59,231 nt of DNA. Origin: an uncultured delta proteobacterium. GTDB lineage: Bacteria; Desulfobacterota; Binatia; Bin18. A program made the translations under genes and the position numbers. Under the pieces are notes generated by a model, which saw only the letters and a list, made by a program, of their open reading frames with translations, was not told where the DNA came from and ran no database searches. Shown piece by piece: positions 1 to 59,231 of this stretch (positions within the stretch are counted from its first letter, which is position 1; every line of letters begins with the position of its first letter). The stretch is from contig CAVTCR010000025.1 in assembly GCA_963733195.1 (NCBI GenBank), positions 1 through 59,231 on the forward strand. The letters are read 5' to 3'.

Positions 1-98
1 GCAAAATCTTGATCGAAAGGACAATTGATGAAGACCGACCTTGCAACCTCGGCTTGCAGGGGGCCCTGGCCAAAATGTTCTCGCGTACTTTGCGCCAC
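1..98 (-). CDS. 5' part of hypothetical protein with 'SVFINCPFD' N-terminal motif (TIR/nucleoside-deoxyribosyltransferase-like fold suspected); runs off the window
   Basis: Manual translation from GTG at 98: MAQSTREHFGQGPLQAEVARSVFINCPFDQDF; starts 11 nt after the TIR gene stop; not in ORF track. Confidence 0.65.
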   Translation of the reverse strand, partial: MAQSTREHFGQGPLQAEVARSVFINCPFDQDF

Positions 99-109
99 GT
101 ACTTGTCCG

Positions 110-661
110 CTATGACTCCTGAAGCTTCATCGCTTGCGCAGCCCTCTCAATATACTGGAGCCGTTCCCTACGCTTCGCCGGGTCTTCTTCTTCAACAGTG
201 ATGAGATCTCGTGCTTGAGGTTCTTCATCTTTCAAGAGGCAGATCAACGCCTTGACTGCGCGATCCCAATCCCGGCGCGGGTCTCTTACTCTTAGCCCTT
301 GCTTGCTTGACAGAAAACTTGGCAACTCAGCATTCTGCAGTAGAACAGGAATCAAGCGCTTCTCTGAGTTCTCCCATTCCGACTCCAAGGCTGCTCGCCA
401 TTCAAACTGCTGCTGCCGATCAGGCTCACCCTTGGGACCCACGATGACGATGACAGCATCGGCAGATTGGATCGCGTGTTCAACTTCTCGTTGCTCCTGG
501 GTGCTGGGAATCGGGTTCTCGCCAGTCGTGGGCAATAGGGAGGTTACGATCTTTGTCGAGAAAGGCTTTAACCCGTGAGTAGCCAACTCCGAGACCACGT
601 TGTCCGCGAGTTTACTATACCGCGGAGGGTACGAAACGAAAACTCTTTTAACATCGCCCAT
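110..661 (-). CDS. Stand-alone TIR domain protein (TIR_2-like)
   Basis: VFVSY start motif, AIQSADAVIVIVG, QQFEW (putative catalytic Glu), RLIPVLL...LPSFL are typical of bacterial TIR domains. Confidence 0.85.
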   Translation of the reverse strand: MGDVKRVFVSYPPRYSKLADNVVSELATHGLKPFSTKIVTSLLPTTGENPIPSTQEQREVEHAIQSADAVIVIVGPKGEPDRQQQFEWRAALESEWENSEKRLIPVLLQNAELPSFLSSKQGLRVRDPRRDWDRAVKALICLLKDEEPQARDLITVEEEDPAKRRERLQYIERAAQAMKLQES

Positions 662-835
662 AAGGAAACCTCATCTCTCTAGCGTAACGATGCCAGACTT
701 CTCGAGCGTTCGATGAATAACCTTAACAGTGTGGTTTACTCTACGCTAGTTATAAAGGCGTTCGTACCGAGGTCTTTGCAAGATAGTGTGTAAAATAAAC
801 AAGCAGCGATATGCTCTCGGATGACGTTGTCTGCT

Positions 836-3800
836 TCAGGTTAACTCTTCCAACAATGCCTTCGCCTCTTGCAAGTCTTTGGTGTCAAAGCCTTCGGTGA
901 ACCAGTGGTAGACCTCTGCCAACAACTGGTGAGCCTCGGTTCTTCTTGCCCTGTTGCTGCCAGAGCCGAGCGAGGCTCGTTGTGGCGCGAAGCTCCCAGG
1001 ACTTGGCTTGTTGCTGTCGGGCGATCTCAATGGCCTTGAGAAAACACGCCACGGCCTCCGCCTCTACTTGGGGGTTGGGTGTTAGGGGTTGGGGCTTGGT
1101 AATTTTTGACTTTTGGCTTTTGACTTTTGATTTTTGACTTTTCCTGCCTGAAGCGTCAGCTCGCCTTTCAGCCGATATAACTCGGCCTCGCCGAAGCGCA
1201 TCCCAGTTTTGTCTATCCTCGCCGATGCCTCGGCCAGCAGGGCCAGCCCTTTCTCCGCCTGTCCCGCTTTCGCATACGTCGCGGCCAGCGAGGGTAGCCA
1301 ACGTATCGGTCCCCCTTCAGTCCCCGTAGCCCGGCAGGCAGCCAGGCCCTCCTCCAGCTGCGCAATGCCCTCTTCCACCTGCCCCTGCTCGGCCAGCGCC
1401 CAGCCTCGCAGCATGGTCCCATACGCCAGCCAGAACGCAAACCCCTGCTCGGTGGAGAGCCTTACCATCGCTTCGGTCCGCTCTTGTACCCGTTGCCTGT
1501 CTCGGCGCCATTGGTGCAAGACAGCAGTCGCCCAAAGGGCAACAGCTTCATCAAAGGGAGAAGCCACCTCCTGGGCCAAGACAAGGGCTTGCTGAACTCT
1601 GCCGAGGGCTTGGTCTGGATACCCGAACAACCACAAGTTCCAGGCCATAAAGGTTAAGCACACGACCCCAGGGTCCTCCCCGGCGCAGAGAAAAGTCAGG
1701 GAGCGATGGTGTTGGGGATCGTAAAGGGCAATGACCTGTTCCAGATGGGTCTGGGATTGAGCCAGCTCTCCGCGCCAGTGTAAAGCCTTCCCCAGCGCAT
1801 CATGGGCCATCAGGAGCACCTCGGGGGCGTGGCGGTTCTGGGCGAGGGTGAGCAACTCCTCTCCCAACTCGCACACGGTCTGGAATTCCGCCCGATTCAG
1901 GTGAAATTGCCACAGCCCCCCCAGCGCAGTGAAGAGCTGCGGGGTCTCCCCCACTTGCCGGCACAACTCACGCGCGCGGCTGTAGGTGTGTTCGACTTCC
2001 CGTGACGCATAGCCTTTGGTAATTAACTGCGAGGCGCCCAAAGTCAGTTGGAGCGTGAGTTCTTGATGGACGCGCTCGGGGGTGTCGGGCAGAGTTTTGA
2101 GGAGATCTAGCCCTTTGATGAGAAGGCTGATCGCTTCCTGATGAGCAGAGCGCCGCCTTGCATTCTCGCCCGCTTGGTGCAGATAGTGAATGGCACGCTT
2201 GGTATCCCGCCCCCGCTCAAAGTGCACGGCCAGTTCGGCCGCAATCTCTCGTGCCTGAGTCCCATACGCCGCCTCCGTCCTCTCCCCAAGCAACCGATGC
2301 AGACGGCTACGCCGTGCCGCCGGGATGCGCTCGTATAATACCTCTTGATACAAGGCATGCAGAAATTGATAGCGGGCCGTCACCGTCCCATCCGGCCACT
2401 CTGCCGGCGCTCGCGTTCGTAGAAACTGCTCCCGTCTCACCAGGGCCTCACACCGCGCCTCTACGGTCTCTGGAAGTTGCTCCACGCCCGCGGCCACCGC
2501 CGCGGCGGAGAACTCTGCCCCGGCTACGCTCGCCGCTTCTAAGACCTCACACGCTTCAGGGCTGACCCGCTCAATCTGTTGCTCAATTAACTGCCGCAGG
2601 TTTGCCGGCGTCCCTAACGTGTGCTCGCTCACCTCTCTGCGCAGCTCCCATTCCCCATTGGTCTTTGCCAACACGCCTTGAGCAACCAAATCGTTGAGCA
2701 CATTGACCATGAACAACGGATTGCCATCCGTGCGCCGGTGAATGACGTGCGCTAGTTTTGCTACGAATCCGGCGACAAAAGGTTCCCTCTTCCCTTGTGG
2801 GAGAGGGTCAGGGCGAAGGGATCGCCCGTCGTGCTCTCGGTGTGACGCCCCTCCATCCTGACCTTTCCCCGCACGGGAGGAGGGAACATGAAACCTCACT
2901 ACTAGATACTCGGCGACATCCCCTTCCGTGAGAAAGTCCAGGGCTAACTCCTCACAGCGTCCGTGGAGCTGCAACTCCTGCTTGACTCCCTTCAGCGGAT
3001 GGTCACGGGTCAACACTTCCACCGGGCGATACGTGCCGACGATCAGGAAGCGGGCCGTCTCTTGACGGCGGGCCAGCATGGAGAGCAAATCCAGGGTCGA
3101 CACATCGCTCCAGTGCAAGTCTTCGAGGACCAACACTAAGGGGTGCTCGGCCGTGAGCACTTCCAACGCCTCAGCGAATTCCCGTAGCATCCGCTCGCGC
3201 GTCACGCCTGCTGTCCGCCGCTGCAGCTCCTCCAGCTGTTCAGTACTGAGTAGGGACGGCAGCTGCACCAACCAACTCGGGGCATGCTGCCGCAGCACGG
3301 CAATGATGTCGTTTCCGTACTGTTGGCGACACAGCCGCCCCAACGCTTCCAGCACTGGCAAATAAACTTCGCCCGCCCCGTAGTGTTCAATACATTGCCC
3401 CCCACCTACCCATACCATTTGGTGCCAAGGATTTGGAGCTGAGGGACTAGGTGAGGAAACTCTTATGTTTGCTCTTTGACTTTTGCGTGCTTTGAACTTT
3501 TGACTTTCTTCTTGGTCTCGAACCCCGGCTACAAATGTCTCCAGAAGAGCAGTCTTGCCAATCCCCGCCTCGCCGGTGACAAAGACGAGCTGGCGTTTGC
3601 CGCTCAGCGCTTTATCGAACCACCTGTGGAGTTGCGCGAGTTCGGGTTTACGTCCGACCAGAGGAGTTGTCAGGTGCCAGTCCCCAGCTGCCAGTTGAGG
3701 ACTTCTTGTTCCTACCGTGTCTATATTAGAAACTGAGAACTGACGACTGGTAACTGGCTGGGCAGTGACAGCGTGGCGGAAGCGAAACCCGCGTCGGTGC

Positions 3801-4078
3801 ACGGTCTCAATATACCGCGGCTTCTTCGCGTTATCGTGTAACGCTTGCCGCACTTCTTGAATACACGAGCTCAATGCCGCATCACTGACGACGGCGTCAG
3901 ACCACACGGCCTGAAAGAACTCTTCTTTCGTCACTACCTGCCCAGCCCGCTCAACCAGATGGCGGAGCACAGCGATCGCTTTTCCAGTCAATCTCACTTC
4001 CTGTTTGTCTCTCCACAGCTGCCCCGTGTGAGGGTCCCATCGATAGGGACCAAAGGTAAGTAAGTGATATGATTGCAT
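836..4078 (-). CDS. wHTH (OmpR/PhoB-type) + AAA/STAND ATPase + TPR transcriptional regulator; two frameshifts near the C-terminus
   Basis: FGPYRWD...YIETVHRRGFRF wHTH; Walker A GEAGIGKT; Walker B LVLEDLHWSD; TDGNPLF; C-terminal ...ELRATTSLARLW and WFTEGFDTKDLQEAKALL recovered in ORFs 885-1301 and 836-1030; ATG at 4078. Confidence 0.9.
2782..2887. repeat. Palindromic REP/MITE-like element inserted inside the STAND regulator without breaking the frame
   Basis: About 40-bp imperfect inverted repeats gttccctcttcccttgtgggagagggtcaggg / cctgacctttccccgcacgggaggagggaac; encodes ...PSSRAGKGQDGG...PDPLPQGKRE. Confidence 0.7.
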
Positions 4079-4104
4079 TTTCTGCTCGCCCCGCGTCCTG
4101 AAGT

Positions 4105-4133
4105 AATCCCAAACAAATCCCAGGGTTTTCCCA
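4105..4133 (+). promoter_or_regulatory. Three 11-bp-periodic direct repeats (AATCCCA, AATCCCA, TTTCCCA): putative wHTH operator
   Basis: Near-identical array at 28475-28503, at the same 27-nt offset from the ATG of another wHTH regulator. Confidence 0.7.
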
Positions 4134-4214
4134 AGACTTCGGCCGGCCGTGCTCGTATTTTCCTGACACACAACGTGCCTGATTGCAAGCGAAAGGCCGA
4201 GACGGAGCCAGAGC

Positions 4215-4445
4215 ATGCCACAGCAGCACACTGAACAATCCCCGTTGTCAGTCCACCGTGCCTTTGTTGTCCACTTCCGCCTGAGCACGACCCTCGCAGG
4301 GGGTCCGATTGAGGGACGGGTCGAGCATGTGGTGTCCGGACAATCCACCCATTTCGACTCGCTGGAGGAGCTGTTGGGATTTATGGCACGGGTGCTGGCC
4401 TCGGTGCGTGCCCCACCGCGCCGGAGATCGAGCAGCGGCGACTAA
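4215..4445 (+). CDS. Small conserved-looking hypothetical protein (76 aa) divergent from STAND regulator
   Basis: GGAG upstream; RAFVVHFR...GRVEHVVSG...HFDSLEELLGF pattern that I recall from small proteins next to such regulators. Confidence 0.75.
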   Translation: MPQQHTEQSPLSVHRAFVVHFRLSTTLAGGPIEGRVEHVVSGQSTHFDSLEELLGFMARVLASVRAPPRRRSSSGD

Positions 4446-4483
4446 GCAAAATGGACTCTAAACACCTCAGGAAGGAGAAGATT

Positions 4484-4909
4484 ATGAAACGGGCTATCAC
4501 GTTAGTAGTGTTCGTCACTTCTTTCGTCGGCTTGCTTGTCCTGGGACCCGTGTCCCGGGTGCAGGCGGGACAATGCTCAAACGCCAGCATCAAAGGCAGC
4601 TATGGGTTCTCCTGCGAGGGCACTGTCGTCGGGGTCGGCCCTATCGCTGTGGTTGCTCTGTTCACCGCCGACGGGAATGGCAAAGGTTCCGCAATTGAAA
4701 CTACCAGCCTTAACGGCGAAATCACCACCGAAGTCCCCTTTACGGTCTCCTATACCGTGAATGCGGACTGCACCGGCTCTTTCGAGAGTACCGCACCCGA
4801 CGGCACTGTCTTCGACAACTATTTCGTGCTTGACGACAACAAGAAAGAGATGCGCCTCATCCCAACCGTACCTGGGCTCGTGGCCGTCTGTATCTTCAGG
4901 AAGCAGTAG
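4484..4909 (+). CDS. Secreted beta-rich hypothetical protein
   Basis: RBS AGGAG, signal peptide MKRAITLVVF...VQA, CSNASIKGSYGF and YTVNADCTG motifs. Confidence 0.85.
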   Translation: MKRAITLVVFVTSFVGLLVLGPVSRVQAGQCSNASIKGSYGFSCEGTVVGVGPIAVVALFTADGNGKGSAIETTSLNGEITTEVPFTVSYTVNADCTGSFESTAPDGTVFDNYFVLDDNKKEMRLIPTVPGLVAVCIFRKQ

Positions 4910-5046
4910 CGGGGGAAAGGCGCGGGGGGCACTTCACCGGAGGAGTGGCGAGATCACAGGGACGATCATCCCTACCAAGTAACGTCCCAGGAGATTGAAA
5001 GGTACAGCTAGAACCTCTCCTCCAGCTTCCCCGCAAAGGATCAGGA

Positions 5047-5072
5047 GTAGGGTGGGTCACGATCCACCCTAC
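5047..5072. repeat. GTAG-type REP-like hairpin
   Basis: gtagggtgggtcacgatccaccctac. Confidence 0.55.
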
Positions 5073-5089
5073 AAGGCGTTTTCATCACT

Positions 5090-5184
5090 TGGATGAATTG
5101 CTGGACGTGTTCGCGAACAAAGTCTTCTAAGTGCTCCCAGGTCCTGCTGGCCTTCGGTTCTGGTGTGGTGGTCTTTTGCGCCAT
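5090..5184 (-). pseudogene. IS256-family transposase N-terminal remnant
   Basis: AGGAG RBS then MAQKTTTPEPKASRTWEHLEDFVREHVQQFIQ, located just inside the IS256-type end. Confidence 0.6.
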
Positions 5185-5321
5185 GGCGTCTCTCCTTCTC
5201 TGCCCAGGCATTGAGCCTGATGGGTTAAGTCACCCGAGAGGATATGCTGCCCAACTCGCATTTACACACCTTCCGAAGTTACCTCTTTCGTACCTACTTT
5301 CATCCTCAGGCAATGAGACCG

Positions 5322-6188
5322 TCACGATTTCTTTGACACGTCGATCATTCGCTCCTCATCTCGCCAACGTTGTACGACATCAGGGATATCTAATACCTGC
5401 AAGAGGGACTCGGTCAAATCATACGTCCGGTCATCTAATCCAGCACGGGCGATACTATCCCTCAGTCCACTGAACACTGCGTTTCCCATCATAAAAGCAT
5501 ACGCATCAGCTGGGATTTGCACCGTAGACTGGCTGTGACCATACGCCTGCTCACATACATCGCGACGCAGAGAGTTCCATCCGCGGCATTTAAGCGGCCG
5601 CGCAGCATAGGCCATGCACTGATTGTTTTGTAAGAGCGCACAAGGGATCGGTGGCTTGGGAGAAGGTGTAGCAATGCTTCTCCGACTCTGCTGCTGCCGA
5701 TCTGCGAGTCGTTTGCGTAAGGCTTCGATCTCGTCTGCTGAACAATGTGCCTGAAGCCAATCTGCTAAATACACAGCTTCTGCTGCAGTCACTAATACGG
5801 TAGGGACATAGCAGCAAAATGCGCATCCCGCCTGACATGCCCGCTGCGCCGTTTCCGGCGATTGGCTGATCATGGTATCCGCCCAAGCATGCGCATTATT
5901 CACCAAAGTGGTGACATGTTCGGCTTCCTTTCCCGCCTGCAAAATAGCCGTCGCATCATGATATTCCGCCGCGTACACTGCTAACTCCTCACCAGCCTCA
6001 GGAGGCAATCCCTGAGCCACGAGGGTAGCGATCAGTTGCTGCACCTTCTCTGGTGCGGTCTGTTGCTGAAGTTGTCGTTTGATCGCGGCTATGTCTAAGT
6101 GCGACGAGGATACACTCCCCTCAGTCTCAGCGTTTGTTGCCTTTTTTCGTGCTTCTCTCTCTTGTCGTCGTCGTTCCGCGCGATTCAT
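5322..6188 (-). CDS. YkgJ family cysteine-cluster protein
   Basis: CQAGCAFCC and CALLQNNQCMAYAARPLKCR motifs; ATG 6188 after GAGG. Confidence 0.85.
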   Translation of the reverse strand: MNRAERRRQEREARKKATNAETEGSVSSSHLDIAAIKRQLQQQTAPEKVQQLIATLVAQGLPPEAGEELAVYAAEYHDATAILQAGKEAEHVTTLVNNAHAWADTMISQSPETAQRACQAGCAFCCYVPTVLVTAAEAVYLADWLQAHCSADEIEALRKRLADRQQQSRRSIATPSPKPPIPCALLQNNQCMAYAARPLKCRGWNSLRRDVCEQAYGHSQSTVQIPADAYAFMMGNAVFSGLRDSIARAGLDDRTYDLTESLLQVLDIPDVVQRWRDEERMIDVSKKS

Positions 6189-6338
6189 AGATTCCTCACA
6201 AAAACACTCCTTCACGGCAATCTTCGGTCTCCTTCCCTATCAAGCAACACCGGCGAAACCAACGGTAGGGAACTTTCATCTGATCTAATGGGTTGATATA
6301 TCGATTCTTACCGGCAGTACTGCAAGCAAGAGGTGAGA

Positions 6339-7319
6339 ATGCATACCGCGATCGTCCCCTTTGCCCACCGGGTCCAGCAAGAAGGAAAACACTTGAGTCG
6401 AGTCGCCCTCGACACCGTCCAGATCAATGTCGGCAAGCTGTGTAACCAGGCCTGCCTCCATTGTCATGTTGAAGCCGGACCGAAACGCACCGAGATTATG
6501 GAGCGGCAGACTGCCGAACTCGCTCTTGATTTTATTCGCGCTGCCGCTTCACAGACAGTAGATATCACGGGTGGTGCGCCGGAGCTCAATCCGTCTTTTC
6601 GTTGGCTAGTAGAACAAGCTCGACGTGACGGGCGACATGTTATCGATCGTTGCAATCTCACGATTCTTCTCGAACCTGGCCAGGAGGATTTACTACAGTT
6701 TCTTGCGACGATGCAGGTGGAAATTGTTGCCAGTCTTCCTTGTTACTCAGAAGAGAATGTCACCAAACAACGTGGCCAAGGCGTGTATGATAAGTCAATC
6801 GAAGCCTTACGGCGTCTCAATGCGATTGGTTACGGCAAAGCAAGCTCAGGGCTGACTCTCAATTTAGTCTACAATCCAGTGGGGGCTCACCTTCCACCAC
6901 CACAAGCGAAATTGGAAGATGATTATAAGCGAGAATTAGGCGCCCGATTTGGTCTCGAATTCAACCATCTCTACACCATCACCAACATGCCGATCGCTCG
7001 CTTTGCGCACACCCTTCAACGCGATGGGAAAGCAGAGTCGTACATGGAGCTGCTTGCGAGTTCATTCAATCCGACAACCATTGAGGGGCTCATGTGTCGC
7101 CGTCAGATCAGCATTTCCTGGGACGGGTATGTATATGATTGCGACTTCAACCAAATGCTCGACATGAAAGTCGGCAATGGCAAACCATTTCGGTTAGGTG
7201 AGAAGCCTGCGCTCGAGCTTGTCCGCTTGTTACAAACAAGAGATATTCTCGTCAACTCACACTGTTACGGGTGTACGGCTGGCGCGGGCTCAAGCTGCGG
7301 CGGAAGTTTGCAATCATAG
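6339..7319 (+). CDS. arsS: ArsS-like radical SAM / Cys-rich (DUF3641) protein
   Basis: CNQACLHC radical SAM motif, DITGGAPE, YDCDFNQML, C-terminal HCYGCTAGAGSSCGG. Confidence 0.88.
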   Translation: MHTAIVPFAHRVQQEGKHLSRVALDTVQINVGKLCNQACLHCHVEAGPKRTEIMERQTAELALDFIRAAASQTVDITGGAPELNPSFRWLVEQARRDGRHVIDRCNLTILLEPGQEDLLQFLATMQVEIVASLPCYSEENVTKQRGQGVYDKSIEALRRLNAIGYGKASSGLTLNLVYNPVGAHLPPPQAKLEDDYKRELGARFGLEFNHLYTITNMPIARFAHTLQRDGKAESYMELLASSFNPTTIEGLMCRRQISISWDGYVYDCDFNQMLDMKVGNGKPFRLGEKPALELVRLLQTRDILVNSHCYGCTAGAGSSCGGSLQS

Positions 7320-7478
7320 CCTCCACCCGATGCTGAAGCTCCGGCCCGCAACTGTACAAGTCTCGTGTGGTTCGATTGAGATTTCTGTCCCGCCTTTTCC
7401 CCATTCATCGTTTGTTCCGCGTTGGACTCCACGATACTGCAATTGCTATAACTAAAAGACAGTGAGGAAGGGGGACTC

Positions 7479-9542
7479 ATGGCTACAACACAACCGCTCG
7501 ATCAGTTATCCATAAACACTATCCGCACACTCTCTATGGACGCCGTCCAACAGGCGAATTCCGGGCATCCCGGAACCGCCATGGCTCTGGCTCCGGTCGT
7601 CTATAGTCTGTGGCAGCAGTTCTTGCGCTTCGACCCAAACGATCCTATTTGGCCTAATCGTGACCGCTTTGTTCTTTCCATCGGGCACGCTTCGATGCTG
7701 CTCTATTCCATGTTGCATTTGACGAGTGTCAAAGCTGTCAACCCCAAGTATGAAACACTTGGACAACTCTCTGTGACGCTGGACGACATCAAGCGTTTCC
7801 GCCAGCTCGATAGCAAAACTCCCGGACATCCTGAGTATCGTTGGACCTCAGGCGTTGAGACAACAACCGGTCCACTGGGGCAAGGAGTGGCAACCAGCGT
7901 AGGAATGGCTCTTGCCGGACGGTGGATGGCGCAGTATTTCAATCGTCCCAACTTTGACCTGTTCAATTATCGCGTCTATGCACTCTGCGGTGACGGCTGC
8001 ATGATGGAGGGCGTCTCCGGAGAAGCCGCCTCGATTGCTGGTCACTTGAAGTTATCAAATCTGTGCTGGATCTACGATAACAACCGCATCACCATCGAGG
8101 GGAACACCAGTTGGGCATTTAGTGATGATGTCGCAACGCGCTTCATCGGGTATGGTTGGAACGTGACCCGCGTTGGCGATGCCAACGATCTGGAGATGCT
8201 CGCACGTGCGTTCACGACGTTTAAGAATACAACTGACCGCCCTACCCTGATCATCGTTGATAGTCACATTGCCTACGGTGCACCAAACAAACAAGACACT
8301 CATGCAGCCCATGGTGAACCTCTTGGTGAAGAAGAAATTAAACTGACAAAACGAAATTATAATTGGCCGGAAGAGGCGAAGTTTCTTGTCCCAGACGGCG
8401 TGTACGACCACTTTCAGCAAGGGATGGGCAAACGCGGGCATGAACTGCGCGAAGCGTGGATGGCAAATTTCAAAGAGTATCAAGCACACTATCCCGAGCT
8501 CGCAGATCAACTCTACAAAATGCAGCATCGTAAGCTTCCGGATGGATGGGACAAGAATCTCCCGGTATTTCCGACCGACCCCAAAGGCGTCGCTGGCCGC
8601 GATGCCTCAGCGCAGATCCTCAATGCCCTGGCAAAGAACGTTCCGTGGCTCATTGGTGGTTCCGCGGATCTCGCTCCCTCGACCAAAACTCGATTGACCT
8701 TTGCAGAGGCAGGAGATCTCACAGCAGAGAATTATGGTGGTCGCAACCTCCACTTCGGTGTGCGTGAGCATGCGATGGCATCGGTCCTTAATGGCCTGTC
8801 GTTATCCAAGGTTCGACCGTACGGGTCGGGCTTTTTGATTTTCAGCGATTATTCGCGACCGGCGATTCGACTCAGTGCACTGATGGAAATTCCAGTGATT
8901 TACATTTTCACCCACGACTCCATCGGTGTTGGTGAAGATGGTCCAACTCACCAGCCAATCGAACAGCTCGCTTCCTTGCGAGCTATTCCTGGGTTGATTA
9001 CGTTACGTCCGGGCGATGCGAATGAAACAGCTGAAGCGTGGCGTGTGATTATGCAATTACATCATGAACCCGCTACGATTGTCTTGAGCCGTCAAGCACT
9101 TCCCACTATCGATCGCACGAAATACGGCGCGGCTTCCGGCGTCGCGCGAGGAGCTTATGTTTTAGCCGATGCGGCAAATGGCAAACCGGAAGTAATCCTG
9201 CTCGCCAGCGGCAGTGAAGTCTCGTTGTGCCTACAAGCCTACGAACAGCTCAAGTCGGAAGGTATCAACGCTCGCGTTGTGAGCATGCCCTCGTGGGAAC
9301 TGTTCGAGCATCAAAATCAAGCGTACCGTGTCAGTGTTCTTCCACCTGAGGTCACTGCGCGTGTTGCGGTCGAACAAGCCACAACCTTTGGCTGGGAACG
9401 ATACGTTGGATTGGGTGGTCAAGTAATTGGCATGAAAACTTTCGGTGCGTCTGCTCCACTCAAAGAATTACAGCAGAAATTTGGCTTCACGGCGGCCAAT
9501 GTTGTTGCCGCAGCCAAAGAGCAGATCGCACGGAAAAAGTAG
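7479..9542 (+). CDS. tkt: Transketolase
   Basis: SGHPG, TTGPLGQG, GDGCMMEG, HDSIGVGEDGPTHQP motifs; full length. Confidence 0.97.
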   Translation: MATTQPLDQLSINTIRTLSMDAVQQANSGHPGTAMALAPVVYSLWQQFLRFDPNDPIWPNRDRFVLSIGHASMLLYSMLHLTSVKAVNPKYETLGQLSVTLDDIKRFRQLDSKTPGHPEYRWTSGVETTTGPLGQGVATSVGMALAGRWMAQYFNRPNFDLFNYRVYALCGDGCMMEGVSGEAASIAGHLKLSNLCWIYDNNRITIEGNTSWAFSDDVATRFIGYGWNVTRVGDANDLEMLARAFTTFKNTTDRPTLIIVDSHIAYGAPNKQDTHAAHGEPLGEEEIKLTKRNYNWPEEAKFLVPDGVYDHFQQGMGKRGHELREAWMANFKEYQAHYPELADQLYKMQHRKLPDGWDKNLPVFPTDPKGVAGRDASAQILNALAKNVPWLIGGSADLAPSTKTRLTFAEAGDLTAENYGGRNLHFGVREHAMASVLNGLSLSKVRPYGSGFLIFSDYSRPAIRLSALMEIPVIYIFTHDSIGVGEDGPTHQPIEQLASLRAIPGLITLRPGDANETAEAWRVIMQLHHEPATIVLSRQALPTIDRTKYGAASGVARGAYVLADAANGKPEVILLASGSEVSLCLQAYEQLKSEGINARVVSMPSWELFEHQNQAYRVSVLPPEVTARVAVEQATTFGWERYVGLGGQVIGMKTFGASAPLKELQQKFGFTAANVVAAAKEQIARKK

Positions 9543-9585
9543 CAGGAGGGAGTACAATCCTCTTAAATTGTTTACGGACTCTAAA

Positions 9586-9658
9586 TCCGTTCGTCCTGAG
9601 CCCTTCGACTACACTCAGGATAAACGCCGCTGCGACAGCGGCGAAGTCGAAGGGCGGA
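9586..9658. repeat. REP-like palindromic element (cccttcgactacactcagg type)
   Basis: ccgttcgtcctgagcccttcgactacactcagg...gaagtcgaagggcgg; related core at 23560-23594. Confidence 0.65.
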
Positions 9659-9886
9659 CAAAACTATGCACGACACATCTCATTCAATCCTCCATCCCTG
9701 GCTCTGCCTGGGACGACAGTAGTCAAAAGACTCTGCCTCATATCCGTACCCAGGCAAAGCCTGGGTACGAGAAGATCTCATTTTCGGGGAGATTGCTTCG
9801 TCTCTCGTGGCTCCTCGCAGTGACAAAACTTTCACCCTCCTCATGCCGCCGAAAAGTTGCTACATTACAAATCTTCAGGAGGGACT

Positions 9887-10273
9887 ATGCAAACATCTCG
9901 AGAACAATTACTGGACCTCACCAATCGTTTCATGGATGCCTTCAACCGCAACGACCTCGACACCGTCATGTCGTTTTTCTCCGAGGATGCGGTCTACGAC
10001 GAGTTTAACGGTAAACACAACCACGGCATCCCAGCGATTCGTGCCGCCTTCACCCCACAGTTCACCGGCGCGTTTGGCACGATGAAGTTTCTTGATGAAG
10101 ATCTGTTTATTGATGCCGACACCGGTAAGGTCATGGCCAGTTGGCGCTGCACACTGTCAGTGAAAGGTCAGCCAACCTCCTGGCGCGGACTTGATCTCTT
10201 GCATTTCAAAGGCAACAAACTGATCCGCAAAATCACCTACGCCAAAGCCAAAGCGCCGTTGTTTGAGAAATAG
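9887..10273 (+). CDS. Nuclear transport factor 2 / SnoaL-like protein
   Basis: RFMDAFNRNDLDTVMSFFSEDAVY, GLDLLHF; GGAGG RBS. Confidence 0.9.
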   Translation: MQTSREQLLDLTNRFMDAFNRNDLDTVMSFFSEDAVYDEFNGKHNHGIPAIRAAFTPQFTGAFGTMKFLDEDLFIDADTGKVMASWRCTLSVKGQPTSWRGLDLLHFKGNKLIRKITYAKAKAPLFEK

Positions 10274-10297
10274 GGAGAACTTTTTTACGACCATAAC

Positions 10298-10343
10298 AAA
10301 CAGACACGGAGGACCTGCATTGCGACAGATCCTCCGTCTGTTT
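10298..10343. terminator. Hairpin between convergent genes (probable terminator)
   Basis: aaacagacacggagga...tcctccgtctgttt. Confidence 0.55.
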
Positions 10344-10379
10344 CGCGCTCACGTAAGAAGGAAGGACTAGAGCAGCGTA

Positions 10380-11711
10380 TTACTGCAGCACCGCCTTGGT
10401 TGCGGTTGTCGGAAAGTTGGTGAAGACTCCACCTTTGACCGGCGGTTCCCCACTTGGTCTCTGGGTGCGGGTAATAATAAAGACAACGTCACCACTTTGT
10501 ATGACAAGCGGCGTCACACAAACAGTTTCGTTCGGGTTAAAGGTAATCGTCTTGTTGAGATCCGGAAAGGCATCAACTACACGGTCAGCGATCCCACCTT
10601 CCGCCAGGTTGGCCAGTCCCAGGGTAGCAAGTTCTGTATACCAGTCTAAGTCTGCATTTGCTTGAACATTCTCTGTCGTGATGTGCAACTCTAGTGGGGT
10701 TTGGCCATCTGAGCACGCCCCAGCAAACCGTAAATCAAAGGAGAGATCCACTTCGGCATCGAAGCCTGGAACATCGGCACTGAGATCAACGGTCACATGG
10801 ACACGCTGGTCATCTTTTCCAGTTACTTCGACGTACCGGTCGCCATCAAGGTCGCCCCAATAGGCGTCTGTACCGTGGAGCGCGTCTCCGACAATCCCTT
10901 CAATCCGGCTTTCCAGCTCAGCGCGAGGAAGCCCAAGCGGCGGAGGTGGCTGTTGGAAACCTTGCCACAGAGGATGGGCGCGCAGCATCGACCGGGTAAC
11001 GGAATAGTGGTACAGATCACTCCCTCCCTGATCAAGCCAGCGGCAGGTTGATGCAGTCGAGCCAAACTGTTCGTTGTAGATTTCGCGGCCATTGATCAAG
11101 AGAGCAAAATCTTCGATACACCACCCATCGCTTCCAGGTTTGATGATATAGATCTCATTAATGTCACTAAGATCATTGAGACCATCGGTGAGAAGGTCAT
11201 AGGTGAATTCATTACCGCGCTCAAAGTCGTTGTGACTATAATTGAGGTAGGTCGCATGGTACGCCTTGAGGTAGACATGCACATCATCGTCTGTATTCGC
11301 GTCAGGGACATTGGCAGTGCGTAAGCGCAGCTGTACACGCCAGATACCACGCCCATCAATCGTGGCGAGGCTTTGCGGCACTGAGAACGATTCACCGTAA
11401 AAGTTATACGCCTCCACCCAGTAGTAGTACCGTGTATCTTGGGGCAATCCGGCGTCGGTATACTGCATGGTTCCAGTGTTACCCTTGATGGCCCCAAAAG
11501 CAGCAATCTGCGTCCATGGGCCATCATAGGCTGGCCCCCGATAGAGATTATAGCCTTGTTCATAGGAAGAATTGTCCTTCCAGTGCATCGTTATTGAGGT
11601 GTCAGTGCGTTCAACCAGATTTGGCTGCCCTGGGGTGCGCGGCTTGCTGTAGGGATCATCAGGTCCGAGGTCCGGTCCGCCACCCCCGCCACCTCCGCCT
11701 CCGATGAGCAC
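10380..11711 (-). CDS. Fibronectin type III + PLAT/LH2 domain protein, copy 1 (probably secreted; true 5' end disrupted, extends upstream)
   Basis: SITMHWKDNS..GY.LYR..YTDAGL..TRYYYWV (FN3); LRTANVPDANTDD..NDFERG..DGWCIE (PLAT); in-frame FTVATASVAFGAKP upstream resembles a signal peptide end. Confidence 0.85.
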   Translation of the reverse strand: MLIGGGGGGGGGPDLGPDDPYSKPRTPGQPNLVERTDTSITMHWKDNSSYEQGYNLYRGPAYDGPWTQIAAFGAIKGNTGTMQYTDAGLPQDTRYYYWVEAYNFYGESFSVPQSLATIDGRGIWRVQLRLRTANVPDANTDDDVHVYLKAYHATYLNYSHNDFERGNEFTYDLLTDGLNDLSDINEIYIIKPGSDGWCIEDFALLINGREIYNEQFGSTASTCRWLDQGGSDLYHYSVTRSMLRAHPLWQGFQQPPPPLGLPRAELESRIEGIVGDALHGTDAYWGDLDGDRYVEVTGKDDQRVHVTVDLSADVPGFDAEVDLSFDLRFAGACSDGQTPLELHITTENVQANADLDWYTELATLGLANLAEGGIADRVVDAFPDLNKTITFNPNETVCVTPLVIQSGDVVFIITRTQRPSGEPPVKGGVFTNFPTTATKAVLQ

Positions 11712-11822
11712 TCCCGTCTGGGAAACATTGCTATTGAGTAGCGGTTTTGCTCCAAATGCTACTGATGCTGTTGCTACAGTAAAGAAAAGGCGGAGTGGGC
11801 AAGTTTCTGTATAAAGCTATCG

Positions 11823-11897
11823 TTACGCTCGTTCGTTAGTGTTCGTGCAGGGTAAGCGGATTCTTACTCCCATTCGTGATTTTTCTGCTGTGTCCAT
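11823..11897 (-). CDS. Putative micro-ORF, RIRLPC family copy 1 (24 aa as read, may be frameshifted)
   Basis: GGGGAG RBS; MDTAEKSRMGVRIRLPCTNTNERA*; RIRLPC at residues 12-17 as in 19113-19241. Confidence 0.5.
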   Translation of the reverse strand: MDTAEKSRMGVRIRLPCTNTNERA

Positions 11898-11920
11898 TCT
11901 TCTCCCCGTCATCTTTTTCC

Positions 11921-11957
11921 CTTAAGGCGTGACATGGGTGTGCCACACGACGGCACA
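11921..11957 (-). promoter_or_regulatory. Conserved 37-bp operator/promoter motif, copy 1
   Basis: CTTAAGGCGTGACA-N4-TGTGCC-N7-GGCACA, fixed positions identical to 19270-19306. Confidence 0.75.
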
Positions 11958-12012
11958 GGCAAAAAAGAAATAGTGGAGAATGTAAACGTTGAAGGGAAAC
12001 CAGGGAGAAGCC

Positions 12013-12036
12013 AGGAGCGGCTCATGAACCGCTCCT
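12013..12036 (-). terminator. Hairpin downstream of beta-helix gene
   Basis: aggagcggctcatgaaccgctcct. Confidence 0.5.
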
Positions 12037-12051
12037 AAGACGAGAGTAAAA

Positions 12052-13898
12052 TCAGCGGCTCAGAGACGTACTCGTGAACACACCGCCAAGCGGAACATGG
12101 TTTACTGGAAATGGAAATCTTTGGGGCTTGCCTCCAGGGTAAATGATTCCGTCGGCTAACACATCACAGCGATTGTCACCATCAAAGTGACCCAGAGTCA
12201 CTTCGGCGCGACGCTTCGTCGAAGTATTCAGGAACACCCAGGGCCGATCGCCACCGCTGGAAAACCACCAAGTTGCGCCGGTCGCCATAAAGGTGTCGTT
12301 CAAGCCGTCACCGTCGAAATCACAGACACCCAGATCCGCACTGGCATCGACGCCAAGCACGTTGCCGGGTTCCGCATACGCCCCGATGTGTTCGGTCGCC
12401 ACCACGGCATCCTCCCAACTGTCATGGGCAAAGACGTTGGCGCCGATATACATCCCGTCCTCGGGTATGCCGCGCAGCTTGATCGCGTTCCCGGCGGTAT
12501 ACAGGAACGTGTTGTGGCGGATGTACATCGAATGCCCGGCGTCGCCGCAGTTCAAGTGCCCGGGAAAGCACGTCTCCGTCCCGTGTACATCGAACTGATG
12601 CGTGTAATGATCGTATATGAGGGGGCAATTCCCACTAGGCAGAGAGCCTTCGCAGGGGACCGGGCAGCCGGAGATAGAAGCACGACCCAAGTCCGGCAAG
12701 TCGCAGGCATTGTACGTGTCATGGTACCCACCGTTTTTGAGCACCAGGTTACGGTACGCCGCGTAGCCGGTTCCGAGGTCTCCGCCGCCTTTTATGGCAT
12801 GTCTGTTCCAATCGAACACGTTGCGCTCGATCAACGCGTAGGCCCCGACATTTATGGACACGCCGTACCCCTCTCTGCCCGCACGCTGGTTGTGGTGGAT
12901 GTAGTTATCGTGGATGCGCACCGCGGTAGGGTTCTCCGAGGGAAGCATCCGACCACCAGCGGGACACCACTCCTTCCCATCGCAGTCGTTCACGCGAACT
13001 GCCGCTTCACTCCAGCCATAGATCTCGTTGTAACCGATCTCGATGTTGACGAAACTATCAACCAGGATTCCGACCCCTTTGTTGGGCTCTTCATCTTCTG
13101 GCACTACCCTGGAGTGATCAGGCCCTTCGATACGTACACCGGTGATGCGCACGTTATCCCCGTTGATAGCAAACAACACATCCGGGCGAATTGTGGTGAA
13201 AAGCCGGGGGCCTGGCTGCCGGGGTGTCCGTCCACCCTCCAAAATGACTCCTCCTGCGACAGGAATAGATTCCCAACCGCTCAAATCCAACTCGACATGG
13301 TTCTCGATACGAATGTATTTATTTCCTTCTCTCAGCGCCTGTAAGAGCAGAGGCTCCATAAAGTTCGCATTGATGGAGATTATTGTCGGCGGCTCGGGCA
13401 GATCAACTTTGATGCTGGTGGTGGCCAGGGTGCGCCTCCCGCCTCCTAACACGGCGGGTAAGGTGGCGTGGAGCTTAGCACCGGTGTCGGCGATGGGTTG
13501 AATGGTGCGGCTGCCGGTGGCGGACACGACCTGGTTATCGACATACAGCTTGACCCCGACACCGGTACAGCTGCTGGGGACGATAACGTTCCAACGCAAT
13601 GTCCCGGTATCCTAAAGACGATGGGCTGGGGTGTGGCGGAGATACTGCCTTGTAAGTCGCCAAGACAGTCGAGCGCCTTCTCCTGCTGGGGAGGGGGGCT
13701 TGCCGGGAGTGCGCTGGCAGGCGAGGCTGGCAGCCCAAGGCTAAGCAGCATGAAGCTAACCATGCCGATGTTAACCAACTTGGCAAACTGACGAAGGTTA
13801 TTTCGGCCAGCTGCTTTCTTTACAGCCACTACAGGAAACGCCAAGGAGGCGGTCGCGGGGATTATTGTGGTTATGGTCTCATCAAGCTTCGTGCTCAC
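12052..13898 (-). CDS. Secreted right-handed beta-helix (pectin-lyase-like) protein with C-terminal FG-GAP/VCBS-like repeats; frameshift near 13600
   Basis: AAGGAG RBS, GTG start; NVRITGVRIEG, VRIHDNYIHHN, LIERNVFDWNRHAI; DFDGDGLND and HFDGDNRCD; ORFs 13446-13898 + 12052-13599. Confidence 0.82.
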
Positions 13899-14324
13899 AA
13901 ACTATCTCCTTCTTTCTGTTGTGATAACTCTTTGCAGTAGATGGCAAAAAGCAGGAAAACACTGCCTCGAAGTTTTGCGCTCGCTATCTGTTCGCTCACC
14001 ATGAGACAAAATCACTATGGAGGATACTGTTTGTTCGCAGGGTTGGGCGGCGCCAAGCTCGTGGGCCCGCACGAAGGCAGGGCTCCGCAACGTAGGCAGG
14101 TACGCGAGTACTTCCGCACGTAAGGGAAGCACTCGCAGTGATGCGTAGTTGAGCGCTGTGGACCTATCTCGGTGAGAATCAAAACCTTGCAATCTGAGTT
14201 TTTCAACGACCAATATCGTCGCTACGTCTACGCCTTTCTTCGAAGCAATCTCCAGAGAAAACACTTCTTGTTGCTGTCATCGTGGTCTCTTGCGGTTGCG
14301 GTACATGTGTTGAAATGCACCCGG

Positions 14325-15620
14325 TCACTGACAGGGCGCGGCAGCTCCGCCGCATGCGGCGATCACGGCAGTATCGGTCGCATTGCTCCAGGAGATCGGG
14401 ATGTACCCACGGTTCTTGTAGTTCAGAATGACTTGAAGGGACTCGTCTTCCTGCAGGCTTTGACCATGGATGAAGGCCACATACAGCTCTCGCGGAACGA
14501 CGTTGCGCACATCCGGAATCGATGTGGAGTCGTAGCCCAGTTTTTCGAGGTGCCTTTGAGCCGCAACAAACGGCATCCGCGTGATCGCATTCAGATTCCA
14601 CTTGGGCTTGTATGGAGATCCATCATGCGGGATGGCTTCGCCAACGAACCTGATCCGTCCCCGATAACTTCCGTGGGTAAACGTCGCGTTCGTCGCAAAC
14701 CAGAGCACCGACGGATCCGCACACGTGGGCCAGGTCGACGGACAACCTTTGGCGGAGGCATCGAGCCACACTTCATCCGCAACGGCCGTGGCCGGGGCTG
14801 GAACTGGCGTCGGGAACGGTGTCTTGCCAGCCCAGGGGTAGATATTCTGACGCGACACCGTCATCGACCACAGATCGAACGGGTCAGGGATCGTGTGCGG
14901 CGACGTGGTCGGGGGGTACGGCGGCTGTGGATACTGTCCAGAGAGCATACAGGGATCGTGAATCTTGTATCCCATGTAGACCCCAAGCTTTACCTCAGGA
15001 TGGACATTGAGCCAGTGTCGCAGATAGCCGCCCTGCAAGATCGTCCACATCGCACGATCCTTGGTGAGGAGGGGATTGGATGCCTTAGAAAGAGTCCAGT
15101 ATTGCGCTGAGGGTACCGAATCGCCCTCGTACATGCCAGCGGGACGATTGATGAGGATGCGTCGCCAACCATCGTCATAAAGATCGTCGAGGATCGACTC
15201 GAGCTTATCCCAGACGTCGGGACGTTTGTTGCGCCACTCGTGGTGATACTCCCGTGCAGGAACACCGCCGGGACAATGGTTATCGATCACCATGGGTACG
15301 CAGCCATCATCCTCGACATTCGCCGGATCAGAACACGGCGAGTTGGACCATGTGGTCTCGTCCACAGCCCATGCCGCGGCGCCGTAGGGATTGCAATCAT
15401 ACAGGTTACCACCTCCGAACAGGTTCACGACTCGGACAGGGCGAGTGTCGGGAACGAGGTCTGATGGCGGCAGGGTCGGCAGCGAGGTGAATACATGCGC
15501 AGAGCCGAGTGGCGTGCAAGCCGTCGGCGACACCGCCTGTGCAACGTTGTCGATCTGGGGATTGGACGAGTACGCCAATATCAACAACGCCAATAGCCAT
15601 TGCTTCTGATGCCAGATCAT
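14325..15620 (-). CDS. Secreted hypothetical protein (Cys/Pro-rich N-region, possible TIM-barrel-like core)
   Basis: GGAGG RBS, signal peptide MIWHQKQWLLALLILAY, 431-aa ORF; no family recognised. Confidence 0.7.
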   Translation of the reverse strand: MIWHQKQWLLALLILAYSSNPQIDNVAQAVSPTACTPLGSAHVFTSLPTLPPSDLVPDTRPVRVVNLFGGGNLYDCNPYGAAAWAVDETTWSNSPCSDPANVEDDGCVPMVIDNHCPGGVPAREYHHEWRNKRPDVWDKLESILDDLYDDGWRRILINRPAGMYEGDSVPSAQYWTLSKASNPLLTKDRAMWTILQGGYLRHWLNVHPEVKLGVYMGYKIHDPCMLSGQYPQPPYPPTTSPHTIPDPFDLWSMTVSRQNIYPWAGKTPFPTPVPAPATAVADEVWLDASAKGCPSTWPTCADPSVLWFATNATFTHGSYRGRIRFVGEAIPHDGSPYKPKWNLNAITRMPFVAAQRHLEKLGYDSTSIPDVRNVVPRELYVAFIHGQSLQEDESLQVILNYKNRGYIPISWSNATDTAVIAACGGAAAPCQ

Positions 15621-15959
15621 GAGTTCCTCCTTCAGGGGATGCGACTTTCGAATACCGCGAAAATCGGATCGCTGTTTTCATTAACTGACGACGAGTCCCA
15701 TGCTTCAAGCGTAGTAGGAGAGTTGTACAAAGTAACGACAACCCGACAGAGCGAACCATATGAGCCTGCGATAGCTTGCGATTTCATAGGTCAACCAAAG
15801 CCTTCTTCTTCCTCTCTATGCTGCCCAACACGTGCACCTCGCGCAGGTACTCGGCAATTCTTTGCGGTTTATCGTGCTGGTAGTCATGAGCACACGGGCT
15901 GGTATCCTCGGGGAGCCGTGTGCCTCACTCCTGTCTGAGCACGGGACCTGCGCAGCGTA

Positions 15960-17417
15960 TTACTGCAGCACCGCCTCGGTCGCGGTTTTCGGGAAGGTTG
16001 GTATCGACTCCACCTTTGACTGGCGGGTTTTCCGTTTGGCTTCTGGGTGCGGGTAACAGTAAAGACCACATCGCCACTCTGTATCACGACCGGCGTCACA
16101 CAAACGGTTTCGTCTGTGTTAATAGTGATCGTCTTGTCGAGGTCTGGAAAGGCGTCAACTACACGGTCAGCGATCCCGCCTTCTGCCAAGTTGGCCAGTC
16201 CTAGAGTAAGCAGTTCTGTGTACCAGTCCAAGTCTGCGCCGGCGCTGACGTTCTCCGTCGTAATGTGCAGTTCCAGCGGAGTTTGTCCATCTGAGCATGC
16301 CCCGGTAAACTTCAGATCAAAGGAGAGGTCTACTTCTGCATCCCACCCAGGCACATCAGCACTGAGATCGACAGTGACATGAACGCGCTGGTCATCTTTT
16401 CCTGTCACTTCGACGTAACGGTCGCCATCGAGGTCTCCCCAGTACGCGTCTGTGCCATGGAGCGCATCACCGACAATCCCTTCAATCCGGCTTTCCAGCT
16501 CAGCACGAGGAAGGCCCAATGGAGGAGGAGCCTGCTGGAAGCCTTGCCACAGAGGATGGGCGCGCAGCGTCGAGCGAGGTGATAAAATAGTGGTACAGAT
16601 TGTCCCCACCCTGATCAAGCCAGTGGCAGGTTGATGCAGTCGAGCCAAACTGTTCGTTGTAGATTTCGCGGCCATTGATCAAGAGAGCAAGATCTTCGAT
16701 ACACCACCCGTCGCTTCCAGGTTTGATGATATAGATCTCGTTAATGTCACTCAGATCACTGAGACCGTCGGTGAGCAGGTCATAGGTGAATTCATTACCG
16801 CGTTCAAAGTCGTTGTGACTGTAATTGAGGTAGGTCGCGTGAGGCTCCTTAAGATAGACATATACGTCGTCGTCCGTGTTCGCGTCGGGGACATTCGCAG
16901 TGCGTAAGCGAAGCTGCACGCGCCAGATATCACGGCCATCGATCGTGGCCATGGTTTGCGGCACAGAGAACGATTCACCGTAGAAGTTATACGCTCCTAC
17001 TCGGTAATAGTATCCGGTATCTCGGGGCAGGCCTGCGTCGGTATATTGCATGGTTGCAGTGTTACCGGGCGTAGCACCAAAGACAGCAATCGGCGTCCAT
17101 GGACCGTCGTAGCTAGGGCCTCGGTAGAGGTTATATCCTTGTTCGTAGGAAGAATTGTCCGTCCAGTGCATCGTTATTGAGGTGTCGGTACGTTGAACAA
17201 GATTTGGTTGGCCTGGGATGCGCGGTTTGCTGAAAGGATCATCAGGCCCGAGGTCCGGTCCGCCACCACCACCGCCGCCCGTGTATATCTCACCACTAGG
17301 TAGCGTCGTCCCCGGTATTCTCGCTCTGCCGAACGCCGCGGTCGTAGCCAGAGTAATTGCCAACGACGCGACGGCAAGAATCGTTGTGACTTTTGTCACA
17401 TACAGTTTCGTATTCAC
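15960..17417 (-). CDS. Secreted FN3 + PLAT/LH2 domain protein, copy 2; frameshifts near 16575 and 16030
   Basis: Closely similar to 10380-11711 along its length; AAGGAG RBS, GTG 17417, signal peptide MNTKLYVTKVTTILAVASLA; same ...AVLQ* ending. Confidence 0.85.
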
Positions 17418-17576
17418 AAAATGTCTCCTTCTTCCATTTGAATGTTGTAGGCAATGAAAACCCGAGTGAAAGGCTGGGGCGGGCGTAGCATCGAACATGT
17501 TTCACCCGCCCGTTTTTCCTTCTGGCTTAGTAGCACGTGACTAACCCCGAATCGCAGATATTCAGAGGACACATCG

Positions 17577-17846
17577 TCAGTCTGCCATCAAAGTAACAGG
17601 CCATCTCGATTGGGCCGGGGCTATGGCAAGAAGTAAATGAGGCAACTGCGTACCGGGTCCGTCTTCCTTGAGGGAGACACCGCCATTACAACCACGGTAC
17701 TCATAGCCCACCTCGTTGGTCATCGTCGCGTCGCTGAAGTACACAGTTTCCTTTTCATTGGCAGGGAGGGCAAACGACTGAACTGCAGTGATCCCGATTA
17801 GTGCCATAGCAATTCCGAACATCCGTAAATTTTTCGTGAGTTTCAT
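17577..17846 (-). CDS. Small secreted protein, DUF6289-like; C-terminus probably frameshifted
   Basis: Signal peptide; ETVYFSDATMTNEVGYEYRGCNG. Confidence 0.7.
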   Translation of the reverse strand: MKLTKNLRMFGIAMALIGITAVQSFALPANEKETVYFSDATMTNEVGYEYRGCNGGVSLKEDGPGTQLPHLLLAIAPAQSRWPVTLMAD

Positions 17847-17963
17847 GATCTTTCTCGCTTTCTTTGGTTATTCCCGACGCATTGCCGAAGCAGAGAGCCG
17901 GTACGTGGTTTCTTCTCGATTGATGAGCCACGGATAACTTACGAAACTCTTCGCACTGGAGGC

Positions 17964-19091
17964 TTACGGTCCGACTGGGCAGTACGTGTAGGTTACGTAG
18001 GTACTCTGAGAGACTTTCATCTGCATGCGGGAAGGAATGTACGACTTTCCCACGGACAGGTTTTTGGTGTTGACGCCATCGAGTGTTTGTTTCTGAGTGT
18101 CCCAGCCAAACCAGCCAACGCCGCGCCGCACTTTGATCTGTGCGCCGGCAGGCAGGCGAAAGAGGGCTCCGGCTTCGGCGTTCCACAACGTTTCGAGGGT
18201 ACGCCAACTTCCTGATTGCACGTACTTGCTCCGCTCAACGCACGCCCCACCAATAAACGTACTGTTTGTAACGCTACTCCCTCTCGTGTTCACGGGATCA
18301 AGTAAACCGGGCACAGGTAAGATCGTCACAAGCGAACTGTCAGCTCCAGAGAAGACCAAGACCTGGCCTTGGGATGAATCAACGATGGCAAGATCAGCAA
18401 CGCCATCCTTGTTGAGATCTCCCACCACCGCATCACCGGCAACACGCCCCATCTCTGGGAGAGTGGTCGTCAAGGGTCTTCGTTGCGGGTGTCCGCACTC
18501 TCCGCAGATTTCCAGCTTCGTACCATCCAGTCCCGAGAAGAACGAAAACTTTCCGTCAGCGGAGTCCTTTACTACAAGGTCAGCCACCGCATCGCCGTTG
18601 CGATCTTCGATTCCGGTAAACCACCGTCCAAAGAGTGATAAGGGATCCGGATTCTCGCTCTTCAAGGTCGCAAGCACGCCGTCCCCTGCGCCCGAAAGAA
18701 CGACAATCTGCCCATGGGCGGGATCTCCAACAGCGATATCGGCCACAGCATCAGCGTTGATGTCACCGAGCCCTACCAGAGGATGGTCAAGATCTGCTTC
18801 CTGTAGGTCGGCAGTGGCATGCGTCGCTTGGGGATGACAGTTGGCTCCGCTCTCATCACAGTAATAGACGTCACACCGGACTGTGCCGTTCTGTGGGTTG
18901 GTTTCGCATTTTTCACACCTCGTGGCCGGTTTGATGTTGGGAAGGCCACCCACCGGAGCACAGTTGAACCCATTGGTCTCAAGATCATTTTTGGATGCTG
19001 CCTGCACAGAAGCCGCCCACCCGAGAACGGCTATCAGAAGAAGAATCAGAAGATATATCCGTTTCATTTGTACAGTTTTTATGAGTTTCAT
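17964..19091 (-). CDS. Secreted protein with Cys-rich N-domain, FG-GAP (integrin-alpha-like) repeats and unknown C-domain
   Basis: Signal peptide; GDINADAVADIAVG, DRNGDAVADL, GDLNKDGVADL. Confidence 0.85.
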   Translation of the reverse strand: MKLIKTVQMKRIYLLILLLIAVLGWAASVQAASKNDLETNGFNCAPVGGLPNIKPATRCEKCETNPQNGTVRCDVYYCDESGANCHPQATHATADLQEADLDHPLVGLGDINADAVADIAVGDPAHGQIVVLSGAGDGVLATLKSENPDPLSLFGRWFTGIEDRNGDAVADLVVKDSADGKFSFFSGLDGTKLEICGECGHPQRRPLTTTLPEMGRVAGDAVVGDLNKDGVADLAIVDSSQGQVLVFSGADSSLVTILPVPGLLDPVNTRGSSVTNSTFIGGACVERSKYVQSGSWRTLETLWNAEAGALFRLPAGAQIKVRRGVGWFGWDTQKQTLDGVNTKNLSVGKSYIPSRMQMKVSQSTYVTYTYCPVGP

Positions 19092-19112
19092 GATTTTTCT
19101 CTTTTTCTGTCG

Positions 19113-19241
19113 TTACTCCCGGAGCGCTTCGTGAGTCGCTACCCGGTACAGAGTTTTTCTTTGCATCGAAGCGGGCTTTCCTGGACTCACGCACGGCAAT
19201 CGTATGCGGATTTTTACCAGTAGGGGTTTCATCGTGTTCAT
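19113..19241 (-). CDS. Putative micro-ORF, RIRLPC family copy 2 (42 aa)
   Basis: GAGG RBS; MNTMKPLLVKIRIRLPCVSPGKPASMQRKTLYRVATHEALRE*; lies between the 37-bp motif and the first secreted gene. Confidence 0.6.
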   Translation of the reverse strand: MNTMKPLLVKIRIRLPCVSPGKPASMQRKTLYRVATHEALRE

Positions 19242-19269
19242 TCGCCTCACCTTCCACCTGCTTGTTACT

Positions 19270-19306
19270 CTTAAGGCGTGACACCGATGTGCCGCGGAAT
19301 GGCACA
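19270..19306 (-). promoter_or_regulatory. Conserved 37-bp operator/promoter motif, copy 2
   Basis: CTTAAGGCGTGACA-ccga-TGTGCC-gcggaat-GGCACA in the divergent region before the AAA regulator. Confidence 0.75.
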
Positions 19307-19697
19307 GCAAAGATTGCGGACAGACGAATGTGGATTGCGGAATACTGAGAGCGAAGGGTTATCAATCCGCTTTCTATAATCGTCAATCAGCAATTGGAGA
19401 GAGGAAGGTTGAGGATTTGAAGAGACCGATACCAGAATCTTAGAAGTGTCAACTGTTGCACTTCATGTGTCGCCTTTTGATAAGCGAAGCTCATGGTTCC
19501 TGCCGTCCCATAAGGACTTTTCGTCCTTTATGTACCTGGCATTGCCTTTGCTCCTTGAAGACGCAAGGGATCGACGTATCTAGGGGTAACTCCACTCTTC
19601 GGGCGGAGTCAGACGAACAGCAAGAAAAAACTGCGGAGGTTTGAGTTGGGCTATGCTCATAGCAAAGCGTAATCAACAGCACCCTCATAGCAAAGGC

Positions 19698-22600
19698 ATG
19701 CATTCTTTCGGAGAGAGGCCATTTGTCGGGCGGACAAAAGAACTCGATCAGGCACTACAGATGCTCACAGGGGCACAGTCAGGGTACGGACACACTCTTG
19801 TAGTCAGCGGACCAGGCGGGATTGGCAAGACCCGCTTTGCTGAGGAGGTTGCAGCTCGTGCGCAGTCTCTCGGGGCAACGGTTGCCATCGGGCGTTGCTG
19901 GCGAGACGGTGAAGCACCGCCATTGTGGCCCTGGCGAAGGATTTTTCGCGAGCTTGACGCTCCTCCGAGTCTTCTTGCCGAACGACGATCAGATGCAAAC
20001 CACGAACGGTTCGCTTACTTCATAGCCGTGCTCGATTATTTTCGCGCCGCACCTCGTGGAACTTCGTACCTGCTCGTTCTTGATGACGTGCATTTGGCCG
20101 ACCCGACGACACTTCTGCTCGCTCGATTTCTCGCTCGTGAACGGCAAGGACTGCCCGTGCTGCTACTCCTAATCCGTCGAGACGACACCCCCAGTGCGTC
20201 TGCTGAAGTAACGGCATTGCTCGCAGAGCTGGATCACGACGCCACGCCACTTCACCTCGTAGGTTTAACCAACAGTGAGATCACTACCTATCTGTCCTCC
20301 TATGGCTGCTCTGATCTGAATGCAGAGCTTTTGTCTCTGGTCGGTGCAGTCACAAAGGGGAACCCGTTACATCTGCGGAGTGTTGTAGGACACAACCAGT
20401 TCGGCAATGACACGGTATTAGAAGGGTTAGAACAGGCAATCACACATACTATCGAGCAACTTCCGGACCTCGACCGCAAAGTCCTCGGAATGGCTGCTCT
20501 GTTAGGCGTAGAAGTTTCAATGTACGAGGTCGCCCGCCTCGTCGAGACCTCCCCCTGTGTGGTGACTACCTCGCTGAGGCGTGCAGTCAACCTCGGGCTC
20601 ATGGTCGAGCACTGTGGCGATCGGATGAGCTTTATCCACGAGCGTGTACGCGATGCCGCATTAGCAGCTCTCGCACTACAGGAGCGTCTCGCTGCACATG
20701 CACGGACTGCTCAGCTGTTGACGGGACGCACGCCCGACCGCGTGTTACGACGAGCACATCATGCCTTCATCGCTGCCAGCCGCTCTACTGAGGACGCCAT
20801 CGCCGCTGTGGAAATCGCCCGCGAGGCAGCAGCAGAACTGCAAGTGGCTGGAGGATTCGAGCAAGCTGCAACACTACTGAGTCGAGCGACCAAACTCCAA
20901 GATGCGGGAGCATTACCTGGACCCACTTCAGCCTTAGTGGTCGAGTGGGCCGAAGCCGTCCTCGCTTGCGGCCATCTGGCTGAGGCGCGTCCCCTCTTTC
21001 ACCGCGCAGCACATCTGGCAGAAACCGAGGGAGACTCAGCGATCCTTGCCCGCGCAGCTCTGGGCTTAGGCGGTGTATGGGTACGAGAACACCGCATGAG
21101 TGAGGAAGCTGAGCGCGTAGGAGCGTTACAACGCCGGGCACTTGCTGCGCTTCCACACGATGCTCACATCTTACGCGCGCGGCTCACGGTACGAATTGCC
21201 GCCGAAAACGCGTATCGCGGCGGCCCAGTAACAGAAGTCATAGAAGGGGTTGAAGCCGCGCGACGTACTGGCGATGCACGAACCCTCGCTGAGGCATTGT
21301 CACTGTGTCATCATGTGCTCTTCATTCCATCGCACATGAAGCCTCGACTCGCGGTCGCCAACGAACTTGTCTCGGTAGCGTCCGTGGCTGGTGACGGAAT
21401 GCTGGCACTGATCGGCCTGTGCTGGCGGGCAGCAGATTTGTTCTTGCTGGGAGATCCCTCTGCTCAATCTGCACTCGCGGAACTCCGCCTTCGCGCTGAT
21501 GCGTTGCGTTGTAGTAGCATTCTTTTTATCGTGCAAGCAATGGACGTGATGCTAGCAATCCGAGCTGGGAAGTTTGAACAAGCAGAGCAAGCCGCAGCAG
21601 CATGTTATGCACTTGGCACAGAAGTGGGCGATGCCGACGCGTTGTCGTACTATGGCGCGCATATGGCAGCCATTCGCGTGTTCCAGGGACGCGAGACGGA
21701 GATTGCTGATGTCGCGGCTTCAATCGCCACGTCCCCGATGCTCACCGAGCGAGATCGTGCCTTCTCATCAGCAGCAGCCTTGTTCGCGTTGCGTGGTGGA
21801 CAACCTCACCAAGCACGTGCCGTACTCGATGGGTTAACGCGTGAGGGCTTAGACAGCATCATTCCCTCCAGTTCCTGGTTGCTCACCATGCAGGCCATCA
21901 TTGAACTGGCAGCAGCACTCAACGACACGCACAATGCCCAGGCTGCCTATAACGCATTGTTGCCCTATGCCGAGCTGCCAATCATGGCATCACTCGCAGT
22001 CGTTTGCTTCGGATCGGTTTATCGTCCGTTAGCCATAGCCGCTTTGACCTGTGGAAAAATCGATCTCGCGATAGAACATTTTGTGGCTGCTGTCGCTGCA
22101 AACGAACGACTCGGGTCACCGACCAGCTGCCATCCAAGCGCGCGCGGAACTCGCATTCGCATTACTGCGGCGATCAGGGCCTGGGGATAATCAACGAGGG
22201 CGCCACCTTCTTAAAGAAGCGATGACAGAAGCTGACGAACTCGGGATGACTGGGCTGGTCCATCGATGGCAAGAGGCGCTCGCGAGCAGCACAGGAGACG
22301 ACCCGTTCATATTAATAGCAATTTTGTCAGCGTATCATCATCGCCACAAGGTGGATGGCGGATGGCGCTGGGGAATCAGATCGCCACTGTCCCAGATTTG
22401 GTCGGAATGCGTTATCTTGCCCAACTTGTTGCAGCACCGAACCAGGACGTTCCGGCCGTTGCGTTAGTCGTTGACCAGGGAACTTCGCCTCCAATGGCAG
22501 GAGAACAAGAAGTGATGGATGCGACGACAGTCGCCGCAGTACGGCAGCGCATCCGTACACTCAGAGAGCAATCCATGCTGATGCCGGAAGAGCAAGATGA

Positions 22601-22825
22601 GCTCGATACGCTCATTCATGAACTTGCCTGCGCAAGTGGCCTCGGGGGCCGCATTCGCTCTTTTGCTGACGCCCCGAGCGCGCCCGTACAGCAGTCAGAA
22701 AGGCCGTGAAACGTGCCATCGAGCAAGTCGCAGCCGCCAATCCCGTAGTTGGGCAGCATCTCGCCACGCGAATTGAGACTGGAGCGGTCTGCCGCTACCG
22801 CGTCGAAGACTACGAACGGAACTGA
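19698..22825 (+). CDS. AAA/STAND ATPase + helical (TPR-like) regulator with C-terminal ERARTAVRKA domain; frameshifts near 22130, 22310, 22680
   Basis: PFVGR, Walker A GPGGIGKT, Walker B VLDDVHLAD, TKGNPL; C-terminal DLVGMRYLAQLV...GLGGRIRSF...RARTAVRKAVKRAI...IETGAVCRY. Confidence 0.85.
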
Positions 22826-22838
22826 ATACGATGGAGCG

Positions 22839-23462
22839 TCACTCCTTCGCTAGCGCCGCCGCCATTGGCTTGAACAGGGCAAAGAATCCGCGACGAATAT
22901 CACTAATAGGTTTGAGAAACTCCGGATTGGTAAGGAGTGGACTCTCCTCACTGGCATCAATGTACACCGCCTCTGCGTTACAGTGAATCGTTGCCATCGT
23001 GGTTTCTTGTCCTTCAGGACGCTCGCGCGTTCCTTTGATGACTCCACGCTTCCCGGTTGTCGCCGGAGAGAAGGAAGTGATAGTGAATTGTAATTGTTCC
23101 ATCGCTTGCTTGGCACGTTGATTCGCTTGTTCACAGGGAGAGATGTCAGGAGTCGCTTCAACACGAACCCCTCCAGGTTGACACACAATCTGCACCGTCA
23201 AGGTTTCTTGCCCTGTAGAGGTCGTTCGGGTCGCGGTAAGGATCTTTTTCTTGTCTTCCTCAACGATGCCACCTGTCGTGGTATACCTTAGTCGTTCAAC
23301 GGTTCGCTACGATAGAGTCACTGCCTGTTCACAAGTTATCGTAGCGTCAACTATAGTGTACACAGGAGTCTCCTCCTGCGCTCGAACCAGCGTAGTCGTC
23401 GAAATTGCAGCAGTAGCCATGAGGACAAATAGCAGTAAGGCTAGTGATTTCATACCTTTCAT
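22839..23462 (-). CDS. Secreted hypothetical protein with two tandem homologous domains; in-frame TAG at 23307-23309
   Basis: Signal peptide MKSLALLLFVLMATAA in frame with ORF 22839-23201; repeats CEQAVTLS..GQETLTVQIVC / CEQANQRA..GQETTMATIHC. Confidence 0.7.
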
Positions 23463-23507
23463 GCCTGTAGTGTACGATGCACCCTCGTCATTCAGAAGCC
23501 CCCATCC

Positions 23508-23631
23508 CTAAATCGACCCACATGACATTCGTACACTTCGCAACGTAACCCTCACTCGTGTCATTCTGAGCCCTTCGACTACGCTCAGAATGACAGACCC
23601 CGTGTGCCTGATCTTTAGTGGTCTAATTTAG
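23508..23631. repeat. MITE/REP composite
   Basis: Terminal imperfect IR ctaaatcgacccac / gtggtctaatttag enclosing hairpin gtcattctgagc...gctcagaatgac. Confidence 0.55.
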
Positions 23632-23725
23632 TGACACCCTCCTCTGCTGTTTTCTTTCCTCGCCTTTTGTTACGCTGTCAGTAACGCAGGGAAACGGACG
23701 TGTAGTATAGAGAGGAAGGCTCCAC

Positions 23726-25111
23726 ATGCAACCTATGACACCGCTTGTTGAAGAACAAAGGCCGACCACCGCTCGCAAGATCGCCCCCGGACCGCGCTAC
23801 CGTACTCCCTTTGGCGCCCTCGCAGCCTTCCGACGTGATCCACTGAAATTTGAAATCGACCTTGCCAAGTTCGGTGGCGTTATCAGAACACAGATGGGTC
23901 CCTGGTTCTCACACTCGGTCTTTCATCCTGCGCACGTCAAATACGTCCTGCAAGACAATAACCAAAACTATGGACGCAGTGCCTTCGTCAAAATGCTCAA
24001 GTCTGCCGTCGGCGACGGGTTGCTCACCAATGAAGGCGAATCATGGCTGCGACAGCGTCGCCTCGCGCAACCCGCTTTTCATCGCCAGCGCATCGCAGCA
24101 CTCGTCACACTAATGACCGATTCCATCGACACCATGCTTGAACGTTGGCGTTCAGTTGCTGAGAACAGGCAACCCGTAGAGCTGCTCGCTGAGATGAGCA
24201 ACCTCGCACTCGACATTACCGGGAAAGCTTTATTCGGCACCGCGCTCAGTAGTGAGCTGAATGCGTTCCTTGATCAACAAAGACTGATACTCGCCCACTT
24301 TAACTATCGATTTGAGCATTTCCTCACTCTGCCGGAGAATATTCCCACGCCGCGCAACCGCCGTTTTCACAAGGCGGTGCAAACCATGGATGCGATCGCT
24401 TACAAAATCATCGCTGAACGTCGTCAGAACGGACACGACAGAGGAGACCTTTTGTCGATGTTGCTCATGGCCCGCGACGAGGAAACTGGCGAGGGCATGA
24501 ACGATAAGCAATTGCGCGATGAGGTCACCACCTTTCTCGGCGCTGGGAGCGAGACTACTGCCGTACTTCTTGCTTGGGCGTGGACGCTACTCTCGCTACA
24601 TCCCACGGTAGAGCGGAAATTTCGTGCAGAATTAGCGGAGGTCCTCGGTGGTCGTACAGCGACGATCGCTGATCTGCCCAATCTCAAATACACGCGTATG
24701 ATCCTTGATGAAACGTTACGGCTGTACCCACCAGCGTGGGCCATGTCACGCGAAGTGCTGAGTGACGATGAAATCGGCGGGTATCACATTCCAGCGAAAT
24801 CCCAAATTTTCCTGGTCCAATACGTCACCCATCGACTCCCAGAATTTTGGGAGAACCCAGAGGGATTCGACCCAGAACGCTTCACTCCTGAACGTTCAGC
24901 GAACCGCCCACGGTACGCGTATTTTCCTTTTGGCGGCGGCCCGCGTTTATGTATCGGCAACGAGTTCGCTTTGATGGAAGCACAACTCGTGTTGGCAACA
25001 GTCGCGCAGAAGTATCGCCTACACGTAGCCCCGGGTCACAAAATAGAGCCACACCCCATTTTTACTCTGCGTCCACGATATGGAGCGATGGTAACTCTGC
25101 ATCAGACTTGA
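23726..25111 (+). CDS. Cytochrome P450
   Basis: AGSETT I-helix, ETLR (ExxR), FDPERF, FGGGPRLCIG heme motif. Confidence 0.97.
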   Translation: MQPMTPLVEEQRPTTARKIAPGPRYRTPFGALAAFRRDPLKFEIDLAKFGGVIRTQMGPWFSHSVFHPAHVKYVLQDNNQNYGRSAFVKMLKSAVGDGLLTNEGESWLRQRRLAQPAFHRQRIAALVTLMTDSIDTMLERWRSVAENRQPVELLAEMSNLALDITGKALFGTALSSELNAFLDQQRLILAHFNYRFEHFLTLPENIPTPRNRRFHKAVQTMDAIAYKIIAERRQNGHDRGDLLSMLLMARDEETGEGMNDKQLRDEVTTFLGAGSETTAVLLAWAWTLLSLHPTVERKFRAELAEVLGGRTATIADLPNLKYTRMILDETLRLYPPAWAMSREVLSDDEIGGYHIPAKSQIFLVQYVTHRLPEFWENPEGFDPERFTPERSANRPRYAYFPFGGGPRLCIGNEFALMEAQLVLATVAQKYRLHVAPGHKIEPHPIFTLRPRYGAMVTLHQT

Positions 25112-25303
25112 TGAGCGGTAGGAAACTGCTGACGGAGAAGCGTTGTCTTGCCGACTTTGCGTGGCCTCCATAAAAATGCGGCATATCGTGGTCGTTTTTA
25201 AGGTCCGCAAATAAGTGGATAATCGGGAGGTCATTCCCGTTTATCTAGATAAACGGGAAGATAGGGTCAATATATTCGGGCAATTTTCACGGCGTTAAGG
25301 GGG

Positions 25304-25828
25304 CTACTTCTCCAAATCAAGCACCGCGAGTAACCGTCCATAACCGATGAACAAACCGGTCAGCATACCGAGCTCGATAATCTCTGCTGGGGTAAACTCC
25401 TGCCGCAATTCATGAAAGAAGAAGTCATCAATAGAGTGGTGATGTACAGCCATACACTCAGCAAAGCGTAACGCAAGCTTCTCACGAGATGAGAACTCCG
25501 GGTGATTGTCATAATCACAGAGCGCAGCCACGAGCGTATCTGTCACTCCATCCTGCACAGCCTGTGCAGTACGAGAGCGTTGTCAGGTACGACACGCGTT
25601 GAGCTCAGCAATCTTGAGGCGTACCAACTCTTTCAGCCTGCTATCGAGCAGGCCATGTAACCGGCTGGGAATATAGAAGCGGTAAAAGGCTTTGCTCAAT
25701 TCCGGGTTTTGCCCCATCGCTTGAAAAACGGCAGGATTAAAATCCGGACACGCACGCTCAAAGGCTTCTAATGTTTCGCGCAGCTCGGGATCAAGTTGTT
25801 CACGTGGAACCAAATCCAATCGCGCCAT
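25304..25828 (-). CDS. Carboxymuconolactone decarboxylase/AhpD-like protein, probable selenoprotein (CxxU)
   Basis: ORFs 25583-25828 and 25304-25558 are in one frame separated by TGA in LNACRT*QRSR; LKELVRLKIA and FSSREKLALRFAE motifs; hairpin right after TGA. Confidence 0.8.
25546..25577 (-). promoter_or_regulatory. Putative bacterial SECIS hairpin
   Basis: 13 nt after UGA: CUGCACA-GGC-UGUGCAG, with an extendable lower stem (CUCUCGU / AUGGAG). Confidence 0.65.
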
Positions 25829-25859
25829 AGTAGAGTTTTCCTTTTCGGGCCATCTTCCT

Positions 25860-26047
25860 ATTGAATCATTGAGTCATCGGGCCATTGAGTCATTGAGAAT
25901 AATAGCCTTTTCGTCTTTACCTTTATCCTTTTCCCTTTTTTTCCCTTTTCGCCCTTTTTATTTTCCCCCTGTAGCCTTCAGCCTGTAGCGTTTAGCCTAT
26001 TTCTCATTCTTCATTCTCAATTCTTAATTCTTCATCTTAATTCTTAA
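25860..26047. repeat. Mosaic of short (7-8 nt) tandem repeats
   Basis: cattgagt, ttttccc, cctgtag/ccttcag, ttctcat/ttcttaa runs. Confidence 0.75.
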
Positions 26048-26048
26048 T

Positions 26049-28448
26049 TCATTTCAGCCCTGCCTTCCGCAACGCCGCAATATGCCGCTCCAGCATCGCC
26101 GGGTCTTTGAGCGGCACACGCTGCTTGTGCACTTCCAGTGAGAATTGCGGATTGATGCGCAGGACTTCCGCTACGGCGGCTTGCGCTTCGGCCTCTCGTG
26201 CCGAGTTGGCTGTAGATATCAGCTAGCTGGAGATGAGACACCAGAAAATTGGGAAACTGTTGCAACAGGCGCAGATGGAGTGTCACCGCCTCTTCCAGTC
26301 GTCCGGCCAGCGCATACGCGGACGCTACTCCATAGAGACAGCGATCATCAGACGGTAGAGCTTTGAGACTAATGCTCGCTCGCCTACTTTCACCGCCTCT
26401 TCCACCCGCCCGACTTGGCTCAGCCCACCAGCCAACATCATCTGGCCACACACAAAGTTCTCATCAAGCACTACCGCCTGCTCAAATGCAGCAATGGCGT
26501 GGTCGTATTGCTTCTGCCACAAGTAAACGAAGCCCAAGGCGGTATGGCCCCAAGGGACGGCATCATTGAGCGTAATGCCGTTTTGCGCGGCGTCATACGC
26601 TTGGTCCAAGAGCTTGGGGTCATGGCTTTGCTGGGTGATCCACTGGGAAGTGTAGTTGGATGCCTGCAGCGGATACGCAAGAGGATAAAAGGGAGTCAGA
26701 GCAAGCGCTCGCTTGACCGCGACAATCGACTCGGCATAGTGCTCTGTGCAGTGATAGGCCCAGCCTAATTGGATGAAATAAACGACATATGCATGGGGGT
26801 TAAGGCGTATTGCGTGTTGGATCGACCGGAGCGACTCTAGCGGTTTGCCTGCCAACATCAATACTTCTGCCAGAGTTGCATGACTGTCAGCCCAATTTGG
26901 TAGCAAGGTAATGGCCCGCTCGATCTCATTAAGGGCACGGTCAATTTGCGCTTTTCGTGCGTAGGTGAGCGCCAGGATTTGATGCCCTACCGGATAAAAC
27001 TCATTCAGGGCCACCACTTTTTGCCCAAATTCCAAGGCGCGCTCCAAGTTCTGCGGATCAGGGCTCCATTGCATGATCCACTCCATATAGTAGGTCAACC
27101 CTATGCCGGCGTAAGCCACAACGTATTGAGGATCAAGTGTCAGCGCTTTCTCGAAAAATTCCCGTGCCCGGAGATTGTCCTTTTTTGACGCGAGCAACCA
27201 ATGCCCCCATCCGCGCAACACATAATCATGCGCTTCGACATTCTCCGTCGTTTTACGGACAAAGAGTCCATGCTTCCATAATGAGAGCTGTAATTTCAGT
27301 GTCGTCGCGAGCTTCTCGACCAGGTCATCTTGCAGGGCAAAGATCTCTGTAAAAGGGCGATCATAGCGCTGAGCCCATACTTGTTCCCCAGTGGTGGCAT
27401 CGACCAACTGCACATTCATTCGCATCTGCCCGTCCGCTCGTCGGACGCTGCCTGCAAGTACGTAGCGAACCCCCAGTTCCTTGCCAATGTCTTGTTCCTT
27501 GATGCTCTTCCCCTTGTAGGTAAAAGCGGAATGGCGGGCGATGACAAACAAGTCCGGAAATTGCGCCAGGGTATTGATCAAATCATCGGTGAGTCCATCG
27601 CTGAAATACTCCTGACTGGCATCGCCACTCAGATTGACCAATGGCAGCACCACGAGGGAGGGCTTGTCCGGGAGGGGCAACGCAATAGGCTCTGGAACCG
27701 GAGGAGGAACGTAACTGGCCACCACCAACCGTGCCAAGCGCCAGTTGGCCGCTAGCCCTCCCCCAAGTACTAGCACCATTACCAACAGCAGCACCTGCCA
27801 CCAGCGCAAGCGGCGCGGAGTGGTAGTGGTTGTTGGTGAAGGCAGAGGAGACAAGAGTTCGTCTGATAGACGTCTGGCCCCTGGCAGAGGTCGGAGGATC
27901 TCGTCTGAAAAGGAGGGACACGTGTCATTGCGAGGATCCGCAGGCGACAATCGACTCGTTCAGAAACATCCTTCTGCTTCGCTCTCAATGACTGTGCAGC
28001 CTTGGTCTCGCAGTCTCTGCGGTCCCCCGCTTGCCTCTTCGACCGCTCACTCCTGGCCACTAGACTGCTGGACCCTTGACTTCTAGCCTTTTGCCGTTTG
28101 TCTTCTTCTCTACTGTTTACTGACACTGGCTACTGACAACTTCCCCAATAAACCGAAACCCTCGCTTGGGCACAGTCTCCACGTACCGCGGCTCCCGCGC
28201 ATTGTCCGCAACGCCTTGCGAATCTCCTGAATCGCACTCGTCAGCGTCGCCTCACTGATTATCGTCTCTGCCCACACCGCCTCAAACAGCTCGTCTTTGC
28301 TCACTAACTGCCCTGGCCGTGCCGCCAAGAAACACAACACCTGAAAGGCTTTAGGCGTGAGGCGCAGCGGGTGGGTTCCCTGCCACAACCGCGCATTGGC
28401 TGGATCGAGCCGATAGGGGCCAAAATGTACGGTTTGCTCGTCCGCCAT
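26049..28448 (-). CDS. Membrane-anchored wHTH + TolB-like/adenylate-cyclase-associated domain + TPR regulator; several frameshifts
   Basis: FGPYRLD..LTPKAFQVL..wHTH; TM WWQVLLLVMVLVLGGGLAA; LPDKPSLVVLP..YFSDGLTDDLI..FVIARHSAF; TPRs; ends ...ALRKAGLK*. Confidence 0.85.
27924..27992. repeat. REP-like element within regulator linker
   Basis: gtcattgcgagg...tgcttcgctctcaatgac; similar half at 38772-38800. Confidence 0.55.
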
Positions 28449-28474
28449 ACTCCTTTTTTTCACCCTTCCAGAAA

Positions 28475-28503
28475 AATCCCACAGAAATCCCAGAATTTTT
28501 CCA
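28475..28503 (+). promoter_or_regulatory. 11-bp-periodic AATCCCA boxes: putative wHTH operator
   Basis: aatccca-caga-aatccca-gaat-ttttcca-tgactt matches 4105-4139. Confidence 0.7.
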
Positions 28504-28708
28504 TGACTTTCTGGCGACTGATTTCCTACCCTCCTGCCACATGATGGACACAATTACAAGGGAGAAACAGCTCAGCGTACAGGCGACCAAGAGAACCGGA
28601 ATGCCTCGCGCACCTCCGTAACACGCGAATGATCTGTGAACTCGCTCTTAACGGACGCAAGGTCAACTGTAGGGTTTCAATCAATACTCAACACAACACG
28701 AGGAGAAC

Positions 28709-29272
28709 GTGATGCATCTACACAAACTAGCACTAGGCATGACTGTGGGATTAATACTGAGTGTGGTTGCCGGCTCGGTTGAGGCAAAGCAAATAAAAAT
28801 TAAAGGGAGCTTCTCTGGCAGTTTTAGCCCCTCAGAATTTGACTTTAATCAAGACGGCCAAAAGGCGGGTTTAAACTTGGTGACAGGCACAGGCACCATG
28901 GGGCCGTTCACTGGCCAGGGTCAAAGCGAATATCAGCTCCCGCTTTCAGCGCCGGTCACATGTCCCAGTGACACCGTAGAATTTCAGCTTATGGGGAGCA
29001 ACTCCGTGACCACCGACACACACACCGGAGACCAGCTCTTTAGCTTTAGCAGCTCGGGGACGCTCTGTGTGAATCTCTCGACAGGCGCGTTCACTTTCCA
29101 GGGAACGTATGACTACTTTGGCGGCACGGGGAGATTAACGGGCGCCACCGGCTCTGCTCAGGTTAAGGGAACAGGCCTCTACCACGTCTGTGACCCGGCC
29201 AATCGTTGCTTCGGCAGCCAAACCGGTACGTTTACCGGAACACTAACCCTCCCGAATGGCAAGGGAGACTGA
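28709..29272 (+). CDS. Secreted beta-rich hypothetical protein
   Basis: AGGAG RBS, signal peptide ...VEA, GGTGRLTGATG motif, paired Cys. Confidence 0.85.
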   Translation: MMHLHKLALGMTVGLILSVVAGSVEAKQIKIKGSFSGSFSPSEFDFNQDGQKAGLNLVTGTGTMGPFTGQGQSEYQLPLSAPVTCPSDTVEFQLMGSNSVTTDTHTGDQLFSFSSSGTLCVNLSTGAFTFQGTYDYFGGTGRLTGATGSAQVKGTGLYHVCDPANRCFGSQTGTFTGTLTLPNGKGD

Positions 29273-29749
29273 GGCTGAGCGCTAGGTGCCACTGGCGATT
29301 TGATCGCTAGTGCAAGGTTGGCCACGGGTAGCAAGCTGCCCGTGGCACCTTGTGTTCTGGAAACTTGGAAAACCCAGAAGTGGTGAGCGATGTGGGAGGA
29401 AAGTCGGCCATACCCCCTTGTTTATTGCTATCTCCGAACCTTGTTCAATCGCAATGAACAATTTGTTCACTACATTGTTACGCCTTAGTGAGCGAGCGGG
29501 GCCCAGTTCACAGAGGAATATTCCGTGCTTTCGTCTACGCCGGTTATTAGGGGATTAACCGTCAACACCTTTTTTAAGGAGGACAACATGTTTCATCTAC
29601 ACTGGAACAGTTGGAATAAAATACATACCATCGCCGTGGCTACCTTCGTGACTTTTTCGACAGTAAACTGGTCAAGTATCGCTCGCGCCGACGCTGTAAC
29701 CGATTGGAACGATATTGCCGTGCAAGCGTTGGTAGCGGCGGCCCCTCCG

Positions 29750-31440
29750 AGCAATTCTGGGTGAGCGAAAAAGTAGAGGAAGCCGAGGGGCATTAGGCGG
29801 GGGAGTTACTGCGCTTGAGCGGGTATACGCGGGAGTGCGAGGCGGTATACTGGCCCAATGCGTCCGTTAAAGAAGTTAACCTTTGACGCCTTTCGCGACG
29901 AGCTGGCCACCACCTTTGCCCAGATTCCGGACCTGTCGCGATCCGCAGCGCCTCACCTGGGAGATGCCGGCGGTGCTGATGAGCGCGTTTGCGATGCTGT
30001 TCTTTCAACATCCGAGTCTGTTGGAATATCAGCGGCGGATGAAGCAACGGACGGGGCGGTCGAATCTGGAGCGGGTCTTTCAGGTCGCAGAGATTCCGTC
30101 GGATACGCAGATGCGCGAGATTCTGGACGGGGTGCCGCACGGAGCCCTTGCGGCGAGTGTTACCCCAGACCTTTGAGCAGATGCGGCGTGTAGGTTGGAC
30201 GGCCCGGTTTGTGACGGAGGTCGCGGGGCCAGAAGTATTATCCGACCGTGCTGGATGGGAGCGAGTATTTTCATTCGACGCAGATTCACTGTCCGCACTG
30301 TTTGCACCAGCGGCAGGCAAACGGGGAGATGCACTATTCGCATGTGGTCGTCGGGGCCACGGTGACGCGCGCGGGGAGCCATAAGATTTTGCCGCTGGAT
30401 GCCGAGGAAGTCCGCAATACGGATGGACAGGAGACGCAAGACTGCGAACTGACGGCCGCCAAACGGTTGGTGAAGCGGCTGCGCGAGGAACATCGGCAGT
30501 TAGTCGATGTGTATCGTCGGCGATGATCTCTATGGGCATGAGCCGTTGATTGCGGAGCTGCAGAGGTTGCGGATGAGCTTCGTGCTCGTCGCCAAACCGA
30601 CCTCGCATGCCGCGCTTTTTGCGCAGCTGGAAGAACGAGAGCAGCGCGGGGAGGGTGAACGAGGGACGTGGCAAGAAGGGACGGGACGTCACCGCCGTAC
30701 GTTTGAGTACCGCAGTGCCGCTGACGGTTCCCCTCACGCAGTCCGGGGCGCGTGCGGGTCAATTTCCTGGAAGTCTGGGAACGTCGCCCCGATGGCACGG
30801 TCGGCTATCACAATTCGTGGGTGACCGACTTCGCCGTGACCCCGGAGACCGTGGCGGCGATTGTCGGCATCGGGCGCTCACGGTGGAAGATTGAGAATGA
30901 GCAGTTCAACGTGCAGAAAAATCACGGCTACGAACTTGAGCACAACTACGGGCATGGGCAGCAGACGTTGTCGATAGTCTTTTATCTGCTCAACCTCTTA
31001 GCCTTTCTCGCGCATAAGCTCTTGGAGTTTGGCGATCGGCTCTATCAGCAGTGTCGCGCTGGCGAATCGCGCCGGGGCTTATGGACGCTGTTCCGCAGTG
31101 CCTTCTATCTGATCGAGTTTGACACGTGGGAGGCACTGCTCCGCTACCACTTACGCGAGACGAGCACTGGCCCCTGAGGGGGGAGGCAGGCCGGGCCGCC
31201 TCAGCGCTCGGGTAGAGGAAAACACTGATTGTGATTATAACCTCTATCCCCTTCAGCTTGCCTGAGGGACAAATCCTGCTGGTGGCCCCGCCACCCTGAG
31301 CAACTTACGACTCCGGACCGCCTTCACTGGCTGCGCCCGCTCTCGTGGGATCGATACCAAGAAGACCGGCGCCTTCTTTCTCTTCACTGATCTCTGTCAG
31401 TGCGCTCGAAGTCTCTCCAGCTTGATGACCGGGAATGGCT
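29750..31440 (+). mobile_element. ISNCY-like (DDE) insertion sequence
   Basis: 12-bp duplication GCGGCCCCTCCG at 29738-29749 and 31441-31452; imperfect IR agcaattctgggtga / agccattcccggtca. Confidence 0.85.
29858..31177 (+). CDS. DDE transposase (ISNCY-like), frameshifted
   Basis: LDGSEYFHS..IHCPHC, QDCELTAAKR, GDDLY, GRSRWKIENE..GYELEHNYGHG. Confidence 0.85.
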
Positions 31441-32724
31441 GCGGCCCCTCCGCGTCCAGGACCGGTCATTTTCCTCGACTTGGCCATCGTCCAGGCCGCC
31501 GTCCATGACGCCGTCCAAGCCTTCGAAGGACGCTTCGAACCCTATCATGTGGACATCCCTAATGCCTCCGGCTCACCCAGGCGCGCGGCCGCCACCGCTG
31601 CCCACGATGTGCTCGTCAACATTTTACCGAGCCAAGTCGACACGCTCGACACCACGTACCGTGACTACTTGGCCACCCAGGGCTTGGCGGAGGATGATCC
31701 CTGGAGTGGCAGTCGGTGAAGCCGCCGCTGCCGGTATCCTCGCCTTGCGGGCCAATGACGGGCGTGTCCCGAATCCCCTCCCACCTCCCTTCACCGGCGG
31801 GACTGAGCCCGGCGTCTGGCGCCCGACGCCATCCAACCCACCCACTGGCCCACCTCCCTCTAATGCTCCCATGGTGACTCCGTGGCTAGGCGCGGTCCTA
31901 CCCTTCACCCTGAAGGGTGGAGACCAGTTCTTCGCCAAACCCCCACCGCGGCTGCACAGTAAACGGTACGCCAAGGATTATAATGAAGTGAAGGCCGTAG
32001 GTGTCCGCGTCAACAGCACTCGCACCCCGGAGCAAGACGCACCTCGCCTATTTCTATGCGGGCAATAACTTCATCCTCTGGAACCGAATCCTCCGGGATG
32101 TTGCTGCCGCAAACACGAAGAATATTGGTGACAATGCACGATTGTTGGCCCTCGGCACTTTGGCGATCGCCGATTCCTTCATCGTCGCGTGGGCCAATAA
32201 AATTCACTACGTCTTCTGGCGACCGATCACAGCGATCCAAGAGGGGGAGAACGATGGTAACGCGCGGACGACTGGCGACCCGACCTGGGAACCACTGCTC
32301 AATACGCCCAACTATCCCGACTACACTTCGGGTGCCAATAACGCGGTGGGAGCATTGACCCGCACGCTGGAGCTCTTCTTCAGGACAGACCACATTACCT
32401 TCACGGCCGTCAGCCAGCACCCGCTGGCTGACCCGAACACGCTGACCTATACCCGCTTCTCGGATTTATCCTGGGATACGGTCGATGTCCGTATCTATCA
32501 GGGCATTCACTTCCGTTTCGCCGATGAAAAGGCGCGGAAGCAAGGCAGGCATGTGGCCAAATGGGCCTTCAAACATTTCTTGCGGCCAGTCAACAAATAG
32601 TGAGGACTCGAACCACAAAAGTCGTCGAAAAGTGAGGGTGAGGAGATCGTGATCTCCCCAACCTTTGCATAAAGAAAAGGACAATCTCTACAACTCATCC
32701 CTAAACCTCCTCCAACCCGAAAAC

Positions 32725-32819
32725 CTGGATTCCCGCTGCCGCGGGAATGACGGAAAATCAGGCCTCAGTACGTCATGCCCGCGTAGCCTGTCCTCGTCCT
32801 ATGAGGAGCGGGCATCCAG
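32725..32819. repeat. REP-like paired hairpins between convergent genes
   Basis: ctggattcccgctgccgcgggaatgacg ... cgtcatgcccgcg...gcgggcatccag. Confidence 0.65.
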
Positions 32820-32847
32820 TGGTGGGTTTTGGGATGGCTTGTAGTGA

Positions 32848-33588
32848 TTATTGCTTCTCTGGTGCTGCTTGCGGTTTTGCCTCGGATTTAAGCGCAGCAA
32901 TCCGCTTGCGAATCGCCTCAACATCTTCTCTATTTGTGACGAGTTCAAGAAATCTCTCATAGGCAGCAATGGCGCCTTGTTTATCACCTTTATTTTCGAG
33001 CGCTTCTCCCAGGTTAATATGCGCCGGTGGATATTTTGGATCGATGCGTGCGGCTTCGCGCCATTCAGCAATCGCACCGTCGAGGTTCCCTTTTTTTACA
33101 AACACGTAACCAAGATTATTCCGCACTGGAGCGGACTTCGGGACAAGCGCAAGGGCCGCTTGATACGCAGCCAACGCCCCATCAAGGTCATTTTGCTCTT
33201 GCAACGCATCGCCCAGATCTGCATATGCGGTACCGTTCTTCGGATCCAGACGGACAGCTTCGCGTAACAAGGGGATCGCTTCGGCCAGTTGTCCCTTGCC
33301 GCGCAACGCGATGCCTAAGTCAAGATGCGCACGTGCAAGACTCGGATCGAGACGAATAGCTTCGCGCCACTGTTCGATAGCTTTGTCATAGTCCTTGTGA
33401 CTGTAGAGTTCTTCTGCCGTCGCCATGGCCGCTCGCGCTTGAATCTTTTTCTCGGCATCATCAGAAACGACCTGGGCAAAGGCGCGAGGATAGTTTCCCT
33501 CAGAAAAGGACAACACCACAAAGGCAAGCCCCCAAAGAGCACAGGACACCAGCACCCTACACGTCTGTAGTCTATATCGATTATCCAT
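32848..33588 (-). CDS. Exported tetratricopeptide repeat protein
   Basis: N-terminal hydrophobic segment; repeated REAIRLDP / AHLDLG / NNLG TPR units. Confidence 0.9.
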   Translation of the reverse strand: MDNRYRLQTCRVLVSCALWGLAFVVLSFSEGNYPRAFAQVVSDDAEKKIQARAAMATAEELYSHKDYDKAIEQWREAIRLDPSLARAHLDLGIALRGKGQLAEAIPLLREAVRLDPKNGTAYADLGDALQEQNDLDGALAAYQAALALVPKSAPVRNNLGYVFVKKGNLDGAIAEWREAARIDPKYPPAHINLGEALENKGDKQGAIAAYERFLELVTNREDVEAIRKRIAALKSEAKPQAAPEKQ

Positions 33589-33608
33589 CCCACTTCACCT
33601 GTTAGCCG

Positions 33609-35158
33609 TTACACGGCTCGTAGCTTATAGCGTTGAATTTTTCCCGTTGCCGTCTTGGGCAGATCAGTGACAAACTCAACCCATCGTGGATATTTGTGAG
33701 GTAGGGTCCGTTCCCGCACAAACGTTTGCAGTTCTTGCGCCAACTCAGGAGATGCCCCTTGCTCCTGTTTCAATACCACAAATGCTTTCGGCTTTATCAG
33801 TCGATTCTCGTCTTCCCACCCAACGACTGCCGCTTCGAGTACAGCAGGGTGCTGAAAAAGAATCCCTTCAACTTCCGCCGGGGACACCCACTGTCCCGAA
33901 ACCTTCAGCATGTCATCCGAACGCCCACAATACCAATACACCCCCTCTGCATCGCAATAGTATTTATCACCAGTCCGAATCCACTCGCCTTGGAGGGCGC
34001 GCCGCGTGGCTTCAAGCTTATGCCAGTAACCGGATGTGACGCTTCCGCCCTTCACCAAGAGATCGCCAATCTCTCCTTGCGGTACTTCGAGCCCACGATC
34101 ATCAGAGATCGCATTTCATACCCTGGAACCGGAATTCCAGAACTGCCGGGTCGTACCTGTCCAGCACGATTCGAAAGGAAGATATGAAGGATCTCAGTAG
34201 AGCCAATGCCATCAAGGATTTCGACACCGAAGCGTTCTCGCCAGCGGAGAAAGAGTTCTCCTGGTAAAGGTTCACCAGCAGAGAGACACAATCGTAGATT
34301 GGAGAAGTCATACTTTTGCTCAGTGTCTTTGACCTGAAGCATCGCCGCATACAGGGTCGGCACACCAAAAAAAAGCGTCGGGCGATAACGATGGATAGCG
34401 GCAAATACACTGTCAGGCGTCGGACGATCTGAGACCAGAACTGCTGTCGCACCCGCGTAGAGGGCAAAATACATCCCTCCTCCGAGGCCATAGGCAAAAA
34501 AGAGCCGTGGTGCGGCAAATGTCACATCATCAGGAGTGATGGTCAACACTTCTCGCCCGTAGGTTTCACAGCAATACAAGAGGTCACGATGGAGATGGAC
34601 GACCCCTTTGGGTGTTCCGGTTGATCCTGAACTATAGAGCCAGAGGGCAGGATCATCACGATGAGTGAATTCTGCTTCCAGTGCTGTCGATTCGTCAGCA
34701 AGAAGGCCGGAAAATGAGAGCGTCTCATGAGACTGACTCCCGACTACAATGCGCTGCCGGAGCCAACGCGATTGCGCTGCTGCCGGTGCCACCGTGGGCC
34801 AAACTTCGGCAGAAGTAATCACCACAGAGGCACGGCTGTCGTCGAGCATGTAGGCATACTCATCAGTTCGCATGAACGTATTGACCGGTACTGGCACAGC
34901 ACCGATTTTTATTGCTCCCCAAAATGCATAGACGAATTCGGGTGAGTCCAGCACCACTAAGAGAATACGTTCTTCTGGTCGCACGCCAAGGCGACGAAGC
35001 GCATTGCCAGCACGATTGACGTTCTCTGCAAGTTGCGCATAGGTGATTTTCTGGTCGCCAGACCACAACGCCACTCGGTCACCACGACCTTCACTAAGGT
35101 GCCGATCGATAAAAGCCGTCGCTGCGTTAAATGACTCTGGAATTTCTGGGATAGGCAC
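33609..35158 (-). CDS. bclA: Benzoate-CoA ligase; frameshift near 34090
   Basis: LYSSGSTGTPKG, DGIGSTEILHIF, TGDKY..GRSDDMLKVSGQWVSP, LPKTATGKIQR; divergent from boxCB. Confidence 0.9.
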
Positions 35159-35199
35159 AAGGTCCTCCTGGATTGATGATGGCAGGCACAGCCTGCCCT

Positions 35200-35325
35200 A
35201 CGAGGTCAGGAAGGGAAAACGGCGAAAAGGGCAATCGGGGAAACGGAGACTGCCTTTTTTCGACTCCTAGACTCTTAGACTCCGAAATTCTTTTTCCCCA
35301 TTTCACTATTAATCCTTTTCCCCCA
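35200..35325. repeat. Short tandem repeat mosaic in bcl-boxC intergenic region
   Basis: gggaaaac/ggcgaaaa runs and gactccta-gactctta-gactcc octamers. Confidence 0.6.
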
Positions 35326-35527
35326 TCCGGAGACGGGTTGCGCCTGCCACGGCGTACTCAAGCAAAAATTCACGTCTTAGTGTGTTTTCTCCATAGGCCT
35401 TTCTTCTTTAGACAAGAGGAGAAAAAATCACAACCATACCTGCTCTCATGCGCCTGGGCTATGCTACTGGCAGAATGTCACTGAGAGGAAATATAGTGCT
35501 TGGCAGCACGTTAACAGGAGAACCCGC

Positions 35528-37214
35528 ATGGGCATTGCAACAGAGGAAGCACGGACAGAGTCAACCACTCCGTTCGTCAACTACCAAACCCAACCGGATC
35601 GCTACCGTCATTGGCGACTCAGTTTTGATGGTCCGATCGCCACGCTGACCATGGATGTGCAAGAAGATGGCGGGCTCCGTCCAGGTTATACATTGAAACT
35701 GAATTCGTATGACTTGGGTGTCGATATTGAGTTACACGACGCTCTCCAACGCATTCGCTTCGAGCATCCAGAAGTGCGGACGGTCGTCCTCACCAGCGCG
35801 CGCGATCGTATCTTCTGTTCCGGTGCCAACATTTTCATGTTAGGACAGTCCTCACATGCCTGGAAAGTCAACTTTTGTAAGTTTACCAATGAAACACGCA
35901 ATGGCATCGAGGATTCGAGCCGATACTCCGGTCTCAAGTTCCTTGCTGCCTGCAATGGAACAACCGCGGGTGGTGGTTACGAGCTCGCCTTAGCGTGTGA
36001 TGAGATTCTTCTCATCGATGACCGCTCATCTGCAGTGAGCCTGCCAGAAGTGCCGATGTTAGGTGTGTTGCCGGGCACCGGCGGTTTGACCCGTCTGATC
36101 GACAAACGCAAAGTACGGCACGACCGAGCCGATATTTTCTGTACCACATCAGAAGGCATTCGCGGTCAACGGGCAAAGGACTGGCGGTTAGTGGATCACC
36201 TTGCTAAACCCGCGCAATTTGCCGAAGCCGTCAAACGTCGAGCGCTTGAGTTGGCAGCTGCTAAGTGATCGTCCAACGGGCGCAAAGGGAGTAGCACTTT
36301 CTCCGCTGTCGCGTGTGATCGACGCAACGGGCATTCACTACGAGTTCGTTGATGTTCAGATCGACCGCAACACACGACGGGCAACCATCACCGCTAGTGC
36401 ACCACATCAATCTCAACCGAACGACCTTGCGAGCATCCTCGAATTGGGGGCACGATGGTGGCCACTGCAGATAGCACGTGAGCTTGATGACGCCCTCCTG
36501 ATGCTCCGCACCAATGAGTTAGATATCGGCACGTGGCTCCTAAAGACACAGGGAAACGCTGATCTGGTCCTCGCCGTCGATGCAACTCTGGCACAACATC
36601 AGCAACATTGGTTTGTCCGCGAAGTGATCGGCATGTTGCGACGCACTTTGGCACGACTCGACGTCTCCTCACGCACGTTGTTCGCTTTGGTCGAGCCGGG
36701 GTCGTGCTTTGCAGGTACATTACTTGAACTCGCGCTTGCCTCTGATCGTATATATATGTTGCAGGCCGAGGAACAAGAAACAGCTCCACGACTACATCTC
36801 TCTCCACTCAACTTTGGCACCTATCCGATGGTGACAGATATCTCGCGCCTAGATCGTCGTTTCAGCCAGGATACCACTGCTCTTGAGCAAATCCGTGCAT
36901 CAATCGGCCGCCCACTAGATGCGGCAGAAGCACTGAACCTGGGGCTGGTGACTGCCGCGCCTGACGAGTTAGATTGGGATGATGAGATTCGTATCGCTCT
37001 GGAGGAACGGGCAAGCCTCTCTCCTGATGCACTGACGGGAATGGAGGCCAATCTCCGGTTTGGTGGAGCAGAGACAATGGAGTCGCGCATTTTCGGTCGC
37101 CTCTCTGCATGGCAGAATTGGATTTTTATTCGCCCGAATGCCATCGGAGAACGAGGAGCGTTGAAAGTGTACGGTACTGGGAACAAGGCGAAGTTTAATT
37201 GGGAAAGAGTCTAG
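35528..37214 (+). CDS. boxC: 2,3-epoxybenzoyl-CoA dihydrolase BoxC; frameshift near 36260
   Basis: YRHWRL, LKLNSYDLGVDIEL, KVNFCKFTNETRN, SPDALTGMEANLRF, GRLSAWQNWIF.RPNA. Confidence 0.95.
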
Positions 37215-37306
37215 AAAAATCTGGGAGTCTAGGAGTCCAGGAGTCTGAGAGTTTAAGAGTCGGAAAACACGTAATACGCTTCACGCACCACGTTTCACGT
37301 TCTCAC
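37205..37306. repeat. Octamer (GAGTCTAG-like) and heptamer (CACGTTT-like) tandem repeats
   Basis: ggagtcta-ggagtcca-ggagtctg; cacgtaa-tacgctt-cacgcac-cacgttt. Confidence 0.65.
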
Positions 37307-37320
37307 AACAGGAGCCAGCC

Positions 37321-38744
37321 ATGAGCATCGATTACAGTGAGAAAATCCCCAACAACGTCAATCTGTCGACTGACAAAACCCTACAACGCGCGCTGGAACG
37401 CTGGCTACCGAATTACCTCAACTGGTGGAACGAGGTCGGCCCAGAAGGTGCACAACAGGATGACGTCTACTTACGCACGGCGGTCAGTGCTGATGCCTCT
37501 GGCTGGGCACATTTCGACTATGTGAAGATGCCCGACTATCGCTGGGGTATTTTTCTATCGCCACAGGAGGAAGGTCGTACAATCAATTTTGGTGAACACA
37601 AAGGCGAACCAGCCTGGCAGGACGTCCCAGGTGAACACCGCGCAACCTTGCGTCGCATAATTGTCACGCAAGGTGATACAGAGCCAGCTTCCGTTGAGCA
37701 GCAGCGCTACCTCGGCCTGACTGCTCCATCTCTCTATGACCTGCGGAACCTCTTTCAGGTCAACGTTGAGGAAGGTCGTCACCTGTGGGCGATGGTCTAT
37801 TTACTCCACCGTTACTTTGGTCGTGACGGCCGTGAAGAAGCAGAAGCATTACTCGAACGCCGCTCGGGGGACGCCGATAATCCTCGTATTCTGGGTGCAT
37901 TTAACGAGAAAACGCCGGATTGGCTAGCGTTCTACATGTTTACCTACTTCACCGATCGTGACGGTAAGTTCCAACTCTGCGCTTTGGCGGAATCAGGATT
38001 TGACCCGCTCGCACGAACCACACAGTTCATGTTAACTGAGGAAGCACACCACATGTTCGTAGGTGAGTCTGGAGTGGCGCGCGTGGTTCAGCGCACAGCG
38101 GAAGTTATGCGTGAGCACAACATTGACGCTCCTGATAAGCTGCGGGCTCTTGGCGTGATTGATCTGGAAACCCTGCAACGCTACCTCAATTTTCATTACA
38201 GCGTTACGCTCGATCTTTTTGGCGCTGATCAATCTTCCAATGCCGCCACCTTCTATAGTACCGGGATTAAGGGGCGCTATGACGAGACCAAGATCAGCGA
38301 TGACCATCTCCTCAAAGATGCCACCTATCCGATTCTCGATGTCGTCGACGGGAAATTAATCGAGAAGCAGGTCCCAGCACTTGTGTCGCTCAATGAACGA
38401 CTACGCGACGATTTCATTAAAGACTCGATTCGCGGTGTCAGCCGCTGGAACAAAGTGTTAGAAAGAAATGGGATTCCCTTCCGCCTCCAAGTTCCTCATA
38501 AGGCATTCAATCGCAGAATTGGTAGTTTTTCCGCGTTGCGTCTTCGCCTGATGGGCGGGTCGTTTCTGATGCCGAATGGAACACCAACGTCGGCAACTGG
38601 CTGCCCACGCTTGAAGACCGTGCGTTCGTCACGTCGTTGATGGGACGCGTGGTTGAACCCGGCAAGTTTGCCAATTGGATTGCCCCACCCGCAAACGGTA
38701 TCAAAGGCAAGCCGGTTGATTTTGAGTATGTGCGGTTTAACTGA
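37321..38744 (+). CDS. boxB: Benzoyl-CoA 2,3-epoxidase subunit BoxB; frameshift near 38545
   Basis: IPNNVNL, QGDTEPASVEQQ, VEEGRHLWAM, LTEEAHHMFVG diiron motifs; ends ...WIAPP..DFEYVRFN*. Confidence 0.95.
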
Positions 38745-38771
38745 TAAGGGTTCCGCCACATTGATTTTGAT

Positions 38772-39020
38772 GAGATTGCTTCGCTCTGCTCGCAATGACA
38801 GCCCTTCTTAGGCATTACGAGACGCCGAGAGCGCGGGGCACTCAACGTGGCAGCGGAAATAAGCGGAGCAATCCTGTCCGTCATTCCGGCGAAAGCCGGA
38901 ATCCAGGGGTGGAGAACTGGATTCCGGGTCGCGGCCTGCGGCCTTGCGAATGTTCATGCACCTGGGGTACACCCTAGACCATGAAAACAAACCGGCCGAC
39001 CCTTTTCGGGGAATGACGGG
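38772..39020. repeat. Cluster of REP-like palindromes
   Basis: gagattgcttcgc..cgcaatgac; ccgtcattccggcgaaagccggaatccag; ctggattccgg; ggaatgacgg. Confidence 0.65.
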
Positions 39021-39373
39021 CTGCCACGAGTGTCGGGCACGAGTCGAAGATTTTGTTTCTAAGCAGGAGCAGAGTGACGAAGTAATCTTTGTCTATCAAA
39101 ATTTCTGCGATGAACTACTAAGGTCCATGGCAGTTGAGTCGCAGAGGGAAGTCTCAAACCTGATCCTACCCGACTTCCCATCCTCACTTCCTGTTTCTTC
39201 GCTCCTCTCTTCTCACTGTTACACGGCCCCCTATACGGTCTGGCGTCATTGCTCACCGCCTGCAAAAAATTTGCGACCTGATCTCTTGACCTCGGATAAA
39301 TCGATCTTACATTTCTTCAGAAACAATGAGCGCCGGCGCCGGCAGTAATAGAAAAATTTTAGGAGGTCATCAC

Positions 39374-39829
39374 ATGGCACTTATTCGTTTCTCTCCACGT
39401 TTTAGCCCTATCGACGCGTTGCTCAGTTTACAGCGCGAACTTGACCGAACATTTGAAAGCCCAACGCAGGGATTTCGATCTTGGTGTGTCTGGGCGAGGG
39501 AGTGTTCCCACCGACGAATGTCTTCTGCTGATAAAGATGGTTATATCGTCCGCATGGAGGTACCGGGAGTTGTGCCCGAGGCATCGACATAGAGGGTCAG
39601 GGTCGGACGTTAACCATTAGCGGCAAACGTGAAACTCTCAGCTCCTGAAGGAGCCAGCTTCCATCGTCACGAACGCAGCGGCGGCGAGTTTTCACGTTCC
39701 CTACAACTCGCAGAGGAGCTTGACCTGACGAAGGCAGAAGCCACATGCAAGCACGGAATGCTCACCGTTCGCATTCCTAAAAAGGAAGAAGCCAAGCCTC
39801 GACAGATTGAAATCAAGGCGCGTAACTAG
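39374..39829 (+). CDS. Hsp20/alpha-crystallin protein; frameshifted
   Basis: AGGAGG RBS; LQRELDRTF, DGYIVRMEVPG, ERSGGEFSRSLQL, HGMLTVRIPKKEEAKPRQI. Confidence 0.88.
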
Positions 39830-39861
39830 CGAACAGTACAGAAGCAGGAGGTACCCAGACT

Positions 39862-40263
39862 ATGGCAGACAAAGAACTACAACCCACAAAAAGCAAGAAA
39901 TGACCGGCAACGAACTTACCCGTCCAGGGCGGACGTACGTCCCAGATGTCGACATTTACGAAACTCCCGACAGCCTGTGGTTGCGGGCGGATATGCCGGG
40001 AGTTGATGAGCAATTCGATATGAGATCAACGTGAACGATGGGAGTGTTGTCGATCGAGGGACAGGTAGACAATTAAGGACTACGAGAACTTGGCTCCTGT
40101 CTATACGGAATACAATATTGGCAATTATGCCCGTCGGTTCACGCTCGCTAACACGATTGAGGCTGAGCGCATCAGTGCGCGGATGAAAAACGGCGTACTC
40201 GAACTCGAACTGCCGAAAGCCGAGAAAGCGAAACCGCGCCGGATCGCTATCTCAGCCAATTAG
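39862..40263 (+). CDS. Hsp20/alpha-crystallin protein; frameshifted
   Basis: AGGAGG RBS; YVPDVDIYET..ADMPGV; EYNIGNYARRFTL..NGVLELELPKAEKAKPRRI. Confidence 0.88.
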
Positions 40264-40268
40264 CTCCT

Positions 40269-40300
40269 AAGGGGCGTCTTACGCGAGACGTCCCTTTTCT
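40269..40300 (+). terminator. Rho-independent terminator after hsp20 pair
   Basis: aaggggcgtct-tacgcg-agacgtccctttt. Confidence 0.7.
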
Positions 40301-40396
40301 TCCTGCCTTTTCCTTATTTCCTCTTGACACGATTCCTCTCTATTCTCCCTCTGTGGTACAGTGCCTCGCACTTCTTTGGAAATTGCTAGGGGTACT

Positions 40397-41821
40397 ATGA
40401 CTCATATCGGTCCAAGCCCACAAGAACTCCGCCAGGCCTTTCACGAGGCAAGCGATTGGGTTGCTTCGTATCTTGAGCACGTTGGCGAGTTGCCGGTCTT
40501 GTCTCGTGTTACCCCAGGAGAGATTGCCGCAGGACTTCCCCAGTCGGCACCGCTGCAAGGTGAGCCGCTTGAGACTATTCTCCAAGATATTGATCGATTG
40601 ATCCTGCCCGGCATTACTCATTGGAATCATCCAGCGTTCTTCGCCTACTTCGGCATTAGTGGGTCAGGTCCAGGTATTGTCGGCGAACTGATCGCCGCAG
40701 CACTCAACGTCAACGCGATGCTGTGGCGGACGTCACCAGCAGCAACAGAGCTGGAGCAACGTACGCTGCGGTGGGTCACTGAAATGCTGGGACTACCAAC
40801 AACGTGGTTCGGCGAAATTACGGACACTGCCTCGGCTTCGACACTTTATGCACTGGCTGCGGCTCGTGAAGCCGCGAATCTCGATATTCGTGAACGCGGC
40901 ATGGCTGGACGCAAAGATCTCCCTCCCCTTGCGATCTATTGCTCAACCCAGACTCACAGTTCGATTGACAAGGGGGCGATTGCCTTGGGCTTCGGACGAC
41001 AAGGGATTCGCCACATTGAAACCGACGCCGAGTTCCGCATGCGTCCCGACCTTCTCGAAAAAACGATACAAGCAGACATTACGGCTGGGGTGAAGCCGAT
41101 TGCCGTCGTTGCGACAGTCGGAACGACTTCGTCTACTAGTATAGATCCTGTTCCTCCGATCGCCGACATCTGCCAACGATATGGGTTATGGTTGCACGTC
41201 GATGCTGCGTATGGTGGCGCGGCTGCAGTCGTTCCTTCACATCGATATGTTCTCGCTGGCTGTGAACGAGCAGATTCGTTTGTGGTCAATCCACACAAGT
41301 GGTTACTCACACCTATTGACTGTAGCCTGTTGTACACGCCTCGTCCCGATGATCTCAAACGCGCGTTTTCTCTGGTCGCCGAATATCTACGTACAGATGA
41401 ACCTGACGTCATCAACCTCATGGACTACGGATTGTCACTTGGACGGCGATTTCGCTCGTTAAAACTGTGGATGGTGATTCGTGCATATGGTCAAGAAGGA
41501 TTGGCGCAGATTATCGCCGGGCACATGAAGGAAGCGCAATGGTTCGCATCACAGATTGACACGACCCACGGATGGGAACGGCTCGCTCCGGTTCCATTCT
41601 CCACTGTCTGCTTCCGTCATCTTCCTTCGGGGAAGACGGATCTTGAGGTCCACAACGCAGCAATCATTGATGCCGTCAACGCCAGCGGTAAGGCGTTTCT
41701 CTCGCACACGAAGTTGAACGGACAGTACGCAATTCGTGTCGCGATTGGCAATATCGCGACCACTCATGATCACGTAACTCAGCTGTGGGAGTTATTGCAA
41801 CAGGCGGCAGCACAAGCGTAA
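40397..41821 (+). CDS. PLP-dependent aromatic-L-amino-acid decarboxylase family protein
   Basis: PGITHWNHP.FFAYF, SPAATELE, WLHVDAAYGG, NPHKW, GRRFRSLKLW. Confidence 0.95.
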   Translation: MTHIGPSPQELRQAFHEASDWVASYLEHVGELPVLSRVTPGEIAAGLPQSAPLQGEPLETILQDIDRLILPGITHWNHPAFFAYFGISGSGPGIVGELIAAALNVNAMLWRTSPAATELEQRTLRWVTEMLGLPTTWFGEITDTASASTLYALAAAREAANLDIRERGMAGRKDLPPLAIYCSTQTHSSIDKGAIALGFGRQGIRHIETDAEFRMRPDLLEKTIQADITAGVKPIAVVATVGTTSSTSIDPVPPIADICQRYGLWLHVDAAYGGAAAVVPSHRYVLAGCERADSFVVNPHKWLLTPIDCSLLYTPRPDDLKRAFSLVAEYLRTDEPDVINLMDYGLSLGRRFRSLKLWMVIRAYGQEGLAQIIAGHMKEAQWFASQIDTTHGWERLAPVPFSTVCFRHLPSGKTDLEVHNAAIIDAVNASGKAFLSHTKLNGQYAIRVAIGNIATTHDHVTQLWELLQQAAAQA

Positions 41822-41890
41822 TGCCGCTGAAGATCATCCTCAGCTCGCATTACGCTTTTTGTATTACGTAAAACGTAATACGTGTTTTTC

Positions 41891-42889
41891 TTAATCCCTC
41901 TCCAGCCACACGTCTGGCGTCGGATCGACACCATGCCGGGCGAAACTATCATTAATGGCTTTCATATCAGCTTCGCTGATTGACCAACCCAACGCCCCTA
42001 TATTGTCATTGACCTCGTTTACATTACGGCAACCAACTAACGCGGTACTGACAACCGGATTAGTGAGCGTCCATCGCAAAGCGAACTGCGGTAAACTTTT
42101 ATGGTACTTTGCGGCGAGTTCTTTGAGATCCTCTACGACTTTGAGGTTTTTGGGAAAATATTCTGGTCCGAACAAATGCTGAAAGAGATTGATCGCACCC
42201 ATGCGACCACGACGTGCGCGCCAATCATCGCCGCCAAAGTCAGTGCTTTCGTTAAACGCCCCAGTCAGCAGACCGTACGCCAGTGACCCATAAGCCATGA
42301 CACCAATGTTCTGTTCTTCGCAATAAGGAAAAATTTCCTTCTGCATCCGTTGGTCAAAGATATTCCAGCAATACTGCGCGACATCGACACGGCGAGTGGC
42401 CATGCTGGTCTTGATTTGCGCAAGCCGAAAGTTCGAGATTCCTACCGCACGCGCTTTCCCTTGCTTCACGATGTCGTCAAGCGCACGCATCGTTTCCTCC
42501 AAAGGAGTATTTACATCCGGCCAGTGGACCATATACACGTCGACGTAATCAGTGTTGAGGTTTTGCAGACTTTTCTCGATTGAGGCCATCGCACGCTGGC
42601 GGCCACTATCGCGAAAATTGGGCGCCTCTTTGTAACCAATACCAAACTTGGTTACGATAACCGCGTCTTTACGACGAGCGCCGAGTGCTTTCGCCAACGA
42701 TCGCTCTGAAGCACCAAACCCATACGCTTCCGCAGTATCAAAACAGTTTACTCCGAGGTCGAGCGCACGATGGACCGCGTGAATGAACTGTTCTTCTTCG
42801 ATTGATCCATAACCACCACCAATCTCCCAGCAACCAAAGCCAATAGCAGATACCTGAATTCCAGTTTTTCCGAATGATCGATATTCCAT
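41891..42889 (-). CDS. Aldo/keto reductase
   Basis: GFGCW, FDTAEAYG, TKFG, DYVDVYMVHWPD, IGISNF. Confidence 0.95.
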   Translation of the reverse strand: MEYRSFGKTGIQVSAIGFGCWEIGGGYGSIEEEQFIHAVHRALDLGVNCFDTAEAYGFGASERSLAKALGARRKDAVIVTKFGIGYKEAPNFRDSGRQRAMASIEKSLQNLNTDYVDVYMVHWPDVNTPLEETMRALDDIVKQGKARAVGISNFRLAQIKTSMATRRVDVAQYCWNIFDQRMQKEIFPYCEEQNIGVMAYGSLAYGLLTGAFNESTDFGGDDWRARRGRMGAINLFQHLFGPEYFPKNLKVVEDLKELAAKYHKSLPQFALRWTLTNPVVSTALVGCRNVNEVNDNIGALGWSISEADMKAINDSFARHGVDPTPDVWLERD

Positions 42890-42916
42890 ATCGATATGCT
42901 CCTCATACAATCGAAT

Positions 42917-43276
42917 CTATCCTTTATAGTTTTCGTAGAAAATATAGCTCGTAGAATAATCGCTAATCTCAAAGTAAATCTTCTTCTCGCCATTGTCGAC
43001 GCGGAAGTTAAAGTTCTCATCGACATAGCCATAGCCGAACCGATACGAACGCGCCTGCCCATCACCTGTCCCTGCCGCAGTCGTGAGTTTGTCAATCTTA
43101 ATAATCCGCATGGCAATCTTCTCACCTGCGAATACATCAAGCACGCCATCGGTCCCGGTCCAGTTTTGGATGGAGCGACCAAGTTGGTTTTGTGATTCTT
43201 GGGTGCAACTAGTGAGACACATTGCGACTACAAGGCTCATTGAGAACAAAAACCCTCTGACAATACGTATATCCAT
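42917..43276 (-). CDS. Hypothetical lipoprotein
   Basis: GGAGG RBS; signal peptide with LTSC lipobox-like site. Confidence 0.7.
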   Translation of the reverse strand: MDIRIVRGFLFSMSLVVAMCLTSCTQESQNQLGRSIQNWTGTDGVLDVFAGEKIAMRIIKIDKLTTAAGTGDGQARSYRFGYGYVDENFNFRVDNGEKKIYFEISDYSTSYIFYENYKG

Positions 43277-43521
43277 TTGTCTTTCCTCCTCTGGGAGTTA
43301 CGGGCAGCGTTGAATTTCCTGATTCCTGAAATGCACCGCCGCTCTACTGAAACCGTAGCGCGCTCTGTGGGTGACATCAACCTCGCATCTTGATTCTTCA
43401 CAGAGTGTCGTGTTAATTTAGCGAGCTAGTGGGGGTGCCTGGGAGAAATCGCAACGTCCAAATAGGCAAGGCAACGCGGAGTCCCACAAATTTGTCAATT
43501 TCCGCAGAAGGAGAGGAAAGC

Positions 43522-44661
43522 ATGAAACGATTGTGGAAAGGACTCGCAGTCCTGGTAACGATGGGGTTACTATGCGGCTCAGGGGGTACAGCGCAGGCAG
43601 TGGTCGGCATCCCAGATGATGTTCCTGGGGCAACTTTATTATTCCCGTTCTTTAAGGTGAATCCGGCTCGGACAGCAGCAAGATGCCCAGGATACCCTCA
43701 TCGTAGTTACTAATGTGGCGAACCATCCCAGTACATGTCCACGTGACTGTTTGGAGCGTTCAATCAGAACACATCTTTGACTTCACCGCTTTGCTATCCG
43801 AGCATGACGTCTTCTCTTGCAGTTTATATGACCTTTTAGTCGGTTCCATAGGGTGCACGAGCTTAAACGGAGTCGTCAAAGCCCCTCCACAAGTAGCGCA
43901 ACAATTGACGACAACGATCGGCGGGCAGGCGATACTCGCAGGATACGTTACTGCTGATGTCGGACGGGTAACACCTCGCTGTTCCCTGGCTAGCTGGGTA
44001 CCCTCTTGCCGACTGCAATATCCTGATCGGCCACGAGTATATTGTAAACTTACCCGCTGGTTCTTCATCTGGCTTTAATGCTGTTAGTATCGAACATATA
44101 ATTGCCACAAAAGGCTATCCTGCCCCACCCTTCCCTGATAGCACGATTGGCTTTTATCTCAATCGTTGTCTGGAGATCAAGGGGCTCCGTGTGACTATGA
44201 TCTACTGGAAAGAATTGATGGCCCCAACGGTGACATTGCCCAGACGCGGACGAATGACACGCCAGGTCTCAAGCTCATCTTACGCTACTTAACCATCACA
44301 GTTTTGCAAGCAAGAACAGAGATCTGGTTATGGAAAGATCGCAATACCACATCTCCATTGAACCTTTCGGTGTACGATGAAGACGAAAATGTCTTCTCCA
44401 TTACCCTGAATTTTCCTGACGAAGTGAATTTCGTCGATGTTGCAGGAATCATCAATCCTGGTGCCCCAGGTGGCTGGTTCCGGATTTCTTTCCCCACGAC
44501 CCAATTCGCTTCTACTTCACCAGCTACGGACCAATCCAAGCTGTAGCCTATTCTCCAGCTCGCTAACAGCCAGAATGCACAGTTACGCTGGGATGCGATC
44601 TTTCCTGCCCACCGTCAGTACACGAACTTCTTGCCAAATTCAAGCTTCGAATAACCTGTAG
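43522..44661 (+). CDS. Secreted hypothetical protein (DDVPGATLLFPFF family); multiple frameshifts
   Basis: RBS, signal peptide MKRLWKGLAVL...AQA; continuing pieces HVHVTVWS..DVFSCSL, GYVTAD, GGWFRI in successive ORFs. Confidence 0.7.
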
Positions 44662-44706
44662 GCATTTCCGTAGCAGGAATACAGCAAAAAGAAAAAACTG
44701 AGAACT

Positions 44707-44732
44707 ACCCTCGCTTATACGGCGAGGGGTTT
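44707..44732 (+). terminator. Rho-independent terminator
   Basis: ccctcgc-ttatac-ggcgaggggttt. Confidence 0.65.
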
Positions 44733-44738
44733 AGCTAG

Positions 44739-44919
44739 TACCCGAATCCACGGGTAAGAAATGAATGAACTCGATTTCGCCCAGTATTCATCAGCTTTCC
44801 AGCGATTTTTGCCAAGTTTGGCTCTTCACCCAATGGGTGAAACCGCAAAATCGTGAGAGAGATCATGGTTATTGGTCGAAACCTCTTTTTTGTATCCCCT
44901 TATCCGTGGATTCAGGCTA
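44739..44919. mobile_element. MITE / internally deleted IS
   Basis: IR cccgaatccacgggtaag / cttatccgtggattcagg. Confidence 0.6.
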
Positions 44920-45010
44920 GTACTAACCCGAGTTGCTAGCTAACACATGGCTACCGGTCCGCTACCGTTTGGGTGCTCAAACTCAAACTTTGGTGGAGGT
45001 GGCAGCTTTG

Positions 45011-47115
45011 GGTAGTGTTATTCTGGTAATGCTGCACATTTGGTGAGGGTGTAGTGACAAATGAAGCACCTGATGGATCCGACGTGATTGGTCAGCTTCT
45101 TCGAGAACGACAACGTGGAACGCACCAGCCGCGAGACCCGCTGCTGTAACGTGCAATTGAAGCGCTCCACGTGATTCGTCATGCGGGCGAGCTTGGAGAT
45201 GGCGCGGTGTCGCGTTGGAGGAATGCCCCCGCGTAGACCGCATACTGATCGGGATAGAAGATCGCCTGCTCACGATACGCGGCCGGGAGGTTGGCCCATA
45301 AGCGTTCGGCGCTGGCCTGGCTGTGATCCCCGACGTGGAACGCGAGGACTTGGCGGGTGCTGACCTCCATCGCAATCCACACCCTCGGGTGCATAACAAT
45401 TTCTTGGCTTTTAGGCTGCGCGCAAGGTCTGGGATTCCCAGTACGCTTGCCACGATTGGTCAAGAAAGACACAACGTAGCGTCAGGAGCAAGTTCAGCTC
45501 CGTAATATTCCAGCGCATGCCCGGGCCTTTGATTCGCGCAGCGGAGAGCTGCTTACCAGCGCTTTCAATCGCGCCGGAACCAATGAAGTACCCTCGTTGG
45601 CGATAGGTCCCATAGCGCATCCGTCCCGTATTTTGTTGGAAGTAATGCAGCGTGGTAGCCAGAGCAGGAGCCAAGTCCAGAAAGCGCTCCAGGTGGGTGA
45701 GCACCTGCACTACCTTGTCCTCCAACAGTAAAGTCTCCTGCTCCTTGACCCAAGGAGCGAGGAAGGCTGAGCCCTCCCCATAAATCAGCCTGCCCGCCTC
45801 CCACAGATACTGCTTGACATGACTGAAATCGAGAATCTGCACGGCATGCGGGCAGCAGGTCCTCCACCATACTCCAAATCCAGCGCGCCCCATCCGCCAG
45901 CACGATCACCTCTGCCGCCCGCTCACCACCAGCGTGGCGATAGACCTCGGCAAAGCTCGAGACGAAACGTCTCACTGTCGGTAATCTGTGCGTGCAGGAT
46001 CTTGTGCAGGATCTCGTGCCGCTCCTTACTCACCTCCGCCACATCATACCCGGAGAACGCCAGCACCGCTTTCGCTTCCCGATACCCTTGATCCTCTGGC
46101 CCGTGTTTGGGCTCGCGCGTGGGACACATATGCCCATCTACTTCAAGGTAGAGCCGGTCGCGCTCCCGTGGAGGTAAGGTTTGGTGATGCGCCGCTCGCC
46201 GCCAAGTGTTCCGCCTCGCGTAACGCCACCCGCCGTAACGTCATGGCGTGGCGTTCACTCCCCAGCAGTGTCTGACACACTTGCGGGGCTTGATGGTACG
46301 GGGTCAACACCGCCAGTAACGCCAGTTTCTCCCGCAGCCGCCCTTGTTCTTTGCCCTCCACTAACCCCAGCTGCTCGTCTAAGGGATAGCTCGTTTGCCC
46401 ACAGGCCAGACAGACATAATAGGCGCGCTGCACCGTCAGCGTCCCACAATCAAAGACCAATTCGCGCACGACCTCCCCCTTATACTTCTGCCACTGACCA
46501 CACCGGGGACAGCGCCGCCGTCCGCCTTCATAACCTCGATCATAGACGCGCAATCCGCTCGGCCATCTGAGCTAATTTCGTCTGCCGCGCCACTGCCTCT
46601 GCTGCCTCCTCAATCCCAAAGATCCCCTTGCCGCCCTGCCGCCCCACGACCGCCTCAAACGTCACCTTCAGCTCTTCCCCTCTCGGCCTCTCTCGCTGTC
46701 CCATCGCTTGGTCTTCTCCCCCCGTGGATGACCGCTGTCTAGCTCCTTTCCCCTCCCCCGCCAATAATTTGATATGCACCCCACACCCTCTGCCGGTTCG
46801 CCTTCTTCCCGACAAAGCTCCAGAGCTCATCCAGCTCGGCTTCCAGCCGCTGCAGGATCACCGCCGGGGCACCGGCTGCTGGCTTAACATAGAGATCTTT
46901 GGGTGTCGCCTGGAACCGCGCCACCGTAAACTGTAAGAGCCACTGTAGGCCGACACCCACGGCGCGGCAGATCCCACGGAACCAGATTCTCTCAGCAGGA
47001 GGCGTGCAATCAGCGCCCGTTGTTCTTCGGTGATGACCGAATTCTCTGGCGTCAGCACAAAGGACCGGCCACAGAGTTTACAGCGGTGATTCTGCGTGCC
47101 CGTATGGAACTGGAC
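45011..47115 (-). mobile_element. IS1-family remnant (5'-truncated) interrupted by ISKra4-like element
   Basis: [39 protein letters not shown]; terminal ggtagtg at 45011. Confidence 0.85.
45387..46781 (-). mobile_element. ISKra4-family IS, frameshifted transposase
   Basis: IR GGGTGCATAACAATTT / GGGTGCATATCAAATT; 9-bp duplication CACACCCTC at 45378-45386 and 46782-46790; ADGARWIW, ILDFSH, IGSGAIES..GMRW. Confidence 0.9.
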
Positions 47116-47492
47116 GCCCTCTTGTTCAAGAAGTTCGACGGCATAGGTTAGCGTTGTTATCGGATTCGGTAAATGTTCAAGGACATCTAACATCAAAATC
47201 AGTGAGTACTGTTTATCGGGTTGGAATCCGCGATCAAAAGGCCTCACGTAGATCTTGCCTTGACCGTGTTCCTTGTCAGTGACGATCGTAGCGTCCGGCT
47301 CCAGACCTTCTACTGTTCCATACCGTGACAAAGGTTAAAAAAGATTTCGTCCCCACACCCTATATCTAAGATGTTTCCTCCGTATCGCCAGAGATGTCGT
47401 TCGATGGCGGCGACGATATATGCTTCCCGAGCACGCCACCACCAGTGTCTTTGGTAGAGATCTCGATACCCGACCGCGTAGGTTGAATCCAT
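47116..47492 (-). pseudogene. Class I SAM methyltransferase, frameshifted and truncated by IS1 remnant
   Basis: HWWWRARE, ILDIGCGD, LMLDVLEHL. Confidence 0.8.
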
Positions 47493-48424
47493 CGCCGTCC
47501 TACTATTCGATTGATGACGTACCGAGGGCGCAATTTGACTTGCTCGTAAATGCGGCCCACGTATTCTCCAATAAAGCCTAAGAACAATAATTGGATACCC
47601 GAAAGGAACATAAGCCCTACAAAGAGAGCAGTGAATCCAGGCGGCGACTTGAAGAAAAATTTGACAAATATACTGTAGACAGAGGCTCCGAGGGACAATA
47701 TGATTACTAGTATGCCGCAAAGAGAAATCGCGCGCAGCGGAACGACGGAGAAAGAGAATATTCCATCGAACGCGAGCCGAAAAAGTTTGTTGAGACTGTA
47801 TTGTGACTTTCCTGCATGACGAGCATCGCGCTCGATAGGGATCCCTTTTTGGCGAAATCCAACCCAACTGCGTATGCCACGCCAGTATAAGTGTTGCTCA
47901 TGTGAGTTTCGGAGCAAATCCACTACGCGGCGAGACATGATGCCAAAATCTCCGGCACCCTGAGGTAAAGGAACGTCCGAAAGTTGAGAAATCAGCCAAT
48001 AGAACCCTCGATAGCCCAAGCGCAGCAGCCTTCCTTCTTTACGTTTGATCCGCGTTGCAAACACAACGTCGTAGCCGCATTGAAGTTCTTGGAGGAGCTG
48101 CGGAATATTTTCCGGAGCATCCTGGAGGTCTCCATCCATCATGACAACTGCGTCGCCGAATGCAACCTCTAAAGCGGCTCCCAGGGCAGCCTGGTGGCCG
48201 AAGTTCCGCGACAAGACAATAACTACGATACGTGGATCGGCCCTGGCTGCTTTTTCGATCAGTTCTAACGTTTGATCGGTGCTACCATCGTCTACTAAAA
48301 CCAATTCGTGCGTTCCACCAGTCAGTGAATCTAGTACCGCCAGAGTTCGTCTCAAGAGCTCCGGGATATTCGCCTCTTCGTTATGGAGCGGCACTACGAC
48401 AGATATCGTGGAAATTGGTTTCAT
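47366..48424 (-). CDS. GT2 polyprenol-phosphate glycosyltransferase (GtrB/ArnC-like)
   Basis: VVPLHNE, VDDGSTD, LSRNFGHQAA, MDGDLQD, two C-terminal TM helices, IGEYVGRIY. Confidence 0.93.
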   Translation of the reverse strand: MKPISTISVVVPLHNEEANIPELLRRTLAVLDSLTGGTHELVLVDDGSTDQTLELIEKAARADPRIVVIVLSRNFGHQAALGAALEVAFGDAVVMMDGDLQDAPENIPQLLQELQCGYDVVFATRIKRKEGRLLRLGYRGFYWLISQLSDVPLPQGAGDFGIMSRRVVDLLRNSHEQHLYWRGIRSWVGFRQKGIPIERDARHAGKSQYSLNKLFRLAFDGIFSFSVVPLRAISLCGILVIILSLGASVYSIFVKFFFKSPPGFTALFVGLMFLSGIQLLFLGFIGEYVGRIYEQVKLRPRYVINRIVGRRWIQPTRSGIEISTKDTGGGVLGKHISSPPSNDISGDTEETS

Positions 48425-48576
48425 CACTCAGACTGGACGTTTGAACTTACTTAGGTGTGTCAGCGTACCCCCCCGCGAAGCGGGTGGCTTGCTGGGTTGG
48501 GCCGTCTCAAAGACGGCTAGTTGCGATTAAAATCTTCCCGCCTGATCCTCAGTCTCCTGGTCCCGGATGTACCGCT

Positions 48577-48945
48577 TCACCTTTCCAGCTCGTAGCCCAC
48601 GGTCGACACCGCATAGCCGCGCGCCCAGAAATGTGCCCCGGTAAAGTTCTGCAGCTTCCCGCCAAACTGTCGGGCAATCGCCACCGCACTCTTGCCCTTC
48701 AAAAACCCAATAATCGAGGCCACCGCATGCTTGGGCGGGATCTCAATACACATATGGACATGATCCGCTAACAAATGGCCCTCCACAATCCGACACTCTT
48801 TCTGCCGGGCAAGTTCATGAAAGATCCCGCCCAAGCTCGCTCGGATCTCCCCATACACTACTTTGCGCCGATACTTCGGAACAAACACCACATGCTACTT
48901 GCATTCCCAGCGCGAGTGCGCCAAGCTCTGCCACGCTTCCGTCAT
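48577..48945 (-). pseudogene. tnpA: IS200 Y1 transposase with in-frame stop
   Basis: SLAHSRWECK*HVVFVPKYRRK, HUH motif DHVHM, GFLKGKS, FWARGY. Confidence 0.9.
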
Positions 48946-49038
48946 ACCGCCCTCCTGCGGATATGCCAGCAAGCCATCCGGGGAGGACTGTACTTCCGCA
49001 TCGCTCAAAGCTCTTCAAGTCGCACTAGTCGAACTCAT

Positions 49039-49210
49039 TAGTATCTACACAAGTCTGTAAGCAGTTGATTTTTCAAGGAACTCGCGAGCGAAAAAAGCAT
49101 CGGCCCCCGCAGACTAAGGTGCTCATGCCAATTGGTTTTTCTTTCAAAGACTTAACGCTCTAGTTTCTCTGTTCTTTCAAAAGCTCTCTCTAGGACTTGT
49201 GTAGAAACCA
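49039..49210. mobile_element. MITE inserted into the IS200 end
   Basis: IR tagtatctacacaagtc / gacttgtgtagaaacca. Confidence 0.65.
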
Positions 49211-49811
49211 TAGAGTCGAACTAGTGGATTACCTCCGACGTTCATTTAACTACAGTGTAAGAAGAGTACATAATACATCGCGCTTCCTTTTTCGACGAGA
49301 AACGTTGAACTGCTCCTGGGGTTAGCAAACGAACGAAGCAGAGAAAAGCTGCGGATACTAATAATTCGAGTTTTACCAAAGGAATAACCAAAACAGCCAG
49401 AGATCTGAGATGCAGAGTGGGTATCTAGACTATCCCATCTATCCCAGCCTCTGATTGTACAGCCAGTATACTTGGCGGTGAGTGTTGTCAACAACCTGGT
49501 TTGCGCACTGCCGGCAGGGACCACGTACTTTATTGTCGTCGTGCTGATCGCCATGTTTACTGGTCAACTCGTCCACCATCAGGGGAGCCTCGCCCGCGCT
49601 GCGTTGCCCTATGGGGTCGTACCCTTCCGGTGAACCTGGTTGACTTTCGCATTCCTCATCTGTTCCCGTTGCTCTGCAGGTGGTGAGAGTTTCGTTGTCA
49701 TGGAGCTGGGCCGGTTTTCACGGACAGCGATGGGATCTGCTATAAGCCGTGCCATTCGGGGCAGAATATCACTTTCTGTTCTATGGCTCTACACGCCGGA
49801 GAGGAGGGGCC

Positions 49812-50240
49812 ATGAAGCAACCGGAAGACGTGCGGCTGAGTCAGGAGGAAGGCGAAGCGCTGATTGAACGGATCGAGCGCAATGCGCTGAGCGCTGAGGA
49901 TCGGCAGGTCCTTGTGAAGGTGTTGACCTTTTACTTTTGGCTGCTCTTTGCGCTGCGAGAGGCGAAGCTGAGTCTGAAGCGCATCAAGGCGTTAGTGTTT
50001 GGCGAGAAGCCCAAGCCGCCCAAGCCCCCTTCGTCGGATGGGACGCCGAGTGGCGGGAGGGCGGGTGGGAGCGAAACGTCGAGTAGCGCCTCACAAGGAG
50101 TGTCAACTCCTGCTCCTACATCACCACCCGAGCAGAAACCGCTCCCGCCAGGGCATGGGCGGCAGGGGGCTGACATGTATCGTGCGGCGCAGACGGTGGA
50201 GTGCCGCCATGAGGGGATAGCCGTGGGCGAGAGCTGTCCG
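49812..50240 (+). pseudogene. IS66-like transposase N-terminal fragment
   Basis: GGAGG RBS; LSLKRIKALVFGEK, PGHGRQGA, VGESCP. Confidence 0.7.
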
Positions 50241-50299
50241 CAGAAAGTCGTAGGTCGGGCCTCGACCATAAGCCTTGGCTGACGCGTGAGCTGCTCGAA

Positions 50300-50535
50300 A
50301 CGTATGGTGTCCACCTCTCACTCCGATTAAACGGAAGATGCAGAACCGCCTCCTCTCACTCATGGACAGACTGTTACTCCGAAAACGCGTAGTAATCGAA
50401 TCCATTATCGATCAACTGAAGAACATCTCTCAGATCGAGCACTCGCGCCATCGCAGCGTCACGAACTTCTTCGTCAATCTCCTCGGTGGCCTCATTGCCT
50501 ACTGCCATCAACCCAAGAAACCCTCCCTCCACTAT
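50300..50535 (+). pseudogene. IS982-family transposase C-terminal fragment
   Basis: [45 protein letters not shown]. Confidence 0.85.
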
Positions 50536-50768
50536 GTTGGAGCAAACTCAAAACCTTCCTACGAGCGCAGGCGGCACGCACGCGAGAAACACTAGACAAG
50601 CCTGGGCGCAGCTCCTTCGACGGTCACGACAAGTGAGACTCACCACTGGTTTGCGTATTGTGGCTACCGAACCGCACCCAATTGAGAGGTGCTATAAATA
50701 TGGTACAAACAAGCTTTCATTGCTGAAGTTGCCTAGAGCAGCCATATAATAATAGAGGAGAAGAAGTC

Positions 50769-51602
50769 ATGTCGGGAGAAAAGCCGATTTCCGGTCCGAC
50801 TCTGAGCATAGATTATGGAAATGTCGAAGTTATCTCTAAAGTACGAGAATTCTCGTTCGCTGATGGATGGTACGAACTGACGAACGATTCCCATTTTTGG
50901 TTTCAATGGCGGTTGGTCGCTTTGTTAGGGCAACTTAAACGATTGGGAATACCACTCACAGCGCAGCTTAAAGCTCTTGAGATCGGAGGTGGCACAGGTG
51001 TGTTACGCTCTCAGATAGAACGGTCGACCCAATGGTGGGTAGATATGACGGATCTTGACATCGATGCATTAACTCGCAGCGAGCCAGGTCGCGGTCGCAT
51101 CATGTATTACGACATACGTGAAGAACGAGAATCCTTCATAGAGGCATATGATGTAGTGGTCTTGTTTGACGTTCTGGAGCATATACCTGATACACAGCCG
51201 TTTCTTAGCTCGGTCATCCGTCACATCAAGCCGAATGGCTTTTTACTGGTCAACGTTCCTGCGCTACAAACTCTCTACAGCAAGTATGATGAAACAGTAG
51301 GACACGTAAGAAGGTATAACAGGAAGACTCTCGCTAAAGAATTCAACCGCTTCAACATAGAAGTACACGACATCTGTTACTGGGGTATGACTATGGTGCC
51401 TGTGGTGGCCCTGCGCAAGTTTATCTTTAGAATGCTGTGGAACATGCAAGAGCAGCAAACGATCTCATGTGGGTTTGAGCCGCCTCATCCTTTTGTGAAT
51501 AGAGCTTTGAGCGTTATTATGCGCATAGAGACCGCTTTTTTGAGCAAACCGCCTTTCGGAACGTCTGTCCTGATGGCAGGTCAAAAATTCAATAGACATT
51601 AA
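50769..51602 (+). CDS. Class I SAM-dependent methyltransferase
   Basis: HFWF, LEIGGGTG, LFDVLEHI, VNVPA..YD..VGHVRRY. Confidence 0.9.
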   Translation: MSGEKPISGPTLSIDYGNVEVISKVREFSFADGWYELTNDSHFWFQWRLVALLGQLKRLGIPLTAQLKALEIGGGTGVLRSQIERSTQWWVDMTDLDIDALTRSEPGRGRIMYYDIREERESFIEAYDVVVLFDVLEHIPDTQPFLSSVIRHIKPNGFLLVNVPALQTLYSKYDETVGHVRRYNRKTLAKEFNRFNIEVHDICYWGMTMVPVVALRKFIFRMLWNMQEQQTISCGFEPPHPFVNRALSVIMRIETAFLSKPPFGTSVLMAGQKFNRH

Positions 51603-51656
51603 CAGAAACTCATGGCAAGCCTTTTCGTCCATCAATTCGATGGGGAATTCCATCAT
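51600..51656 (-). pseudogene. Transposase N-terminal remnant
   Basis: MMEFPIELMDEKACHEFLL resembles the start of IS1595-like transposases; very short. Confidence 0.4.
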
Positions 51657-51729
51657 CGGAACTCCCTCCTCCCTTGCTGCTTATTCCTCCCCTCAAACTT
51701 AGATATCGTAGCTTCATCTCTTTTCCGCT

Positions 51730-52132
51730 ATGATCGGGAAGAAGGCGAACCGGCAGAGGGTGTGGATTGCGATGGAGGCCAGCACCCGCCAAGTCCTCGC
51801 GTTCCACGTCGGGGATCACAGCCAGGCCAGCGCCGAACGCTTATGGGCCAACCTCCCGGCCGCGTATCGTGAGCAGGCGATCTTCTATCCCGATCAGTAT
51901 GCGGTCTACGCGGGGGTCATTCCTCCAACGCGCCACCGCGCCATCTCCAAGCTCGCCCGCATGACGAATCACGTGGAGCGCTTCAATTGCACGTTACAGC
52001 AGCGGGTCTTGCGGCTGGTGCGTTCCACGTTGTCGTTCTCGAAGAAGCTGACCAATCACGTCGGATCCATCAGGTGCTTCATTTGTCACTACACCCTCAC
52101 CAAATGTGCAGCATTACCAGAATAACACTACC
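51730..52132 (+). mobile_element. IS1-family 3' remnant
   Basis: Near-identical, in inverted orientation, to 45011-45386 plus 46791-46812; single CACACCCTC site; ends cactacc. Confidence 0.88.
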
Positions 52133-52268
52133 ATCCTTGATGAGATGAAGTATCCTTCATCCATCGTCGGGACCCCGATGCGAGATCGATCCGTTCATCC
52201 GACAGAGCACTGTCAGTGGGACCGGTCGCGCCTGCCCCAAGCTCAACGATTCCACAGATTCCGCACAT
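52133..52268 (-). pseudogene. asnB: Asparagine synthase (glutamine-hydrolysing) N-terminal remnant cut by IS1
   Basis: MCGICGIV ... (shift) RMNGSISHRGPDD. Confidence 0.7.
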
Positions 52269-52376
52269 GCCTGCACTCTCCCCTTGGAAGGATCCACCAT
52301 TTCATGCTATTTCCTTTCGGTTAGGGGCGCGGAGGTAGCACACTCGCGCAGGAAAGTCTTATTCTGGCTATACGTT

Positions 52377-52937
52377 ATGACATCTTCTGTGGCTATTGCC
52401 CAAAGGGCAGCCGACGCTTTTACGACTTCGTGGATCCACCTCCCGCCGGGATCAATAGACATGGCGGCACAAGTTGAAGATTGGTTTTCGCCCTTAACCA
52501 AAGTCGATTTTGCGGCGAAGCGAGTCCTGGAGCTCGGTTGCGGCAATGGTAGCCTAATAGCACATGTAGTGAAATGGCACCCTGCCCTGCTCGAAGGGGT
52601 TGATCTCGGTAATGCAGTAGTCTCTGCACGTCGGAACTTTCCCCCCGAACGGTTCCCACAAGTGAGCATTATCCAGACAGATCTCACGCAGTATGTCAGC
52701 GATGGCTTCGACGTGGTCTATTCAATCGGAGTACTGCATCACCTACAGTCGCCGGAAGCTGGTTTTGCCGCGCTCATTAATAATCTTCGCCACAGCGGGA
52801 AATTTCACGAATGGGTCTATGCGCACGAGGGAAATGCGATTATACGCTATGTGGTCGATCCGCTCTGCTTCTGTATTGGACGAACTTCGCGAACATGCCC
52901 AATTCTCCCTTTGGCTGTCAAACCTTTGCCCTCTTGA
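52377..52937 (+). pseudogene. Class I SAM methyltransferase, probably C-terminally truncated
   Basis: VLELGCGNG, FDVVYSIGVLHHL, WVYAHEGN. Confidence 0.75.
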
Positions 52938-52947
52938 CACGAAACGC

Positions 52948-54300
52948 ATGAACGATATGGATTTTCACCTCGACAGGCCAAGAAGTCCTCTTGCTCTGCT
53001 TTTCCACTGGCTCACCATAGCATTGTGTACGGTTCTGTTGGCAACGACGCTGGTAATTGCCCTGCGTTCACCCATGAACAGCAGCCCAGATGAGCAAAAT
53101 CATATACTCGCGGCTCAGTACTACTTCTCGCACTGGTTCCCGCCGATTATCGGCTCGCCAGAGAACAACGCGACTCGTTCGGTATGGGGAAATTCATACC
53201 TGGACGAGCTTGACGTAGCGTACTTTCTCTGCGGGAAGATCGCTCGCGTCGCTTCGTTCTTCACAGCAAGTGAATACTTACCGTTTCGGGTTTTGAATTG
53301 GCTTCTGTTACTCGGCTATGTACTCTGCGCGCTGCGCTTTCGCTATGGGTACCTCGCACTGCTCCCGCTGTTGACGCCGCAAACCTGGTATGTCTTTACG
53401 TACTGTAACGGTGATGCGTTGCCGCTGGTGTTGAGCTCCTTGTGCTCGCTTGTCTTGCTTGGGGTGATCGGCCGGATGCCGCACCCTGGCAGCTTAATAT
53501 GGACCCATCGCGAGATCCTCACCTTCGGTGTGCTGGTTGGCACGCTGATCATTTCAAAGCGTAACTATCTTACTTACCTCGGTACTCTGCCTCTCTTTGT
53601 TGGCGCGGCGTTGTTCGTTCAGAGAAGCAAAGCTCCACGAGCAACTATTTTAAAAGGATTTCTTCTTGCTGCAGCAGTAGCTTGCGTGTTGCTGGCTGCG
53701 CGCTTAGGGGTCGAAATCATGGTGAACGGATTTGACCGAGACAGGAAGATAGCTGAGGTGCAGGAACAAACCGCTGGGTATGCCTTCAAACGGGGAACTC
53801 CGCTTGACCAGAGTTATCCCAGTACCTGGCTTAAGCGCAAAGGGGTGTCATTTGGCCAACTGTTCAACCAGTGGCATTGGCATGACCTCTCTTGGAAAAG
53901 CTTTATGGGCGTGTATGGTTTTATGACTATCGCTGCTCCAGACTGGTACTATCAGTTTACGTTGCTTCTGGTCTCAGGAGGACTCCTAGGAGCCCTCCTG
54001 CTGAGTGCGCTCTTACGGGAGCGATTACCTCTACTCTTATTTGGTATATGTTTGATTGGCATAGCAGCAACTATAGCTGGCTCACTCTACCGCACTTGGA
54101 CTTATGCTTTTCAAGCCCAAGGGCGGTATCTCTTCCCTATACTGCCGTTGCTCATCGTGCCATGCGGTGAGCTTGCAAGAAAGTGTCGAGAAGGAGGCTG
54201 GCGTTGGCCGCAGCGGTTAGCGCAGGGATTCGTCGTTGCGATGCTCATACTCTCAACCTATTCGCTTGTGGTAATTGCAGGACAAAAACTTATTCCGTAG
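52948..54300 (+). CDS. Multi-pass membrane protein, GT-C-like glycosyltransferase
   Basis: SPDEQNH after first TM, YCNGDA, SFMGVYG, QAQGRYLFP; many TM helices. Confidence 0.8.
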   Translation: MNDMDFHLDRPRSPLALLFHWLTIALCTVLLATTLVIALRSPMNSSPDEQNHILAAQYYFSHWFPPIIGSPENNATRSVWGNSYLDELDVAYFLCGKIARVASFFTASEYLPFRVLNWLLLLGYVLCALRFRYGYLALLPLLTPQTWYVFTYCNGDALPLVLSSLCSLVLLGVIGRMPHPGSLIWTHREILTFGVLVGTLIISKRNYLTYLGTLPLFVGAALFVQRSKAPRATILKGFLLAAAVACVLLAARLGVEIMVNGFDRDRKIAEVQEQTAGYAFKRGTPLDQSYPSTWLKRKGVSFGQLFNQWHWHDLSWKSFMGVYGFMTIAAPDWYYQFTLLLVSGGLLGALLLSALLRERLPLLLFGICLIGIAATIAGSLYRTWTYAFQAQGRYLFPILPLLIVPCGELARKCREGGWRWPQRLAQGFVVAMLILSTYSLVVIAGQKLIP

Positions 54301-54443
54301 ACAAAGTGTTCAAAAGCGAGATTACTGACTGAAGTCTGATGGAACCTTAGTTGTATTTGCTGAAGCAACCAATAGTCAGAATGTAGGGAACAGTATTCAT
54401 GAACCTCGTCAAACTATGGCGAAAGAAAAGCCTTTTTTGAGGG

Positions 54444-54845
54444 GTGGAACGGGGGGATGTTGGGAAAGTCCGTCAAGCCTTTAGCAGACTTGGTGTTCCT
54501 CTAGATCATGTACAGATCATTCCTGGATGGTTTGAGGCGACCCTGAAAAATGCGTTGCTGACACGAATCGCACTTTTACATATCGACGCCGACTGGTACG
54601 ACTTAGTGAAGTTGGTTCTGGAAGAGTTGTACGCCAAAGTCGTCTCAGGTGGCTTTATTGTTCTTTATGATTATAGACGATGGGAGGGGTGTAACCGGGC
54701 ATTGGCAGATTTCACCTCAGGGCATCAGCTAAAGGACATAAGGTTTGTAAAAGTTGGCCGCGTGGGGGCGTCTTTTCAAAAACCTTCATGGCCAAGGTGC
54801 GCAAAACCAAGATTCCCGAGAGCTTTATTGCGACTCAGAGAGTGA
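54444..54845 (+). pseudogene. TylF/MycF-type O-methyltransferase C-terminal fragment
   Basis: IIPGWFEATL, IALLHIDADWY, GGFIVLYDY..GC; N-terminal half absent. Confidence 0.75.
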
Positions 54846-54855
54846 GAAAGAAATT

Positions 54856-55746
54856 ATGAATAATGCAGAAATGCTTCCTTTTGAAAATTTTGACGAATCG
54901 GCTTATCTTCAATTGAATGCTGATGTACGAGCAGCAGTACCAAATGGAGGATTTTCTTCAGGTTGGGATCATTACATCAGGTATGGTTACAAAGAAGATC
55001 GCTCTGGCGTACCAACTAATCTTTCTATGTGGGTGCAGAATCTCTTCGATGCTGGGGGGAAAGAACCAGCCCCTCCTCCTCACCTGCGGAAGAGAGTTCA
55101 TGGCGATGAAGCTCTTACTGGTTTTGACACTATCGGGAGAGTTGTCTCTCTTGATATCTACAGAGTACTTCAATCACCTTCGGTTCAGTTACCAGATAAC
55201 AGCCGCCTCCTAGACTTTGGTTGTGGATGCGGTCGTATCCTGAGATATTTTCACCACCTCTATAAGAGAAGCAGTTTGCATGGAACAGACATAGATCAAG
55301 AAGCGATATCGTGGTGTCAGCATCATTTATCACAAATTGGAAGTTTTGTCACAAACGAAAAATTACCATCACTGAGGTTTCCCGACGAGTACTTTGACTT
55401 TGTCTATTCTGTATCAGTATTCACTCATCTGCCTGAGGATATGCAACTCGCATGGCTTAAAGAACTTCAACGAGTAACTAAAAGTGGAAGCTATCTTCTT
55501 CTCACTGTGCATGGAGAAGGACTATTTCAAGAAGCATCCGAAGAAGCAAAAAAACGGTTTCAAGAGATAGGGTTCTATTATGCCGTAGGTACTGGCACCG
55601 AAGGTCTGCCGAATTTTTACCAAACTTCCTTTCATACAGAGCGATATATTCGCCGTTATTGGACTGAGTTTTTTGAGATAAAAACAATAATTCAAAAAGG
55701 TATTGCCAATCATCAAGATTTAATCCTCTGCAGGAGAACAACTTAA
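54856..55746 (+). CDS. Class I SAM-dependent methyltransferase
   Basis: FDESAYLQLNADV..HYIRYG N-motif; LLDFGCGCGR; FDFVYSVSVFTHL. Confidence 0.92.
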   Translation: MNNAEMLPFENFDESAYLQLNADVRAAVPNGGFSSGWDHYIRYGYKEDRSGVPTNLSMWVQNLFDAGGKEPAPPPHLRKRVHGDEALTGFDTIGRVVSLDIYRVLQSPSVQLPDNSRLLDFGCGCGRILRYFHHLYKRSSLHGTDIDQEAISWCQHHLSQIGSFVTNEKLPSLRFPDEYFDFVYSVSVFTHLPEDMQLAWLKELQRVTKSGSYLLLTVHGEGLFQEASEEAKKRFQEIGFYYAVGTGTEGLPNFYQTSFHTERYIRRYWTEFFEIKTIIQKGIANHQDLILCRRTT

Positions 55747-55885
55747 CAGCCACGAAATTACTTTACTGCGGTATTATTCTCCTTCAGATAAAGTAAGATA
55801 TCGCGACTTCTGATCGGACCGAAAAGCAACCACTCCTTATTTTGACGCCTAATACAATAAGAGCGATCCAAGGCCTTTGCAATTT

Positions 55886-58800
55886 TTAAGAGCGCCATGG
55901 AGCCTTCCGCCGCGGCGGAAATGCTAAGGAAGAATCCAGGTTCTCCAACGTCAGATTGACGTTATAAGCTGGATCACACAAGAGCAGTTCACCCCACCGC
56001 TCCTTCGCATTGGCAATCTCGCCCTTGAAGCGCGCCTGCTTTTCAGGAGTATCTTCGTATCCCCGGCTAGCGGACTCCCAATGATAGAGTTCGGCATGAG
56101 GAGTCCAGAGGTTCCGATATCCACGTTCACGGAGGCGGAGGCAAAAGTCCACATCGTTGAAGGCCACAGCGAAATTCTCTTCGTCAAAGCCGCCGATTTC
56201 CTCAAATATTGCACGCCGGACGACTAAGCAAGCCGCTGTCACTGCCGAGATGTTCTGGGTCAACATGGCACGGGCCCCTAGGCCGGTATGCCCACGCGGA
56301 TATTGTACATAGATATGACCAGCCACCCCACCAAGTCCAAGAATCACACCAGCATGCTGAATCGTATCCTGGGGATAGTATAGCATCGCCCCGACGGCAC
56401 CGATTTCTGGTCGCAGCGCATGGCTGACCATTTCATCGAGCCAGTCGGGCGTTATGACTTCGATATCGTTGTTAATAAAGCCTATGACTTCTCCGTGTGC
56501 CTGCTGTGCTGCAAAGTTATTGATCGCAGAAAAGTTAAAAGGCGCATCATAGCAGAGGACTCGCACTCCCCGTTCCTGAGATAGACGCTGCATATACTCG
56601 AAGGTACGCCGGTCACTCGATTGGTTATCGACAATCAGAACTTCTAGATTAGCATAGCGAGTCTTGTCATAAATACTTTCAACTGATCGATACAGCAAGT
56701 CGTAACCATTGCGTGTCGGGATGATTAACGACACCAGCGGGGCAGGCTGAGGAATCGGATACCTCACACGCCAATACTCTCGTGTTGGGATAATCTCGAC
56801 GGTCTCCCCAATGCGCTCGAAGTGAGACTGAAGCGTTTTGCGCTGCGCCTCGGTGATGTAGCGCTTCTCATTACCACCTAACGCCGTCGAACCCGGGATC
56901 GCCCGCCAGTGATAAAGAACGTACGGAAGATGGCGAATATGAGTTGCCGGAATTTGCTCCACAATCCGCATCACCAAATCCCAATCCTGCGCGCCCTCAT
57001 ATCCTTCACGAAAGCCGTTAATCTCTCTCACTAAACGTGATCGACATACACACAGATGGGTTACCAAATTTTGCGAGAGAAAAAGATCTGGATTCCAGTC
57101 AGGTTTGAAATAGGGATGGTAACGATTTCCCTCTTCATCAATTTTATCTTCGTCGCTATAGAGCAGGTCCACCTCTGGATGAGCGTTGACTTCCACTGCC
57201 AGCATATACAACGCGTGCTCAGTAAGGACATCATCATGGTCCAGAAAAGCGATAAACTCCCCTGTCGCCAACTCTAACGCACTGTTCGATGCCGCTGAAA
57301 TATGTCCGTTGCGTTCGCGGTAGACCACCTTGATACGTGGGTCTTTCTGCTGATACTGCTCCAGCACTGCTCTGACCTGCGGGTTTGTCGACGCATCATC
57401 AGCGATGCAGAGTTCCCAATGGGGATACAGTTGCTGACAAACCGACTCGATCGCTGATACAAGCCATTCCTCCGGTGTGTTATAGGTCGGCATAACAATG
57501 CTGATCAGTGGCTTGCTGGACAGACGACCAATATGGTGGCGAATGCGCGTACGATCGTCGTCCATTAACGTATCATAGAATTTGACCCACTGAACATAGT
57601 CAGAGGAACGGGAGTGTTCTTGCAGGAGAAAGCGACGGCGAGCTACCGCCATTCCTTCCGTCCGTACTGTTCCCAGGAATCCTTGGATCAAGCGGATGAG
57701 CCGCCCCGGTCGCCACAGCAAGGGCTTGAGATGGTACTCGAGGATTTTTACCAGTGCGAGCAGAACACTGATCTCACGGATAGTGACCTCAAACAACGTA
57801 AACTGTCCGGGAGACGCAAGCGGATCTAACCTCAACCTCAGCACTGAGTTCGGCATGCAAAAGAGAAACTGCAGCATCGAATCCATTTTCGCCGATAGTG
57901 CAGGGGTAGAGCCAGCCTCTGTACTCTTGGTCATAGCAGAGAGGGAAGATACTCGGATTGGACGACGAAGAACGAGCTTCTGGTGCTCGGAGAATCCAGC
58001 ACCAGTATCAATATATAAACTAGGCTGAAGCCCCCGTTCCGGCGACTTCACACGGTATGTCATAATGACCCAGCCGGTAGGCATACGGGCACGCGAGGAA
58101 TATAAGAAGAAGTATGGGTCATCCCCGGTACTGCGAAAACCGTCATTTTCTACTATAAGCTCTTGACCTAGCTCAAGGCGCAGACGATGTAATCGGGGCC
58201 AGCGGATGAACTTCCAAATATAGCGTAGGACAGCAGCGAACAGCCGGAAAGGAGCGGTCAGACGCCAGGACAACGATTGCTCAAGAGTTTCCTTCACTCG
58301 CTTTGTTTCGCCAAGCTGTTGGAGCAAAGTCGTGGTCTCAATTTTTAGTTTGGCAATGAGGGCCCGATGGCCCAGGTTCTCTTCTTCTATCTTCTCGATA
58401 TGCTGGGCATGATGAGCTATGACCTCTTCTTGACTGTGCCGTTGCCTTTGCAAGTCCTCGATGAGAACGTCCTTTTGGTGAGCGCCAGCCTCCAAATTGC
58501 GAATATGGTTATCCTTTTGCTGAGCGCCAGCCTCCAAATTGCGAATATGGTTATCCTTTTGCTGAGCGCCAGCCTCCAAATTGCGAATATGGTTATCCTT
58601 TTGCTGAGCGCCAGCCTCCAAATTGCGAATATGGTTATCCTTCAACTCTAGCGCTACCCGCATGCTGGCTTCCATGGCATGCTGCGTCTCACGCCATTGC
58701 ATTAGCGTCTCCGCCACATCCTGTGAGATAGCGCTCTTAATGCGCATGTCCACCCTCAACACAGCGGTCATGGCATCCTCAGAGTTTTCTAGAGCCAGGA

Positions 58801-59231
58801 CATTATACAAAAATAGTTGTGAGTCACTACTCAAGGAAACAAAATGCAGCCCCTCCGACTGGTCGCTCAAGAGTATCACCTCTGGTCCAGCCACCAGATC
58901 GCGAAAACCATCGTCTGACCCCCATGAACGTAGCACTGTCCACGCCGATGAAGCAGGCTGTTCGACAACAAGTTCAATCAAACCGATTTCCACGGAGGCG
59001 GGAAAGTTCAGCGGGTCAAGGCGCAAAAGACCTTCTATCGGTAAGGGAATAGGGAGCTCGTAGGTATGTACTTCTCTATCCACATGCACGTTGACCGACG
59101 CAGAACGTTCTTGGGAAAACTCACCTTGCACAGGCCAAAATGCTTCCAGCACTGGTCGGCGTGTAGATTCTCGCCAGATCCCATCAGGCTCCGGTACGAA
59201 CAGGGTCGTGTACTCATAATAGTCACGATAC
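55886..59231 (-). CDS. Large multidomain glycosyltransferase (coiled coil + two GT2 domains); 5' end beyond window
   Basis: ISIVMPTYN..ADDAS..FLDHDD and VSLIIPTRN..NNDIE..FNDVDFCL; frame open from 59230 with no stop. Confidence 0.93.
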   Translation of the reverse strand, partial: YRDYYEYTTLFVPEPDGIWRESTRRPVLEAFWPVQGEFSQERSASVNVHVDREVHTYELPIPLPIEGLLRLDPLNFPASVEIGLIELVVEQPASSAWTVLRSWGSDDGFRDLVAGPEVILLSDQSEGLHFVSLSSDSQLFLYNVLALENSEDAMTAVLRVDMRIKSAISQDVAETLMQWRETQHAMEASMRVALELKDNHIRNLEAGAQQKDNHIRNLEAGAQQKDNHIRNLEAGAQQKDNHIRNLEAGAHQKDVLIEDLQRQRHSQEEVIAHHAQHIEKIEEENLGHRALIAKLKIETTTLLQQLGETKRVKETLEQSLSWRLTAPFRLFAAVLRYIWKFIRWPRLHRLRLELGQELIVENDGFRSTGDDPYFFLYSSRARMPTGWVIMTYRVKSPERGLQPSLYIDTGAGFSEHQKLVLRRPIRVSSLSAMTKSTEAGSTPALSAKMDSMLQFLFCMPNSVLRLRLDPLASPGQFTLFEVTIREISVLLALVKILEYHLKPLLWRPGRLIRLIQGFLGTVRTEGMAVARRRFLLQEHSRSSDYVQWVKFYDTLMDDDRTRIRHHIGRLSSKPLISIVMPTYNTPEEWLVSAIESVCQQLYPHWELCIADDASTNPQVRAVLEQYQQKDPRIKVVYRERNGHISAASNSALELATGEFIAFLDHDDVLTEHALYMLAVEVNAHPEVDLLYSDEDKIDEEGNRYHPYFKPDWNPDLFLSQNLVTHLCVCRSRLVREINGFREGYEGAQDWDLVMRIVEQIPATHIRHLPYVLYHWRAIPGSTALGGNEKRYITEAQRKTLQSHFERIGETVEIIPTREYWRVRYPIPQPAPLVSLIIPTRNGYDLLYRSVESIYDKTRYANLEVLIVDNQSSDRRTFEYMQRLSQERGVRVLCYDAPFNFSAINNFAAQQAHGEVIGFINNDIEVITPDWLDEMVSHALRPEIGAVGAMLYYPQDTIQHAGVILGLGGVAGHIYVQYPRGHTGLGARAMLTQNISAVTAACLVVRRAIFEEIGGFDEENFAVAFNDVDFCLRLRERGYRNLWTPHAELYHWESASRGYEDTPEKQARFKGEIANAKERWGELLLCDPAYNVNLTLENLDSSLAFPPRRKAPWRS
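58470..58643. repeat. 42-bp tandem repeat, about 4 copies, coding KDNHIRNLEAGAQQ
   Basis: Unit gagcgccagcctccaaattgcgaatatggttatccttttgct repeated almost perfectly. Confidence 0.95.

Follow-up and report, generated by a model that had tools for sequence, protein, structure and literature searches.

A probable non-autonomous mobile insertion cassette, derived from an IS256-family transporter IS, encloses a wHTH-STAND module in a Binatia genome

The contig analysed here, a stretch of 59,231 nucleotides referred to as the window, contains between positions 769 and 5286 what is very probably a non-autonomous mobile insertion cassette (MIC) derived from a transporter IS (tIS) of the IS256 family. 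The element is 4518 bp in size, contains three genes and is flanked on both sides by an exact direct repeat of TTCGTACC (Table 1). This exact 8-bp duplication shows that both ends came to lie in TTCGTACC by a single IS256-type transposition event. The interior of the parent element would have been replaced by a complete module consisting of a wHTH-STAND gene, a small ORF and a gene for a secreted protein, which extends from the stop codon of the STAND gene as far as its own terminator. What survives of the parent would be both ends, the leader and 32 codons of the transposase.

Results

An earlier note on this DNA had claimed an 8-bp flanking duplication, which could be confirmed as exact, and also mentioned a version of 9 bp with one mismatch, which is explained by the 8-bp repeat and an extra T at position 5286 that separates the right tip from the right copy of TTCGTACC. 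By chance alone, two fixed boundaries would share an exact 8-mer with a probability of approximately 1.5e-5. The tip of the left end, GAGGTC, starts at 769 and that of the right end is GAGGTAAC when read inward from 5285, with GTGTGTAAA located about 17-18 nt inside each end of the element. In a global alignment (approximately 62 nt per end), the inverted ends match in 44 of 67 columns, and a sequence comparison revealed that the stretch 769-846 resembles the transporter-IS copies described below and not the wHTH paralogues. A search of the genome from which the window derives (G000) with both ends identified 14 left and 10 right ends, those of the window included, which have a sharp GAGG boundary and unrelated flanks; copies of these ends elsewhere enclose other cargo, a point that the note had wanted checked. 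A contig of an independent public run (X13) also contains the right end with its flank; it spans positions 5149-5425 and has one letter fewer at 5286. An empty site was not found; synteny on the left side is lost in the five relatives examined, and the public-run contigs compared showed neither a joint that skips the element nor a circle junction.

Table 1. Features of the cassette and its flanks in the window.
Feature	Position	Strand	Remarks
Left target-site duplication copy, 8 bp TTCGTACC	761..768	.	geometry as in C35 (8/8) and L042 (8/8)
Left end: terminal inverted repeat (GAGGTC, subterminal TGTAAA, ~769-794)	769..835	-	
Left-end transposase-tail relic, ..REHIAA	~796-835	-	inside 769..835
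wHTH-STAND gene (Trans_reg_C + AAA_16 + TPR)	836..4078	-	main ORF 4078-1082
Divergent intergenic region, STAND gene / small ORF	4079..4214	.	position only
Small ORF, 76 aa, conserved family	4215..4445	+	374 database homologues, all "hypothetical" at best
Secreted (signal-peptide) protein, 141 aa	4484..4909	+	predicted
Terminator-like hairpin (stem of 9 bp, 5047-5072), followed by a T-rich tail	5047..5088	+	native module end
IS256-family transposase remnant, first 32 codons, MAQKTT..FIQ	5184-5089	-	N-terminus match
Right end: transposase 5' leader and terminal inverted repeat	5185..5286	-	10 genome copies, sharp outer boundary
Right terminal inverted repeat: tip GAGGTAAC inward, subterminal TGTAAA	~5261-5285	-	
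Right target-site duplication copy, 8 bp TTCGTACC	5287..5294	.	exact repeat

The ends belong to a family of elements of about 5 kb with the canonical order of right end, IS256 transposase, a STAND passenger with zinc-ribbon, adenylate-cyclase, AAA_16 and TPR parts, and left end, which was found at C35 and C84 in G000 and elsewhere at L042 and L026. C35, C84 and L042 possess both ends together with their own transposase and a passenger; the L026 contig (G013 C598) carries an intact transposase ORF, which is at least 396 aa long and precedes a cyclase-STAND gene, and stops before any left end. The passenger, approximately 3.6 kb in length, is encoded on the same strand as the transposase, which is of the Mutator/IS256-type DDE class, and the left end of 67 bp, composed of a transposase-tail relic and the terminal repeat, lies directly 3' of the STAND stop codon in the transporter-IS copies. 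In the window, too, the left end adjoins a STAND stop codon because the transporter-IS family is built in this way. A complete or near-complete cyclase-type STAND gene is present at nine of the 15 left-end loci; the two loci on C28 have cyclase fragments only, C64 has a STAND gene without a cyclase match, and no STAND gene adjoins the ends on C12, C11 and C52. A wHTH-type passenger occurs only in the window among the left-end loci surveyed. Duplications were also observed around other copies (C35 and L042, 8/8; C66, 7/8; C34, 6/8), although C84 has none, and their presence around whole units indicates that the STAND gene moves as part of the transposing unit. Plain IS copies of about 1.4 kb with the same tips exist in other genomes (L028, L029 and L043), the tip lying approximately 30 bp past the transposase stop codon. 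Judged by its sequence relatives, the parent is a transporter IS in which a cyclase-STAND gene already lay downstream of the transposase and before the left end. In the literature searched, we found no paper describing a tIS of the IS256 family whose passenger is a cyclase-STAND gene.

The Pfam scan of the window gave no PF00872 match, whereas copies with the same ends do encode PF00872 transposases (C84, E 1e-40; L026, E 8e-54; L029, E 4e-55), which, together with the 8-bp duplication typical of the family, bears out the earlier assignment of the ends to the IS256 type. The transposase start proposed inside one end, MAQKTTTPEPKASRTWEHLEDFVREHVQQFIQ, matches the N-terminal parts of other IS256-type transposases of G000 at 71-93% over 29-34 aa; the other copies run on as "..FIQALLEEEV" and the window departs from them at 5088. 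Likewise, the possible transposase tail REHIAA turned out to be a real relic: in L028 and L029, both plain IS copies, the transposase finishes in "..QQEVAA" some 30 bp short of this tip. With a transposase reduced to 32 codons, the element is non-autonomous, as had been suggested. The cognate transposase loci found in the assembly, nine in number, are all disrupted, although the genome is 93% complete and an intact cognate transposase may sit outside the assembly. C35 carries a nonsense codon, C3 and C12 contain fragments, C40, C68, C77 and C66 have internal deletions, the window, as the ninth locus, retains just its 32 codons, and C84 has two 1-nt insertions outside homopolymer runs, a frameshift-only call that, like the one for the STAND gene of the window, is uncertain since assembly indel errors are possible. 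As each of the cognate copies found there is disrupted, the present cassette is probably immobile now, and further movement would need a transposase in trans.

The reading of the wHTH-STAND gene runs on from the end of its main ORF at 1082 to 836 through two frame breaks, with the stop codon TGA at 836-838. The conserved C-terminal motif (842-945) is in the frame of the main ORF and approximately 130 nt in between (~940-1085) are out of frame. The nearest relatives of this gene are found in wHTH-type modules, namely L076 (86% nucleotide identity over 861-2820) and C1, C41 and C71 of G000. The divergent intergenic region is kept at the nucleotide level in the paralogues at C71, C41, C48 (two copies), C83 and C1 and presumably holds promoters and regulatory sites; no sigma-70 consensus was found in it. 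The STAND protein may act as the regulator of the small ORF and the secreted-protein gene, which are divergent from its own gene. Neither of these two has a Pfam match. The small ORF gave 18 tblastn matches in G000, most of them followed by a signal-peptide ORF, and the Atlas neighbours of the secreted protein are all hypothetical. With no more than 4 T in its tail, the terminator-like hairpin was not called by a simple terminator scan; in G001 and L076, another hairpin occupies this position. The module also exists without IS ends, in G001, G005 and G016, on the metagenome contigs L076 and L079 and in six G000 paralogues; the secreted proteins of such end-free relatives are 65-76% identical at the amino acid level in G001, G005 and G016 and 86-88% in L076 and L077.

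At the right junction (5088|5089), the module terminator is joined to transposase codon 32 without homology, and L079 is collinear with the window up to approximately 5086 and diverges beyond. The left junction lies within the STAND 3' end, at or beyond 847, in a segment conserved at 159 loci in the 6.9 Mb of G000. The proposal that the transposase body was replaced by the module is correct from codon 33 onward but incomplete, as the cyclase-STAND body was replaced too. The further idea that the element spreads these modules as a general vehicle was not borne out: the combination of cargo and ends is unique in the G000 search, a 24-mer across the junction has 0 matches in the genome contigs and 0 in the metagenome contigs, and five of five module relatives checked are without the ends. 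Since no second copy came up in these searches, the duplication is the sole demonstration that this particular cassette is mobile.

Discussion

We infer the recombination mechanism and the order of events that could have produced the cassette as follows. For the left join, the STAND 3' end might have been the site of homologous recombination or of template switching, and the right join might have arisen by an illegitimate event. Members of the IS256 family transpose by a copy-out/paste-in mechanism through a circular intermediate, and by analogy the entry into TTCGTACC would have followed this route.

A different order of events is possible, albeit somewhat improbable in our view: a complete transporter IS could have inserted into TTCGTACC and a chromosomal wHTH-STAND module could later have taken the place of its interior through recombination or gene conversion, in which case no transposition of the cassette in its present form ever took place. 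The earlier note had likewise considered an IS256 overwritten by the module; its ends and remnants are indeed of the IS256 type, but the parent was not a plain IS256. The uniqueness of the cargo-and-ends combination, the position of the left junction in a highly repeated STAND 3' segment that invites homologous exchange and the decay of the cognate transposases in G000 all fit such an overwriting, as does the loss or replacement of the transposase after insertion at C34, C72, C66, C40 and C74, the last of which has a DUF433/DUF5615 pair in its place. However, the lack of homology at the right junction makes a two-sided conversion tract hard to explain. Moreover, the nearest relative of the module lies in another genomic context and the matching site in G000 is without the module, and the identity to L076 is 78-86% for the module as compared to 74-75% for the flanking genes, which hints at a more recent arrival.

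It is very unlikely that the element is an assembly chimera, in which the repeats of the STAND 3' end led the assembler to fuse an ordinary transporter IS with a wHTH-STAND module. Although the copies of this segment at the 159 loci show 75-97% identity and no listed independent contig bridges either internal junction (~847 and 5088), the conserved segment is short with only about 85-90% identity between copies, the junction 5088|5089 has no repeat that could mislead an assembler, one duplication is common to both ends, and the right end with its flank was recovered from another run. Two unrelated solo IS ends could also have come to flank a resident chromosomal module, and unpaired ends do exist in G000 (left ends on C12 (105341), C28, C52 and C11, a right end on C77). 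We consider this extremely unlikely given that the pair is correctly inverted, that relatives of the module have neither end and that the exact 8-bp repeat at both outer boundaries would have to be due to chance. Finally, the left end in G000 comes after a STAND stop codon, so that the "ends" might be taken for untranslated or regulatory stretches that STAND genes have conserved. The probability of this is practically negligible: the same terminal 30 bp follow the transposase stop codon in L028, L029 and L043 where there is no STAND gene, the left end is an inverted repeat of the right end preceding the transposase, whole units are flanked by 8-bp duplications, and only 14 of the 159 STAND 3' ends carry the left end.

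Understood as a mobile insertion cassette, the element provides a junction-resolved case of a chromosomal regulatory module enclosed by transposon ends, with one boundary in the sequence of a very large paralogous family and the other at an illegitimate join. With this, an IS256-family transporter IS with a cyclase-STAND passenger of approximately 1200 aa is documented in several genera of uncultured soil bacteria, and it provides a concrete way in which STAND genes could spread and be shuffled in a genome with 159 STAND 3' ends in 6.9 Mb. For annotation, this means that the short conserved tails past STAND stop codons here are IS ends and not terminators. One might even speculate, although we regard this as rather unlikely, that the IS256-type shell is a cargo-swapping platform, which loads entire STAND-controlled regulator-effector modules at the segment of about 60-200 nt that closes its resident passenger and is shared by approximately 159 STAND genes, that the loaded unit is moved by a transposase in trans within the genome and between Binatia lineages, that the window is the first captured example and that the family is one driver of the very extensive STAND expansion seen in such soil bacteria. 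In such a platform, loading could occur by homologous exchange or by copy-choice during copy-out replication.

Among known systems, the IS256/ISCth4 family is described as having a subterminal TGTAAA and 8-bp duplications (in the passages of PMC7780238 on this family), and the cassette shares with it the terminal inverted repeats with subterminal TGTAAA and the 8-bp duplication, as well as related copies with PF00872 and plain relatives of approximately 1.37-1.4 kb. Unlike these IS elements, it measures 4.5 kb and contains 32 transposase codons and three unrelated genes; it is an IS256-family derivative, not an autonomous member. Transporter IS are IS copies that include passenger genes, as the relevant parts of PMC3129680 and PMC9330008 define them. 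C35, C84 and L042 agree with this in having one transposase and a passenger within one inverted-repeat pair, with 8-bp duplications around the whole unit at C35 and L042; the window copy differs from tIS in that it is without a transposase. As in composite transposons or mobilisation by ISEcp1 and ISCR (sections of PMC9330008), chromosomal genes are bracketed by IS ends and thereby able to move. Unlike a composite transposon, the cassette is bounded by just one pair of ends, neither of which belongs to a complete IS, and this class was rejected in the absence of two complete IS copies; unlike in ISEcp1/ISCR mobilisation, there is no sign of a surrogate end, as both ends are canonical for the family. 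A MITE (below approximately 0.6 kb and non-coding) was rejected as well, given the 4518 bp with three genes. The closest agreement is with MICs such as the TnXax1-derived ones in Xanthomonas, which carry TALE and effector genes, or MIC231 of Bacillus cereus (Chen et al. 1999, as cited in PMC4337579). According to the part of PMC4337579 that deals with them, MICs have IS- or transposon-type inverted repeats around passenger genes and no transposase of their own, true transposition is marked by a target-site duplication, and mobilisation is by the cognate transposase in trans, a dependence that by analogy would also apply here. The cassette differs from MIC231 and the TnXax1 MICs in that its ends belong to the IS256 family and not to IS231 (IS4) or Tn3, and from known MICs in that its immediate parent is itself a passenger-carrying IS and one of the boundaries of its cargo falls within a segment of the passenger gene common to approximately 159 paralogues. 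With three non-transposition genes between genuine ends and an exact 8-bp duplication, the cassette is a new example of this known class of mobile cassettes.

Results

Ends of the element and their family

The earlier note had taken the boundaries of the element for IS256-type ends flanked by an exact 8-bp duplication, with a transposase start inside one end and a possible transposase tail (REHIAA) inside the other, and all of these assignments hold (see the table for coordinates). The right end leads into an ORF that matches PF00872 (Transposase_mut) wherever this ORF is kept, and REHIAA is indeed the remnant of a transposase tail, since plain IS copies in other public genomes (L028, L029 and L043; ~1.4 kb, ORFs of 414-420 aa) place the left tip just after the transposase stop codon, ~30 bp past the ending '..QQEVAA*'. 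The sequence GTGTGTAAA lies ~17-18 nt from the tip in both ends, and the similarity between the two ends spans ~60 nt (44 matches in 67 alignment columns). A single extra T at 5286 stands between the right tip and the right repeat; a contig of an independent public run, which bridges 5149-5425, has one letter fewer at this position. PMC7780238 reports 8-bp duplications and a TGTAAA motif in subterminal position as traits of the family.

BLAST of both ends against G000, the genome holding the window (6.95 Mb, 87 contigs, each denoted by C and a number), revealed a multicopy family with 14 left and 10 right ends, including those of the window, and a fifteenth, degenerate left end on C84. When these copies are aligned, the homology ends abruptly at the GAGG tip and the outer flanks are unrelated. 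From the 8-bp duplication it follows that both ends of the window element entered the site in one event.

Features of the element, its surroundings and the cognate transposase loci of G000
Feature	Position	Description
TIR-domain protein gene	110-661	PF13676, E 8.5e-15; directly left of the insertion site
8-bp direct repeat	761-768 and 5287-5294	TTCGTACC, exact at both outer boundaries
Left end tip	starts 769	GAGGTC, directly inside the left repeat
76-aa small ORF	4215-4445	upstream of the STAND gene; conserved unnamed family
Terminator-like hairpin	5047-5072	T-rich tail behind
MAQKTT...FIQ coding stretch	5184-5089	minus strand; transposase start
Right end tip	inward from 5285	GAGGTAAC
Right neighbours of the insertion site		CxxCxxCC-domain gene and radical SAM/DUF3641 gene
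Transposase	C35	CGA-to-TGA nonsense codon and shifted tail
Transposase	C84	two 1-nt insertions, both outside homopolymer runs
Transposase	C3	5'-truncated, shifted
Transposase	C12	fragments
Transposases	C40, C68, C77, C66	internal deletions
Transposase	C34, C72	absent altogether
Transposase replaced	C74, 23830-28500 (L004)	family right end, DUF433/DUF5615 (PIN-like) pair where the transposase would be, then cyclase-STAND; left end not recognisable

The parent family and the decay of its transposase

Other public genomes show this transposase in two settings, the plain IS and a longer, passenger-carrying element. In seven elements of G000 (C35, C84, C40, C3, C12, C68 and C66), a passenger gene comes after the transposase, or what is left of it, in the same orientation; its product combines a double zinc ribbon with Guanylate_cyc, AAA_16 and TPR domains, and the stop codon of the passenger leads directly into the 67-bp left end. 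Other genomes show this layout too. Locus L042 has both ends, a frameshifted transposase, an intact 1209-aa STAND protein and an 8/8 duplication (CGGCCAAC), and L026 in the related genome G013 codes for a cyclase-STAND behind a transposase that is intact over at least 396 aa. The intact G013 transposase (C598, L064) measures 419 aa. As duplications bracket whole units (8/8 at C25, C35 and L042, 7/8 at C66, 6/8 at C34 and none at C84), the transposing unit includes the STAND gene, and the parent family is a transporter IS as defined in passages of PMC3129680 and PMC9330008. Two copies of one segment are present, the tail of the transposase itself ('..RERIAA*' on C3, '..QQQLAA*' on C40) and the relic in the left end; this suggests capture of the passenger between an IS and another end.

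The transposase family is patchily distributed, with a match at E <= 1e-40 in 10 of 41 genomes (G000 and 40 relatives); four of these ten matches (G002, G010, G024 and one locus of G003) have only 29-30% identity and represent a more distant IS256-type transposase, and among the 41, a close match was not found in the closest same-genus genomes. In the G000 assembly, which is 93% complete, all cognate transposase loci found are disrupted (see the table). Disruption calls that derive from frameshifts only, namely those for the C84 transposase and the window STAND gene, are uncertain; the deletions on C40, C68, C77 and C66 and the nonsense codon on C35 are independent of such doubts. G000 also contains a repeat (C35, 5779-7221, and C3, 89277-89721) whose long, overlapping ORFs occupy both strands; its C35 copy sits as an insertion close to the 3' end of the C35 element's STAND passenger.

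Cargo of the window element

The same ends were indeed found with other cargo: at nine of 15 left-end loci the passenger is a complete or near-complete cyclase-type STAND gene, both C28 loci retain cyclase fragments only, the C64 locus has a STAND gene without a cyclase match, and at three (C12, C11 and C52) no STAND gene adjoins the end. Among the left-end loci examined, a wHTH-type STAND gene (Trans_reg_C, AAA_16 and TPR) is present only in the window, and its body is closest to wHTH paralogues without IS ends on C1, C41, C71, C48 (two) and C83.

Upstream of the STAND gene, the cargo comprises the small ORF and a gene for a secreted protein with a signal peptide. The small ORF belongs to a family with the motif AFVV.FR...GRVEH.VSGQ..HF.SLEEL..F, which has 18 tblastn matches in G000 (members on C48, C83, C1, C71, C41, C42, C70, C57, C76, C8, C87 and C62, besides the window) and 374 database homologues; in most cases a signal-peptide gene follows the ORF and a STAND regulator adjoins it. 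Pfam gave no match for the small ORF or the secreted protein, the homologues of the former are named 'hypothetical' only, and the neighbours of the latter in an Atlas search were all unnamed. In six of six G000 paralogues, the small ORF lies divergently next to the STAND gene, and the complete three-gene arrangement is also present in G001, G005 and G016. As both the divergent pairing and the three-gene layout recur, gene order supports the STAND protein as a putative regulator, with the small ORF and the secreted-protein gene as its putative targets. Scans of 4000-5400 for promoter and terminator consensus sequences returned nothing relevant.

The window STAND frame has two compensating breaks, at ~940 and at ~1067-1085, the latter in G runs, which leave ~130 nt out of frame and may be real mutations or assembly indels. 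Degenerate 7-nt tandem arrays (TTTTGAC-like) within the coding region (1100-1143 and 3468-3510) encode low complexity of the KSQKSK type; L059, a module locus in G001, has another heptamer at the position of the first array, and a similar array is read in frame in the intact STAND gene of L042. An inverted repeat within the STAND ORF at 2782-2887 (39-nt arms, 77% complementary) resembles a short palindromic insertion that is tolerated without loss of frame, because it coincides with a gap (~2820-2900) in alignments to L059 and to the metagenome contig L076.

Junctions and end-free relatives

Copies of the three-gene module that lack both IS ends are found in L059 (G001, same genus), in L060 and L061 (G005 and G016, other genera) and on the metagenome contigs L076, L077 and L079. 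L079 is collinear with the window across the hairpin and its T-rich tail to ~5086 and then diverges, while from 5089 on the window is collinear with the 5' region of the C84 transposase, which places the right junction at 5088|5089. With a shared sequence of at most 1 nt, this is, judging from the alignments, an illegitimate join; the module would have been joined to the transposase 5' region without homology. At the other side, the stretch 769-846, which covers the stop codon and the final codons, is transporter-IS-like and unlike all wHTH paralogues, and from ~847 all STAND genes are alike, which puts the left exchange inside the conserved STAND 3' segment. This segment has counterparts at 159 loci, spread over 63 contigs of G000, and the natural inference would be homology-driven recombination or template switching within it. 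A breakpoint inside the STAND body was considered and rejected, as the entire body is wHTH-paralogue-like in a sliding BLAST and only 769-846 resembles the transporter IS.

L076 is the nearest relative of the module (86% nucleotide identity over 861-2820). The L059 module adjoins genes syntenic with C56, on which only a ~120-nt STAND 3' remnant is left, beside unrelated genes (113508-113624). The idea of C56 as a donor site was dropped, because the G001 STAND gene is closer to that on C71 than to that in the window and orthology is unclear.

Discussion

How the chimera came to lie at this site can be explained in two orders of events. We give about an even chance to the chimera having been built at another site and then moved into the window by a cognate transposase acting in trans. 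The right junction without homology counts for this order, as do the position of the L076 module in another context, between genes syntenic with a stretch of C62 (353073-357984) that has other genes and no module, and the closer similarity of the module to L076 (78-86%) than of the genes flanking it (74-75%). Conversely, a complete transporter IS might have inserted in the window and had its interior overwritten later, a course of events which we regard as possible and rather doubtful; it would agree with the uniqueness of the cargo-and-ends combination and with the frequent loss of the transposase within the family.

Assembly or chance artefacts take up the probability left by these two orders. 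The junction 24-mer had no match in genome_contigs or metagenome_contigs, a search by exact matching that diverged copies escape. To look for an empty site, 41 genomes were screened with the right flank (5295-7319) and the loci of five relatives were compared: the CxxCxxCC gene is present in relatives, and the TIR gene of the left flank is adjacent in none of the five, so an empty site was not recognisable at these loci. Among public runs, X13 contains a share of 0.32 of the sampled words and twelve others 0.05-0.07; in four of these 13 (X13, X1, X2 and X5), where coverage is fragmentary, no joint skipping 769-5286 was seen, and none of the contigs listed bridges ~847 or 5088.

A bolder reading is possible, in which the conserved STAND 3' end would serve as a platform for swapping cargo, for which the window is the one example. 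In the literature searched, an IS256-family transporter IS with a STAND passenger, or a mobile insertion cassette derived from one, was not found reported. A transporter IS requires its own transposase, which sets the window element apart from this class, and it is likewise neither a composite transposon nor a MITE. With passengers enclosed by IS-type repeats, a target duplication and no transposase, it would instead be classed as a mobile insertion cassette, as defined in a passage of PMC4337579.

Follow-up and report, generated by a model that had tools for sequence, protein, structure and literature searches.

The macrolide-sensing Erm leader peptides carry a +x+ arrest motif (Arg/Lys-x-Arg/Lys), and a ribosome stalled near the 5' end stabilises erm mRNA. 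Signalling propeptides of the Phr/PapR type combine an export signal at the N-terminus with a conserved mature peptide at the C-terminus. In RAPP-like arrest peptides, the core reads R-(A/G)-P-(P/G), with an irreplaceable Arg and a small middle residue; RxPP sequences with x = G, A, S or P are reported as arrest-inducing, while non-small middle residues abolished arrest in ApdA and ApdP (PMC12992588). During RAPP-like arrest, the ribosomal P site holds Pro and the A site the residue after it; in the A-site scans of ApcA and ApdP, Cys was the second-best arrest-supporting residue after Pro (PMC7897499). SpeFL, the ornithine-sensing leader of speF, harbours a conserved basic HIRRXXH sequence at residues 10-16 (bioRxiv 10.1101/604074).

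Here we describe a family of micro-ORFs with two members in the window, i.e. the whole 59,231-nucleotide stretch of DNA that was analysed. The relevant features are the following:

11823..11897, minus strand: micro-ORF 1 (ATG 11897, stop TAA 11823-11825, 24 codons), encoding MDTAEKSRMGVRIRLPCTNTNERA
11847-11867, minus strand: conserved core V11-C17 of micro-ORF 1
11921..11957, minus strand: copy 1 of a 37-bp promoter/operator motif, TGTGCC-N7-GGCACA-N4-YGTCACGCCTTAAG
19113..19241, minus strand: micro-ORF 2 (ATG 19241, stop TAA 19113-19115, 42 codons)
19191-19211, minus strand: conserved core I11-C17 of micro-ORF 2
19270..19306, minus strand: copy 2 of the 37-bp promoter/operator motif
19641..22709, plus strand: divergent gene for a STAND-like regulator with an AAA_16 N-terminus and a helical/TPR body

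Re-derivation of the ORFs and spacings confirmed the preliminary description of two micro-ORFs, each with a ribosome-binding site, behind the copies of the 37-bp motif. Purine-rich, Shine-Dalgarno (SD)-like runs (GGGGAG, GAGG) lie 5' of both ATGs, and the motif copies, which end at 11921 and 19270, are separated from the ATGs by 23 nt (micro-ORF 1) and 28 nt (micro-ORF 2). The stop codon of micro-ORF 2 is the TAA within a GTAAC box. Both products share [VI]RIRLPC at residues 11-17, with RIRLPC at residues 12-17. The codons of the latter are AGA ATC CGC TTA CCC TGC in copy 1 versus CGC ATA CGA TTG CCG TGC in copy 2; five of the six differ, every difference being synonymous, in agreement with the initial codon comparison. 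The LYR triplet put forward as a further peptide feature did not hold up. In copy 2 it is the translation of a nucleotide box, GAAACTCTGTACCGG, which reads ETLY(R) in L115 and L128, and because the LYR of copy 1 sits upstream of this box, the two are not homologous. Similarly, 'EGDIL*' ends of upstream ORFs were rejected as a peptide feature, since they are the translation of an SD-spacer-GTG element, AAGGAGAYATTTTGTGAAC, and neither a lipobox nor a signal peptide could be fitted inside the micro-ORF.

A search for RIRLPC-type ORFs next to homologous regulators had been proposed as a check. By comparative searches, the core [IVL]-R-I-R-[LSWF]-P-C was found in 19 distinct, start-anchored micro-ORFs from five genera in one bacterial family and from metagenome contigs, with a STAND-type regulator gene adjoining most of the loci. 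The core Pro and Cys residues are invariant across the family. The R-x-P spacing is retained in 18 of the 19 copies and the next residue is Cys in all 19, whereas the middle residue is Leu (9 copies), Ser (5), Phe (3) or Trp (2). The 12-copy alignment A1 shows no variation at M1, P16 or C17 and at least 90% conservation of I13 and R14. The core is preceded by 10-19 polar or basic residues without a hydrophobic stretch, and conservation stops directly after Cys17, where unrelated tails of 7-39 residues begin. The stop codon may precede an AAACT box, lie within a hairpin arm, fall at the GTAAC box or be located in the main ORF; in L008, L097 and L144/L145, it overlaps the main ATG as ATGA.

We scanned the genome with a profile built from nine relatives, none of this genome. 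Its three copies took ranks 1-3 among 227,051 six-frame fragments, with scores of 32.7, 24.9 and 22.3 bits, the next fragment scoring 16.3. They are the two copies of the window and one on contig C30, and no other was found in 6.9 Mb. The bare hexapeptide is common, as a loose regular expression gave 11 six-frame matches in the 6.9-Mb genome. Such a pattern thus arises several times per genome, which would be in line with mere chance, as is probably true of a marginal 22-bit match in another family (G557). The significance of the copies lies in their start anchoring, their place behind the motif and the existence of the family, not in the bare hexapeptide. That RIRLPC reflects chance, or that a nucleotide-level element (a DNA site or an RNA pairing) merely reads as RIRLPC, is a disfavoured explanation that we regard as extremely improbable. 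Chance is at odds with the first ranks of the three copies when their own genome is left out of the profile. A nucleotide element is at odds with the codon usage, since Arg is written as AGA or CGN and Leu as UUR or CUA, and Ser and Trp variants also exist, so that a pairing partner is not preserved; Rfam searches of eight loci (E <= 1) also gave no match at the leaders.

Pairwise comparison of 15 aligned copies (105 pairs) showed differences at first or second positions of the I, R, P and C codons in 0-14 pairs, against 54-72 pairs at their third positions, a pattern that supports the earlier claim of selection on the peptide. It also bears on the idea that only the act of translating the 5' end matters, through coupling or Rho protection, the sequence being shared by descent of a duplicated cassette. 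The promoter, micro-ORF and hairpin module do look like a cassette placed before different genes, and in 13 of 15 copies the distance from the Cys codon to the main start is 96-108 nt. However, descent alone cannot yield third positions that are saturated next to fixed first and second positions, and the flanks are wholly diverged even within one genus (copy 2 versus L003). We consider such a generic upstream ORF quite unlikely.

The constraint is not universal, as indicated by two variant copies and three motif sites. L125, a near relative of copy 1 (~88% identical in nucleotides over the part that both have, as judged by eye), reads RTCFPC, with ~10 non-synonymous and 2 synonymous changes; the L123 micro-ORF has an in-frame TAA at codon 4; and no such ORF is present at three motif sites of the order (L014, L015 and L011, the last at a contig end). 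The unit-A micro-ORF in two genera has lost RIRxPC; both instead have GRSPPL, encoded with synonymous differences. Of five new order-level matches, one (G018:C163) was left uncounted as it lies in apparent coding sequence. The G557 match lies 97 nt before a signal-peptide gene but is nevertheless probably due to chance. A protein database search with A1 gave 95 word-sharing candidates, none at E <= 10. Literature searches found no mention of RIRLPC, IRIRLPC, RIRSPC or RIRWPC, and no relevant paper on DUF6289, Binatia and leader peptides among those listed.

The 37-bp motif is a promoter/operator. Its 24-nt core has two matches in the window and none in 100 shuffles, and, within the order, 7 of 56 genomes have the motif, at 14 sites in all; three of the four sites of this genome carry the micro-ORF. 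It co-occurs across phyla with homologues of the neighbouring STAND-like regulator, which supports the proposed link between the two; in Actinomycetota, both are present without the micro-ORF. In the window, the 3' part of the regulator gene is spread over three frames (19641-22190, 22081-22467 and 22266-22709). Long ORFs begin 9-10 nt after YGTCACGC in 7 of 62 Actinomycetota loci (L023, L042, L044, L050, L059, L067 and L074), and the ATG of the C30 micro-ORF lies 10 nt after it, which fits a transcription start there. A sigma-54 promoter was discarded, because the -12 GC is absent and the motif is also found in Actinomycetota, which are not known to possess sigma-54. An ECF sigma factor as the reader of the motif provides no general explanation: a Sigma70_r2 gene stands behind the motif in one Actinomycetota locus, L041, but neither this genome nor the other loci contain a homologue of it. 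A sigma-70 promoter scan of both leaders gave no match. Two further promoter types precede the micro-ORF: a variant motif in L143 and L146 and, in L144 and L145, an unrelated promoter containing TTGCAGAAAAA repeats.

The presence of a STAND-type regulator gene next to the micro-ORF in most loci, including five of five larger canonical loci, and of a different wHTH+AAA_16 gene next to the G018:C75 copy would be consistent with a trans-acting peptide, the ligand or feedback regulator suggested at first. The product or its first 17 residues would bind the STAND-like helical/TPR sensor or another target and feed back on the promoter, and the short conserved core within variable flanks is what a linear binding motif might look like. 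Nevertheless, a diffusible ligand needs one gene, yet there is a copy at each transcription unit, some of them behind a different promoter. G018:C314 has no STAND gene within ~6 kb upstream, and the regulators beside different copies are distant paralogues (30-32% identical; G018, G022). Tail length and stop position vary freely, and Actinomycetota retain the motif and the regulator without any micro-ORF. A complex prediction for the regulator (A2) and the peptide (A1), run without controls, twice returned 'no answer' with a score of 0.00 and counts neither way. We thus view a trans-acting peptide as unlikely. Its specific form, a 17-residue intracellular signal made from each regulator-activated transcript and binding the STAND helical/TPR sensor in a feedback loop, appears decidedly doubtful; the operon leader would then itself be the ligand gene of a peptide-responsive STAND circuit.

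The leader RNA and the genes behind the micro-ORFs comprise the following features:

19119..19146, minus strand: covarying leader RNA hairpin, between the AAACT box and the GTAAC box
17964..19091, minus strand: first main gene of unit 2, coding for an FG-GAP repeat protein with a signal-peptide-like N-terminus
17817..17931, minus strand: second hairpin/GTAACC/SD module, before an internal DUF6289 gene (ATG 17846)
10380..11711, minus strand: fn3+PLAT gene behind micro-ORF 1

The hairpin is followed on its 3' side by a purine-rich SD sequence and then by the main ATG at 19091. The second module has neither motif nor micro-ORF, and the covarying leader hairpin also occurs without micro-ORF. The 5' end of the fn3+PLAT gene looks rearranged, with only the distal half of the signal peptide in frame and no hairpin/GTAACC module. 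Ahead of an intact downstream gene, the micro-ORF forms the first cistron, and the genes that follow code for products with a signal-peptide-like N-terminus; such genes also follow it behind the variant motif and the TTGCAGAAAAA-repeat promoter. The neighbours shared between loci are FG-GAP, DUF6289, fn3/PLAT and beta-helix proteins with signal-peptide-like N-termini, and the downstream genes also include those for astacin and small TPR-like proteins. A terminator scan of both leaders gave no site. We folded 15 leaders with and without a model of the ribosome footprint at the Cys codon; SD accessibility was unchanged in 14 of them and rose only in L099, and erm-type unmasking is thus not indicated. 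A pairing between the RIRLPC codons and the GTAACC box was rejected, because the Ser and Trp variants break it.

The conserved N-terminus and hypervariable C-terminus recall RiPP precursors, some tails are Cys-rich (L012), and a P450 gene is present at 23726-25111. The micro-ORF might thus code for an independent small protein or a RiPP-like precursor, whose variable core would follow a conserved N-terminal leader and be modified or exported by the products of neighbouring genes. We deem this very unlikely, as the loci have no modifying enzyme in common, the P450 is not shared (its sole match, in L088, is distant and 26% identical), and a tail may comprise just 7 residues or extend, in another frame, into the next gene.

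The best explanation, to which we give about even credence, is that the micro-ORFs are cis-acting leader peptides that pause the ribosome at R-x-P/Cys, and these leaders probably tune the expression of the secreted proteins encoded behind them. The codon pattern, the position as first cistron behind the promoter and the separate copy per transcription unit all argue for the term 'leader peptide' used at the outset. As for translation, pause, pause site and output, we infer the following course. The 37-bp motif would be an activator-dependent promoter with a start site a few bases behind it, and the micro-ORF would be the first thing translated on the mRNA. The basic nascent stretch ending in R-I-R-x-P might slow or arrest the ribosome when Pro16 occupies the P site and Cys17 the A site, the whole peptide being inside the exit tunnel. 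A ribosome paused near the 5' end would set the level at which the transcript is expressed, possibly through protection of the 5' end or a block to Rho; at loci whose micro-ORF stop overlaps or adjoins the main start, terminating and reinitiating ribosomes might be gated instead. The variant GRSPPL micro-ORFs support the leader reading, since RxPP is reported to induce arrest, as do the occurrence of the micro-ORF behind other promoters and the rank of Cys in the A-site scans of ApcA and ApdP, and the Leu, Trp or Phe middle residue of 14 of the 19 copies weakens it.

Should the pause prove real, the known RAPP/RAGP arrest cores would be extended by R-x-P-Cys with a bulky middle residue, a new natural sequence class for arrest-peptide research to test. 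Arrest would then take place in a peptide that never leaves the tunnel, at the head of operons coding for secreted proteins and in an uncultured lineage that has hardly been studied. For the annotation of these genomes, the gain would be a first cistron not yet annotated, together with a structured leader RNA and a promoter motif that is also present in Actinomycetota. Even if it is no arrest peptide, the micro-ORF is a conserved small gene absent from the gene calls and database records examined.

Compared with Phr/PapR-type propeptides, the micro-ORFs differ by N-proximal conservation, variable tails and the lack of a hydrophobic segment. They share with attenuators of the trpL and hisL type the location of a short ORF between promoter and first structural gene, but they have no tandem regulatory codons or codon runs, both leaders lack a terminator-like hairpin with a U tract, and no biosynthetic operon follows. 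As in the tunnel-resident sensing leaders (SpeFL/TnaC/Erm), a short 5'-leader ORF is conserved as a peptide. Like Erm leaders, the micro-ORFs contain a +x+ triplet, R-I-R; unlike them, they conserve L-P-C past the triplet, precede no resistance genes and show no alternative RNA pairing with the main SD in the 15 folded leaders. With SpeFL and TnaC, they share a short leader ORF at the operon start, a peptide wholly inside the tunnel and an mRNA hairpin downstream, and HIRRXXH at residues 10-16 of SpeFL parallels [IV]RIRxPC at residues 11-17. However, there is no sequence homology, and SpeFL and TnaC stall at their own stop codon and need a conserved C-terminal effector part, whereas the tail and stop of the micro-ORFs vary.

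The RAPP-like peptides (ApcA RAPG, ApdA/ApdP RAPP, SecM RAGP) tolerate only Ala or Gly in the middle and partly Ser, Asp or Pro, whereas 14 of 19 micro-ORFs have Leu, Trp or Phe there and the other 5 have Ser. In addition, the A-site residue of the micro-ORFs is Cys rather than Pro or Gly, and the genes behind them code for secreted proteins and not for Sec/YidC machinery. They also have no N-terminal signal or transmembrane segment for secretion-linked release, as only ~17 residues are made at the proposed pause. The micro-ORF peptide is thus not a member of the RAPP type but resembles it: an Arg stands two residues before the Pro, one more conserved residue follows and then none, and two variant micro-ORFs carry RSPP, an RxPP motif.

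The window carries two minus-strand micro-ORFs, copies 1 and 2, each behind a promoter/operator motif of 37 bp, in the following setting:

ATG 11897, stop 11823-11825, (-): micro-ORF copy 1, 24 codons, MDTAEKSRMGVRIRLPCTNTNERA
ATG 19241, stop 19113-19115, (-): micro-ORF copy 2, 42 codons
11921-11957 and 19270-19306, (-): 37-bp motif, two copies, TGTGCC-N7-GGCACA-N4-YGTCACGCCTTAAG
19641-22190, (+): divergent AAA_16 STAND-like gene (Pfam), the regulator
17964-19091, (-): FG-GAP protein gene (Pfam)
16500-17498 and 10380-11711, (-): fn3+PLAT protein genes (Pfam)
12052-13599, (-): beta-helix/FG-GAP protein gene (Pfam)

The preliminary description had placed both ATGs, with ribosome-binding sites, directly behind the motif copies, and we confirmed this: each is preceded by a purine-rich SD-like run and follows the last base of the motif by 23 nt (copy 1) or 28 nt (copy 2). 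The motif core has two matches in the window and none in 100 shuffles. RIRLPC occupies residues 12-17 in both micro-ORFs, and five of its six codons differ between them, all synonymously, as first reported.

A search for the motif in 56 genomes of the order, allowing ≤3 mismatches, yielded 14 sites in 7 genomes and 4 of 11 genera. A start-anchored ORF with [IVLQ]-x-I-R-[LSW]-P-C, its core beginning 10-11 residues after the Met, follows eight of these sites; three have degenerate versions, two (loci L014 and L015) lack a comparable ORF, and one (L011) is interrupted by a contig end. Of the four motif sites of the window's own genome, which are split evenly between the window and contig C30, three have a micro-ORF. 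Scanned metagenome contigs harboured the motif in 52 loci and the core in 14 of those, which adds seven new distinct micro-ORFs. A profile made from 12 peptides (A1), run against the genomes of the order, regained the eight known copies along with five further places, all in genus g5. Four of these five are micro-ORFs anchored at a start (...RRIRFPC, ...QRIRFPC and two ...NIRIRSPC); the fifth was left out of the family count. The proposed search for RIRLPC-type ORFs at related loci has delivered further copies, the family totalling 19 distinct members from five genera and metagenome contigs. Leader-bearing genome_contigs records are labelled, for instance, 'Candidatus Binatia bacterium' or 'Deltaproteobacteria bacterium'.

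In the class sample (151 genomes, E ≤ 0.001), matches were restricted to the window's genus, apart from one of 22 bits in another family (L152:1441-1620 (-), genome G557). This sequence, ...RIRIRMPC..., has a TTG start 97 nt ahead of a signal-peptide gene and lacks both the motif and a clear SD; it is probably a chance match. Its spacing to the signal-peptide gene is like that of the micro-ORF family. In the phylum sample (401 genomes), the motif was found in the window's genome only. The core strings appear in no publication of the library searched, a protein database search with the micro-ORF profile gave no match, and Rfam had none for the leader; we filed the finding as a regulatory leader or arrest-type micro-ORF.

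The selection on the peptide first proposed from two copies is borne out by 15 aligned ones, in which third codon positions vary and the first two are nearly fixed. For the I, R, P and C codons, first or second positions differ in 0-14 of 105 pairs and third positions in 54-72 of 105. Core Arg is encoded by AGA, CGC, CGA, CGG or CGU, Leu by UUA, UUG or CUA, Pro by three codons and Cys by two. All 19 copies have Pro and Cys without exception, and 18 have Arg two residues ahead of Pro; the residue between Arg and Pro is Leu (9 copies), Ser (5), Phe (3) or Trp (2). Conservation ends after Cys: relative to L003, from the same genus, copy 2 has three RIRLPC codon differences, all synonymous, and an unrelated sequence past Cys. 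This codon pattern contradicts an upstream ORF whose sequence is indifferent, which we consider decidedly unlikely, as well as a core arising by chance or as a nucleotide-level element. The latter is extremely improbable, given also that a profile built solely from nine copies of other genomes ranks the own genome's three copies 1-3 of 227,051 six-frame fragments (32.7, 24.9 and 22.3 bits; 16.3 for the next). No fourth copy was found in that genome with the profile of all copies.

The motif itself is more widely distributed. Its core, TGTGCC-N7-GGCAC-N5-YGTCACGC, occurs at 62 loci in a species-representative genome collection, mostly in Acidimicrobiales and other Actinomycetota, ahead of many kinds of genes. 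In seven of these loci, a long ORF begins 9-10 nt after YGTCACGC (judged by reading, three flavin monooxygenase-like proteins, two lipoprotein-like proteins and two response regulators), from which we infer a transcription start approximately 10 nt after this box. Several genes of L021-L082 lying 9-10 nt behind the motif appear leaderless. The C30 micro-ORF, whose ATG is exactly 10 nt after the box, fits a leaderless start, and the remaining copies would have predicted 5' UTRs of ~20-35 nt. Regulator homologues (37-45% identity) adjoin the core motif in 12 of the 62 loci, in other phyla, so that motif and regulator travel together, which supports the earlier reading of the motif as an operator. 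They occur jointly in Acidimicrobiales and other Actinomycetota as well as in single Acidobacteriota records (L021-L082; example loci are L022, L034, L046, L050 and L075), and a beta-helix homologue lies behind the motif in one Vicinamibacterales record. Beyond AAA_16 and TPR, the regulator matched no curated family or solved structure. These distributions suggest an old or horizontally shared type of regulon. Repeated TCCGCAAT-like words directly upstream of motif copy 2 (19307-19345, (-)), present likewise in L003, may be a further candidate binding site.

No micro-ORF was found at the motif-bearing loci from other phyla. The preliminary suggestion that the peptide acts in trans by binding the regulator is unlikely: it poorly explains why each transcription unit has its own copy, why some copies lack an adjacent regulator, and why Actinomycetota with motif and regulator are without the micro-ORF.

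The micro-ORF precedes several kinds of genes. In the conserved cluster, unit A (motif, micro-ORF, FG-GAP protein) and unit B (motif, micro-ORF, DUF6289 protein, fn3/PLAT protein) are accompanied by a beta-helix protein and the regulator. On C30, it lies ahead of a 108-residue protein with weak TPR matches. In G018:C75 and G022:C574 (genome:contig), it follows another promoter region, in which TTGCAGAAAAA is directly repeated and the 37-bp motif is absent, its stop overlaps (ATGA) the start of a secreted astacin/FG-GAP protease gene, and a divergent Trans_reg_C+AAA_16 gene lies beside it. In G018:C314, the micro-ORF, DUF6289 and PLAT genes stand in this order behind a variant motif containing GTCAC repeats, and no STAND gene lies within ~6 kb upstream. 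Except for the rearranged gene behind copy 1, the N-termini read for proteins directly behind micro-ORFs show a basic and then a hydrophobic stretch ahead of an Ala-rich cleavage-like site. No conserved enzyme accompanies these genes, which makes a RiPP-like precursor highly unlikely.

A structured RNA module is situated between the micro-ORF core and the main start; its elements are the AAACT box, hairpin, (C/A)GTAACCA box, purine-rich SD and start codon. The hairpin, often with a UCAG loop in 12 related loci (A3), shows compensatory changes at 8/8 pairs; 86.5% of its cells are paired versus 73.3% in shuffles, 0/500 of which attain the 86.5%, and pairing falls to 30-45% when the partner is slid. 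The covariance model detects exactly two copies in the own genome, and Rfam has no match for the module:

19062-19176, (-): leader RNA module in the copy 2 leader (covariance model)
17817-17931, (-): leader RNA module before the internal DUF6289 gene (independent covariance-model match)

The second of these lacks both motif and micro-ORF; the hairpin module is therefore tied to the genes, whereas the micro-ORF goes with the promoter-proximal position. The FG-GAP and DUF6289 genes behind the module encode products with MKLTKTVRM-like beginnings. The LYR motif initially described behind both cores, in a shifted frame for copy 1, did not hold up as a shared feature: 'ETLY(R)' in copy 2, L115 and L128 is a translated nucleotide box of the module, and LYR of copy 1 is coincidental since it lies upstream of that box.

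The copy 2 unit is intact, with motif, micro-ORF, hairpin module and gene. Copy 1 retains the consensus peptide; its homology to metagenome locus L125 stops inside the hairpin with full divergence beyond, which suggests a recombination or deletion joint (11700-11830, (-)); the fn3/PLAT ORF behind it has a signal peptide in frame for its distal half only. The 3' part of the regulator spans three frames (19641-22190, 22081-22467 and 22266-22709, (+)), whereas its homologues in five related loci are single ORFs of 836-1056 residues, indicating either two frameshifts or assembly errors. Its N-terminal AAA_16 part is shared with L084 and missing in four of five relatives. The fn3+PLAT gene is duplicated (15884-17498 (-) and 10380-11711 (-); 86-90% protein identity), the inner copy consisting of two overlapping ORFs (16500-17498 and 15884-16675, (-)). 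The breaks in these three places could stem either from misassembly or from genuine decay.

The preliminary leader-peptide reading emerges as the best fit: a cis-acting leader would best explain a micro-ORF that is the first cistron, is present in its own copy in every transcription unit, is constrained at the peptide level over its first 17 codons only, has a free stop position and recurs behind three promoter types, always ahead of genes for exported proteins. Some observations count against it. With a footprint modelled on the Cys codon, the main SD keeps its predicted accessibility in 14 of 15 leaders and becomes more accessible only in L099, and no terminator-like structure was found in the window's two leaders. 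L125, ~88% identical in nucleotides to copy 1 by eye from motif to hairpin arm, has the core RTCFPC while its leader and gene are intact; by hand count, its micro-ORF departs from that of copy 1 by ~10 non-synonymous changes and 2 synonymous ones. In L123, codon 4 is an in-frame stop, and some motif-driven leaders have other short ORFs or none. Separately, a long-leader subtype (metagenome loci L093, L111, L136, L115 and L123) has an extra short ORF, M-x-N-F-F-S-D-[FL]-x-H-P-L..., ahead of the RIRLPC micro-ORF, whose GTG start overlaps the stop of the first ORF (GTGA); the main gene's purine-rich SD is complementary to a pyrimidine run in that first ORF.

We propose that the ribosome may pause with Pro16 occupying the P site and Cys17 the A site, because a basic stretch that runs into R-x-P, with an invariant Cys next, is reminiscent of the RAPP/RAPG/RAGP arrest cores, and Cys ranked second, behind Pro, when the A-site residue of ApcA and ApdP was scanned (PMC7897499). 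Such a pause might protect the 5' end or a site of Rho entry; alternatively, it might gate reinitiation at leaders whose micro-ORF stop overlaps the main start or lies next to it. According to PMC12992588, the RAPP/RAPG/RAGP cores place Pro in the P site and the last residue in the A site, Arg is irreplaceable, and bulky middle residues abolish ApdA and ApdP arrest; the micro-ORF is therefore not of the RAPP type by these defining features. Unit-A micro-ORFs of two other genera (L083:9056-9214 (-) and L087:9344-9436 (+)) have lost RIRxPC and have GRSPPL in common, with four synonymous differences in six codons, a pattern seen in these two sequences only. RSPP is an RxPP motif, a kind reported as arrest-inducing in the same paper (PMC12992588), and these micro-ORFs may represent a second, related type of leader peptide. 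The closest functional analogy is SpeFL (bioRxiv 10.1101/604074), a short leader ORF whose residues 10-16 form a basic HIRRXXH motif; a hairpin lies downstream of it, and its output depends on Rho.
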